Positions 1 to 64,000 of a stretch of DNA of 64,000 nucleotides are shown here, piece by piece. Each line of letters opens with the position of its first letter. The first letter of the stretch is position 1. The position numbers were made by a program, and so were the translations under genes. The stretch comes from Octopus bimaculoides. Taxonomy: Eukaryota. The stretch covers positions 95,451,530 through 95,515,529 of the forward strand of contig NC_068986.1 of assembly GCF_001194135.2 (NCBI RefSeq), in the 5' to 3' direction. The notes below the pieces were generated by a model. The model had not been told where the DNA came from. It saw only the letters and a list, made by a program, of their open reading frames with translations, and searched no databases.

Positions 1-1010
1 TGCCAGACGATGCTACAGCACCTGCAATTCTTTTTTGTTGCCTTACCTTGGAGAGAAGTAATGTTGTTACAAATGTTTTACCTGTGTTACCAGGAGTATC
101 AAGAAAGAAAATTCCTCCGCTTTTTTCTCTGACTGTCGAAATAATTTTATCATATGCACAGCGTTGTTCTGGAAGATGTTAAGGTTAATGTTCATTAACA
201 AACGCAGCCAAGTTTGTGATGTCATAATTTGTCTCTCTTACTATGTTTAATAGTTTGTTTTTGGCAGTCCAGAGCCAGAGTCTTGCAAATTTTTGCCTCC
301 CATGGCCAAATCTTGATCCTCAGTTTCAATCAGTGCTTCATTAAAAATTGCTTCAGAGGGCTGAATATTGATATCTAGGTTGGCCTGTTGAATTGCATAC
401 TTTAAGGCCTCAGCCATGTCTTCACGATGTTTCATCCAAAGCTGTAAGGGACTGCCTAGTTGACACATGTTCACTATAATTACAAAAAGGTTACGGGGTT
501 TCCTTGGAGAAGCTGGTACTGATGCTTCAGTCAATGCAAGGTCCCTATGCTCATTATTTTCTAAAGAAACTTAGCATGCTTCCTAATAAGTTTCACACAC
601 AAGACCATTTACCTTCCTCGAATCTTAGAATGATTTGGGACCACGTACTTCATGCAAAAGGAGCCGTAAGTAGTAGCATTCTGCTTGGCTTGGGGGAGGG
701 GGCACTGTAAACTCTTGCAAGGATGTCAGCCCCACGTTTCCTCTTGTGCCATTTATTGTTTGTCCTGGTGTAATACTTGGGTAATTGTGGGCAAAGGAGT
801 TTTCTTTCATCATCTATTTGACACAACTTAAAAAAGGCAGTAAGGGTAGTTTCTTTTGGAGAAAGTGCTTATTGTAAGGCTTGTTTGTTTTGTAAAGATA
901 ACTCTGAGACCATTCTCAGACACTCAGATGAATGATGGCTGAGTTCCTCTCATGAATGGGAAAATTGAAGATGCACCAAAAAGCCTCATTGACACTGATG
1001 TATCTTCTTA
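1..1010 (-). mobile_element. Helitron Rep/Helicase pseudogene fragment, runs off the left edge
   Basis: Minus-strand translation across stops and frameshifts gives Helitron motifs: RYISVNEAF(W)..FPIHER (~1005-950), QAECYYLRLLLHEVRGPKSF (~690-625), CQLGSPLQLWMKHREDMAE..IFNEALIETED, then the PIF1-type helicase Walker A FFLDTPGNTGKTF (~71-110) and AVASSG at the edge. Confidence 0.9.
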
Positions 1011-1035
1011 TTTCTTATTTCTTATTTCTTTACTG

Positions 1036-1167
1036 CCCACAAGGGGCTACACACAGAGGGGAAAAACAAGGACATACAAACGGATTAAGTCTATTATATG
1101 GAACCCAGTATATAACTGGTACTTATTTAATCGACCCCGAAAGGATGAAAGGCAAAGTCGACCTTGG
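1036..1167 (-). mobile_element. SINE family A, 3' half, cut by an N-gap
   Basis: Reverse complement matches the body and tail of the copy at 39813-40020 (gtcgactttgcctttcatcctttcggggtcga...atccgtttgt...tgtgtagc). Confidence 0.85.
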
Positions 1168-1770
1168 NNNNNNNNNNNNNNNNNNNNNNNNNNNNNNNNN
1201 NNNNNNNNNNNNNNNNNNNNNNNNNNNNNNNNNNNNNNNNNNNNNNNNNNNNNNNNNNNNNNNNNNNNNNNNNNNNNNNNNNNNNNNNNNNNNNNNNNNN
1301 NNNNNNNNNNNNNNNNNNNNNNNNNNNNNNNNNNNNNNNNNNNNNNNNNNNNNNNNNNNNNNNNNNNNNNNNNNNNNNNNNNNNNNNNNNNNNNNNNNNN
1401 NNNNNNNNNNNNNNNNNNNNNNNNNNNNNNNNNNNNNNNNNNNNNNNNNNNNNNNNNNNNNNNNNNNNNNNNNNNNNNNNNNNNNNNNNNNNNNNNNNNN
1501 NNNNNNNNNNNNNNNNNNNNNNNNNNNNNNNNNNNNNNNNNNNNNNNNNNNNNNNNNNNNNNNNNNNNNNNNNNNNNNNNNNNNNNNNNNNNNNNTCTGC
1601 CCCGTCTCCTCTTGTTAAGAGTGAGAACATTGTTCTCGGAAACTTTTTCGAAAATTAAAATAGGATTAAATGAAAAAAATGTATTACGTGAATATCTTCA
1701 CAAGAGTGGTTGAAATAAATGGCGATTGTGGAACACCCCACGCACTCACGCACACACCCATCTACACACG

Positions 1771-1810
<40 letters not shown>

Positions 1811-2100
1811 AGCACATATACATACAGTATCAAACATCAGATGAAATGGACGTGTGTGTGTGAGAGAGAGGGGGAGAGAGGGCGAGAGAAGGGATGTGTT
1901 GTCATGTATACGTATATACATAAATAAATATGCAAATATTTTTGGTATGCATGTGTCCGTGTGTGTGAGAGAGAGAGAGCCACTTAGACATCACTCTCTC
2001 TCTCTCTCACATACACACACACACACACATGCATACAAAAAAGATGTATGCATATGTATTTATGTTTGTACGTATTTATGACAACAAACCCTTTGACTGA

Positions 2101-2142
<42 letters not shown>

Positions 2143-2753
2143 CACACACGTACATAAATGTATACAAACGTGCATACAAAAACATGTGTGCGTGTGTGAC
2201 TAATTTGTGTGTATGTGAGAGAGAGAGGGGAGGGAGAGAGAACATTGCAAACAATGAATGAAATAAGCAAGAAATAAAAAAAACATCGTATGAATAAAAT
2301 CTCGTTAAAAACTACATTGTACCGAATATTTAGATTTGTGAACTTAGATATTTCTTTCAGAAATTTATCGTAGTTGTTTGCAAATAACGAACTAAAACTG
2401 GAAATGAAAACATTAAAATAGAGAATGAGGGCTTTTGCAAATGAAAACGAAAAATTTTGCCGTCAATACCGGAAGTTGACAGTGAAAAACCTTTTTAAAG
2501 AAGTGAATCATACATATAAAGCAATATTACTTATTTTCAATAAAAAAATAAACTAAAGACCACATTATGTATCCGAGATTAAATTATTTATGCATCCCAA
2601 GTATGGAAGCAATTCGCGCAGCGAATACACACATACACAAGTCTATTTTATATAAGAGAGATAGATATAAGAGAGATAGATATAAGAGAGATAGATATAA
2701 GATAGATATCAAGCTATCTATCTGCATTATATATACATACATATATACATATA

Positions 2754-2920
2754 TAAATGTAAGGACAAGCAAGTTAGGCAAGTCGATATAAACAAATATT
2801 AAATACATTTAATACAAAATATATATATATGTATAAAATGTACTTAATATTTTTTTGTATCACATGCATTTAATATTTTTTTGTATATCGGCTTACCTAA
2901 CTTGTTTGTCCTTACATTTA
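2754..2920. mobile_element. Small foldback element / MITE
   Basis: taaatgtaaggacaagcaagttaggcaagtcgatata (from 2754) is the near-perfect reverse complement of tatatcggcttacctaacttgtttgtccttacattta (to 2920); pairing continues inward. Confidence 0.7.
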
Positions 2921-4849
2921 CTCCTCTACCTGCTCAAGCTCAAATCTCATAAATATGTGTATATGTGTGTGTAAGTATATATGTATGTATAAATGTATGT
3001 ATATATGTATGTGCATATATATATATGTGTGTCTGTGTGTGTATGTGTATATTTTTTTTTTTTTTTTTTTTTTTTCTATAACTAACGAGTGTTTCGTAAA
3101 CTTTTAATGGTGATTTAGATTTTCGCCTCTCCCAATGGTCCAAGGGCAGGAATCGAACTGCCAATATTTCTATTTATTGCCTGATACACATCGCATTGAC
3201 TTCGCATCATAAATTCTTACATTTGAAAAAAAATTCTGAAATAAATATATTAGCAAATCATTAAATAAACAACGAGCATTTTATGATCATGTTTACTTTT
3301 GTGCATGTTACCTATTGACTGTGAGCAATAGTGAGCTAGCGAGAGATAAGAGAATGTTATGAATGCAGCATAGCTCCGAGCGTCGGTAGTGGTATTCAAA
3401 ACCTTGATCATTGGGCTAACAATTTGACGAACCGTTGACTTTCTTGTTCGTCTATCAGCAACTCCTGTAAAATGTGCCAATAAGAAGGCTCTGTGTGGTT
3501 ACGCCTCCTACTAGAAATAGCAGCGGAATCTCCTCGAAATGACATGCACACACTACTGTCTTTAAAAAGTTTTATATCCGGGTGTTGGATATATGATTTA
3601 ACGAAGCAAGGGAGAAAGAATTTACATGACGCAATACGATTACTATTACACGAGACTCAACGTTCTGAATGAACGGCTCACAGTGAACTGCTTGCCTCAA
3701 TTGCTGACAATTCTTTATATTATAACAATGTTTCAGTCCATTTTAAGTCACATGGGTGTGGTCGCAATACTTCTACACCAAAAAGGAAGGATACATCGGA
3801 TAATGGAATCCTGGATATACTATATATGGCAAACAAGGGCAGTATAGTCTTGGCAGAGACGCCTTTGGTCATAGGTTTGTCCGACTGAGACTGACATGTG
3901 ATCAAACAACAACAACAACAATAGCAACAGCAACAGCAGCAGTAGTAGTGGCAGCAACTCCTCACTGCATACCCTAATTTAATTTTTAATCAATTTGGAT
4001 TTTGGAAATGTCTATTAATGATAACTCTGAGCAAATATAACGAGAAATCGATGGCCAAAGTGGTGTTAGATATCATAACGAATGTCAGTTGCTGCAAATA
4101 GTTGTATATGTTAACATGAACCTTACCAACCAACCAGGCTATGCTGATGCTAGATGTGTAATGATACCTACATTACTAATATCACCGTTAGACAGTCGTT
4201 GATACAAACAGAGAGCGACAAACATCGTACGCATATCTAACAGTACTGAAAAACTTTCCTTGTAGTGCCTACTAATCGCAATGTTCTCTTTAATTTTCTG
4301 ACACCCACAATGAAATGTTTACTCTTGAGAATGGGGAGTGAGATACTCCGAGTAGCGAGTCACAGTGGTTAAGTAGCTCCTAAAGCTAAATGGATCTGAT
4401 TTGATCAAAATTTGTGTAGGATCACTGTGATCATATCGTCGTTTCCTTTGTTTTGCTTTTTGTTTTGTTTTTACATAAACTATTACGATAGAAGACAGTA
4501 TAGTTTTGTTCTCTCGAAGAGGGCATTATATGGAATGTAACGGAAACGGTTTGATTCTGAATAACAATACTTCAAGAGCGTTGCCGGAATGGAAACTTTT
4601 AACTAGTGACAGAATGCTTTTAGTGAAACTAAGCAATTCAAAATCAGTGTAATTGTTTCTTGTGTACCAATAAATAATGGCTTTTTATTTAAGTAGAAAA
4701 ATTAGCAAATCGATGCTATCGGCGCCCGTATCTGACCAATACTTTATTTTATCGACCCCGGAGAGATGAAAGGCAAAGGATTCAGAAAATTCAGAAAAAA
4801 TTCACAGAGCGTTTATTTTAATGATTCTGCCAATCCACCTCCTTTGTGC

Positions 4850-7660
4850 ACTTTTAAATAATGCAACCAAAGAATTGCTGCAATGTTGCAAGACGTAATT
4901 AATAGTACAGCAGCAAGAGAGATAAAAAAAATTGTGCGAAAGCTAGAAGAAGCAACGGTGTTATGGATCAGAAGAACGGGTATACATAAGCTTAGATATG
5001 TTAACGAAAATGGTATGCTTTTAATCACCTTTTGTACAGCAAGCAATGTCTTTATTAAAGGAAATACTTTCTTTAAACACAAAAATATTCATAAATGCAA
5101 TTGAGCATTTCCTGGTAAAAAAGAAAATACTGGAACAGAATAGATGATATCTCGATAAATCGGTAAATAAAAAATTGCTACAACTACATGTTAGAGCACA
5201 TCAAGGTACTGAGATTTGAAGTGACCTTTAGTCAGTAATAGAGATAATTCAGTAAAAGAAGGAAGCGATAACCAGGTTTGAGAGGGAAAAGTTGAAGCAT
5301 GATAGAATGATGGATTAAAAGATGAATTTAAAATTGAATGTCATAATCGATTTGTAATGTTTGAAGTTTTAGATGAAGTAGACATCAATAGCGAGTGAAA
5401 GAATGTAATGGATGTATACTGGAAAGTAGCCAATGGTGCTCTGGACAGAAAATTTTTTAAAAAAAAGGAAATGGATTGCTTGAGAAATATGGGAGTTATT
5501 AAGTCATGAAAGGAAGAAAATCGAATTGTTGCAAGATGAAGAAGGAATTTGATGGCCTTAAAGTTGAATAAGCAAAATATTGGAGTCTTAACAGAGAGAT
5601 GAACGGTGTTCAAGAGATAACAAAAATGATACTTGGAAGTGAAAGCTGATCAAGCAGATGAATTTATTAATGCAGTAGACAGAAGAAAAATCAAAAAACC
5701 TTGTAAAATAAGAAACGAAACTACAGGTATATATATATATATATATATATATATNNNNNNNNNNNNNNNNNNNNNNNNNNNNNNNNNNNNNNNNNNNNNN
5801 NNNNNNNNNNNNNNNNNNNNNNNNNNNNNNNNNNNNNNNNNNNNNNNNNNNNNNNNNNNNNNNNNNNNNNNNNNNNNNNNNNNNNNNNNNNNNNNNNNNN
5901 NNNNNNNNNNNNNNNNNNNNNNNNNNNNNNNNNNNNNNNNNNNNNNNNNNATATATATATCAAAATGACTATGTGTGCTTAGTATTGATGATATAACATT
6001 TGATATAGGTTATAAACATCCAAGAAAGAACGTAAAGAATATTTAAATGTCGTCGTGAACAATGTTTAACGAGAGAAATATTCTGATAATTCCTGAACTG
6101 CAGCATCTGCAATTAGTTGAACATGAAATAAATGTTGAAGAAATAACAAGTCAGTGAGCAATTAAAGATCTTTTGGATTGGCTGGGTGTAAGAGGGACAT
6201 TATAAGCGGAGAAGCACGTGACTAAAAGAGTATTTTGTAATATATGGAATATTAGGCAGATACCTGAAGATTAAAAGCTCGCGATTGTGTCTCTGATATC
6301 ATAACAGGCCAGTCAGAGAGTGTGACTATTGGAGGAGTATAATAACTGTAAGCAGTACAGTATTGACGGCGCTCAGAGTTTGGTTTTCTTGAAAAGAGTA
6401 AACGTTACTTTGGACAGTCTACAAAGGGAAGAACAAGCAGGCTTCCAGCGATCGCCAATTTATATTTTGCTCAAGGTTATTGTTGAACAATATCGCATCA
6501 GACAGCCTTTAGTAATGGCTTTTGCAGAGTGGAAAAGGGTTTTGATTGTGTATATAGTATTTAAATTTGGAAGGTATTGATTTACTGTGATTTGCCAAAA
6601 AAGTATTCCGATTTCATGTAACACAACGTGGAAGTAAATGCGGCAGAAGCGGACGGAACCTACTCTCAAAGGAATTTGTGATGAATGCAGTGCTGCAGAG
6701 AGGCAATAGAATAGCTCCTTGCAGTATTCGTAAAGGAGTCGATCGATAATGGAATAGAAGCAATTTAATGGATTTTTGTAAAGTATTTGACGGATTTGGA
6801 TTTTGCTGATAATATTGTTTGGTTTAGTAACGAAACATCAAAATTACGAAGATTGACAGACAAGGCTGATGAAAGATACAAACGTCCAGGTAAAGAAAAA
6901 CATCAATAAACTTAAAATTATGGAGGCCGAGCAATTTCTTAAACAGCTACATCAAGCGTTGAAATTATTTCAAATGTATAGGAATCTCATAGCTAGGCGA
7001 TTCATGTGGAAATTAAACTGAACTCGTCACTCGTAAGATGTGCTGGATATATGGAAAATAGTGACGTCATAACAATGAAATTGGAGATATTCATGTAAGA
7101 ATCTTTGGAAACAAAGTTTTACGAGGAATCTTAGAAATCAAATGGCATGATTTTGTGAGAGCCATTTTGGTTCGAGACATTCCATAGATGAAGAAATAAT
7201 AGTTTCTAATATAGGTACAAGACCAACCGTTCTGAGAGAGAGGGGAAAGTCGAGGCATAAACGATCCCAGTACTTGACTGATACTTTATTTTATCGATCC
7301 CGAAAGAAAGAAAGACTAAGTTGACCTCGGCAAGATTTGAAATCGGAACCTAAAGAGCCAGAACAAGTATCGCATATTTTCTCCGACGCTCTAACGATTC
7401 TGCCAATCCACTGCCTTCATATAGATGAAGAAATAGGGAAGTGTAGAGAGCAATGTTTGAGCCATGTGTTCTGCTCCTAGCCTGAAGGCCGGCTTAAGTG
7501 ACAAGCAGTAACATTAATAGTCCAAGGTGTTAGTAGAAAAGACAGAGCAAGGTTCATTTGGCGGAGAACAGCGTAAACAGAAAACGGATGTCACTAATGG
7601 GTTGGGACTGAAATAAAGCTAGAAAATAGCCAAAAATGGTAATAAAAAGGTGGAGATCCT
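4850..7660 (+). mobile_element. Decayed RTE-clade LINE (endonuclease C-terminus, RT, 3' end), interrupted by a (TA)n/N-gap and a SINE
   Basis: ENGMLLITFCTASNVFIKGNTFFKHKNIHK (~5005-5095), NRFVMFEVL, DSLQREEQAGFQR and VMAFAEWK (~6410-6540), TDLDFADNIV (~6790), and a decayed SHV..GR...W tail (7450-7650). Many stops and frameshifts. Confidence 0.85.
7199..7420 (-). mobile_element. SINE family A with a 15-bp target-site duplication
   Basis: Family A body on the minus strand; TSD atagatgaagaaata at 7184-7198 and 7421-7435. Confidence 0.9.
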
Positions 7661-8005
7661 TTGCAGAGAATGGTGCTGAAGGCAGTTTCAGCAATACACC
7701 AGCCGACCTAGCAATAGCAAATACTTTCTTTTGCTTACTTACATCTCACTTCAGTGTGATTCCACCAATTTCATATGCATATGTTGTGTGCGCGTGTGTA
7801 TTTATGCATGTGTGTATTTATGTATATATATAAGAAGAAGATTATGTGGGGTTTAGTTCACTGATGATCTAAAGTTCACAGCTGAGGCTGAAGCTAGGGA
7901 TCCGTATTAGGCTTCCGAGTTAGCAGGTATATATTATATCAGAGGGAAAAGGATGATAAAAGGGTTTGGTTGTCTTTTTTCCTCTAATATAATTACATAT
8001 ATGTG

Positions 8006-8048
<43 letters not shown>

Positions 8049-8118
8049 ATATATATGTCTATATATATGTATATGCATATATATGTTATATGTGTATATG
8101 TGTATATATATATAAATA

Positions 8119-8160
<42 letters not shown>

Positions 8161-8380
8161 TTCATATATATATACACACACACTCACATATATACATGCA
8201 TACATACATAAATGCATTCATATACAAATATATGCATGCACATTATATACATATGTACATATTTGTGTGTGTGTGTGTATGTGTGTGTGTGTGTGTGCGT
8301 GTGTGTATGTGTGTGTGTGTATTACTGTATTGAACGTCTGTTTTGACTTCACTTGGTTACGTATATCTGAGTGTATGTTT

Positions 8381-8441
<61 letters not shown>

Positions 8442-8561
8442 CTGCTTATGGTGCAGAATCATTAGCTATGTCGGAAAACGATATCATTAGGCAGGAGGTT
8501 GGCTACCATTAGCAATCTTAGACGTGCACATTCATACACTATATACACAGACACACACACG

Positions 8562-8612
<51 letters not shown>

Positions 8613-8763
8613 GGTATCGTTTCGATTATCTATTGATATCCATTACTCTTCCTTCATATACACGACCACCATAAGCAATACCAAACGCTCTCCGTCATCA
8701 CCAGGCACACTCCACCGCTGCGGTGTTCCAATTAAAAGCGTATGCTCTGGATATCAATCCAAT

Positions 8764-8775
8764 TGCGCATGCGCA
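8764..8775. promoter_or_regulatory. NRF1/Ewg-type palindromic motif TGCGCATGCGCA
   Basis: Exact 12-bp consensus inside a unique, relatively CpG-rich island (~8640-8900) between microsatellites. Confidence 0.45.
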
Positions 8776-9513
8776 TTTCGCCAGTGTAAAATATAAGCGG
8801 CTGATTTACTCGGTGTCCCGAAGAATAGTGGTGTTTCGAAGGGGGAGGAAGCAAACTTGCAGCGAATGTGTGGATCGATCTTTTGATGCCAATCAATCAT
8901 GCTACAAAATAAAAACTCCCCTTATCACACGCGCGCGCACACACATACACACACACATACACACATACGCATGCTCACACATGCAGACACACGCCAACAC
9001 TGACACAACCAAACACAACCACCAACACCAACAGCAACACCAACGCTAACACCACCAAAACATTTCGCCAACGCGAAATCATGTTTTTTGTATTTTTTAG
9101 ATGAGTTTTTTTTTTGTTTTTTGTTTTTTGCTCTTTTTTTTTTTTTTTCGAGCGGCGTGGTTCTGTATCTTTCGATTTCTTAGTTTTCTTCCTTGAACGA
9201 ATTGTTTAAATTAACGACGGTGCTGTGGCTGAATATTGAGTGGTTCTTGTAGTTTTGCGGCAACAGTGTAAGTCTGTAACAGTATTCTAGATGTAATATG
9301 GATTATATACGATAGATTACATACATAATTGAGCCACAGGATAAATAATAGTGTCGTTGTGGCTCACATCTTGACTGCAATTGTGCTATATCTACAGTAT
9401 TGTTTCTTAACCGGGGTCCTTATAAGATGGGGAGGGGTTCCATACAAGCAAAATAGTAACGTGTGGTCCATAGAATATTTTAAAGGTTCAGCAAAAGGTT
9501 TGAATTAGATGTA

Positions 9514-9741
9514 TTGGGTTGTCTGGAAAGTTCGTGCCGATTTATAGTAGCTTATCTTTCGACTTATTTGCCATGAAACCACCTCAATTCTGGGAAGAGG
9601 GTATTTTCAAGTTAAAGGAAAGATGGAGATGCATTGTGCAACAAAATGGTTCATATTTGGTTGATTAAAAATGTAATGGCGAGTATTTATTGACCTTTTT
9701 CTTTCCTTTAAAAATCGGCACAAACTTTCCGGACAACCTAA
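9514..9741 (+). mobile_element. Mariner-derived MITE with TA TSD
   Basis: ~30-bp TIRs ttgggttgtctggaaagttcgtgccgattt / aaatcggcacaaactttccggacaacctaa flanked by TA; the interior encodes the mariner C-terminus FWEEGIFKLKERWRCIVQQNGSYLVD*. Confidence 0.9.
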
Positions 9742-9961
9742 TATTTATTACGAGAAACAGCTTGGTTTCTTTCTCTGACATTTTACATAGTACAGCCTAC
9801 ACGGGTGAATATATGAAAAAACAAAATAGGAATTTTGGAAGACGTATCTATGAAAGTAGTTTTTAAACATCGAACGGTTTTGGGGATCCACCAGAATAAA
9901 AGAGTAATCAAAGGGGTCCCAAAGATAAAAAGAAAAATTGTGGAGAAATATTGATCTATCA

Positions 9962-10450
9962 TGTACACAGTAACAGTGTTATGGTTACAGTGTAGAGAAT
10001 AACCGTGTTATGACTACAGTGTAGAGCGTAAGTGTTGTGGCTACAGTATAGGGTAACAGTGATGTAAGTACAATATAGAGTAACTGTATTATGGCTACAG
10101 TGCAGAGCATAAGTGTTGTGACTACAGTGTCGACGGTAAGTGTTATGGCTACAGTGTGGAGTAACAGTGTTATGGCAACAATGTAGAACGCAACAGTGTT
10201 TGGCTATAATATAGTGATTAACACTGTTGAGGCTAGAGTATAGAGTAAACAATGTTGTGGCTACAGTGTAGTCAGCGTTGACTACACTGTAGCCACAGTG
10301 AACTCTGACAACTGTGTTGTTTATAATATATACAGTGTTTTGTGTACAGTTTAGACAATAACACTGATACACTGCAGTGTTGTTTATAACAATGCTGCAG
10401 CCACCTTATAGACAGTATACAGTATGCTGATAACTGTTACGATGTAGCCA
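9962..10450. repeat. Degenerate ~27-bp minisatellite
   Basis: Recurrent unit like gtgttatggctacagtgtagagtaaca, about 15 diverged copies; it explains the CSHNT repeats in ORF 9959..10372. Confidence 0.8.
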
Positions 10451-10692
10451 CAGATTTATATGTCTTGATCAAGGATTGTATGGATATAATTTAAATGGTT
10501 TTTGATTATAGGTTTGTTCGTTCAAAGCTGGCCCAGGGTTAAACAGCCACGATTCCATCATATCGTGACATTAATGAAGAGGAAATACGTAATCTTGTTT
10601 CTTGTTATTTTATAGATATATTTTATATCGTTCGTTGTTACTTTGTTGTTACGTATTTATGTTTGTCTATGTTTATGTTCCTGTGCTTCTGG

Positions 10693-10728
<36 letters not shown>

Positions 10729-10857
10729 GAGAGAGAGAGAGTGAGTGAGTGTGTGTATATGTGTATTTGCGATGGTGTGTATGTATGCGTGTGCACCTGT
10801 ATGTATCCTTGTGATCTTGATTCTGGGTGTAAAGATGGTTGTCTATGTTTGTGTATA

Positions 10858-10895
<38 letters not shown>

Positions 10896-11619
10896 TGTGT
10901 CTGTGTGTGTGTCTGTGTGTGTGTCTGTCTGTGTGCGCGCGCGTGTGTACGTGTGTAGAAATACTTGTGTGAATTTTGTACGAGTGCATCCCTGTATATG
11001 CGTGTATGTATTTGTGTCTGAGAAAGAGAGAGAGAGAGACAGAGACAGAGAGAGACAGAGACAGAGACACAGAGAGAGAGACAGAGACAGAGAGAGAGAC
11101 AGACAGACAGACAGAGAAAGCGTGTATGTATGACTCTACTTAATTGAGATCACTCGAGGGAGATTCATATCGGACATCGGAAAAACACAGACATAAAATA
11201 GTGAAGATCAATGACGATATAGATGGTGGTTATCGATGATGGTGACAAATACAGAAGATGATAAGATTGTCGATTGTGATGACGATGCTGACAGCGAAGA
11301 CGATAACGATGTTGGTGATGATAGCAATGCAGATAGTGATGGCGGAATCACGCTGTTGCTTCATTTAGACGCAAAATGTTAATTTAAACTATAACTGACA
11401 TTAGATATTTCGAGGTGTGCTTACCAGACAAGTGATTTGATATGATGCCATGTGTTGAAACCAAAATGATTACAGCGATGAAGAGATACATATTAGCCAT
11501 TCAAAAGCATTTAAAAAACTGATAACTTTACATCTATTATTTGGTGTCAAAATTTTTTGTCAGTCACCAGACACGAGTCCACAGCGGTGGCTAATATGTC
11601 TCCTACGTTGTGATATGTA

Positions 11620-11840
11620 CGAGGAGGCGTTGAAAAGTTCCTGGTTTTAGATAAAGGAAAATACAGGAGGATCAGTTAATTATGATTTTTATTTAACATA
11701 TCCCCTTCCCCTCAGATTCACACACTTATTGCAGCGGTCCTTCAGTTTTTCTAAGCCCTGTAAAAGAACTCGGAATGTTCGGCCTCCAACCAGGCCTTTC
11801 GCGACACCCTCAAAGCCAGGAACTTTTCAGCATCTTTTCG
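11620..11840 (+). mobile_element. Mariner-type MITE (cgagg-TIR family), copy 1
   Basis: TA|cgaggaggcgttgaaaagttcctgg ... ccaggaacttttcagcatcttttcg|TA; homologous along its length to 32494-32710. Confidence 0.85.
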
Positions 11841-12114
11841 TAATTCACTATAATGATAACCAGGTTATTAACGAAAAGAACTTTGAGTTATCCGACAATA
11901 ACTACCACCAAAGTACACCAGGGAATACGATTAACTATATGACTTGATATGGCCAATGGAAAATAACGTCTCCTTGCAATAGCTTCCCGGTACGGCGCAC
12001 ACTGCCGTTTGTTTTGCAGTCACCCGAGAGATCCAGAGATCGCATCGATCAAGAAGCTCTGAGTAGCGATAGCCTCAATCACCTGCTTTGAACATCCTGT
12101 AAAGCAAATACGTG

Positions 12115-12173
<59 letters not shown>

Positions 12174-12225
12174 NNNNNNNNNNNNNNNNNNNNNNNNNNN
12201 NNATATATATATATATATATATATA

Positions 12226-13488
12226 TTGGGTCATTCCATACATAATGCAGTTTTTTATTATTTCTTTTATTTTTCAAAATTAAGAGAAATAATGTTCTTT
12301 TTTACTCTAAAATATACTCTCCTTCATTTTCTTCAATGCTCTTCCATCTCTCTAGAAGACTTGCAAGGCCCCTCTTCCAAAATTCACTTGTCCGTCACAA
12401 AAATACTCCTCCAGTATTGCTCTGAACTCGTCTACAGAATTCATATCTTTCCGTCCAAATGATTTTGAAGACTGCAGAATAAATGATAATCAAATGGGGC
12501 AATGTCCGACAAATATGGTGTGTGGGGCATCGTTTCTCATTCAAACTGCTCCAGCTTTTGGAATGTCATCCTCGCTATATGTGACCAAGCATTGTCATAA
12601 TGGAAGAACACCTTTCGTCTTGAAACCAAAGACGGTCGTTTTTCTTCTAGCACTGACTTAAGCCTCTCAAGCTGCTCACAGTAGATCTCCTTTGTTATCG
12701 CTTGGTTTGGGTTTAAAAGTTCAAAGTGGACTAAACCATTGATATCCCACCAAACAGATAGCAACACCTTACGTGGGTGAAGATTTTCTTTAGCCTGGGG
12801 TGCTGGTGTTTCTCCTTTCCCTACCCATTGTCTTCAGCGCTTGACATTTTTATAGAGAACCCATTTCTCGTCACCAGTCACTATTCAGTCCAATAAAGAT
12901 TCATTCGTGAGGCTTGACAACAGAGAAGAGCACACGTTCACTCTTTGCACGCGATTAGACTCGGAAAATTTGTGAGGAACGCATTGACCCAATTTGCTGA
13001 CTTTTCTGATGGCACACATGTGTCGATGAATGGTTGAATCTAAACTTCTCTGCTAGTTCCTCAACAGTTACGATGGGATTTTGTTCCAGCAGGATTTGCA
13101 GGACGTCCTCATCGAGCTCCATAGATCTTCCAGGTCGAGGCTCGTCTCCTAGGCTGTCATTTCCGGCTCGGAATTTCCGGAACCGCTGTTAACACTGGCT
13201 TACGCTTATTGTCCGTTCACCATATACTACATTAATATTCTTCGCACTTTCCGTTGCATTATTGCTTTTATTGAACTCATAAAGCAAAATATGCCAAATA
13301 TGCTCCTTTGTCATTTCCATTATAGCTTTGAAAAAATAACCGCTAAAATCGAACTGCACTCCTCAAAACTTGCACTAAGAATAAGGATAAGGTAAAATTA
13401 CTACCGGCTTTTATAGCAAGTTAATGCAGGTAGTTTATCCCGTTCCTCTCCGACTTTTAGTTCATGCAATTGAAAAAGCCGCTTTATT

Positions 13489-13492
<4 letters not shown>
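12226..13492 (-). mobile_element. Near-full-length mariner (DD34D) element; transposase pseudogene ~13320-12302
   Basis: MEMTKEHIWHILLYEFNK start, CVPHKFS, IVTGDEKWVLY, LSVWWD, HYDNAWSH, and a decayed YSPDLAPSDYHLF motif. Left TIR TA|ttgggtcattccatacataatgcag; partial right TIR aaaaagccgctttatttatg truncated by (TG)n. Confidence 0.9.
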
Positions 13493-13563
<71 letters not shown>

Positions 13564-13760
13564 ATACACACATACATACATACACACACATACATACACA
13601 CAAACATATATATAAATTTCGATGTCACTGTCGATACTCTTCTTGTTGAAGAATAACGTGTGTATGTGTTTATACTTACATACATGCGTATGTACATACA
13701 TACGTACGTACGTACATACATACATACATACATACATACATACATACATACATACACACA

Positions 13761-14468
13761 TATCTGAGGCCATAGAAATAAGAAACCACAGTATGGTAGA
13801 AGTCATAGCCTCTCATAATAAGGAGTACTGGCGTAAGGTCCCAGTGAAAACCTCAATAAAATGTAAACATAATACACCTGATATAGTGATTTGGGATAGA
13901 GAAGATAAACTATGTTCAGTTGTGGAAATCAGCTGCCCAGCGGATGTTAGCATAAAGCTGAAGATCAGCGAAAAAGAAAATACCTACACTGAACTATTGA
14001 GAAATCTACAGTTACTCTAATCTGATTACCAGTTCTGGTTTATACCTGTAATTATCGGCGCACTGGAATGTAACACACTACCTAGGTATCAATCTTGAGA
14101 AATTAGGCTTCTCAAAACCTGAAAGGAGAAAGCTAATTTGAAGACTACTGATCCAAGCCATCACTGGAACTGTAAAAATCTACAAAACTTTCCGGAGTTT
14201 TATCACTTAAGTATATATGAGCATGTGTAGACATGCAACTATATGCATGAGAATACATACATAAAAAATATACAAATCTGCAAATGCAGTGACTCCAAAT
14301 ACCGCACATATACACAAATATATGCAAAAATACCGTTGCTGTTGTTCAAATTCCAATGAAGAAACCTATAGTTTAGGTTAGAAACCAGCTCTCTTTCTCT
14401 CTTTTTCTCTCTCTCTCTCTCTCTCCCTCTCTATTGGCAAGAAATATTGAAATAAAGCTGAATAATGA
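13761..14468 (+). mobile_element. 5'-truncated non-LTR retrotransposon with restriction-like endonuclease (R4/Dong-like)
   Basis: KHNTPDIVIWDREDKLCSVVEISCPAD..KISEKENTY..L..LQLL, IPVIIGAL and GTVKIYKTF..*; AATAAA at 14451; (CATA)n on both sides. Confidence 0.85.
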
Positions 14469-14490
14469 CATACATACATACATACATACA

Positions 14491-15060
14491 TTTGTCACAG
14501 ATTGTGGATGATACAATTGTATCGTCACTTTATTTTGATAGTTTGGAAAAGAAAGTCAGTAAGTGCCAGACTTTCATCCAGATCTGTCAGTTCTTTCATG
14601 ATAAATCCCAAGATAACGAAAAGAGTGAAGAATAGCAGTCTTGTCTTATACATACGCATACATCCATCAGTTAACTATCTATAACTGGCTATTGTCATAA
14701 GGTGCTCCTATAGTTCATACTATTTGGGTCTACACTTGTTCTCCTCATCTTCTGCACAGCCTTCTGTCACAGAGTCGAAAGCAACTTTAAAGTTGATGAC
14801 TTCGAAATGTAACGTTGTTTGAAGTTCTTTTTTGAAGTTTTTTTTTCACTGACTACAAAAACGACATCAACTGTGCCTCTACTAACTTTAAAACCTGACT
14901 GTTTTCCGTCAGTTATTCAGTTAAACTGCTCATTCCGTGGAGGAGATTTCTACTGAGTACATTCCCTGATGTTGATAAGAGGATAATTGCTTTGGGTGAT
15001 GGTATTGCGTTTTTTTTTTATATTCAGTTGCTGGGTCTTGGAAAATAAACAGTGCCTATG
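14491..15060 (-). mobile_element. RTE-like LINE RT fragment
   Basis: Minus strand reads QSGFK..RGTVDVVF, NFKVAFDSV, VRQDC..LF...FIMKEL and a decayed (Y)SDDT motif. Confidence 0.7.
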
Positions 15061-15748
15061 GACTTCGCGGGTTTACGGAGACCAAGAAGAGTGTTACTAT
15101 TAATGATTCGACTAAACTATTAAAAATCAGACCCACAGGAAAAAAATAAGCAAAGAAGGAGAACCAGAGGCCCGACTAGAAGTGGGTAGGACAGGGTTTA
15201 GTGTTTAGTGTAGGGTCTTTGGGTGGATACAATATTTGTGATGAGCAAAGAAGAGATCAGTGCAACAAGAATGTCTAAATGAAAGTAGCATGAGACCAGT
15301 CAATTCCAACGAATAGAAGGCATTATAGAAGCAAAGGGTGGATGCAGCCCACCTGTGGTCAGAGTCTGGGCATGACTTTAAGTGATTTTTATTTCTTGTC
15401 TTTCTTCTTTTGTGGTGTCTTTTCTTTTTTCCATAATATGCTCAATATTAATATGTAGTGTATTGCGTTCTCATCTTTTAGTACACTAGCACTTATGGCG
15501 TCTAGACAATAGACTTAATAGTTGTTCATCCTTCTTACTGATTTTTCTATTTCTTTTTTGTTATTTCTACTTGAATATCAACATCAGAAGCACTATCCGA
15601 GATTTCTGATATGGTTTCCGGCTTATGTAAGACTTTAGTGAAGAGATGTTATCCAAAATGATCTTTCCAACATAACGTGTTTCAGCTCTGTATGTGTGTT
15701 AGATTCTTTAACTTTGATTGCACTTGAGTAAAGGTACAAAAGAAGCTC

Positions 15749-16060
15749 CGACCTGCATTTCAAACTAAATTTCCGTCTGCAAAAATTGTATTTATTGGTA
15801 AATTGTAAAGTTTAATAAGTTCATGTGCCGCAGGGGAAAATGTTCCCGATGTTTTCGAACAAGTGCTTTCTTCGGGGAGNNNNNNNNNNCACCCACACAA
15901 ACACACACACACGTACGCACACACGCACACACACACTCACACACGCGCACGCGCACGCGCACGCACACGCACACACAAACACATACGCATACAAACATAT
16001 TCAGTACCATATGTACATATATGTATATATACATATACATATATTTATAAATACACACAT

Positions 16061-16127
<67 letters not shown>

Positions 16128-16805
16128 NNNNNNNNNNATACATACATGCATGCATACATGCATACATACAGACAGACAGACAGACAGACAGGCAGACAGA
16201 CAGACAGACAGACATGCATATACATATGTATATATATATGCACGTATATATATATTCAATTTTTTTTCTCCGTGTTTTTCTCCTTGTCTCCGTATTCTTT
16301 CTGTTGAAGAGCGTAGCTCGAAACGTCAAAGACTTTCCGTATTCCCGAGCGTCATACTAATATATACTTTTGTTATTTACACCACCTGTCCTCGTCTGTT
16401 GTTATTTTTTGTATATTCTCCCAGTGTGTGTGTGTGCGTGTGCGTGCGCGTGCGCGTGTGTGAGTGTGTGTGTGCGTGTGTGCGTACGTGTGTGTGTGTT
16501 TGTGTGGGTGGGTGCGTGTGTGCGATGTAAAATTTTTGAAGTTCGTTTGCCGTTGAGTGAAGAATTTCCAACTTTTTGAAGTCAATGGGAAAAATCTGCG
16601 GGGAACGGAACAGTTTTTCCTTAAGATCTTGGATACTACCTCTCGATCTACAGATGGAAAATAATCTTTTCCCGCTCCCCGAAGAAAGCACTTGTTCGAA
16701 AACATCGGGAACATTTTCCCCTGCGGCACATGAACTTATTAAACTTTACAATTTACCAATAAATACAATTTTTGCAGACGGAAATTTAGTTTGAAATGCA
16801 GGTCG
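15749..16805. repeat. Inverted duplication: 15749-15879 versus 16675-16805 (131 bp identical), plus 15891-15975 versus ~16424-16510
   Basis: Direct read-through comparison. The 11-N gap in the left copy stands where ~160 bp is present in the right copy. Confidence 0.9.
16296..16332 (+). ncRNA. Minimal type I hammerhead motif with CUGUUGA core, copy 1
   Basis: tcttt-CTGTTGA-a-gagc(gta)gctc-GAAA-C-GTC-aaaga: 5-bp stem I, 4-bp stem II, loop-less stem III; core position 6 is U rather than A. Confidence 0.6.
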
Positions 16806-16871
16806 ATGATTGACCGTTGACTGAACACTATTCAATTTTTTTTCTCCGTGTTTTTCTCCTTGTCTCCGTAT

Positions 16872-16908
16872 TCTTTCTGTTGAAGAGCGTAGCTCGAAAC
16901 GTCAAAGA
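16872..16908 (+). ncRNA. Minimal type I hammerhead motif with CUGUUGA core, copy 2
   Basis: Identical to 16296-16332. Confidence 0.6.
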
Positions 16909-17673
16909 CTTTCCGTATTCCCGAGTGTCATACTAATATATACTTTTGTTATTTACACCACCTGTCCTCGTCTGTTGTTATTTTTTGTATATTCTCCCAT
17001 ATATATATATATATATTTATATATATACATAGATATATATATGTATGTATGTATGTATGTATTACATGTATATATAATATATGTATCCTTGGTTTGTGTT
17101 TAGACAGTGGGATATATTTTATACAGCTGACAGCATTGTGCCGAAGTGCAGAAGCATCTACACCTTGGTACTTGACCGGAAGAATAAACAGTTAGAAAAA
17201 CTGGATCATTTCATATTAAAGAATTGAAACAGTAATGTTTTTGACTACGACGACGACAACGACAAAGAGCAGGAGGGGGGAACTGTTTGAACTTGTTGAA
17301 CGCCATGTCAGATCTGATCTAATACGATGAAAGGATATCCAGCTGTGATTACTCTTCACTTTTCAGAAATTGTAAACACGACTACGTTTTGCACTTCTCA
17401 ACCTTTTCTTTAAGACGGCAGTGTATAGTTTGAGGGCGATCTAACATACATTTCTAGCAGATAGAACAGCAACAAAGAAGTTCTCTTGCATGCTTGTATA
17501 CCAGATAATACCAGTAATACGATACCGTCATTTAAACTCAACCTTTGCTTTGGAAAAACACGCTGACTTTGAACGTACTCGGAGTAATCAAAATTTTACT
17601 CTCTCACTCCCTATCTCTGCTTATCTTTCTCCCTCCCTATGTATATCTATCTATCTATCTATCTTTCTATCGA

Positions 17674-17796
<123 letters not shown>

Positions 17797-18395
17797 GCAA
17801 ACACACGAATCACTGTGTTTTACTCTCTCCTTCTCTTTCTTTCTCTCTCTCTGATACACACACACACAAACACACACATTCTCCAATACGTATTATGCAT
17901 TCAAGTTAAATTAAGGACTGATGAAACGAGAATAGGGCATGTCATGTGATCAATGAAGAAGTATCGGATTAAAATATCGACCAATCAAAGCAATGGGATA
18001 TGTCGGAGTAGGAATCTATGAACTCCATCTGTCAGGCAAACAGTTTAGCTTAAAGATATTATTAGATTCGCTAATATTTTTAGTGGGGGCCTTAGGAGGG
18101 AGAAATGATAGGTGGTTGTGGAGAAGAGATAGGGTTGTTTTAAGTAATACTGGTGAGGGGGGAAGGTGAAGGATTGAATATGTGAGAGGTAGACAGGTAG
18201 GTATGTAGGTGGCATAGTAAAAAATAACGCAGTGTAAAGAGGCAAAAAGATGTTGAAAATGTGTAAGAGTGAAAAGTGGGAAGAAGAACAGGAACTAGAA
18301 TATTTAGAAAAAAATACATGCATATACATATATGCTTGCATGTGTATGTATATGTATGTATATATGCATTTGTGTATATATATATATATATATAT

Positions 18396-18642
18396 ATTCT
18401 TTATTCTTTTACTTGTTTCAGTTATTTGATTGCGGCCATGGTGGAGCGCCGCCTTTAGTCGAACAAACTGTCCCCAAAATTTGTTCTGTGGAAGGCCAGT
18501 ACTTATTCTATCAGGCTTTTTTGCCGAACCACTTAGTTACGGGGACGTAAACACATCAACATCGGTTGTCAAATGATGGTGCGGGAACAAACACAGACAT
18601 ACAAATACATACATATATACATACATACTTATATATATATAT
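18396..18642 (-). mobile_element. SINE family B, 3' half, ending in (TA)n and a gap
   Basis: ttcttttacttgtttcagt...gcggccatg...gttacggggacgtaaacac matches the other family B copies. Confidence 0.85.
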
Positions 18643-19206
18643 NNNNNNNNNNNNNNNNNNNNNNNNNNNNNNNNNNNNNNNNNNNNNNNNNNNNNNNNNN
18701 NNNNNNNNNNNNNNNNNNNNNNNNNNNNNNNNNNNNNNNNNNNNNNNNNNNNNNNNNNNNNNNNNNNNNNNNNNNNNNNNNNNNNNNNNNNNNNNNNNNN
18801 NNNNNNNNNNNNNNNNNNNNNNNNNNNNNNNNNNNNNNNNNNNNNNNNNNNNNNNNNNNNNNNNNNNNNNNNNNNNNNNNNNNNNNNNNNNNNNNNNNNN
18901 NNNNNNNNNNNNNNNNNNNNNNNNNNNNNNNNNNNNNNNNNNNNNNNNNNNNNNNNNNNNNNNNNNNNNNNNNNNNNNNNNNNNNNNNNNNNNNNNNNNN
19001 NNNNNNNNNNNNNNNNNNNNNNNNNNNNNNNNNNNNNNNNNNNNNNNNNNNNNNNNNNNNNNNNNNNNNNNNNNNNNNNNNNNNNNNNNNNNNNNNNNNN
19101 NNNNNNNNNNNNNNNNNNNNNNNNNNNNNNNNNNNNNNNNNNNNNNNNNNNNNNNNNNNNNNNNNNNNNNNNNNNNNNNNNNNNNNNNNNNNNNNNNNNN
19201 NNNNNN

Positions 19207-19452
19207 GTATATTTGCCACTTAAATGTGGCTGACCCCTAAGGGTGGATGTTACTGTTGCTTTTAGCCCCAGGAGAACATCTCCTCCAACTGGCTATCGAC
19301 ACACATCTGTGTCCTTTCTGTATTTGCAAAGGGAAGTCATCCTTCCCATCTTGATCTGCGATACGCACGGACTCGAGTTTCTGGGTATTTACCCGTCCTC
19401 AGCGTACGACAATCGCCGACCTTCGATGCGAAAGATATCCCTTTGCAAATAT
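19207..19452 (-). mobile_element. Highly structured ORF-less element carrying a hammerhead (retrozyme-like or PLE-derived)
   Basis: A long rod closed by tttgcaaaggga (19323-34) / tccctttgcaaa (19438-49), plus five short hairpins in 19215-19313. Confidence 0.6.
19358..19416 (-). ncRNA. Type I hammerhead ribozyme with palindromic stem III
   Basis: Minus strand: gcgat-tgt-cgtacg-CTGAGGA-c-gggt(aaat)accc-a-GAAA-c(tcga)g-TC-cgtgcg-t-atcgc. Predicted GUC cleavage between 19370 and 19369. Confidence 0.75.
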
Positions 19453-19460
19453 ATATAACT

Positions 19461-19572
19461 TTTTCCAGTGAAATTATTCACTGATCTCGAAAAAGTGAAA
19501 ACAAGCAATGTTAAATCTCTGAACGAGGTATTAACAGTACCCCCGAGATCAGTGAATAATTTCACTGGAAAA
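19461..19572. mobile_element. Small MITE-like element with 29-bp perfect TIRs
   Basis: ttttccagtgaaattattcactgatctcg (19461-89) and its exact reverse complement (19544-72). Confidence 0.75.
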
Positions 19573-19708
19573 GTACATATATACATATAGAGATATATAT
19601 GCATACGTACAGACACACACACATATACCTATGTACACACATACGCATGTCTCTCTCTCTTTCTATTTTCTATCTTTCTCTGTCTCTCTCTCTATCTATC
19701 TCTCTCAC

Positions 19709-19776
<68 letters not shown>

Positions 19777-20271
19777 TTTGTGAAAATTCTTGAATCGCAG
19801 ATCAAGTATACTAGAAATACAAAGAGGACTCAACACGAATCAGAACTAACCCTCGTGTGATTCGTTACGTGTTACAGAATTAACGTTTTAGCAGAGAATC
19901 TCTGCTTTCGTTAATTCAATAGTTCCTCGGAAACTGAACGCATGCACACACACATACATACACAGACCTGCATAGATATATACTTATATATATACATGTG
20001 TGCGCGCGTGTGTCCGAGCGTGCGTGCGTGTATGTGCGTACGTGCGTGTGTGCGTGTGCGTGTGCGCGTGCGTGCGTGTGGGCGTGTGGGCGTGCGCGTG
20101 CGNNNNNNNNNNGTGCGTGTGGGCGTGTGGGCGTGCGCGTGCGTGCGTGTGGGCGTGCGCGTGCGTGAGTGCGCGCGTGCGTGCGTGGGTGTGCGTGTGT
20201 GTATGCATGTATATATGTATGCATGTGTGTATGTATGTGTATGTATGGGTATATGTGTATGTATGTATGTA

Positions 20272-20591
20272 TACTCTTTTTTACTCTTTTACTTGTTTCA
20301 GTCATTTAGTCGAGCAAATCGACCCCAGGACTTATTCTTTGTAAGCCTAGTACTTATTCTATCGATTCTCTTTTACCGAACCGCTAAGTTACGGGGACGT
20401 AAACACACCACCATCGGTTGTCAAGCGATGTTGGGGCACAAACACAGACACACACAAACACACACACACACACACACACACANNNNNNNNNNNNNNNNNN
20501 NNNNNNNNNNNNNNNNNNNNNNNNNNNNNNNNNNNNNNNNNNNNNNNNNNNNNNNNNNNNNNNNNNNNNNNNNNNNNNNNNNNNNNNNNNN

Positions 20592-20627
<36 letters not shown>

Positions 20628-20703
20628 ACATATACATATATATGACGGGCTTCTTTCAGTTTCCGTCTACCAAATCCACTCACAAGGCTTTGGTCGGCCT
20701 GAG
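20272..20703 (-). mobile_element. SINE family B with internal (CA)n/gap/(TA)n
   Basis: Tail half 20272-20460, microsatellite and gap, head half gacgggcttctttcagtttccgtctaccaaatccactcacaaggc. Confidence 0.85.
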
Positions 20704-20967
20704 GTAGATATACATATGCATAAACACATATAGACAGGTAGATAGACAGACAGAAACAATAGCAAACAGAAAACAGGTTTGGAAGTTATGTAATTCAATG
20801 CTTTTACAGGACAAACTCGTACTTCCCCAAATTGCCTTCATAAATACATAACACTTGTAGAAACATATAATCTTGCAATACATTTCATCAGTATTCCGCA
20901 ATACTTACAATATGCATGGAAGGCTCACTGAAGAATGTATGTGCGTGTGTGTGCGTGTGTCTGTGTT

Positions 20968-21024
<57 letters not shown>

Positions 21025-21034
21025 NNNNNNNNNN

Positions 21035-21091
<57 letters not shown>

Positions 21092-21552
21092 TTACCTTTT
21101 CCGTTATGGAAGTTATCAATAATATCGCATTTCGCACGATGTAGCAGAGGATAATAAAACGGACCATTGATGCACGACGCCACTCTGTCATAAACAATTG
21201 GATGAGAATACAAAGAAAAACGTTTTTTATACTTTTTTCTTTTATCTATTAACGTGTATATAGTAATTATACAATTATTTCCAAAAAAACATGTCTCTAT
21301 CTCTACATGTAAAAGTAATGAGCAAAAGAACAGCCTTTAAGAATAACGTAGAGGCTGCTGGGAAAACATCTATGTGGTTCTGTACGAGAAAAAGATGATT
21401 GGCAGAGTCATTAGAATGCTGTTGGAACACAGGCTTAGATTTGATCAATCTAGATTTGGTCGTCTGGGTGAGGATGCATGTTATAAGACCCAAAACACTC
21501 AGTGATCACAAGAAACATCACTGAGAATATGTTCAAGTATAGATGTATATTT

Positions 21553-21855
21553 TATCTTTAACTTGTTTCGGTCTTTAGACTGCGACTATGCCGGGACACC
21601 AACTTGAAGAATTTCAGTCGAATGAATCAACCCTAGTACTTTGTTTTTAAAGCCTGGTTTCTTTAGCCGAACTACTAAGCTTCAGGGTCGTAAACACACC
21701 AACACCAATTATCAAGCGGGGCGGAGGACTAACACAGATCCATTCGCAAAGCTTTGTCTGTAATAGAAGACACTTGCCCTTGGTGTCGCACAATGGAATT
21801 GAAATCGGAACCATGTGATTAGAAAGCTAACTTCTTCTCACACAGCCACACCTGC
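21553..21855 (-). mobile_element. Degenerate SINE family B
   Basis: Recognisable tail (ttttaacttgtttc..gactgcg) and head (agaagacacttgccc..gaaccatgtg). Confidence 0.65.
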
Positions 21856-22837
21856 ACCTATGCTGAACTTTCAAAAGTAAATATATACATAGATATATGC
21901 ATGCATGTTTGTATGTATGTATGTATGTATGTATGTATGTATGTTAGGCTTTTCCTTCTTTTTATTCATTAGTGTTCTTTCTAGAAGTAAGGAGCTGGTT
22001 TCTAACAAAGAGAGAAAAACTCCATCATTGAAGTTTGGATATCAATAACGAAAATTGTCACATATCGAACTTTAAGAATATCTTGCATATTTTAACTGTT
22101 CTACTTACAGATTGTGTGTGTAAAGTTCATGTTAGCCTGTCATAATGTTTTGTTTGTCTGTATGCACATATGTGAACGTATGTACGCATGAGTGTATGTA
22201 TATACATTCCAAGTTGTAGGCCTCAATTTTTATTTTATAAATATGTAACTGAAATTTTACTTAGTGGTGCAAAGAAAAGTTCATAGGATCTAATAATTTT
22301 CTCAAATTCTTTCTCAAGAAAGGAATTAGGAACTGTTTCGATGGAACAATTTTGACTGAATTATCCGATGCTCCAAGACCAACCGAATATATTATCAATT
22401 ATTCGTTAGAAGCAATTTATAGAAATTATAGTGAATTCATGGAATAATATTTATTTTAGGAATTAATAAACCCAGGCAATGTCAGGTATTGCTTCTAGTA
22501 TTTGATAAATCTATTAGTGTTCGTTTACTTAGAAATTATGTCAATATGAGTTATATACACATGATATTCTCAAGTTTAATCTTGTGTAAATACGACATGT
22601 ACAGACACATTACTGGTAACGCTTACAATAACAAATGGGAGCGATGGGGGGATTTCGATTGTCACAAGAGGGTTTGATTGTGGATACACTACATTTGTTG
22701 TTGTTGTTGCTGCTGCCGCCTCTGTTGGTGTTTTTTTTTATGATGATGCTGAGGTCGACTTTGCCTTTCATCGTTTAGAGATCTATAACAACAACAACAA
22801 CAATTATAATGATGATGATAGTGATGATGATGATGAT

Positions 22838-23225
22838 GATTTCAAATTTTGGCACAAGGCCAGCAATTTTCGGAGAGTGAGTAAGTCGATTACATTGTCT
22901 CCAGTACTTAACTAGTACTTATTTTATCGATCCCGCAAGGATAAAAGGCAAAGTAGACCTCGGAGGAATTTGAACCCAGAACGTAAAGACAGGCGAAATG
23001 TCGCTAAGCATTTTGCCTGTCTTTACGCGCAAACGATTCTGCCACACAGTGAATAAGCAAAGTTGTTAGAGCGCTGGATAGAATATCTCGTTTCATTTGA
23101 TTCATCTGCAGCACTTGAGTTCAAATCCCGCCGAAGTCAACTTCGCTTCTCATCCTTTCGGGATCACTAAGAAACGGACTGATCCAGGGCAATGGATTGG
23201 TGTAACAATTAACGGATCGAGTTAG
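22838..23225. mobile_element. Two SINE family A copies head to head (~22838-23045 minus, ~23075-23225 plus)
   Basis: aaaggcaaagtagacctcggaggaatttgaac on minus and gagttcaaatcccgccgaagtcaacttcgc on plus; (GAT)n tail on the left. Confidence 0.75.
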
Positions 23226-23619
23226 ACGCCTTGCAGTATCTATCATGGCTCTTTGAGTTCTACCAGCAACGCCTGCGACGACACTGGGGCCATTCTTTCT
23301 GATAAACATTGGTGATGTGAAGAGAGAAGATTTGCATGTATGAGTAACTGCTAGACCTCCTCAAAAGATGTTGCCCAAGTCTGCACGTACATCATCAGAA
23401 GCAATCCTCCAACAATCCTCCGAAGATAGGTTTAGCCTTGACCCCTTAGCTAGTAACTAATGCTGCTGTTGCTGTTGTTTTTGTTGTAACTGAAGTCATA
23501 AGAAAAATCTATAACAACAAAAATGACATTACGAACAGCGGCAACGATGAAAACAAACTCACAAACTGTAAAAGTAATAACAAAACAACTACCCACTACT
23601 GACTTTGCTGCTATTATTG

Positions 23620-23650
<31 letters not shown>

Positions 23651-24074
23651 TGTTGCTGTTGTTGTTGTTGTTGTTGCTGCTGCTGTTTTTTTTCTGCCGC
23701 TACTGTTGCTACTAATGTTGCTACAATCGGTAGTTTTGATAATTTATATAACACTGTTCAGCTTATTCAATTTCCTCCCAGATCAAAGAATTTTTTGATT
23801 ACACAAAATCTTCCTGTCGGCCCTATGTTATACCATTATTCTAGTTATGCCAACCTGATATTTGGGACATTAAAACGTGTCCTTTTTCATTGTAATGACG
23901 GTGGGAAATTAGTCGACAGTGGGTAACCGGAACTACATTGATTAGTATGAGTGACTACAGAAACACAACTGACCTGCTTTGATAATGTTTTACAATATTA
24001 GTATTACATGATGAAGACTTGTCTAAAGCAAAGTACACAAGAATTTTTATTTTATTTTAGATTATCTAAATAAA

Positions 24075-24118
<44 letters not shown>

Positions 24119-24155
24119 NNNNNNNNNNAGAGAGAGAGAGAGAGAGAGAGAGATA

Positions 24156-24206
<51 letters not shown>

Positions 24207-25057
24207 TAAATACAACGAACAATATAAGCGGCAACATAGGAAGAACAAGCTTTAACAAATACGGCATTAGCTTAACGCTTTAATGGATATGTGTGTATGT
24301 ATATATGAATGAATAAGTGTATGTATATATGTATGTATGTGTGCGCGTGTATGTGTATGTGTGTGCGTATGTGTGTGAGTATGTGTGTGCGTATGTGTGT
24401 GATGTGTGGGTAAACATGTAGTGGGGTGTGCATATTACTAATACACAACTCTGTGTACTTCATTATTCTGTGGAGGTGGGGCGTGTGTCTGTATGTGTGT
24501 GTGTGTATATGTGTATGAGTGTAGGTGTATATGTGGGTGGGTGAGTGGGCGGTTTGGGTGGGTGCATGTGTGTGGGTGCTTGTGTGTGTGTGTGCGTGTG
24601 CGTGTGTGCATCTCATATGTAATACGTGATCGTGTGCATGCGTTCTTCCCTGGAGCTGCAAATTCCTAAAATGTTTTGTAAGTTTTCACCGTGGCTTTAA
24701 TCTCCAAACTGTATTTGGAGAATGCGAATATGTTTGTTCTTCTTCGGAAAAACCACCAGCATTTCTAAATTTTTATACAGATCTTACGTTGCATAACTCA
24801 AAGCACGTATTATAACAGCAAAAAATAGAAATTTATGCTTTTGGTATTAAAGCTGTAGGTTTCTCATTTATTCTCTATAGATATTCTTGTTACCCAATTT
24901 TTAACGTGACATTCACATCTGCCGAGCAGTTGATCTATGCAACTGTGCATGACTTTTGCCAGTCCCAAATAACAGAATCTGGCTTGTTGTGCTTATAACG
25001 GGTAACTGTTTTTACTGGTCTTTTCCACGAGTGTTCTTTATTGTTGTTAAATATTCT

Positions 25058-25280
25058 TTTAGTCTTTTAGTCTTTTACTTGTTTCAGTCATTTGAGCAAA
25101 TCGACCCCCAGGACTTATTCTTTGTAAGCCTAGTACTTATTCTATTGCCGAACTGCCATGTTACGGGGACCTAAACACACCAGCATCGTTTGTCAAGTGA
25201 TGTTCGGGGGACATACATAGACACACAAACATAGACACACACATATACACACACATACACACACACACACACACACACGC

Positions 25281-25315
<35 letters not shown>

Positions 25316-25440
25316 ACGGGATTCTTTCAGTTTCTGTCTACCAAATCCACTCATAAGGCTTTGGTTGACCCGAAGTGCCACGCAGTGGGAATGAATTCTG
25401 AACCATGTGGTTGGTAAGCAAGCTACCTACCACACAGCCA
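25058..25440 (-). mobile_element. SINE family B with internal (CA)n(TA)n
   Basis: Tail, microsatellite and tRNA-like head (gaaccatgtggttggtaagcaagctac) all present. Confidence 0.85.
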
Positions 25441-25814
25441 TAAATTCTGGTTCTGGTGTGCTTTGGCATGGCTGTCAGGATAATCGTACCCTCGGAGGAT
25501 TGTCCTGTCTCATGGGAAAGTAGAATCTTGCAAACATTTATGTTGATCATGGTATAAGTGATATCATCCACACTGATATGACACAATTGGTATTTTCTAT
25601 AACGAAATGGATGTCTAGAGACATTCTTATCTCTCTTGCTGATTAGGTATTTTATAGTTATCTTCTGTTATAGGATAGCAAAAGAGTAGCCTTCTAAGCT
25701 GAGAAGTGATGTATATATCCGTATATGTATTTGCCAATATATCCAAGTATGTGTATGAATGTGCGTACGTTTGTGCGTACGTTTGTGCGTACGTTTGTGT
25801 ATATGTATATGTAT

Positions 25815-26137
25815 GTGAAGGCCCGTGGCTTAGTGGTCAGGATATTCGGTCAGGGTATTGGGCTCACGGTTGTGAGTTCAATTCCCGGCAGCACGTTGTG
25901 TCCTTGAGCAAAACATTTTATTTCCCATCGGTCCAGTTTACTCAACTGGCAAAAATGAGCAGTAATTCAAAGAGCCGGCCTTGTCCCAATCTGTATCACG
26001 CTGAATCTCCCTGAGAACTACGTTAAGGATTGGCGTGTCTGTAGCGTGCTCGAGCAGTTGCTCGTTAATTTTACTAGCAGGCTGTTCTGCTGATCGGATC
26101 AACTGGAACCCTCGTCGTCGTAACCGACGGAGTGTCA
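25815..26137 (+). mobile_element. SINE family C variant
   Basis: A-box tggcttagtgg, B-box-like gagttcaattcc, and the family C tail ...gatcggatcaactggaaccctcgtcgtcgtaaccgacggagtg. Confidence 0.8.
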
Positions 26138-26980
26138 GTATATATATATATATATATNNNNNNNNNNNNNNNNNNNNNNNNNNNNNNNNNNNNNNNNNNN
26201 NNNNNNNNNNNNNNNNNNNNNNNNNNNNNNNNNNNNNNNNNNNNNNNNNNNNNNNNNNNNNNNNNNNNNNNNNNNNNNNNNNNNNNNNNNNNNNNNNNNN
26301 NNNNNNNNNNNNNNNNNNNNNNNNNNNNNNNNNNNNNNNNNNNNNNNNNNNNNNNNNNNNNNNNNNNNNNNNNNNNNNNNNNNNNNNNNNNNNNNNNNNN
26401 NNNNNNNNNNNNNNNNNNNNNNNTATATATATATATATATATGCATATATATATATGTATATCAATTACATAATATATGTGTATACGTATGTATGTATAT
26501 ATATATATGTGTGTGTATGTGGAGATGTGAGGATCTGTGTATGCGAGTCAATATGTCTATGTATGTATGTATGTATGTATGTATGTATGTATGTGTAAGA
26601 TATGTCAGCTGCCATCAGATATAAAATAATTAACAAATCAAGACAGCTTCTCTCTGCATACAAAGTCAAATGGGTTTCAGACGGACAGATGACGTTATTA
26701 AGAACACCATTGAATGACTTGACAAACTATTGATCAGATAAAGTGGCTTTGGGCTGACTATTTGTCTTTATATGTGCGTATACGTTTATATGTGAGAGTA
26801 TGTGTGCGCGTGTATATATGCTTGAATGTAAGCATACATATATGCAAATATAAATGTGCGTGTAAATATCGATATATATTCATATAAATATAAGTATACA
26901 ATTATGTGTACGTTATATGTACATATGCATCAGATATATGTATGTTTATAGATATATATTATATTACATACATATATATG

Positions 26981-27070
<90 letters not shown>

Positions 27071-28506
27071 CGAACAGTCTAATATATGCGCATGAGTAAT
27101 ATTCAATATCGAATGTTAATGTGTCACTGTGTACCTGTTTTAATGTATGCATATGTCCATTTATATGTCTACTGAGACTGCAAGTTAGCGGTTGCTAAGT
27201 CTATTTATTAAAAAATAGTTATATCACTCTAACTTTATTACTCATTAAGCACTGAGTAGTATTTGAAGAGAAGAGAGAGAAGAAAAGAGAAATGAAAGGA
27301 AAAAAACTATATCTATTCAATTGGGATTTCATATTTCCTCTGTTGGGATGTTATTGATATTTCCATGTAATCACTTAATTTATTAAAGATATTAGATAAT
27401 TCTAAATTACTAATTGGGCGCGAAATATTGTTTGAAGAAATAAATATGAAATTGAAAATGGAAAGAGAGTGTGTGTGTGCTATGAGAATTTCAAATTGCT
27501 CCCAACGGGATGTCGTTAAGTATTTTAATAGGTACCTACGCATGTGAGTGCGCAAAAAATTCAATGTAGTGAGCGCCTACTTATGCTAGTTTGATGCATC
27601 AAGATCACAAGCTTTCCTGTGATGCAGGGGCAACGGGAACGCATTTAATTGGTATAAGTTGACGTTTATCTGAGAAACACCTTTAAAAAACAGCCTTGAT
27701 TTTTCAAGTATGATGACAAACTAATTTAAAGAGAGGCTTCATCCACATATAACATCACAAAGGAGATAAAATACAAAACAAAACATATACCGTTTCGACA
27801 AATAACATTACATACTACCCCTTATCATTAAATGACCACTCTACGATATAAAACCTCATAAAACATAACAGCCAATGAGGAAATGTGCCCTACTATTAAA
27901 ACAGTGATACACAATACATCACGATTGAAATTTGAGAAGCAATACAAAGCAGGGAAATTAAGAAACGTTGATTACCCTATCATGACGAAACGAAAAGTAG
28001 TAACGTAATAAAAGAATGCTCAGTTAATCTAATAAAGAACGAACATACACTATACACTATATATGTATATATCCACCATCCTCTCTGCTCTCGTGTGACC
28101 TGTGGTCAACTTTCTTTTCACTCCAGCCGCTGTGAAGGCAAGACGAACTACTAGCGTTCTACCTCAGATTTGCGTTTGGCCGTACGGCTTTTGAATGTTG
28201 TTTTCACTGTCCATTTTTTCCTGTCTTGGTTTGCGTTTGCCACCTTGGAATCCTCTATGTAGTGGGTTGATCCACTACTCAGGAAGAGACTATTCTAGAG
28301 TACGTTCTGTCTTGTCTTCGAAACGTCTAGATAGAATAGAGACAGCTGATGAAGGGATATTCCAAGTGGCTTTCCGTTTTCCTATGTGTTCGTTCCGTTG
28401 TCTGTAGTTTATTGTTCTAACGTCCTGTACCCTGATATGCATGTATATACACATGTAGATGTAAGTATGTACATATATGTGTGTATACATGTATATATAT
28501 TCTTTG

Positions 28507-28549
<43 letters not shown>

Positions 28550-28852
28550 GTTTAATGTGTGTATCTACAATTCTAATATGCGAGTTTCATTGGGAAATGC
28601 AAACAAATATATCTTTTTGTCACTTGGAAAATATTAAATTGTTCTAAGTAGTTTAATTTCTATTTGGAGAGTCATCGAAGAACAAATACTTTCATTTCAA
28701 ATTTCTGATTATTCAATATACATACATACATATATACATATATACGCGTGTGTATGTGTGTGTATGCATGTATGTATGTATGTATGTATGTATGTATGTG
28801 TGTATATGTATACGCATATCTATCTATGTATGTGTATATGTACATGTATGTG

Positions 28853-28910
<58 letters not shown>

Positions 28911-28923
28911 NNNNNNNNNNNNN

Positions 28924-28987
<64 letters not shown>

Positions 28988-29341
28988 CGAGGAGACAATT
29001 GGTGAAATAGGGAGATAGCTACATACGTACAAACATCTAAATACACGTGTATATAGAAATTTAGATAGATGTACATAAACACATATACAATACACACACG
29101 TGCAATTGTAAGTACATGCACACATGGACATAGGTTTATATACATATGTATAAATACACACATACACACACACACTCACACATGTATGCACGCGTGTGTG
29201 TGTGCATATGTTTAAGTTTGTATATACGTGTGCATGTGTATTACCTTTAAATACGCTTATGTATAAATACGTATTCATGGATAGATATTTATGTGTACAT
29301 ATATTATATATGTATTATGTGTATATATATATATATACACA

Positions 29342-29657
29342 TAGGAATGGCTGTGTGGTAAGTAGCTTGCTTACCAACCACATGGTTCCGGGTTCATTCC
29401 TACTGCGTGGCATCTTGGGCAAGTGTCTTCTACTATAACCTCGGGCCGATCAAAGCCTTGTGAGTGGATTTGGTAGACGGAAACTGAAAGAAGCCCGTAG
29501 TATATATGTATATATGTGTGTGTGAGTCTGTGCTTGTCCCCCCAAGATCGCTTAACAACCGATGCTGGTGTGTTTACGTCCCCGTAACTTAGCGGTTCGG
29601 CAAGAGAGACCGATAGAATAAGTACTAGGCATCCAAAGAATAAGTCCTGGGGTCGAT
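29342..29657 (+). mobile_element. SINE family B, cut by a gap
   Basis: tggctgtgtggtaagtagcttgcttaccaaccacatggttccgggttc head, internal tatatatgtgtg, tail to gaataagtcctggggtcgat. Confidence 0.9.
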
Positions 29658-30214
29658 NNNNNNNNNNNNNNNNNNNNNNNNNNNNNNNNNNNNNNNNNNN
29701 NNNNNNNNNNNNNNNNNNNNNNNNNNNNNNNNNNNNNNNNNNNNNNNNNNNNNNNNNNNNNNNNNNNNNNNNNNNNNNNNNNNNNNNNNNNNNNNNNNNN
29801 NNNNNNNNNNNNNNNNNNNNATATATATATATATATATATATATATACATGCATCTACTTATACATATGTTTATACACACACACACGCATATATATATAT
29901 ATATATCATATGTAAGTATGTAAATGTATAAAAATATGGAAGAGTTACTATAAAATAGTCAAGAGTGAAACACGGTCGTGCTTTCAGTATTACATTAATG
30001 CATTGCGTGTGTATCTGAGTATCTGCGTGCGTGTGTATGTATACATGTGAGCGAGCGAGTGCGCGTATGTGAGAAAATACAGAGATTAAATATTATAACT
30101 CTAGAATAGAATTAAACAGACAAGCTGTCTCAAATAGACAGATAGAAAGACAGTCAGACAGATAGACAGACAGATAGAAAAATAGATCACTACATATGTG
30201 AGTGTGTGCGTGTT

Positions 30215-30248
<34 letters not shown>

Positions 30249-30285
30249 CGTGCGTGTATTGACAGACAGACAGACAGACAGACAG

Positions 30286-30322
<37 letters not shown>

Positions 30323-30487
30323 TCTTTTATATGTGTTTGTATGTGTATGTATATATATATATATAAAGTTCATATACGGAGAGAGANNNNNNNNNNGTGT
30401 AGACTCGTCTAAAATTTGTCTTTAAATAATAATCTACAATTAATTCGAAGACTGATCGATAAAGAGGAAGGATAAAAATCGATGTTG

Positions 30488-30488
30488 C

Positions 30489-30552
<64 letters not shown>

Positions 30553-31630
30553 AAAACTATTTTGTTTTTCCAGTCTCCGTTTTTGCCATTGTTTTATTAT
30601 TTGTGTTTGTTTTTTTGTTTTTGCTGTTGTTGTAGATTTTCATATATAGTTATTCTTGTAGTTGATGCTATTTCTCCATGCTAACGTTGCTGTTGTTGTT
30701 GCTGTTGTCTTTGAGTTTGAAATTTTGGAGTTGTTGTTGCTGTAATTATCGCTGTTTTACTTGTTGCTGTTATATTTATTGTTGTTGTTGTTGTTGTTGT
30801 CGTTATTGTTGTTGCTTTTTGTTATTGCTGATCTGGTTGTTCGTATTACTATTGTTAGTATTTATTCATTTCTAGATTTTGTGCATATTTATTGTAATTA
30901 TTGTTGTTGCTGTTGTCGTTGTAGTTATTATTGTTGTTGTTGTTTTTATGGTTCATACTTTCATAATTATTGATTTATTTCCTCCAATGGAAAGCCAGTC
31001 GTTCTTTTAAGAAATAAAGAAATAAATACAAATATGAATAGATAAACAGATAAATAAACAAGACAAGACATTAAAACGAAAGAAAACACATACATTAAAA
31101 CAAAACTAAAATAACAAAACAAAGCATATTTAAAACGAAATCTTAGAAAACGAAATGAATCAATATGGCGTCTCTATAATTTAACATCCCAGCGATCATT
31201 GTGTGAAATAGAGTTAACGTTTTTTGTTTTCGCTTTCGTTCTTTGATTACATTCTCTGTCCGCCCAGATATTTAAATACTGCAACTCTCTTTATCCATCC
31301 ATCCAACTATTTCTGAATCTTCATGCTTTTCCCCATATTCCCAGCATATTCCATATCCCTTTCCTTCATATGTCTTCTCTCCTTTCTACTTCTTCTCCTT
31401 CATCTTCCTCTTTTTCTTCTCTTTTATTTGTTTTTTTCTACTTTTCTTTTGTTTCTCTTCTCTTTCTACCTGTATTTCTTCTACTTCTTTTTCTTTTTCT
31501 GTTTCTTCTCTTTCTTCTACTTCTGTCTTTTCTACTTTTTTCTCTTCTCTTTCTGCTATTTCTTCTATTTATATTTCTTTTATACTCACTCCCTTTCTTC
31601 TTCTTTCGGCTTTTCCTCACCTTATATCAT
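30488..31630. repeat. (GTA)n, (GTT/ATT)n and CT-rich low-complexity tracts
   Basis: Visible simple repeats; they explain the poly-C/L and K/R-rich ORFs here. Confidence 0.9.
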
Positions 31631-31825
31631 TATTACTGCTGTTGTCATCCTTCTACATCTTAGCTCTCCGTTGTTAATCCACCAGTATTGAATTGCTAGA
31701 CATCAAGCTGCGTCCCACAGCCTTAAGTATCTGCGTACTTTTGTTATGGCTGATGTATTGCCAAGCAAACAAACTTTCTGTAGCCTATACGAACTTCTGG
31801 AAAAGTTAAAAGTGGGTAAAACAAA

Positions 31826-32150
31826 TCTTGTTGGCACTCCGTCGCTTATGACGTCGAGGGTTCCAGTTGATCCGATCAACGAAACAGCCTGCTCGTGAAA
31901 TTAACGTGCAAGTGGCTGAGCACTCCACAGACACGTGCACCCTTAACGTAGTTCTCGGGGATATTCAGCGTGACAGTGTGACAAGGCTGGCCCTTTGAAT
32001 TACAGGCACAACAGAAACAGGAAGTAAGAGTGAGAGAAAGTTGTGGCGAAAGAGTACAGCAGGTTTCGCCGCCATCNNNNNNNNNNTCGAAACCGCGATC
32101 CTATGACCGCGAGTCCGCTGCCCTAACCACTGGGCCATTGCGCCTCCACC
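31826..32150 (-). mobile_element. SINE family C
   Basis: Reverse complement matches 45776-46163; contains an internal 11-N gap. Confidence 0.9.
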
Positions 32151-32451
32151 CGGGTAAAATAAATAATGTGTTGATAAAGAAAGAGACCGAAAACAAATAC
32201 CAGGCACCCCTAGGGGATAGACGGGCAAAAATACGCCAAAGGTCTAACAGTAGCCAAGTGACCACTACTCAGATTGGGAAACTTCACGGTTCGGATAACA
32301 CAAAAGATGCTTGTTGCCAAGTTCGAAGGATCAGAGTGATGGAGTGACTTGATCTTAATCCAGGGACAGCTTCTCATATTTTGGGGGTTGATGGCAAATT
32401 TTTGCGTTCTGTTTACTACCCAACCTATCCCTGCTTTTAAATAAATAAATT

Positions 32452-32493
<42 letters not shown>

Positions 32494-32494
<1 letters not shown>

Positions 32495-32710
32495 GAGGGG
32501 ATACTGAAAAGTTCCTGCCTTTGGGTAAAATAAAGTACAGGAGGATCAGTTAATTGTGATTTTATTCAACATATTTCCCTCTCAGATTCACACACTTATT
32601 GCAGCGGTCCTTCAGTTTTTCTGAACCCTGTAAAAGAACTCGGAAGCTTGGGCCTCCGACCAGGCCTTTCGTGATGCCCTTAAAACCAGGAACTTTCCAG
32701 CATCCCGTCG
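32494..32710 (+). mobile_element. Mariner-type MITE (cgagg-TIR family), copy 2
   Basis: TA|cgaggggatactgaaaagttcctg ... caggaactttccagcatcccgtcg; homologous to 11620-11840. Confidence 0.85.
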
Positions 32711-32874
32711 TGTGTATATTTTGCTTCGGCATTGCTAGACTAATAACCTGGTGTAGATACATACATACATACATACATACATACATACATACATACATGC
32801 ATGCTTTGTACTCCTTTTTATATGACACATTTTGTATTATATGTATGGTTCCTTGTGGTCAATAACGAAAAGAT

Positions 32875-33170
32875 TGCGGTGAATTGGCAAAATCGTTTAA
32901 GTGTCGGGCAAAATGCGTTGCGGTGTTTGTTTCGGCTCTTTATGATCTGAGTTCAAATCTCATTGAGGTCAACTTTGTTTTTATTCTTTCGAAGTAGATT
33001 AAAATAAAGTACCAGTCATTTACTAGAGTCGATATGATCGACAAACCTTCTTCCCTAAAATCGCTAGCTTTATGCCAAAATGTAAAACAGTTATCATCAT
33101 CATCATCATCATCACCACCACCATCATTATCATCATCATCATCGTCGTCGTCATCAACATCATTATCATT
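32875..33170 (+). mobile_element. SINE family A with (ATC)n tail
   Basis: ctgagttcaaatctcattgaggtcaactttg..aataaagtaccagt followed by (atc)n. Confidence 0.75.
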
Positions 33171-33831
33171 TCTTGCGCTGGAACGAAATGTTTGTTCTTG
33201 TCTCCTAAAACTTGGATGTTACTTGGTATTTTTATGTGTGGAAAGTTTGTAATTTATGTATACCATAGTGAAACAAAGATATCTATTACCTATTTGCATC
33301 GTCTTCCTCTTCGGAGCAAAACGACATTATAGTTCGTTCGACTTATTTTCAATTTCTGTAATGCTTTGTATTATATAGGAACAAATCAATTCTACCAAGT
33401 AAGATAACTTCCTTTAAAAGAAAAATCTAAATGTTTATACAAACGTTAAGCGGAAAAATAAGAACATGAACACAAATACTTTACACTTACACAGACTTTT
33501 CGGAAGGAAAAATAATTAAGATTTTTCGAGTAACGAAGATGACTTTGATGTTTCGCTCGACAATAACGACAGCAAAAGCGGTAAAAACAACTCTATCACT
33601 GAAACACATGTGTGTTTTTTCAGAAAATTTTGTAATGAAAATGAAACGAATCATATGTTGTAGGCATTTATGTGAGTGAAGACGCCTAACCAAATAGTCA
33701 GGGTGTTGTCTGCAAGATTGTGGTTTCGGTACCGGGACTGGGTAGTACGTCTCGTAGTGTTGTTGAGCAAAAGATTTCATTTTATGTTGCTCCAGTTCTC
33801 TCAGTTGTAAATGAGTAACCATCTGACGGAC

Positions 33832-35859
33832 TGGAGAAGACATCTGAAATTAGTTTCGCTGTTGGGATCCAAAGTTACTTGTAGATCAGGGTTGTTTTCT
33901 CTCCATATTTTATATGTACTTTTTGTGGTGGTCTCGTTTAGGAGGTAAGATCTACCTGTAAAATAGGCATGTGGTATAGAAAATTATTCTTCTGGCATCT
34001 ATATATGTTTTTGTTTGTTTTAATTGTGGCATACTATACAACCGCTCACGCATACACAGGGAGAATGCTGTGAGTTCGGTTAACTATGCATGAGAAGCGG
34101 CTTGATGAGTCCTAGGACTCAGAACAGTAGTTGTTGATTTCGATGATGATGATGATTAATATATATGTATGTATGTAGTAAAGTGGAGAGCTGGCAGAAT
34201 CGTTAGCACGCCGCGCAAAATGCTTAGCGGCATTTCGTCCGTCTTTACGTTCTGAGTTCAAATTCCACCGAGATCGACTTTACCTTTTATCATTTCGGGG
34301 TCGATAAAATAAACATCAGTTGATGTAATCAACTTAACAACTCCCTCCGAACTTGCTGGCCTTGTACCAAAATTTGAAACCAGCATATTTGTATGTAGTC
34401 TTTGGGATTTTTTCTTTTGTCTTGGGGATTAAGAAGATAATGTTCTCAGTAATCCATTCAAGTGTTGTTTCTGGAGTTTGTTTTTCATTGAATCTTTAAT
34501 ACTTTTGCTACCACACTGGGCCTTTTAAATATTTTAATTCGAAATTTACATTTTTAATTTTTTGTTTTTCTGTTTTGTCACATCCGAGTTATTTGCCGTG
34601 CTGTTAATGCTTCCATTTATTGTTCAATTGCTACACTTGTTGTTTTAAACATTCTCACTTGTAGAGATCCCTTTGCTGTTCATACTTCTCAACCGAACTC
34701 TTCTACTTCTCTTGCTGTGAGCATTGAATTGATTTCTCTTTTAATTTTACCTAGCTCTTGATAAAAATCATTTCAGTTTGGAGTTGAACCAATTGTTTTG
34801 CTCAAAAACAAAATCGTTGAATTTTTCAAAATGGTGGATTGCTTACAAATTAATGAGGATTTCACGGTTTAGGCGTCCTTTGTTTTCGAGTATTTCTTGG
34901 TTTTTTTTCTTTCATTTCTGTAGAATTTGTCTTTTATTTTCACTCAAATCCTTCCGTTATTGATTTCCTCAAGGACAGGATGGTCTTTTTTTTTTTCTAT
35001 TTTTCTCAATATGTTTATTTTCCACGTTGTTTGCTTCAGTTTAGATCGTCATATATCAGAAATTCTCAGGGAATACCCACTCTTCTTTGTAACTACGCTG
35101 GCTATTGCGTAGCTTATTTGATATATTCAAGTGATATTGATATTTGCATTTGTTTTCACTAAATCTGCGATGGCTACGCTTGGTGGTGGTGGTGGTGTTT
35201 GTTGTTGCTGCAGCTGCTGCTGCTGTTGTTGTTGTCAGTATTTTATTGTTGTTTTATTTTCACGAGTTACTTTCTTTAGTCCATAAGAAGATCTATCGAT
35301 TTTAATTCTTTGACTATTTCTACCTTTACATAATTGTCATAATCGAAATTTCCATCTTTAGAAGTTTTTATTCCCGAATCTGTTTCATATTCACTTGCAT
35401 TCATAGTTTCGTTTGTGTAGTTTTGGTTCGACATTTGTTGGTCAGTTTTCTATGGATATTCTTGAGTTTGATTTTGTTATTTAGTCTGGCGTGTGTTAGA
35501 TCTAGCTTCATGATTTACATTCTCAATGCTTATAACTTTAGCATTTTCATTCTCTTTTTCTTTGTTTCATACTTATTTGCATTTTCCTTATATAGTCTTT
35601 ATTCCAAGTAATCTGTTTCTATGTCTGATATCGTTTGGGTTTGGAGAAGACATCTGAAATTAGTTTCGCTGTTGGGATCCAAAGTTACTTGTAGATCAGG
35701 GTTGTTTTCTCTCCATATTTTATATGTACTTGTTGTGGTGGTCTCGTTTAGGAGGTAGGATCTACCTGTAAAATAGGCATGTGGTATAGAAAATTATTCC
35801 TCTGGCATCTATATATGTTTTTGTCTGTTTTAATTGTGACATAATATACAACCGCTCAC
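33832..35859. repeat. 218-bp direct repeats (33832-34049 and 35642-35859) around a T-rich, probably LINE-derived segment
   Basis: The copies differ at roughly 7-8 positions. Minus-strand TTLDL-VT...ISD at ~35720-35620 resembles an APE endonuclease C-terminus (weak). Confidence 0.8.
34184..34383 (+). mobile_element. SINE family A
   Basis: gagctggcagaatcgttagcacgccg..ttctgagttcaaattccaccgagatcgacttt..ccaaaatttgaaac. Confidence 0.9.
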
Positions 35860-35864
35860 ACACA

Positions 35865-35959
<95 letters not shown>

Positions 35960-36007
35960 GAAGTTTGAAAACGCCACTATATAAGATAAATTTTAATTTT
36001 CTGAGAG

Positions 36008-36054
36008 ATTTTACATGTTTCGGTTCCTTTTGAAAAAACGAACCTTATCAAAAA
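36008..36054 (-). ncRNA. Type I hammerhead, U3-A8 core variant (3' pLTR, sense to the PLE ORF)
   Basis: attt-TTGATAA-ggttc(gttttttcaaaag)gaacc-GAAA-catg-TA-aaat; palindromic ACAUGU stem III. Confidence 0.65.
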
Positions 36055-37973
36055 TATATATTTTTAAAAGTTAAGTGTAATAAAAGAAAAGTTGGCTGTA
36101 ATAGCAGCAGTAGCAGAGACCGTTGTTTGCAGTAGTAGTAGTGATCGTGGTGGTAGTGGTGGTTGGAGTTGTAGAATTCTTTTTTTCTTTTTGGATAACC
36201 AATATATGGTTTTAATGTTCCTGACCCAGGGTGTTTAAACGTGGTCCGAATTTTCTAATGAAATGAAGTTCTTTGTTATAACGTTGGGTGAAGATTGCGT
36301 TGTTATTGAATTGGTAAAATGGGAAAGTTGTCAATTTTGGATGGTCGCTGACAGGTATTTTCCTGTATTCAGGATTCCTAATTTGGGATTTATGTACTGC
36401 CATCCTTTTTCGTAGGCTGTTTTTTGTATGACCAATATATTGCCTATTGCACCCTGCGCATGTCATCACGTAAATTAAGTTTTCCGATGCACAGGTGAAG
36501 TTTGTTCTGATGGTAAAATGATGGCCTTGTTCTAATGTATATTCCGAACATTCTAATAAGATGTCACAGATCCTGCAGTTGGGCTTTCCACACTTTTTAA
36601 CTGCTGGTTTTGTGGTTGTTATTGGGTGCAGTTTAGCCTGGGTTAAAATCTTCTTTAAGGATTTTGGTTGCCGTTTACTTTTCATGATGGTGTACGTTTG
36701 GAGGATTCGGTTCATCTTTGGGTCTCCCTTGAGTAGGGCTGTGCTTTGGAGAGTGGTGTTGAAGGCCTCATTGTTAAGTGGGTTGTGTGTAGAGATGTAG
36801 GGTATGGTTTATAATTTTTCTTCCTTTTTTGGTTTTGGTTGTCTCAGGTCTTCTATATTTGATTTAAATGCTCGTTGGATTGCATTGTCTATTAGGAGTT
36901 GTGAATAATTCCTATTTATGAGTGTAGTTATGAGTTCCTGGAGACGTGTGTGTCGGGTGTTTGTGTCTGATACTAGGTGCAAATCCTTTTGGCTAAACAG
37001 AAGGAGATATTCTTTCTTGTGTGTCTTGGGCGGCATGAGTCAAATGGTAGGTACTGCTTTGAGTCTGTCGGTTTATGATAGATATCCGTCTCTATTTTGT
37101 TGCCGACTTTCTTAATGAGGATATCTAGAAATGGTAGTTTTTCCTGGTAATGTTCTATCGTGAACTGGATGTTTTCATTAATTCCAATTAGTATTATTTT
37201 AAATTCCTCAAGTTTTTCTATACTTTCATCCCAGACGATGAAGCTGTCGTCGAGATATCTTTTCCAGTTGTTCTGGATATAGGTGGGAAAAGAGTTTCCA
37301 TATTTCTCGAGTGTTTTCTGGTAAAGTATTATTTCGAGGTAGCCCATTACTAGGTTAGCAAAAGAAGGCGCAGTACGTGTACCCATGGTTGTTCCCGATC
37401 TTTGTCTGCAGTAGTCATTATTAAATATAAATTAATTGTTTTCTAAGATAAATCTCAGTCCTTCTTTTATGAGTTCTTTATTTACGCGAGTTGGAAGTTC
37501 AAAGGAGTAGTTGTTTAGCCAGAAAGTGATCGCTTCTATTCCTAGGGTGTGGGGTATGTTTAACTAAAGGTTAACTACGTCGAAGGATACTAGCAGGGCT
37601 TTCTCATTGACTGTTTTTAAGGAGGTGGTTAAGCATGTCTAGATCGTCTCTTATGTAGCTTTTGACATGCTTAAGGAAAGGTTTCAGAAGTATGTCTAAG
37701 AAGTTGCTGAGGCAGTGAGTTTCGCATGCTAGACCTGCTATTACCGGTCTAAGTTTAAGATCATTCGGTGAGGGGATTTTGATGATTATGTCAGTAGTAC
37801 TGTTTTACGGTTTGTTGACCGCTCTTCGGAGAAAACGTACCCATTTTCCACCCCACGCACAAGACAGCCATTATGTTCCCACACATAAAACGCTACCACT
37901 TGGACTCTGTTGAAACTAGTAAGAAATAATTATGAACTTTTCTTTTATTACACTTAACTTTTAAAAATATATT

Positions 37974-38019
37974 TTTTTGATAAGGTTCGTTTTTTCAAGA
38001 AGAACCGAAACATGTAAAA
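37974..38019 (+). ncRNA. Type I hammerhead, U3-A8 core variant (inverted 5' pLTR)
   Basis: ttt-TTGATAA(37977-83)-ggttc(gttttttcaagaa)gaacc-GAAA(38007-10)-catg-TA-aaa. Confidence 0.65.
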
Positions 38020-38067
38020 TCTCACAGAAAATTAAAATTNNNNNNNNNNTATATATATATATATATA

Positions 38068-38710
38068 TATTCTTTTATTTTTTATTTGTTTCAGTTATTT
38101 GACTGCGGCCATGCTGGAGCACCGCCTTTAGTCGAACAAATCGACCCCAGGACTTATTCTTTGTGTGCCTAGTACTTATTCTATCGGTTTCTTATGCCGA
38201 ACCTCTAAGTTACGTGGACATAAGCACACCAACATCGGTTTTCAAGCGATGGTGGGGGGGACAAACACAGACACACAAACATATACATATATATATTAGT
38301 CTGGTGCATAACTATTGCGACTTTTTTTCAACAAATTTTATTCAGCAAAAGCAATAACAATTTTTAACAAAAACATCTTTAAATGACGGTCTGACAGTCT
38401 GCCAAGCAAATGTAATTGAAGTAGATGGTGAATATGCTCTGGAATAATCATTTAAAGATGTTTTTTTACATGTTGCTATTGCTTCTGTTGAATAAAATTT
38501 GTTGAAAAAAAAGCCGCAATAATTATGCACCAACCCTATATATATATATATATATATATACGACAAGCTTCTTTCAGTTTCCGTCTACCAAGTACCGGAT
38601 TTTTTAAAAATAAGTACTGGGGGGGGGGTTGATTCGTTCGACTAGAGTTCTTCAAGTCGGTGCCCCAGCATGGCCGCAATCTAATGACTGAAACCAGTAA
38701 AAGATAAAAT
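38068..38710. mobile_element. SINE family B (minus, 38068-38590) interrupted by a MITE and fused to an inverted family B tail (plus, 38591-38710)
   Basis: Tail half, (TA)n, MITE, (TA)n, cgacaagcttctttcagtttccgtctacca, then gtacc...cagcatggccgcaatctaatgactgaaac. Confidence 0.8.
38296..38538. mobile_element. Mariner-derived foldback MITE inserted in a SINE's internal (TA)n
   Basis: TIRs ttagtctggtgcataactattgcgactttttt / aaaaaagccgcaataattatgcaccaaccct; ~90 bp of inverted arms; the core encodes VIEVDGEY (mariner C-terminus). Confidence 0.9.
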
Positions 38711-39810
38711 GAGTTTTCGGGGTTATCAAACAGTTTCAAAGTTGACGATGATGTTCAATGGCAAATATGCATCCAAGTATTTAAGTTAAAAAAGACGCCA
38801 AAGGTTAACTGCAATTTTAAAAGGTAACCAGCATCTTCAGGGTTAAAAACAGATAATAAAGAAACCCTTGTGAGTAAATGCCCTCGTAATATTCACATAT
38901 CCCAGTATTACTATTTTCTGGAACGGAAGTTTATCCTAATAGTTTATAGGTAATGTGCCAATGGTTTGTCTTGTTTTTTGCTTTTGTTTTTTTTTGGTGG
39001 GGTTGTTTTTTGTGGTGTGGAGATATAGAAATGGCTGCGTTTCATTCCAGCTGTGATGATAGACATATTCCTTAACTGCTATGATGCTTTTCATACAATA
39101 GCTAAGTCAATGTAATTTCTTAGCTTTTCAACTCTTTTCTCCACAGCATTATAGTCATCTGGTATTGATATATTGATAATTAATGCGCTTTTGTTATTTC
39201 TGTCACAGAGAACAATGTCAGACATTGTATATACTGTCTTGCGATATGTCTATATGCTACAGTTTGATAGTATCTTTGCATTTACTTTTTTTTTAATCAG
39301 TCGAAGATTCATATCAGTACCAGAGAACTTATTCTTGGAGCAGCTGTCACAGCAGCTTTGCTACGGCTTTGTATCCTGAAGTGTATTTTGGTGCAGCTGG
39401 AGAGCATCCAGATATAACATAGAGTATTGTCTTAGCAAATGCTTCACACAGTCTATATTTGTCATTTATATTGTAATTGTGGATATTATCTTTAATATGT
39501 GTAGTTGTCATGGCCTGCTATGAAATCGCTAATGTTGTTTCTATTGTCCCATTCAGATCAGCTTTGAGCACCCAGACAAGAGATAGTCTTCATTATTTAT
39601 AAGAGACATCCGGTTTATGGTTGTTTTTCAATACAATTGATGTATGTGCCATCTCTAGGTTCGTTTATGTTTGTTCATTGCAGTTGACTTCTGTGTCATC
39701 ATTATGTCCGTTAATGGTTATTCACTGTGGTGGACCTCTGTGCCATTAGTATGTCTGTTTATGGTCGTTCACCATAATTCATTTCTGTGCCATCAATATC
39801 TCCGCGTATG

Positions 39811-40206
39811 AAGGCGGCGGGCTGGCAGAAACGTTACCACGCCGGGCAAAATGCTTAGCGGTATTTCGTCTGCCGCTACGTTCTGAGTTCAAATTCCGCC
39901 GAGGTCGACTTTGCCTTTCATCCTTTCGAAGTCGATTAAATAAGTACTAGTTACGCACTGGGGTCGATATAATCGGCTTAATCCGTTTGTCTGTCCTTGT
40001 TTGTCCTCTCTCTGTGTAGCACGCCGGGCGAAATACTTAGCGGTATTTCGTCTGTCTTTCTATTCTGAATTCGAATTTCGTTGAGGTTGACTTTGCCTTT
40101 CATCTCTTCGGGGTCGATAAATTAAGTATCAGTTGCGTACTGGGGTCGATATAATCGACTGGCCCCCTCCCCAATAATTTCCAGCCTTGTGACTAGAGTA
40201 GAAAAT
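39811..40206 (+). mobile_element. Dimeric SINE family A flanked by one 16-bp TSD
   Basis: Two monomers joined at gtgtagc|acgccggg; aatatctccgc(g/t)tatg at 39795-39810 and 40207-40222. Confidence 0.85.
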
Positions 40207-40624
40207 AATATCTCCGCTTATGGTTGTCCATCACGGTTATCATGTCTGCCATCAATATCTCCATTTATGGCTGTTCACCACAGTTGTCATCAGCCTGTCC
40301 GTTTTTGCTACTGATTTAGGTTTAGACGAACAGTGTAATAGGGACCTTTTGTTTGAGTCAAGACAATTCCAAGAAGTTGTGAATATGTAAGTGAATTAAT
40401 GAGTGCATAAGTGTAGGTATGTATGTGTAGATATGTTTGCACTCGTGCTATGAGTATATATGTCTCTTCAGTATACGATTGCATTTTTGAATACTCTTTA
40501 CATGTGTGTGTACGCCATTTGAACATATATCATCGGGTATATATTCTAAGATTTTGTCAAAGAAAGAATTTTTAAGAATGTTTTATAAACTTTCAGTAAA
40601 TCACTAATCGACTGCTTTTGAATG

Positions 40625-40779
40625 ACTGTGTCACGCTGAATATCCCCGAGAACTACGTTAAGGGTACACGTGTTTGTGGAGTGCTCAGCCACTTGCACGT
40701 TAATTTCACGAGCAGGCTGTTCCGTTGATCGGATCGACTGGAACCCTCGACGTCGTAAGCGACGGAGTGTTAACAACAA
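40625..40779 (+). mobile_element. SINE family C, 3' part with (AAC)n tail
   Basis: gtcacgctgaatatccccgagaactacgttaaggg...cgacggagtgttaacaacaac. Confidence 0.9.
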
Positions 40780-41219
40780 CATGTATGTATGTATGTATGT
40801 ATGTATGTATGTATGTATGTATGTATGTATGTATACATGTATGTATGCATGTAGGTAGGTAGGTAGGTAGGTAGGTAGGTAGGTATTATGTATGCATATG
40901 CTATACTTATCTCGTAAAAAAGCTCAGTTCTCTCAGTTGAAAACAGGTACCACAGGTTAAGAACAACTTGTAATGGCACCGTCAAATGCACAAGCTGTTC
41001 GTTAGTTGTTAGCTGTAGTGCTGGGTTCGTTCCCATTCCACTGCACTCCTGGAGAAACCACTCTAATTCTCTTTTCTAGTTATAATGTTTAACCCATTAT
41101 TTTGGTCCCCAATATTTTATCTTTTAACCGGGAAAGAATGCATCATTCATGGCTTTTCGCAGAATATCAAAACTTGTAGATAGAAGATAGAGAAGGTATC
41201 CTCAAACCAAAGAGCTGAC

Positions 41220-41585
41220 CCTACTGCTGGCCCTAGTGCTGGTCCAAGTGCTGGCCCTAGTGCTGGCCCTAGTGCTGGCCCTAGTTCTGGCCCTAGTGCT
41301 GGCCCTAGTGCTGGCCCTAGCGCTGGCTCTAGTGCTGGCCCTAGCGCTGGCTCTAGCGCTGGCCCTAGTGATGGCCCTAGTGATGGCCCTAGTGATGGCC
41401 CTAGTGATGGCCCTAGTGCTGGTCCTAGTGCTGGCTCTAGTGCTGGCTCTAGTGCTGGCCCTAGTGCTGGCCCTAGTGCTGGTCCTAGTGCTGGCTCTAG
41501 TGATGGCTCTAGTGCTGGCCCTAGCGCTGGCTCTAGTGCTGGCTCTAGCGCTGGCCCTAGTTCTGGCCCTAGTGGGGGCCCTAGT
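41220..41585. repeat. 12-bp minisatellite (CCTAGTGCTGGC)n, ~30 units
   Basis: Exact 12-nt period with no indels; reads (PSAG)n on plus and (LGPA)n on minus. Confidence 0.95.
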
Positions 41586-41724
41586 CCTCTCTGTGAATGG
41601 ACTGGGCTTAAATGCAACCAAGTTGCCAAGTGACGATGTTAAACTGAGCGGTATATTGTTTTTACCCAAATAGACTATGGCATGATCTGAACTTAGAAAA
41701 TAAAAAGCCGGAATAAGAACGATA

Positions 41725-41900
41725 GGGTATTCGGTCTGATGTGCTCACAGTTCCACTAATCCACCGCCTTGTATTCGTACTTTTTTATTGTCCCTGAAAT
41801 AATTAAAGGCAAAATTCGACCTCGGCGTTATTTGAACTCAGAATGTAGCGAGATAGAAAAAATACTGTAAGACATTCTATCCGACGTTCTAATGACTACC
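41725..41900 (-). mobile_element. Degenerate SINE family A
   Basis: aaaggcaaaattcgacctcggcgttatttgaactcagaatgtag. Confidence 0.7.
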
Positions 41901-42279
41901 AGTTCACCAACTGTTGATCGTAAATTCTAATTTGTAATTATGTAGTGTATAGTATGTCGTTTCAGGTTATAGTTATCGTGGTACAATGATGTTTTCAACA
42001 ACAGTTAGATGCCATGCCACGGTCGTTTTGTAAGATAGTAGAGTAGAGAGGTGTTAAATGATTTAAGAGTATTCGCAGATAAAAATCAGTCTGAGACACT
42101 AGCAATGAGTTGTAGAGTTAAGCTGATGCCTTGTTTAACACCACCACCTGGACCTTGGATCTCTTAGGAGGACTTCAATCTTGTAAGCGTTAAGACTAGA
42201 TTTCTGGTTTGAAGGTAACTTCTTCTCACCAGTCCCGGAGACCTATAAAGGGTCATGGGAGTATTCCACCATCGCCCCA

Positions 42280-43330
42280 AGATCATCGCCACAAAACCAC
42301 CACCACCACCACCCCCAAGACCATCTATACAATACCACCACCATCACCACTAGATCATTACCACAACACCACTAGCATCGCCTCAAAACTACTTCTACAA
42401 CGACATCATCATCATCATCATAACGCCGCCACCCGTCATAGCTCCCAACAAAATCTCCACCCGTCACTATGCCACCACCAACACCACCACAACCACAAAA
42501 CTTTGCAGCTCGGTTAAACCGTCACGATAGATTAAACATATTAACACGCTCAGAGCAGACGGCGTTGCTGTTTCACTTCAGAGTGCAACTGCTAGTTTAC
42601 TTCATCGATAAATCGATTGGCGCAGAATGCAATAGCTATAGTGTTATTGGTTGCCTTGGTGATGCAGTCTTCAGGTGATTTCTTTTTCTCTCTTCCTTCT
42701 CTTTTATTTTTTTTTCTTCAAATCACCCATCCATCTCTTGTATTTCCCTTACACATCACACTTCGTTCCTTCGTTTCCTCCCCAAAATACCAGTATTGAT
42801 CTCACACGGTCGTCTGCAGTTTATCACTTTCATTATCACAAACAACAACCATCAACACCACCACTAGCAGCAACAACAACAACAACAACATCAACACCAC
42901 CACCAACAACAACCAACATAGTTTCAAGACTGCCATCAACACCAACCATCAAGACCTCCATCAGCAACAACAACACCATCAACGCCGCTGCCATCAGCAC
43001 CTCAACAACTCTACTATTACCACCAACCCCAACCATCAAGATCGCCATAAGCAACGACAATACCAACATCACCACATGATACTATCCTTCCTCGATACCA
43101 CCATCATACAATACCATCGTCACCAACACCACTTACATAGCCCCACCTTCGACATCGCCACCACAAAACAATACAATCACCATTACATAACACCAAAGCC
43201 ACCGCCACCACCATCACCATGTAACAGCAACACCACGAAAAACCACCACCATCACACAATACCATCACTACCACAAAACACCACCAACACCAACACCGCA
43301 CGACCACGCAAATACGACAAACAGTAAGAA
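42280..43330. repeat. Degenerate (ACC/AAC/ATC)n low-complexity tracts
   Basis: They explain the T/P/H-rich ORFs. Confidence 0.8.
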
Positions 43331-43904
43331 CCAACAAGAGATTCCTCTATGCGGTCTTGCCAAAAATGGAATCCAAATTCCCCTCTAATCAGACACATTC
43401 AGCTTGAAAAAGGAAGAAACATAGATAAAGTAGTCCTAGATACACTATGCTGGAACAACTTTGATTACAGTTCTGCAGTATTAGCAACACTAATAATACC
43501 ACCATCAGAAATAGCAGCCAAATTTTCTTCATTACATTCTGCCGTCATAAAAGAGGAATGATTTATTTGTTTATATGGTCCTAAGAATTAAAGGCAGGAT
43601 GGTCATTGATGGAACGCCTTTGATCAAAGTTCTGTTCAATCAGGACTAACTTTTGCTAAACAACAACAACTATAAACATGACTTGTTTCTTTAGGGATTG
43701 CTCCCCCTACTGTATCTTTGTCCCTTTTTGTTATTGACGTATTGATGGGCGGGAAAAGATGGATGAAGGTCTTCACAACAAAAAGAAAACAGAGACGATG
43801 ACAATCGCAAAGAAAATAAGCGATTTACAACATATGAATTAATTGGAACAACAGGGAAACAAGTCGATAGTTTTAAATACTTGGGAACCATCAGTATAAC
43901 AGAT

Positions 43905-44277
43905 AGCTGTTGTTGTTGACACTCCGTCGCTTACGACGTCGAGGGTTCCAGTTGATCCGATCAACGGAACAGCCTACTCGTGAAATTAACGTACAAGTGG
44001 CTGAGCACTCCACAGACACGTGTACCCTTAACGTAGTTCTTGGGGGATATTCAGCATGACACAGTGTGACAAGGCTGACCCTTTGAATTACAGGCACAAC
44101 AGAAACAGGAAGTAAGAGTGAGAGAAAGTTGTGGTGAAAGAGTACAGCAAGGTTCGCCACCATCCCCTGTCGGAGCCTCGTGGAGCTTTAGGTGTTTTCG
44201 CTCAATAAACACTCACAACGCCCGGTCTGGGAATCGAAACCGCGAGTCCGCTGCCCTAACCACTGGGCCATTGCTCC
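43905..44277 (-). mobile_element. SINE family C
   Basis: Near-full-length reverse complement of 45776-46163. Confidence 0.9.
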
Positions 44278-45194
44278 ACCACTTCTTCCGATCTACTGCC
44301 ATAGTAATGCGAAATATAGAATCGTGACAGCTTTTGGATGTGGTGGCGATGGGGATGGATGGGGGTGTATCCTGCACATGTGTTTTTGTACGTGTATGTA
44401 TTAGTATATGTGCGTTTCAGCGTGTATGTATAAGCATGTTTGTATGTTACAAGACTGCGAGTATGCACATCTGTGAATATGTATGTATCATCACTATCTG
44501 TTTAGTTGCGCATGTATGTGTGTGTGTTTGTGTGCGTTTATACGTGTTCACTCTCTTTTCAGTGTGAGTGAGAGGATTGTATGATATTGAATCATAAGAC
44601 CCTTAAGATTGGTGATACTGATGATGATGATGAGGATGGTAGTGGTGGTGGTGGTGGTGGCGGCGGCGGTGGGGGCGGCGGCGGTGGTGATGATATGTTT
44701 ATGAGTATGCTTGAGCGAACATGTGTACACATATGTGCATATTAATGCATGTGTGTGTGTGTGCGTGTATGTTTGTATGTGTGTGTGTGTGTGTGTGTGC
44801 GCGTGTGTGTATGTTTATGTGCGTGTCTCTCTCTCTCTCTCTCTGTATGTTTCTGTGTCTGCGAGTGCTGTGAATTTGTCTGAAATATAGGGTAAAACAG
44901 AATATTTGAAGTGAACATATGATAGCCTTGAGATATAATCTAGCATTTTATTTGAAGTATGACAGAAAATAAATCTGGAAACACACCAAATCGATTTAGA
45001 AACTGTATGATATATTATCTTGTTCTGCACCGCATTATACTAAACGATATCACACGATATTACATCGTTCTAAACAACCTTCCGTTTGTAATGGTCTGCA
45101 CTACACAACATAGTATTGTTATATACTATGTTACGCTAGCCTACATTACATCACGTGTAGTTGTTCTATAATACCCTACGAGGCCTATTGCACT

Positions 45195-45470
45195 CACGAA
45201 CGAAAGATCGTGGGTTTGAATCATGGACCGGGTGACGCGTTGTATTTTTGAGCAAAATCTTCATTTCACGTTGCTCCAATCACGATCGTAAGATTGTAGT
45301 TTCGATTCCTGGACCGGGCGGTGCGCTGTATTCTGGAACAAAACATCTCATTTCGCGTTGCTCCAGTCACTATCACCAGATAGTGGTTTCAACTGCTGGG
45401 CGGTGCGTTTCGTTTTTAAGCAAAAACCCTTAATTTCACGTTGCTCCAGTTCACTCAGCTGTAAATGAGT
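45195..45470 (+). repeat. Three tandem ~85-bp partial SINE heads
   Basis: B-box-like g(g)tttcgattcc/gggtttgaatc plus ttgctcca recurring at 45271, 45358 and 45441. Confidence 0.7.
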
Positions 45471-45775
45471 AACCCTGCAACGGAGCGGTGTCCTTTTCAG
45501 GGAAAATGCTGTGATTTCTGTAACTTACACCTGGGTAAATGGCTCTGTGTGTCCCAGGACTCGAAACAATAATAATGAGTGGTGGTGGTGGTGGTTTTTT
45601 GTTGTTGTTGTTGTTGTTGTTTTACATTACCCTGCACCACACAACATTGCATTGCGCTGCATCATGTTGACCGAGTAATAACTACACAGTATTATGCTAC
45701 ACTTTCGTACACTACAATATACTCCACTATATTTCAGTACACTGCACTATTTTGCACCACACTGCATCACTCTGT

Positions 45776-46163
45776 GGAGGCGCAATGGCCCAGTGGTTAG
45801 AGCAGCGGACTCGCGGTCATAGGATCGCGGTTTCGATTCCCAGACCGGGCGTTGTGAGTGTTTATTGAGCGAAAACACCTAAAGCTCCACGAGGCTCCGG
45901 CAGGGGATGGTGGCGAACCCTGCTGTACTCTTTCACCATAACTTTCTCTCACTCTTACTTCCTGTTTCTGTTGTGCCTGTAATTCAAAGGGTCAGCCTTG
46001 TCACACTGTGTCACGCTGAATATCCCTGAGAACTACGTTAAGGCTACACGTGTCTGTGGAGTTCTCAGCCACTTGCACGTTAATTTCACGAGCAGGCTGT
46101 TCCGTTGATCGGATCAACTGGAACCCTCGACGTCGTAAGCGACGGAGTACCAACAACAACAAC
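45776..46163 (+). mobile_element. Full-length tRNA-derived SINE family C with 11-bp TSD
   Basis: A-box tggcccagtgg, B-box ggtttcgattccc, (AAC)n tail; TSD tgcatcactct at 45763-73 and 46166-76. Confidence 0.92.
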
Positions 46164-46299
46164 AGTGCATCACTCTACATTGCTTTACACTCCACTATAT
46201 GGCGATGTATCATTTCTTTCTTTTTATTTCTTGTTGTCTATGGAGGATGGGTTGGACACAAGGGTACCAAGAAGTGGGAAGACAAGTGGGATGGACTTG

Positions 46300-47010
46300 C
46301 ATAAATGGTGGAAGTAATACAAAAACGAATCAGCTTCGTGGAGCAGATGCCATTATAGTAACGGAAGACAGAGAGGAGGTAGTCACAAATGGACGCACTC
46401 CGGATGCATTCAACGATGCGTGTGCGTAGAAGCATCACTGTCCTAGATGTGAACGCAGTGCACCTTTATGGGCATTACTTGAGTGTTTTAGAGTGTCCGC
46501 AGCTATTATGGATGCTGAAATATCTTCTGCCGTTGAAGAGAAAGGCTAATTTTAGGATTCTGTTCTAACTAAAGATATGGTTTTCACTAGGAGGGATCTA
46601 CGATGATGACCAGCATTTGGAATGACTGTTAGGTCTCTAGGTAAGTGAATGCCGCACTGGTGCGGTGCTATTTTCATGAGAGGTGTAGTGCTTAAGTTTT
46701 TTGCTGTTAAAAGAGTCCAGGTTGGCATGACCCCAGTGGAGGATGCTTTCAAGGTCCTGTTTATAAAATCAATGCAGGTTTGGCATTTGTGATATGTTGG
46801 TCGCATGTAGATGATGCATGGTCAAGGAGACTTTGAGAAATATGAATGTTCCTGTTATCTACAGAAGAGTGGATGTTGTACGATGAGGTGGTAAGAAGAT
46901 CATTGATGTATAAAGAGAAGAGTTTGAGAGACAAAACCGAGTATTGCGGAACGCAAGATCTGCTTAAGACTGGAGCAGCAAAAACCCCATCAACATGATT
47001 GAAGTGCGCT
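46300..47010 (-). mobile_element. CR1/L2-like LINE 3' RT fragment
   Basis: VPQYSVLSLKLFSLYINDLL..IHSSVDN, a decayed GVPQGSVLSP.LF.LYINDL..YADD. Confidence 0.7.
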
Positions 47011-47621
47011 GCAATGCAATCTAATGCATTACACTGCGGCATATTTCAATGACGAGTCACGCATGTGCACATGTATACATTCATACATACATATATACGC
47101 AAGTATACACACACACGCATACATACACATATACAGACAAACGCGCGCGCGCGCACACACACACACACACACAGAAGGAACACAAAAAACGTAGAGGTAT
47201 TCATGCTTTATATAAAGTACATATGTTTCGTGAAACGGGCAGACATCAATTACATGAGAATAAGACACAGTTACAGACTCCGTATATTAGCATATCTAGA
47301 GTCATGAAGAACGTCTAACCACATCGAAGATAAGAGTTGAGTAGCAAACAGATCTACCACACGCATCCTTTTTGGTAACGTGTCGCACTACTCAGCACAC
47401 CTTTTGAAGTATACACACACACACACACACAACACAACACACACAACACAGCACACACACACATATGTATGTATGTATGTATGTGTGTATGTGTGTATGT
47501 ATGTGTGTGTATGTATAAATATATATATACATTTGTGTGCATGTGTGAGAGTATGTATGTATGTATGTATGTATGTATGCATGTCTGTATCTAGGCTTGA
47601 ATTCAATACATAAAACAGAAA

Positions 47622-47708
47622 ATACATTATTTATTAGCTATGAAGTTACATATGTGATTGTAGACCCCTGAGTCACAAATGTGGCTTCACAGCTAATAAA
47701 TTATGAAT
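47622..47708 (+). ncRNA. Pre-miRNA-like hairpin (candidate)
   Basis: Arms 47631-59 and 47671-99 pair at 27 of 29 positions (3 G-U, two 1x1 mismatches) around an 11-nt loop; the basal stem extends ~9 more positions. Confidence 0.4.
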
Positions 47709-48227
47709 ACATACATACATACATACATACATACATACATACATACATGCACACGAATGCAAAAAAATATATAGATTTGTGTGCGCATGTGCGTATGTGT
47801 GCATGTGCGTATGTGCGTATGTGTGTATTTGTGTATATGTGTGCATCTTTTAATCTTGATACAGATTTGCAGACTCAATTTACCGTCTCTATTAATATTT
47901 TCTTCTTCATTAATAATATTTTTTTTCTTTTAATATTACATTTTGATTTATTATTCCTTTTATCCTCCCATACTTGCCCGACTGAAACGAACTAATATCT
48001 AATTTAACATTTTATGAAGTTCTTCCCTCGGCACAGTTTTCAACACCGGATTCTAATCGGTTGATATTTACTTAAGTCAATTTCTTTCGCGTAACCGCGT
48101 CTTATTCTCCGCTTAATTTCAGCTTCTTTTCATTTTTCTTTCTCCTAATGTTTCTTGACCTACACTTACAACCGTACGTTGTACTAAGTTACTGTGTTGA
48201 GAGGGTTTAATTTTAAGAAGTTAAATA

Positions 48228-48545
48228 TCTTTTATCTTTTACTTATTTCAGTTATAAGACTGCGGCCAAGCTGGGGCACTGCCTTGACGGGTTTAGTCGT
48301 GCAAGTCAACCCCAGTGGTTATTTAAGCCTGGTACTTATTCTAACGGTCTCATTTGTCGAACCGCTACATTATGGAGACGTAAACAATTCAACACTGATT
48401 GCGATGAGCTTCCTTCAGTTTCGGTTTACCAAATCCACTCACAAGCCTTTAGTCGGCCCGAGTCAATAATAGAAAACACTTGCTTAAGGTGCCACGCAGT
48501 GAGACTTAAACCATGAAGACGTGGTTGCGTAGTAAGCTTCTTACC
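48228..48545 (-). mobile_element. SINE family B, internal microsatellite absent
   Basis: Tail ttttatcttttacttatttcagt..gactgcggcc, head aaatccactcacaagcc..gtgccacgcagtgaga. Confidence 0.8.
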
Positions 48546-48750
48546 CACGCGGCCATACCTGCGCCTAAAATAAGGACTTGGATGGAAAAAATTCGAAGGT
48601 TACCCACGGAACACGAACCAACATTTGTAAACATACAGTTCTATATTTAAGAGATGAGGAATTATGTACATTATTTACATTATTTACATTCATTTACATT
48701 CGACGGATGTTTGTCCTCATCTTGAAAACCCAGGTTCGAGATTTCCCCAA

Positions 48751-48796
48751 GACACCTGATGAAGGCTGGAGGGTATATCAGCCGAAAAGTTGTGTT
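48751..48796 (+). ncRNA. Minimal type I hammerhead motif inside a ~50-bp inverted repeat
   Basis: gacac-CTGATGA-a-ggctg(gagggtatat)cagcc-GAAA-a-GTT-gtgtt; flanking IR 48667-48723 and 48807-48853. Position 15.2 is A rather than C. Confidence 0.7.
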
Positions 48797-49023
48797 AACA
48801 ACAAATAAGATGAGAACAAATATCCGTCGAATGTAAATAATGTAAATAATGTATTTGTAAACATGACAAACATTTTTTGCCAAACATTTTACCAATGCAC
48901 CAAAGTGTTCCCTTAATAACAACCTATTTCAGTTGATGATTTATTATTGCACCGTATATAATTTTAATTAGTCTAATGTATTTTCCCATCAGCATCAACT
49001 GATTTTTTTTCTACATGTTCGTT

Positions 49024-49173
49024 AGGCGTAGACGTGGCTATGTGGTAACCAACCACATGGTTCGGGGTTCAGTCCCACTGCGTGGCACCTTATGCAAGTG
49101 TCTTCTAATATAGCCTCGGGCCGATCAAAGCCTTGTGAGTGGATTTGGTAGACGCAAACTGAAAGAAGCCCGT

Positions 49174-49218
<45 letters not shown>
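49024..49218 (+). mobile_element. SINE family B head running into (TG)n and a 949-N gap
   Basis: ccaaccacatggttcggggttcagtcccactgcgtggcacc..gaaagaagcccg. Confidence 0.85.
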
Positions 49219-50849
49219 NNNNNNNNNNNNNNNNNNNNNNNNNNNNNNNNNNNNNNNNNNNNNNNNNNNNNNNNNNNNNNNNNNNNNNNNNNNNNNNNNN
49301 NNNNNNNNNNNNNNNNNNNNNNNNNNNNNNNNNNNNNNNNNNNNNNNNNNNNNNNNNNNNNNNNNNNNNNNNNNNNNNNNNNNNNNNNNNNNNNNNNNNN
49401 NNNNNNNNNNNNNNNNNNNNNNNNNNNNNNNNNNNNNNNNNNNNNNNNNNNNNNNNNNNNNNNNNNNNNNNNNNNNNNNNNNNNNNNNNNNNNNNNNNNN
49501 NNNNNNNNNNNNNNNNNNNNNNNNNNNNNNNNNNNNNNNNNNNNNNNNNNNNNNNNNNNNNNNNNNNNNNNNNNNNNNNNNNNNNNNNNNNNNNNNNNNN
49601 NNNNNNNNNNNNNNNNNNNNNNNNNNNNNNNNNNNNNNNNNNNNNNNNNNNNNNNNNNNNNNNNNNNNNNNNNNNNNNNNNNNNNNNNNNNNNNNNNNNN
49701 NNNNNNNNNNNNNNNNNNNNNNNNNNNNNNNNNNNNNNNNNNNNNNNNNNNNNNNNNNNNNNNNNNNNNNNNNNNNNNNNNNNNNNNNNNNNNNNNNNNN
49801 NNNNNNNNNNNNNNNNNNNNNNNNNNNNNNNNNNNNNNNNNNNNNNNNNNNNNNNNNNNNNNNNNNNNNNNNNNNNNNNNNNNNNNNNNNNNNNNNNNNN
49901 NNNNNNNNNNNNNNNNNNNNNNNNNNNNNNNNNNNNNNNNNNNNNNNNNNNNNNNNNNNNNNNNNNNNNNNNNNNNNNNNNNNNNNNNNNNNNNNNNNNN
50001 NNNNNNNNNNNNNNNNNNNNNNNNNNNNNNNNNNNNNNNNNNNNNNNNNNNNNNNNNNNNNNNNNNNNNNNNNNNNNNNNNNNNNNNNNNNNNNNNNNNN
50101 NNNNNNNNNNNNNNNNNNNNNNNNNNNNNNNNNNNNNNNNNNNNNNNNNNNNNNNNNNNNNNNNNNTATATATATACATATACACACACACATACATATA
50201 CAGAGACAGAGGGAGCGGGGAGGGAACTTATAGTTATTATGCACACATGATGTAGACATACGCACGCACACACACACACTATGTAGATTTGTACATAAAT
50301 ACATACATACATACATAGAAACATACAAACATACATATAAATACATTCTAATACAACTACATAGCATGTACATATATTATACGTATAAATGATGTACGTA
50401 CATATTATACGGAATCTTAGGCACCCCCAGATACGGTTACCATTGCAAAGAAAGCGGTGGAGGGAAGAACCAGAAATTGAGGCATGTATTAAGACCGCAC
50501 AGCGAAAAAGTACCTTCGATGAAGATTAGATATTGTTATAGTTTGCATGTCTCGTTAGAACCAAAACCTTGAAGAAGGAGCACATTGTAATACCACGATT
50601 GAGACATATTTGAATAAAAGGCAGGACTGCAATGGGTGAAAGACCTTTGATTATATGTTTGCTTAATCATGGCCGACCTGTTGCTAAAAAAACATCAACA
50701 GGAATAAGACTACAAACCCAATACAGGAATCCTAAAACATTAAAGCCTTGGCTACATATTGATTTGAGTAAATAGGCCAAATTATGGATAACATAATGCT
50801 TAAAGTATATAAATACCAAAAAATAGTACAAGAACACTACTAGTGCACT

Positions 50850-52080
50850 CAAAATGCAATGATTTAAAAATAAAGCAGCAACATGGAATATTAAAAAATA
50901 TAACATCTCTATCCAACCATCAGACGTACCTTAGCGACAATGCCTTATACTTAACTAAAAATTGAAAAGACTTCAGTGCATATAATACACCCTGGTATAA
51001 AAGTAATTCAGATAACAAAAGAGGAGACACAATTCCGCTGCAACTAAACTCCTTTATATCTTAAACAACACAGAACAACATACTCACATACTTCCTTCAG
51101 TTGACTAAAAAAAACTCAGCAGACATCTCGAACAATATCTATGTGTAAACAATTCCCCAACTCACCTCCAACCAACTATCACCACCAGACACACTTACGC
51201 ATCAATGAACCAAACAAAATCATTTTCGGAAACTTCAAAAGAAAACTGAGGAAATACTTCCAAGAAGAGATAAAATTGCAGTTCGTTGAATTCAGCAACA
51301 CCACGATCACAAACATAGACACTGCAGTACATACAAAGCAATAATTGTTCTAGCTTCTAAAAACAAACGAAAAATATATATTCCACAAGACAACATAAAA
51401 CATATCAACTAAATTGCACCAGTGAAGTAGCTAACCTGAGACAACAAATGCAACCAGCCAACACCCCAACACAACAGAAATACACGCATCAAACGACTAA
51501 GTATGGAAATAATTATACGGAAGAAAAGCAGAAAATTGGCAAAGATTTGTATCGGACACTAACAGTACATAACATGCAGTGATGTCCTATAGTGTACAAA
51601 GTAAATAACGGCGTCAGCAACACTAACAATGACTTTCACCACATTATCATATGTGACAGTTAATATAACCACATTGTAACAGAAAATAAGCTCACATAAT
51701 AAGCACTATTCTATAATATGTCGCCATAGGCTATACATAGAAATGGGAAACACAAAAGACAAGATTCATACCTTATACCAAGCCCTTAACCTTGAAACCA
51801 CCTTCTGTTAGATACTAGAAAAGTAATAGGATAATCCAATAAATCAAAAGTCTCATGACCCCACAAAATGTTATGCATACACGTAAAAGAGGCCAAGGAG
51901 CTGAAGCAGTTTTTTCACTCACCAACATGTTCAATGTACAAGCATACAAAAACTGCGAAAAGCCCAATGTTTGAAAACTGAGCAAACTTACAGCAATTCT
52001 AAACCCAACCAATGCAGCAGCGTACAAATCCACAACCGTCTATCGCATGTTCAAAAATACAAGACTAATTAGCTAAGATA
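50850..52080 (+). mobile_element. Heavily decayed LINE ORF2 (APE endonuclease plus start of RT)
   Basis: AATWNI (~50875), IIFGNFK and TNIDTAV (~51220-51320), LTNMFN...(W)KLSKLTAIL (~51915-51990). A/C-rich strand with many stops. Confidence 0.45.
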
Positions 52081-52599
52081 TTATTTTTCTAATCTATAAG
52101 ATTAATTCAAACAACTACACTGAACCTACCACACTACTCACAAATTGTTATATCAGTGGCGATATTGTCCAAATCCTCGTCGCCATTGATATGTCCCAAT
52201 ATGACGACGTATTTCGTCGTCTCTGCTGGACTGGTCCGAACGGCGTACCTTCGCCGATTGGCGTTACTGACTGTTCATTAGTAGTGGACCAACCCACTTC
52301 CCACCTGGAGGAGTCCTCCACAACACAAGCTATACTTAACAACTTCAACAATAGCGAAAATTACAAGCCCTACCCTAATTACCATCAACACTAACAAAGC
52401 TTTGGACTCAACTCCTTACTACCCAATTTTCAAAAAGCTAAGTAATACAAAAAGGAGTAGGTGAGACGGTGGATCCTTTCATTACATTGTCTATAAAGCT
52501 GCATATATTATGTGTTGTTACTGGATTCTGCATAGGTTTGACAGCTTAAGAGATCTTTTACATAACCTTATTTTGTAAATAATATAATGTGCCACCGTT

Positions 52600-53157
52600 T
52601 TCACTTTCAGATGTAGTTTGAAAGGTTTGTTGCATTGCCCCATCTATGTTCCTAAAGGAAAAGCTCTGCCATAAAACTCTATGGTGGACAGTTGCCTGCG
52701 TCTCTGGAGGTGGTCTGCACTTCACACAGAATGAATGACATCTACTTAGACATAAAAAATATCCCACTGGGTATGACCTTCTCATACAACTGAACAATGT
52801 TCGCCCATCTCATAGTCAAAAAACTGGGGGGGGGGGTTGTTTTCCCATTTGTAGTGTTGCAACTACCATAATGCTATTAAAAATAATGCGAAACGCTTGC
52901 CTAGAATCACGAACTTGGACAAGTTTTGTAATTTTTATTTGCATTTCTAAATTTATAGACCTGTGAAATTTAGTACCACGAAGTCTTTGAAAAAATAATT
53001 TAAATAAAGTTATTATCAAAGAAATCTTTATCATCCGCTTTAAGTGCTTATTAATTTCTTTATATTACTGTATGAATTGATTATCAATTTTATTTAAAAA
53101 GTTAAAAATATAAAAATCTTTAAACTGCGTAATTACTCCAACTTATGGTGGCCACTA
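52600..53157 (-). mobile_element. Possible Tc1-like 5' end
   Basis: TIR-like tagtggccaccataagttgga and a frameshifted MGKQ..DYEM.NIVQLYEK.HTQWDI HTH-like start. Confidence 0.35.
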
Positions 53158-53216
53158 TGTTTCTGTGTTTCTATGTGTATGCGCCTATACATATGTATAC
53201 CTATGTGTGTGTGCGA

Positions 53217-53250
<34 letters not shown>

Positions 53251-53404
53251 GTACATGCATACAAATATATATATATATACTAGATGATAAAGCGAATCGT
53301 TTACACCTGGTAGCTTACTGGTAAAGCATGGTCACTTTCACAGTGATCGTTATGTATATGGTAAATGAAAGAAGGAAGATGGAATATACGAGAGTTTATT
53401 ATTA

Positions 53405-53512
53405 ATCACGACAATCGTTTCGATACATCTAGCATCGATCCCTCACGGGTGGGACACTCAACAGCTGGTTCAGGAGCATCCAGAGGTGCAGATGTCCGTC
53501 TCGTCAGGTGAT
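53405..53512 (-). ncRNA. Type I hammerhead with intact core and a 79-nt branched stem II domain
   Basis: atcac-CTGACGA-[ga..acatct ... agatgt.tc]-GAAA-c(gatt)g-TC-gtgat; predicted cleavage between 53410 and 53409. Confidence 0.8.
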
Positions 53513-54755
53513 AAATAGACACAACTCGTTAAAATAACAGTCCTGCAATGTATTTTCTCATTTCGTAGAAAGAAAAGCAGGCAAACGAAGGAAATATCTT
53601 CATTTACATAGAAGATCAAAAATAAAATCACAAATGCAAAAAAGAAACGAACACGCAATACAGCAAGATAAGTATTAAAAATAACCGTTAACAAATATAG
53701 ATGTATAAACGCCCTTGCGCAAGCTGCATGGCGCGTGTACACTCGCTGGTACAAGCATCCGCGTAAGTGTAAGCATACGCTCACATGTGATTTGGTGCAC
53801 TTACGATCACAAGGCGAGTTAAATAGCTACTTGGTGTTTATAAGAATGGGGAAGTTAAAACTAAACTTAATTCATCCATACCTTAAAGTAAATTATGTTA
53901 ACAGTTACTCAAATTCATTCCCACTGCATTGTACGAAAGTACATTTATATGCGTGTAGGCATGTTGAGAGTCTTTCAGAAATTCTATTAATGACCTTTTC
54001 ATTAGTCAACAGAATAGACAGGGTTTCCTCGGAGCAGGGACGGCATCTCCTGGAAATGATATTGAATGGTTTCATGTGCTTTACTATGTTACGCTGTACT
54101 TAATTTTATCCTCCTTCAGTCGCCATAAAAAATCGGCCAAAGATGTTGAATGTCTCTTATTGATTGTCTTAAAGCTGGCGACATGGTTACGATAGCGATT
54201 CTTAAATGAACCCGCCGTCTGCCCAATGCAAATATACGGCCCTCCCCTTGCGTGTACGGTACATTTATATACAAGATTTGTACTCATGCAGAGGTTTATC
54301 AACGGGCATTTTGATTTATCTCTGCATGAGCATTTATCATATTTATTTGTATATAAGGCAATTTCAACTCCTTTTACCGACTTTGTTACCGTGTTAGCTG
54401 TATAATAAGCATTTCTACTATTACAATTTGGCCGTAATTGGTGTTTTTCATTGCGGTTTACATCTCTTTCGTTAGTATTTAGATGCGTATGTTCGCTAGA
54501 TCCAATAGGTGGGTTATTGAACCTTTGTCGCATTTTACTATTGTTTATTCGATGCATAAGCTACTCTAAATTAGCAGAGTTGGCGTAGAATACCTTCACG
54601 GTGTGTCGATTAAAATAGCATGATATCGATTAGATTTAGGAAAACATTTGTCCAAAGCGGCAAAAAGTTTTCCAATGATCATGGTTGAAACATGCGAACC
54701 AAAAATCGGGTTGAACCAGAGAGCATCCTGATCCCTATATCTGTTGTGTCTATTT

Positions 54756-54861
54756 ATCACCCGATAAGACACATATGCACCGCCTGGTGCTCCTGAACTA
54801 GTTGTTGAGTATCCCACACGTAAGGAATCGATGCTAGATGTGTCGAAACAACTATCGTGAT
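54756..54861 (+). ncRNA. Degenerate inverted copy of the branched-stem-II hammerhead
   Basis: atcac-CCGATAA-gacacatat...agatgtgtc-GAAA-caacta-TC-gtgat; core and stem III mutated, probably inactive. Confidence 0.7.
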
Positions 54862-54961
54862 TAGTAATAAATTCTCGTATATTCCATCTTCCGTCTTTCA
54901 TTTACCATATATATATATACACTGTGTGTGTCAGAGAGAGAGAGACAGACAGAGACAGAGG

Positions 54962-55040
<79 letters not shown>

Positions 55041-55664
55041 ATTAATATTTTGCCCCCAAAATATATTTTTAGTTTTGTTTCCGCTAAAGATGTATCAAAG
55101 CAAAGAATGTTATAAGCGGAATCGTCTTAGAAACAATTTATCTGGAATCCCAATGTAGAAATGATTTTCGTTCAACATGAAAGGAAGATAAAAGAAAGGC
55201 AGAAAAGAAGAGTGAATTAGAACTGAGGCAATATGTATTTAAGTATGAAACCATTAGCTATTCTATTTAACTATAAGAAGAGATATCGTCTTAATCAGAT
55301 ACACTGAATATATTTCAGTCATATCTGTTCTAGTGTAATACATTTACCATGCATTGTTTCTGAAATGTATTTTTAGAGAAAAGCAGACGATAAATTAAAA
55401 TAGCGTTCGATATAAAAAAAAATGATTCAAAGCGTTGTGTAGGCGGGTAGGATAATAAGATGAAAAAATCAGTTCGGTTGAAATAATATATTCAAGATGA
55501 AGTAATTACGGATATTAAATAGAACGAAAATGGACGAATATAGATAGTTGGGTGTACGGGAATGGAGACAATGCAGAATAGAATGGTATATTTACTTAAT
55601 TAGATATAATTATTCTTTTGGCCTTGCACAATGTCTATCTTATTCGTTAAAGAAATTGAACTTA

Positions 55665-55706
<42 letters not shown>

Positions 55707-56504
55707 TTGAGAGAGAGAAAGAAAGATAGAGAGAGGGAAAGAGAGAGAAAGCGTACATGGGTATAAGGGAGGTGGAGTTACTTCAACTACAAGAAAAGAG
55801 ACGAATGACAAAAAATGCTTCCATTGTTATTTGAGTTCAAAACTATAGGAAGCACCGAACTAAATACTCTAAAATATCAAGCACGAGTCACTAGCTTTCA
55901 ATGTCTCTATTAGTATATTCACCTGATCAAATGAAGACAAGCTTTTCCGATCAAGACAATAAATTTTGATTACCAAATAAAAAGACATAAGATGTAAAGC
56001 AAAAAATAATCCTATAGTGAAACCACCGAATTACCAATATTATTTATTTCAAAATTTATTTTTGCATGGTCGTTTCCAGTCGCTTTCTCGTGATACCATA
56101 GGAAGATTTGAATTTTAGTCTAGTAATTCGCCCATGGTAAGAAATATATCAGCTTGGTAGAAGACTTTTTAAGTTAGATGATCTTAACGTTGTGAATAGA
56201 AATTTACGTAGGCACACACATACACTTACACACAGACACACTCACATGCACTCACGCACGCGCGCCAATTAACAAACACAGAAAGAGAAAGAAAGAGTTC
56301 TGTAACATCACAGCAAAGCAGAGTCTGATGAATGGAACGGGTGAACTCTGATCCGCGGTTATTTATTTCAATGTAGTGCTTTCTCAAAACAAGGTCCTGC
56401 ATCACAAGACAGAAATATCAACAAAATATCAAACGTAAAACAATAATATTGTGACAAAATCTAAGAGAATATCACACATACAGTTCAAGACTGGTGTATT
56501 AGCT

Positions 56505-56700
56505 CAATCGTTAGAATGACGGGCAAAATTGCTTTAGGGGTGTTTAATGTCATACTTTTACATTCTGAGTTCAAATCCGCCTGAGGTCAAATTTTACCTT
56601 TCATCTTCCCAGTATCGATAAACTAGTGCGTCAGTCAAGCACCGAGGTCTATTTAATCAATAATAGTCTCTTCTCTTTGCCTCTGTCACAAATGTGCGAC
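56505..56700 (+). mobile_element. Degenerate SINE family A
   Basis: ttctgagttcaaatccgcctgaggtcaaattttacctttcatc. Confidence 0.65.
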
Positions 56701-57745
56701 CTTGGACCTTTCTCATAAATCGATATATTACTAATAAAAAAATATCGCCAAAGCGGAAACGATTTCGATACACGTTTTTATTTCATTATCTGTTTCTTTT
56801 TCTCTTGATCAAATGATCTCTCTTCTTTCATCCTCCTCTTCAGTTACCCTCTCCTCCTTCTTCAATGACCTTCCTCACCCACCCTCCTTCTTTCTCATCA
56901 CCTCCCCTTTCGCTGCCTTCTTCATCCACTTTCTTCACTCTCATTTCTCTGTTTCTTTCATCTTCATTCATCCAACTTCTTTCAGTAGGTTCAGTACGGC
57001 CGAAGGATTAAGAAATTTGTTTCGCAACCAAAACGTTCCGCTTTCGATCCCATTGCGTGACATCTTGACCAAATATCATCTTCTACCACTGCCGGTCGAC
57101 CTCTACCCTGCGAACGAAACTAATGGAGACGGAGACTGTATAAAAGTTCATCGGGTGGATTGTACCTGTAATTCGAAAGGTGCAACCTTGTGGCACACCG
57201 TGTGCCACGAAGATTCTATCTGAGAATCACGTTAAGGGTGTAGGTGTCCAAAAGATCGTCAGCCATTTACTCGTTAACTCAGGAACAACTTATTCAATTC
57301 ATTGAACAACTGATTTCACCCATTTGAACGACATTTTTTTTTCTCTGTTACCCATAGATACCTGTGGATAAGATGCGCTTTTAAATGTTTAAATATAACA
57401 AAAAATTGCCATGCGTCTAAAGCGACTAAATTATGTATGGGATACCGAATGTGTGAGTGCATAATGAAGCATTATTAAATTTGTTTNNNNNNNNNNNNNN
57501 NNNNNNNNNNNNNNNNNNNNNNNNNCACAAAAAGTAGGGCTTTGTCTATATAAGGATGCATCTTATAATATCTACCGCCTTCATCCCTCTTTCAACCTTG
57601 CCATCATCCTTGTTTTCCCTTCTTCTTCTTCTTCTTCTTCTTCTAATTCTTTTTCTTCTCCTACTCTTCTTCCACCCCTTCCTTGGACAACACCATAACC
57701 CATTCTCTACTGCAATCACTTCAGTTATCATCTATATATATATAA

Positions 57746-57777
<32 letters not shown>

Positions 57778-57821
57778 TCCTTAAGTAACGAGAAGATGGA
57801 TTTGGCATTAATCTTTATTTT

Positions 57822-57916
57822 GTACAACGGTCGTTTCGACCCTTCCTGTCCCTTATGGGTGGGACTCTTTTCAACATGTGTTGCATCAACTTTGCAGTCT
57901 GGGTCTCATCGGGTAC
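57822..57916 (-). ncRNA. Third branched-stem-II hammerhead with a divergent sequence
   Basis: gtac-CCGATGA-gaccc[...tgca/tgca..caac/gttg..gtccc(acccataa)gggac...]gggtc-GAAA-c(gacc)g-TT-gtac. Confidence 0.75.
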
Positions 57917-58046
57917 CTCTATACATAAAGGCATGTGTCTCACAAAAGGTCCTGAGTTTTGGCTGCCATGTTGTTATATGACCGTCTGGTTAGGGAATGA
58001 AGCATCACTACAATATTCTATTACTATTATCTTTATTCGTGGAAGC

Positions 58047-58320
58047 ACATGGCCTAACTGATTAGAGCAGCGAACTCGCGGTCGAGTGATCGCAGGTTCG
58101 AATCTCAGACCGAGCGATGCTGTGCTTATGAGCGAAACATCTAAGCTCTACGCAGCTCCGGCAGAAGGTAATGGCGAACTTCTGCTAACTCTTTCACCAC
58201 AACTTTCTCTCAATCTGTCCTCCTGCATCTAGCAGCTCACTTGAAACGGGCCGGCGTCCCGTTCAGGTGGAGAACCTATACGCCAATGAAACCGGGAAAC
58301 CGGCCCTTATGAGCGAAAGA
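58047..58320 (+). mobile_element. SINE family C-related head with a different tail
   Basis: tggcctaactgattagagcagcgaactcgcggtc..ggttcgaatctcagacc..tctttcaccacaactttctc. Confidence 0.7.
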
Positions 58321-58578
58321 ACAAACAACAACATTATCTTTATTCAATAAGTGTTTCAAATATCTGTAAATATATACAAATAATTGTTGATTAAAAAACA
58401 AAGTTCTTAGGGGAAGTCAATAGATGGATAGGGATGGATTGAGTTGCTTGGAAGCAAAATGTGTAGAGTGCGATCGTCTCAAAAAGAAGATAGGGTTTCA
58501 GCTGCACAGGGCCTCCTTGGTCGTGTCGAGGAAGGCGGAACCTTTTTGGAAACGGTCAAAACAGCTGACGAATCGTGG

Positions 58579-58622
<44 letters not shown>

Positions 58623-58942
58623 TAGGGGTATTATGAATATCTGTGTGTCTTGCCTCAATTTATATGTAAATTCATGGATGGCATGGCAGTAGATGCCTCT
58701 TTTTATATATACACGTTTGTATGTGCGCGCGTATCTGTGTGTTTGTATTTGTGCCAACCAGCACTTGATAACCAGCGTTGGTTTGTTTTCGTCTCCATTA
58801 TTTAGCAGTTCGGCAAATCGAGCCGATAGAATAAGTGCCATACTTGAAAATATGTGCGAGGTTCAATTTTTTCGATTAAAACCTTTAAGGCAGTGCCCCC
58901 GTAGAGCCACTGTGTAATGACTGGAACACGTAGAAGATAAAG

Positions 58943-58986
<44 letters not shown>

Positions 58987-59939
58987 GTTTTGTCAGAACA
59001 GAATACTTGAGAGATCTGTCGTATGGACTTGTGTTGCATAAAAACCTCGTAACTATTTCGTTGACAAACCAGAACCANNNNNNNNNNNNNNNNNNNNNNN
59101 NNNNNNNNNNNNNNNNNNNNNNNNNNNNNNNNNNNNNNNNNNNNNNNNNNNNNNNNNNNNNNNNNNNNNNNNNNNNNNNNNNNNNNNNNNNNNNNNNNNN
59201 NNNNNNNNNNNNNNNNNNNNNNNNNNNNNNNNNNNNNNNNNNNNNNNNNNNNNNNNNNNNNNNNNNNNNNNNNNNNNNNNNNNNNNNNNNNNNNNNNNNN
59301 NNNNNNNNNNNNNNNNNNNNNNNNNNNNNNNNNNNNNNNNNNNNNNNNNNNNNNNNNNNNNNNNNNNNNNNNNNNNNNNNNNNNNNNNNNNNNNNNNNNN
59401 NNNNNNTATATATATATATATATCATGTGCGACTGGGCGAGGTAAGCAGCTGTATATTTATATATTTCTGCATTGTGTTCGTATATGAATATGTGTGTAA
59501 ATCTCTCTGTGTGTGCAGCATATGTACATGCGTGATGAACATGATGTACATCTGATGAATATTAATAGGTATATAATGAGACTGAAGTATAATAATTTCT
59601 AAGAAATGACATATTGGCCAGAATGTCATATTAAAATTGTTTTAATTTTGATCGCCATCTTTTCTTACACCACAACCTCAAACTCTCCCCACCTACAAGA
59701 GGACGTTTATATTGTCACTTGACTTGCTAGAAATAGCAGCCAAATCTCTTGTAGATTACAAACTGAAAAAATTGAATGATACACTGGATTGTGATGTCTA
59801 AGTGATAACATATCTGATAAAATATGATGTGGTCTTGGCCTGAATTACTTTCGATCATAGGTTTCTTCACAATAGCAACAACTCTAACAGCAACAGCAAT
59901 GACGCAAACTGTGATCTGTTGCCATGGGCAGTAATTTGG

Positions 59940-61050
59940 CAGAACCATTAGAGCGTCGAACAAAAAACCTTATGCGGTATTTGTTTTGGCTCTTCACATT
60001 CTGAGTTCAAATGTCGCCGAGGCGTTAGTCAAATATTGAATCGATTTCATCGAATAACCTCTCCCCTTGAATTTATGGCATTGAGCTTTTGTAAGAAACG
60101 ATTTTTTCATCAAGCAACAATCGAACGTGGAAGATACGACGTGGTCGCTCCCAGAAATAGCAGTCAAATCTCCCTCGAAACACACACCAACGTCTTCAGA
60201 AAATAAAGGACACGTCGAATAATGTAGTCGTTGATATTTTTTTAACATGGTATTTTCATGTCAGAAACGCTTTCGACCATAAGTTTACCCAATCAGGGTA
60301 TAAATGACACTGTCTTCTGCCCACCAAATCCCGATTTCTTATAAATTGTTTCATTACCACAAGGTATTATTTTGTTTATGTATCGCTTTGTCCGAATTTA
60401 GTAACGTTCTTCTGTTTACATTCCAAGTTCAAATCCTGCTGAGGATAATACTAGGGGGGTATAATCGATATATCCTTTCTCTTGTACTTATATTTAAAAT
60501 CAATAATATATATGTATAGCCACGGATCAGAGTTCATCCATTTCATTCATCAGGCTGTGTTTTGCTGTAATGTTACAGAACTCTCTCTCCCCCTCTCTCT
60601 CTCTCTCCCTCTCCCTCTCTCCCCCTCTCTCTCTCCCTCTCCCTCTCTCCCCCCTCTCTCTCCCTCTCTCCCTCTCTATCTCTGTCTCTCTCTCTCTGCT
60701 TATTAGCTGGTTCGCGCGTGTGTGTGAGTATGTCTGTGTGTCCGTGTAACTGTGTGTCTACGTAAATTTCTATTCACATAAGATGTCTGACAGAATTGGA
60801 AGAGCGCTAATAATTTCTTCCGGTTCCTTACATTCCGAGTTCAAACTCCACTGGGATCGATAAAATAAAGTACCAGTAAAGTACTGAGATTCGACTTAAC
60901 TGACTAAGCCCTGCCGACTAAATATGTGTCCTTGCGCCTATGTTAGAAATGATAGTTCTTTACAATTATCTTTACTTTCTGAGATCAAATTCTGCCAGGA
61001 TCGATAAAATAAGTAGCAATCAAGTAATGCAACAGAGATGTAACGTCACG
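59940..61050. mobile_element. Several degenerate SINE family A remnants
   Basis: ttctgagttcaaatgtcgccgagg (~60000), ccgagttcaaactcc..gatcgataaaataaagtaccagt (~60835-60880). Confidence 0.55.
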
Positions 61051-61692
61051 GAAAATTGTGGTACGGTCGATTATTCCTAAGCTTGAAGTCATTACTATTA
61101 TTAAAATGCATATGAACAGTGGTATCATCACCATCATCACCACCATCATCATTATCATCGTCGTCGTCATCATCATCATTATCATCATCATCATTATCAT
61201 CAACACAATTATCATCGTCATCAACTTCATCAACTTCACTATCGTCATAACTCATTATTTCTATTAACCGTCGTCTTTCGATTTCTCCGACTTATCCTCA
61301 TCATCATCGTCGTCGTCGACGTCGTCACCATCCTCCTCCTCCTCATCATCATCATCATCATCATCATCACCATATCAGCATCATCATCATCATCATCATC
61401 ATTATTATTGTTGTTGTTGTTGTGTGTGTATGTGTGGGGGGACACTTAATATTTTTTACACCTTAAGAGTAGGAAGTAGATTTATGTGAAGGAAAGTGTA
61501 TTTCATATCCTAGTATTCGATAAAAATTCTTCATGATCGCAATCATTTTCATCATCATTATCCTCTTCAACATCATCATCATCAACGCCATTATTATCTA
61601 TGATAATTTTCTGAAAACAATGCTGTATTATGATAATAGAAATGCGTATCGAATCTCCGCGCTATTCTGCAATTACTACCTATTATCTATAT

Positions 61693-61746
<54 letters not shown>

Positions 61747-62044
61747 GCGTGCGTGTGTGTGTGTGTGTGTGTGTGTGTCTGTGTCTGTGTCTGTGTCTGT
61801 ATGTGCGCGTGCGCGCATGTATGTATATATAAGTAGTTTGTAGCATGCTTGAACCATTGCGGTATGTGTAGATTAGATGTTTGAAAAATCGTATGAGCAA
61901 TGCAGAAGGGTTATGTAAAATATGTAGGGTGATGTCAGTGAAAGAAAACAACCTTTCATAATTCATTTTTTTAATGATCCTATAATATTTCGGGAAAAGT
62001 TCCCCTTTTAAACTAGAAAAGAGTAATCAAAGATTCAGAAGAAA

Positions 62045-62397
62045 TGAGTTGTGTGATAAAAGGTTAGCTTTCTAACCACATGGTTCCGGCTCATCCCTAT
62101 TGTGTGGCGCTTTGGAAAAGTGCCTTCTACTATAGTCTTGGGCTGACCAAAGCCTTGTGAATGGATTTGGTAGGTATAAACTGAATAAAGTTCGTCGTGT
62201 TTGTGGGGTGTTTGTGCCCACCACCACTTGACAACTGGTATTGGTTTATTTACGTTCCCATAACTTTGCGTTTCAGCAAAAGATATCAATAGAATAAGTA
62301 CCAGATTTAAATAAAATACGAACTGGGGTCGATTCATACGACTAAAATTCCAGCATGGCCGCAGTCTAATGACTGAAAGAATTAAAAGATAAAAGAT
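62045..62397 (+). mobile_element. SINE family B, older full-length copy
   Basis: ctaaccacatggttccgg head through cagcatggccgcagtctaatgactgaaagaattaaaagataaaaga tail. Confidence 0.85.
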
Positions 62398-63853
62398 AGT
62401 TTTTAGGTCTTAACGCACCTTTAGGCATCTGCTGCTTGTATTTATGCGGTGTAAAGATATAATAGTGACGAGGAAATAGAGACTTTTATTCGGGACTCCT
62501 AGCGAACTCTGTTTCTCTAGATAATTTTGAAATTCTATCTGATTGCACTATCGATAATGACTTAACTACTTTAAAAAAAAATGTTTTCATTCAGCCGGTA
62601 ATTGAAGACGTAGTCCGATAAAAGCTCACCATTCGTAAACAATTAACCACAGAATCTGTTGATGATACCCTATTATCTCTTCAGAAACGTAACTTAAACT
62701 TCAAAAGCACACTATTAAATTATAAGGAGACGAAAATATTCGCTATTCATTCATAACTGAAATCTTTTATACTCGTTTACGGACAAGTCCACGACTTCAG
62801 TCGCAGTTCAGGATTGTGTTTTAGAAATAGACATAAAAGAATCTCAATTTCAAATATATGATTTTGCTTTTAACATAAAATAATGTAATAAACTCCACAA
62901 AAGTGGCTAAAGAAGAATATTTGAATTTTGAAACAAATGTCTTAAAGAGATTTCTCCTTTGAAGTTTAATTTTGTCGAGATCAAAAGAGTTATTTTCGTA
63001 GGAATTTTTTGAGAAATGATCGCACCTAATGACTATTCACGTAATACTAATTCAAGTCAGCTAAGTAACCGGTATTTTACCATTTTTATGTTAATTACCT
63101 CTGGCAGCACACGTGCTTCACTCCTGGTCCTTCAGGACAGCGATGCAGGTGACTGAAGTTATTCTTTTTTTGTATTTACCCCATCATCTCATGCACAGCA
63201 AAATCTCAGTGCCCTAAGCTCCTAAGGGATTCACTCATACATGCAAAAAAAAACAAGGCCTGCAACGCCTGGAGAAACTCACCAACTATTCAAAACCAAA
63301 CGATATTTTCCCAGTAATGTACCTTTTGCAAGAGTACGACCCAACGCACATAGGTTGCCCTTCGTGCATAGTACGGCACTCAAAGTACAGCCATGCATTC
63401 CGATCCTTCTTAAAAGAATCTCTATCAGCTTTACAGAATCCGATTTTCCTCCACTTCTCAATAAAAAAAACTCTGTAAACAATATTCCTGTGGAGAAAGT
63501 ATTTGTAGCGGAGCCCCTGCTGAGTTTTGAACCCCCGCTCTGAGATTTTTCTAACTCGGGATCACGACCAACTAAATTGCCATAAAAGGCAATGGGATGC
63601 TATCAAAAGGCATTAACACCTACGTGAACACCTACGAAATAATGAAAGACAAAGTTGACCTCGGCATGATTTGAACCCAGGAAGGAACGATTACAGCAAA
63701 GCTATCCAGCTAATGCTCTTATGACTCTGCTAGTTGACCACCACTACGCACACATACATACACACACACACTCATAAAAACTCATACAAACAAATACGCA
63801 TATACACACAGAAAAGCCACACAGACACATTCACACACTTTCGCGCATACATG

Positions 63854-63924
<71 letters not shown>

Positions 63925-63932
63925 ACATATGT

Positions 63933-63984
63933 GCTTCCACACAAACTTACCCTATATGAATATAGGGTAAGTTTGTGTGGAAGC
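63933..63984. other. Perfect 24-bp hairpin with a 4-nt loop
   Basis: gcttccacacaaacttaccctata-tgaa-tatagggtaagtttgtgtggaagc; imperfect pairing extends to 63924/63993. Confidence 0.9.
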
Positions 63985-64000
63985 GCAAATGTGCGAACAT

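What the first reader, a model, noticed from the sequence alone, without database searches (positions are those of the whole stretch)
53400..57916. Hammerhead ribozyme form with a three-hairpin domain inserted in stem II, at two divergent loci with covariation
Seen: 53405-53512 (minus) has a canonical type I core (5-bp stem I, CUGACGA, GAAA, C-G stem III, GUC), but stem II spans 79 nt instead of a short hairpin. A divergent locus at 57822-57916 has the same architecture with different, still paired stems. Stem I is atcac/gtgat versus gtac/gtac; stem II is gacacatct/agatgtgtc (consensus of the two pLTR copies) versus gaccc/gggtc. Inner hairpin a is gcacc/ggtgc versus tgca/tgca, hairpin b is aac/gtt versus caac/gttg, and hairpin c is shared: GUCCC-ACCC(G/A)U(G/A)A-GGGA. 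Known: PLE pLTRs usually carry minimal hammerheads with a short stem II. Inference: this is a conserved four-way-junction module (tertiary stabiliser, protein or RT recognition site, or cleavage switch) that may define an undescribed ribozyme subclass of this PLE lineage.
Basis: partly seen in the sequence, partly recalled or inferred. Interest (0 to 1): 0.85.

Follow-up and report, generated by a model that had tools for sequence, protein, structure and literature searches.

The report
Retrotransposon hammerhead with an oversized stem II
Three decayed copies of the 3' end of a Penelope-like retrotransposon carry a hammerhead ribozyme motif whose second stem is 68-79 nt instead of the usual short hairpin, but the claimed conserved three-hairpin fold inside that stem is not supported by the few copies available.

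Summary
The sequences are as described. Copy A (53405-53512, minus) has stem I, CUGACGA, a 79-nt stem II, GAAA, a 1-bp stem III and GUC. Copy B (54756-54861, plus) is an inverted 83-86% copy. Copy C (57822-57916, minus) is a homologue about 57% identical.

B reads CCGAUAA with a broken stem III, and C reads CCGAUGA.

The motif sits 3' of a broken GIY-YIG endonuclease remnant with Hydra-clade PLE hallmarks: a CxCX5C linker and (TA)n targets. Only two further homologues could be recovered, both from Logan contigs. The family consensus core is CUGAUGA.

Stems I and II show three compensatory double changes between lineages. Models were trained on family 1 and scored on C. Sequence alone gave 15.8 bits, the hammerhead stems gave 33.9, and adding the three inner hairpins gave 34.1.

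A rod-like alternative pairs equally well (83.2% versus 81.5%). Consensus folding of the insert does not beat column shuffles with all five copies.

Verdict: a real relic PLE hammerhead with an expanded helix II, which is a new variant of a known kind. The four-way-junction module is unproven, and only hairpin c is clearly conserved, at sequence level. The assembly gap is irrelevant.

The parts
53405..53512 (-). Hammerhead copy A, the only window copy with a canonical core. Stem I is 53508-53512 paired with 53405-53409. CUGACGA is at 53501-53507. The expanded stem II spans 53422-53500, with hairpin c at 53438-53455. GAAA is at 53418-53421. Stem III is C[GAUU]G at 53412-53417. The predicted cleavage after GUC falls between 53410 and 53409.
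   Evidence: Sequence read. Rfam Hammerhead_1 gives 18.1 bits over the full model. Model R1 gives 116 bits.
53284..53404 (-). The 3' tail of element A downstream of the cleavage site, running into a (TA)n microsatellite near 53265. The last ~80 nt (53284-53350) are shared with L002 but absent from copies B and C.
   Evidence: blastn of A against L002 extends to 53284. Homology to B and C ends at about 53351-53362.
53513..54742 (-). Body of a 5'-truncated, dead Penelope-like element. It holds a GIY-YIG endonuclease remnant (ORF 54084-54557) with the linker CSCRDKSKC (CxCX5C), YICIGQT and a downstream CxxC. Several in-frame stops follow the ORF.
   Evidence: Translations. The element body is 81% identical to L001 and 72% to L002 at DNA level. 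P0001 is 66% identical at protein level, E = 2.7e-48. The motifs match the Hydra-clade description in PMC8557442 section 11.
54743..54915 (+). Copy B, an inverted 5'-truncated copy of the element's 3' end, abutting (TA)n/(GA)n repeats. Its hammerhead is at 54756-54861, with core CCGAUAA at 54761-54767 and a broken stem III (C-A).
   Evidence: Inverted repeat I4. blastn gives 86% over 175 nt. Sequence. R1 gives 121 bits.
57782..57917 (-). Copy C, a diverged short copy (hammerhead plus about 40 nt of tail) ending at a (TAA)n/(TA)n microsatellite. Its hammerhead is at 57822-57916, with core CCGAUGA at 57906-57912, stem II at 57838-57905 and hairpin c at 57848-57865. The predicted cleavage after GUU falls between 57826 and 57825.
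   Evidence: Sequence. Local alignment to A scores 55 against a shuffle maximum of 36. Rfam Hammerhead_1 gives 23.5 bits. R1 gives 34.1 bits, E = 3e-7.
57487..57525 (.). Assembly gap (39 N). It is not part of the feature and lies about 257 nt beyond the end of copy C.

Best explanation
These are three dead genomic copies of the 3' terminal (pLTR) region of a Hydra-clade Penelope-like retrotransposon. The region encodes a type I hammerhead ribozyme whose helix II was expanded from the usual 6-10 bp hairpin to a 68-79 nt domain.

Shown:
- The motif lies about 570 nt 3' of a broken GIY-YIG endonuclease remnant.
- It occurs in the usual PLE layout: a 5'-truncated copy plus an inverted short copy, both inserted in (TA)n.
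- The family consensus has the full CUGAUGA...GAAA core.
- Stems I and II keep pairing through compensatory substitutions between the two lineages.
- The expansion is homologous in both lineages, so it predates their split.

Inferred:
- In the active progenitor the ribozyme worked like other PLE hammerheads. Helix III is one C-G pair closed by a near-palindromic loop (CGAUUG pairs with itself through two G-U wobbles). Cleavage after GUC would therefore need two units pairing through helix III, probably helped by the element's protein.
- Helix II points away from the catalytic core, so a large insert beyond the G10.1-C11.1 pair is tolerated.

The internal fold of the insert is unresolved. A four-way junction and a rod with one terminal hairpin fit equally well. 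Only hairpin c (GUCCC-ACCCRURA-GGGAY) is clearly conserved, at sequence level. It is the best candidate for a protein or tertiary contact site.

The copies in this window are relics. B and C have lost U4, B has also lost G8 and stem III, and A has a mismatch and a bulge at the base of helix II.
For: - Core and helices were read directly.
- Chance expectation is 0.035-0.075 per 64 kb.
- Hydra-clade endonuclease hallmarks and (TA)n flanks are present.
- Homologues L001 and L002 give the consensus ATCAC CTGATGA GACACATCT...AGATGTGTC GAAA.
- C is homologous to A over the hammerhead plus tail.
- Compensatory pairs on the model-fitted alignment: stem I U-A to G-C and C-G to U-A; stem II A-U to C-G.
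- Models trained on family 1 score C at 15.8 bits (sequence only), 33.9 (hammerhead stems) and 34.1 (plus inner hairpins).
- Hairpin c is the most conserved part of the insert, 13/18 against 5/14 for hairpin a.
- An ordinary short-helix-II PLE hammerhead in the same layout sits at 36007-36056(-) and 37972-38019(+) in this window.
- PLE hammerheads are known to be weak, dimer-dependent or protein-dependent (PMC4209133, PMC6765202, PMC11167929).
Against: - Only two of five copies (A and L002) have the canonical core. B and C share C at position 4. An ancestral CCGA that decayed to CTGA by CpG deamination cannot be excluded. CpG o/e in the window is 0.80.
- Both loci fall below the Rfam gathering score. 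The ordinary PLE hammerhead in the window is not detected by Rfam at all, so this test is weak.
- Single-sequence folding does not favour the hammerhead fold. Z-scores are -1.2 to -1.6. Hammerhead-compatible folds of A and of an idealised consensus lie about 12-23 kcal/mol above the MFE.
- No cleavage or expression data exist.
- Only five decayed sequences were available.
Confidence: 0.7

Rival explanations
1. One reading: the insert is a conserved, specifically folded three-hairpin, four-way-junction module (tertiary stabiliser, RT/protein recognition site or switch) that defines a ribozyme subclass.
For: - With the three window copies alone, RNAalifold recovers hairpins a and c, and the energy beats column shuffles (z = -3.7).
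- The MFE fold of C is stem II plus three hairpins.
- The stem and loop of hairpin c are conserved between lineages.
- The PAc PLE hammerhead cleaved only when its protein was added (PMC11167929), so a protein-binding appendage is plausible.
Against: - The inner hairpins add 0.2 bit when locus C is scored.
- A rod-like alternative pairs in 83.2% of cells on an alignment that was fitted to the three-hairpin model.
- The signal vanishes with five copies (z = +0.83) and within family 1 (z = +0.06).
- RNAalifold on MAFFT alignments finds no such structure.
- Hairpins a and b share an invariant 3-bp core.
- The family consensus of hairpin a contains a C-A mismatch.
Confidence: 0.2
2. The insert is a tolerated expansion of helix II, either neutral filler or a long imperfect rod, with no specific function. 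The conservation of hairpin c only reflects limited divergence.
For: - RNAalifold on the five-copy alignment predicts an extended stem II (a further GCA/UGC) plus an 7-bp helix capped by hairpin b. This fold pairs at 83.2%.
- PLE hammerheads already tend to have larger helix II (PMC4209133).
- The insert differs by indels between lineages: the 7-nt linker is missing in C and the stem II length differs.
- Identity is low in the hairpin a and b segments (36-48%).
Against: - Hairpin c, including its 8-nt loop, is conserved at 13/18 in a pair that is otherwise 52-59% identical.
- The rod is not predicted for C.
- The covariation term of the rod consensus is unfavourable (+2.26).
Confidence: 0.35
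3. The motif was never an active ribozyme. It would be a hammerhead-like sequence with ancestral C4, or a fossil inherited already inactive, whose canonical look in A results from CpG-to-TpG decay.
For: - B and C both read CCGA at core positions 3-6.
- C-to-T change at a CpG is the commonest substitution, and CpG o/e is 0.80.
- Hammerhead folds are thermodynamically disfavoured in the models.
- Some PLE clades thrive without hammerheads (PMC8557442).
Against: - Three of five copies, including the two most distant family members, read CTGA. None shows the CCAA expected from decay of the other strand.
- A itself gained a CpG by a T-to-C change at N7, so such transitions do occur here.
- All other core positions, G10.1-C11.1, A15.1-U16.1 and H17 are in place.
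- Stems I and II carry compensatory changes.
- The position in the element matches that of PLE hammerheads.
Confidence: 0.1

Closest known systems
Minimal type I hammerheads of Penelope-like element pLTRs (Cervera & de la Pena 2014, PMC4209133; Lunse et al. 2017)
   Same: Located in the terminal repeat 3' of the RT/EN ORF. Open helix I of 4-5 bp. Helix III reduced to one pair with a (near-)palindromic loop, implying dimeric cleavage. No loop-loop tertiary contacts. Found in 5'-truncated and inverted copies. An ordinary example lies in this same window at 36007-36056(-) and 37972-38019(+).
   Different: Helix II spans 68-79 nt with internal branches or loops, instead of a 6-10 bp hairpin. There is no bulged nucleotide at the 5' end of helix II. 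General descriptors and Rfam's gathering threshold would miss it.
Hydra clade of C-terminal-EN Penelope-like elements (Craig et al. 2021, PMC8557442)
   Same: The endonuclease linker is CxCX5C (CSCRDKSKC). A CxxC lies near the C-terminus. Insertion is into (TA)n. A terminal tail is present at only some copies. Inverted 5'-truncated partner copies occur. Molluscs are among the reported hosts.
   Different: That paper reports 'canonical' hammerheads readily found with a general descriptor in Hydra elements. This family's hammerhead would not fit such a descriptor. The RT part needed for a proper clade assignment is missing here.
'HHR_half_core' cases in Naiad PLEs (Craig et al. 2021, methods)
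   Same: CUGANGA and GAAA halves are separated by much more than a normal helix II (35-50 nt there).
   Different: Those were reported as unexplained core halves, without stems fitting a hammerhead. Here stems I, II and III flank the halves, and the spacing is 68-79 nt.
Hammerheads with large natural or engineered appendages (own knowledge: the discontinuous Clec2 hammerhead with a long insert in a stem; aptazymes carrying aptamers on stem II)
   Same: They show that a helix of the hammerhead can carry a long insert without destroying the core.
   Different: They have a different helix or an artificial origin, and are unrelated to PLEs.

Membership tests
Hammerhead ribozyme, type I (Rfam RF00163, clan CL00010) | Conserved core C3-U4-G5-A6-N7-G8-A9 ... 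G12-A13-A14, A15.1-U16.1, H17 | tested here: met
   Met in copy A (CUGACGA...GAAA...GUC), in L002 and in the four-copy consensus. Not met in B (CCGAUAA), C (CCGAUGA) or L001 (CUGGUGC).
Hammerhead ribozyme, type I (Rfam RF00163, clan CL00010) | Three helices around the core, helix I open-ended, pairing maintained by covariation | tested here: met
   Stem I has 2 pairs and stem II has 1 pair with changes on both sides between the A family and C. The model with hammerhead stems scores C at 33.9 bits against 15.8 for sequence only. Stem III is a single pair and is broken in B and L002.
Hammerhead ribozyme, type I (Rfam RF00163, clan CL00010) | Score at or above the Rfam gathering threshold (34 bits) | tested here: not met
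   The scores are 23.5 bits (C) and 18.1 bits (A). The ordinary PLE hammerhead in the window and L002 get no hit at E <= 10, so the threshold is insensitive to PLE variants.
Hammerhead ribozyme, type I (Rfam RF00163, clan CL00010) | Site-specific self-cleavage 3' of H17 | not testable with these tools
   This needs in vitro transcription or mapping of RNA ends.
PLE pLTR minimal hammerhead (Cervera & de la Pena 2014) | Lies in the terminal repeat of a Penelope-like element next to its RT/EN ORF | tested here: met
   A GIY-YIG remnant lies at 54084-54557(-), upstream of A. B is an inverted partner. All copies have (TA)n flanks.
PLE pLTR minimal hammerhead (Cervera & de la Pena 2014) | Short helix I (4-5 bp); helix III absent or 1-2 bp with a small palindromic loop | tested here: met
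   Helix I is 5 bp in A and 4 bp in C. Helix III is C[GAUU]G, where CGAUUG is self-complementary with two G-U pairs, and C[GACC]G.
PLE pLTR minimal hammerhead (Cervera & de la Pena 2014) | Helix II is a simple hairpin of about 6-8 bp with a bulged base at its 5' end | tested here: not met
   Helix II spans 79 nt in A, 77 nt in B and L002, and 68 nt in C. No 5' bulged base is present.
Hydra-clade Penelope-like element (Craig et al. 2021) | C-terminal GIY-YIG EN with a CxCX5C linker, flanking CxxC, and no CCHH motif | tested here: inconclusive
   CSCRDKSKC and C(R/L)(L/F)C are present in the window, L001 and L002. Absence of CCHH was judged by eye only, on a broken ORF.
Hydra-clade Penelope-like element (Craig et al. 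2021) | RT with DKT and RWK motifs; phylogenetic placement by RT | not testable with these tools
   The RT region is missing from the window copy and from L001-L004. Only two protein homologues were found.
Hydra-clade Penelope-like element (Craig et al. 2021) | Insertion into (TA)n microsatellites | tested here: met
   (TA)n or (TAA)n abuts A (about 53265), B (54909 onward), C (57730-57780) and the start of L001.

The most novel reading that the evidence does not exclude
In the active members of this mollusc Hydra-clade PLE lineage, the 60-80 nt helix II domain, with the invariant hairpin c loop ACCCRURA, is a dedicated module. It recruits the element's RT/EN protein or replaces the missing loop-loop tertiary contact. 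Ribozyme cleavage would then depend on RNP assembly. That would make it a previously undescribed, protein-gated hammerhead subclass.
Probability: 0.15. Interest if true: 0.55.

Novelty: new variant of a known kind. Interest (0 to 1): 0.3.

Why it matters
Hammerheads are a universal but functionally unexplained feature of Penelope-like elements. Published searches use descriptors that assume a short helix II, so forms like this one are missed or logged as 'half cores'. That can lead to wrong statements that a clade lacks ribozymes.

If the expanded helix II proved to be a protein-binding or folding module, it would give a handle on why PLE hammerheads are nearly inactive alone. As it stands, the window only holds decayed relics, and the finding is a modest annotation-level variant.

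Tried and rejected
- Rfam at gathering threshold gave nothing in the window. At E <= 10 it gave only sub-threshold Hammerhead_1 hits.
- More copies by the protein route: the endonuclease query gave only two Logan proteins. A spurious ORF over locus C gave none. A profile of the 3'-UTR ORFs gave only L001 again.
- Exact look-ups of three window ORFs in public assemblies found nothing on record. The source genome, the species and the sequence across the gap could therefore not be checked.
- The metagenome scan for the hairpin c 17-mer gave 110 stretches (111 matches examined). None had a hammerhead context, so they are chance hits.
- A search of the whole window with the family model and filters off found no further copies. 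The next hits, at 16.8-15.5 bits, are microsatellite noise and the ordinary hammerhead of the second PLE.
- Single-sequence MFE folding gave insignificant z-scores (-1.2 to -1.6). The hammerhead fold was recovered only for stem II of C.
- RNAalifold on MAFFT alignments gave no or trivial consensus structure.
- Pseudoknot, GNRA-receptor and telomere-repeat readings of the hairpin c loop were looked for by eye. None is shared by both lineages, so they were dropped.
- The SRR run numbers were not found in the literature.
- The supplement of Craig et al. with the Hydra hammerheads is not held, and Lunse et al. 2017 is not held. Prior description therefore cannot be fully excluded.


Full report
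**What is in the sequence**

On the minus strand, 53512->53405 reads AUCAC-CUGACGA-[79 nt]-GAAA-C-GAUU-G-UC-GUGAU. That is a 5-bp open helix I, a canonical hammerhead core, a helix II bounded by GAC.../...AUC, a one-pair helix III and a GUC cleavage triplet.

A second copy (B) is the inverted repeat I4. It is 86% identical over 175 nt, and its motif lies at 54756-54861 on the plus strand. Its core is CCGAUAA (U4C and G8A) and its helix III pair is C-A.

The third locus (C), 57916->57822 minus, reads GUAC-CCGAUGA-[68 nt]-GAAA-C-GACC-G-UU-GUAC. It has the same architecture but C at core position 4. However, 'canonical' applies to one copy of three.

**Is it more than chance?**

- A hammerhead descriptor (helix I >= 4 bp, helix II >= 3 bp, helix III >= 1 bp, U-H) hits 0.035 times per Markov-shuffled window with the strict core and 0.075 times with the relaxed core.
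- Rfam Hammerhead_1 aligns end to end to C (23.5 bits) and A (18.1 bits), below the gathering score of 34.
- That threshold is uninformative here. An ordinary PLE hammerhead elsewhere in the window, and the homologue in L002, get no Rfam hit at all at E <= 10.

**The gap**

The 39-N gap at 57487-57525 lies 296 nt from the 3' end of motif C. It is about 257 nt beyond the end of its homology to A (57782). It is separated from the element by a (TAA)n/(TA)n microsatellite and CT-rich DNA. Nothing in the feature crosses it, and no reading frame is involved. I could not test continuity, because none of three window ORFs is on record in other assemblies.

**Context**

Between B and A, on the minus strand, lies a broken ORF (54084-54557). 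It contains ...NKYDKCSCRDKSKCPLINLC...VYKCTV...YICIGQT..FKNRYRNH..., followed after in-frame stops by ...PCLFC..MKRSLI. This is a GIY-YIG endonuclease with a CxCX5C linker and a flanking CxxC.

These are the features that Craig et al. 2021 give for their Hydra clade of C-terminal-EN Penelope-like elements. That clade also inserts into (TA)n and occurs in molluscs (PMC8557442).

All copies here abut (TA)n-type repeats. The layout is a 5'-truncated copy with an inverted, shorter copy next to it, which is the standard PLE arrangement (PMC8557442).

A and L002 extend about 80 nt further 3' than B and C. This fits the PLE 'tail' and the internal-initiation behaviour described for PAc (PMC11167929).

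**Relatives**

The endonuclease query found only two proteins, both from Logan assemblies. Their contigs give two more copies of the region:
- L001 is 81% identical to A. Its core is CUGGUGC, and the contig ends inside the motif.
- L002 is 72% identical to A, with core CUGAUGA.

The four-copy consensus is ATCAC-CTGATGA-GACACATCT...AGATGTGTC-GAAA, which is a canonical core with a 9-bp base of helix II.

C is homologous to A over 53509-53362 / 57914-57782, with score 55 against shuffles of 26 +/- 3. The long helix II is therefore inherited and predates the split of the two lineages.

Further attempts to find copies failed. Two more protein searches and a metagenome scan gave nothing useful. The family model found no further copy in the window.

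**The structure tests**

The unambiguous compensatory changes are:
- helix I: U-A to G-C, and C-G to U-A;
- helix II: A-U to C-G, all in C;
- in addition, a G-C to A-U change at 10.1/11.1 in L001.

I built three models from family 1 only and scored C with each:

| Model | Content | Score on C |
|---|---|---|
| R3 | sequence only | 15.8 bits |
| R2 | helices I, II and III | 33.9 bits |
| R1 | the same plus hairpins a, b and c | 34.1 bits |

The hammerhead helices are therefore strongly supported by the diverged copy, and the inner hairpins are not. Further points:
- RNAalifold predicts no three-hairpin consensus from MAFFT alignments.
- On the structure-fitted alignment it prefers a rod: helix II extended by GCA/UGC, an 7-bp helix, and hairpin b as the tip.
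- The consensus folding energy of the insert against column shuffles is z = +0.83 with five copies and z = +0.06 within family 1. It is z = -3.7 only when the three window copies are used alone.
- Hairpins a and b share invariant 3-bp cores (GCA/UGC, AAC/GUU) with lineage-specific extensions, which is not covariation.
- Hairpin a in the family consensus has a C-A mismatch. Only B has GGUGC.
- Hairpin c, stem and loop, is the best conserved part of the insert: 13/18 identical, against 5/14 for hairpin a.
- Thermodynamic models do not favour the hammerhead fold in single sequences.

**Interpretation**

The best reading is a relic PLE hammerhead with an expanded helix II. In the progenitor it would have acted like other PLE hammerheads. 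It would be weak as a monomer because helix III is a single pair. It could dimerise through the near-palindromic CGAUUG, and it may have needed the element's protein (PMC4209133, PMC6765202, PMC11167929).

Helix II leaves the core through the conserved G10.1-C11.1 pair, so a long appendage is sterically harmless (general hammerhead knowledge). Whether the appendage does anything is open. Hairpin c is the only candidate functional piece.

**Caveats**

- B and C share C4, so an ancestral CCGA that decayed to CTGA at a CpG cannot be excluded. CpG o/e is 0.80.
- Three of five copies read CTGA, and none reads CCAA.
- Natural core variants listed by Perreault et al. do not include U4C (PMC3088659).

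**Comparison and novelty**

Published PLE hammerheads have helix II of 6-8 bp (PMC4209133). The same window holds such an ordinary one at 36007-36056(-), with an inverted copy at 37972-38019(+), belonging to a second PLE. Its helix II is about 27 nt and its core carries a U3-A8 pair.

I found no description of a PLE hammerhead with a 70-80 nt helix II. The nearest is the 'HHR_half_core' note, with a 35-50 nt spacing, in Craig et al. 2021. Two relevant sources were not readable.

This is a new variant of a known kind, resting on five decayed copies and no biochemistry. Interest is modest.

Noticed in passing
window 35960-38040, minus strand (ORFs 36212-36715 and 36973-37386): A second, different Penelope-like element. 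It has an RT fragment with YLDD and a GIY-YIG endonuclease with a CGKPNCRIC (CX4CX2C) linker. Its 3' end carries an ordinary minimal type I hammerhead at 36056->36007: helix I AUUUU/AAAAU, core UUGAUAA (the U3-A8 covarying variant), helix II GGUUC...GAACC, GAAA, palindromic CAUG, followed by (TA)n(TG)n. Rfam does not detect it at E <= 10.
   Followed up: partly
window 37940-38039, plus strand: An inverted, 5'-truncated copy of the 3' end of that second PLE, including its hammerhead (37972-38019). It abuts a 10-N gap and (TA)n. This is the same head-to-head layout as copies A and B.
   Followed up: partly
window 53284-53350 versus 54915 and 57782: Copies A and L002 carry about 80 nt more 3' sequence than copies B and C, which both stop about 45-55 nt after the hammerhead. 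Both short copies also begin within 0-18 nt of the hammerhead's 5' end. This suggests preferred start and stop points of reverse transcription around the ribozyme.
   Followed up: partly
window 40625-46161: A set of long, nearly perfect repeats: 44044-44245 / 45825-46026 (202 nt, 98% complementary), 40644-40786 / 43903-44045 (94% complementary), and direct copies 40625-40781 / 46005-46161 (95%). A diverged piece lies at 58143-58230, next to locus C. It is probably a foldback or MITE-like element.
   Followed up: no
window 41139-41666: A 12-nt tandem array of about 40 units, open in several frames (GPAL/EPAL-type repeats).
   Followed up: no
window 19942-20733, 29371-29886, 49022-49200, 62035-62337: A recurring short interspersed repeat, whose translation contains ...VSVYQIHSQGF(G/D)RPE.... 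It occurs at four or more places, often next to assembly gaps and microsatellites.
   Followed up: no
whole window: There are nineteen assembly gaps (10-948 N) and very dense microsatellites. The gaps tend to sit at (TA)n/(CA)n arrays, where PLEs of this kind insert, so PLE termini are likely under-assembled in this genome.
   Followed up: no
L001 (Logan SRR11869391) position 1172: The contig ends at ...GUGUUGAAAUA, about 7 nt before the predicted hammerhead cleavage site. It is not known whether the run is RNA or DNA, so this may be a coincidence.
   Followed up: no
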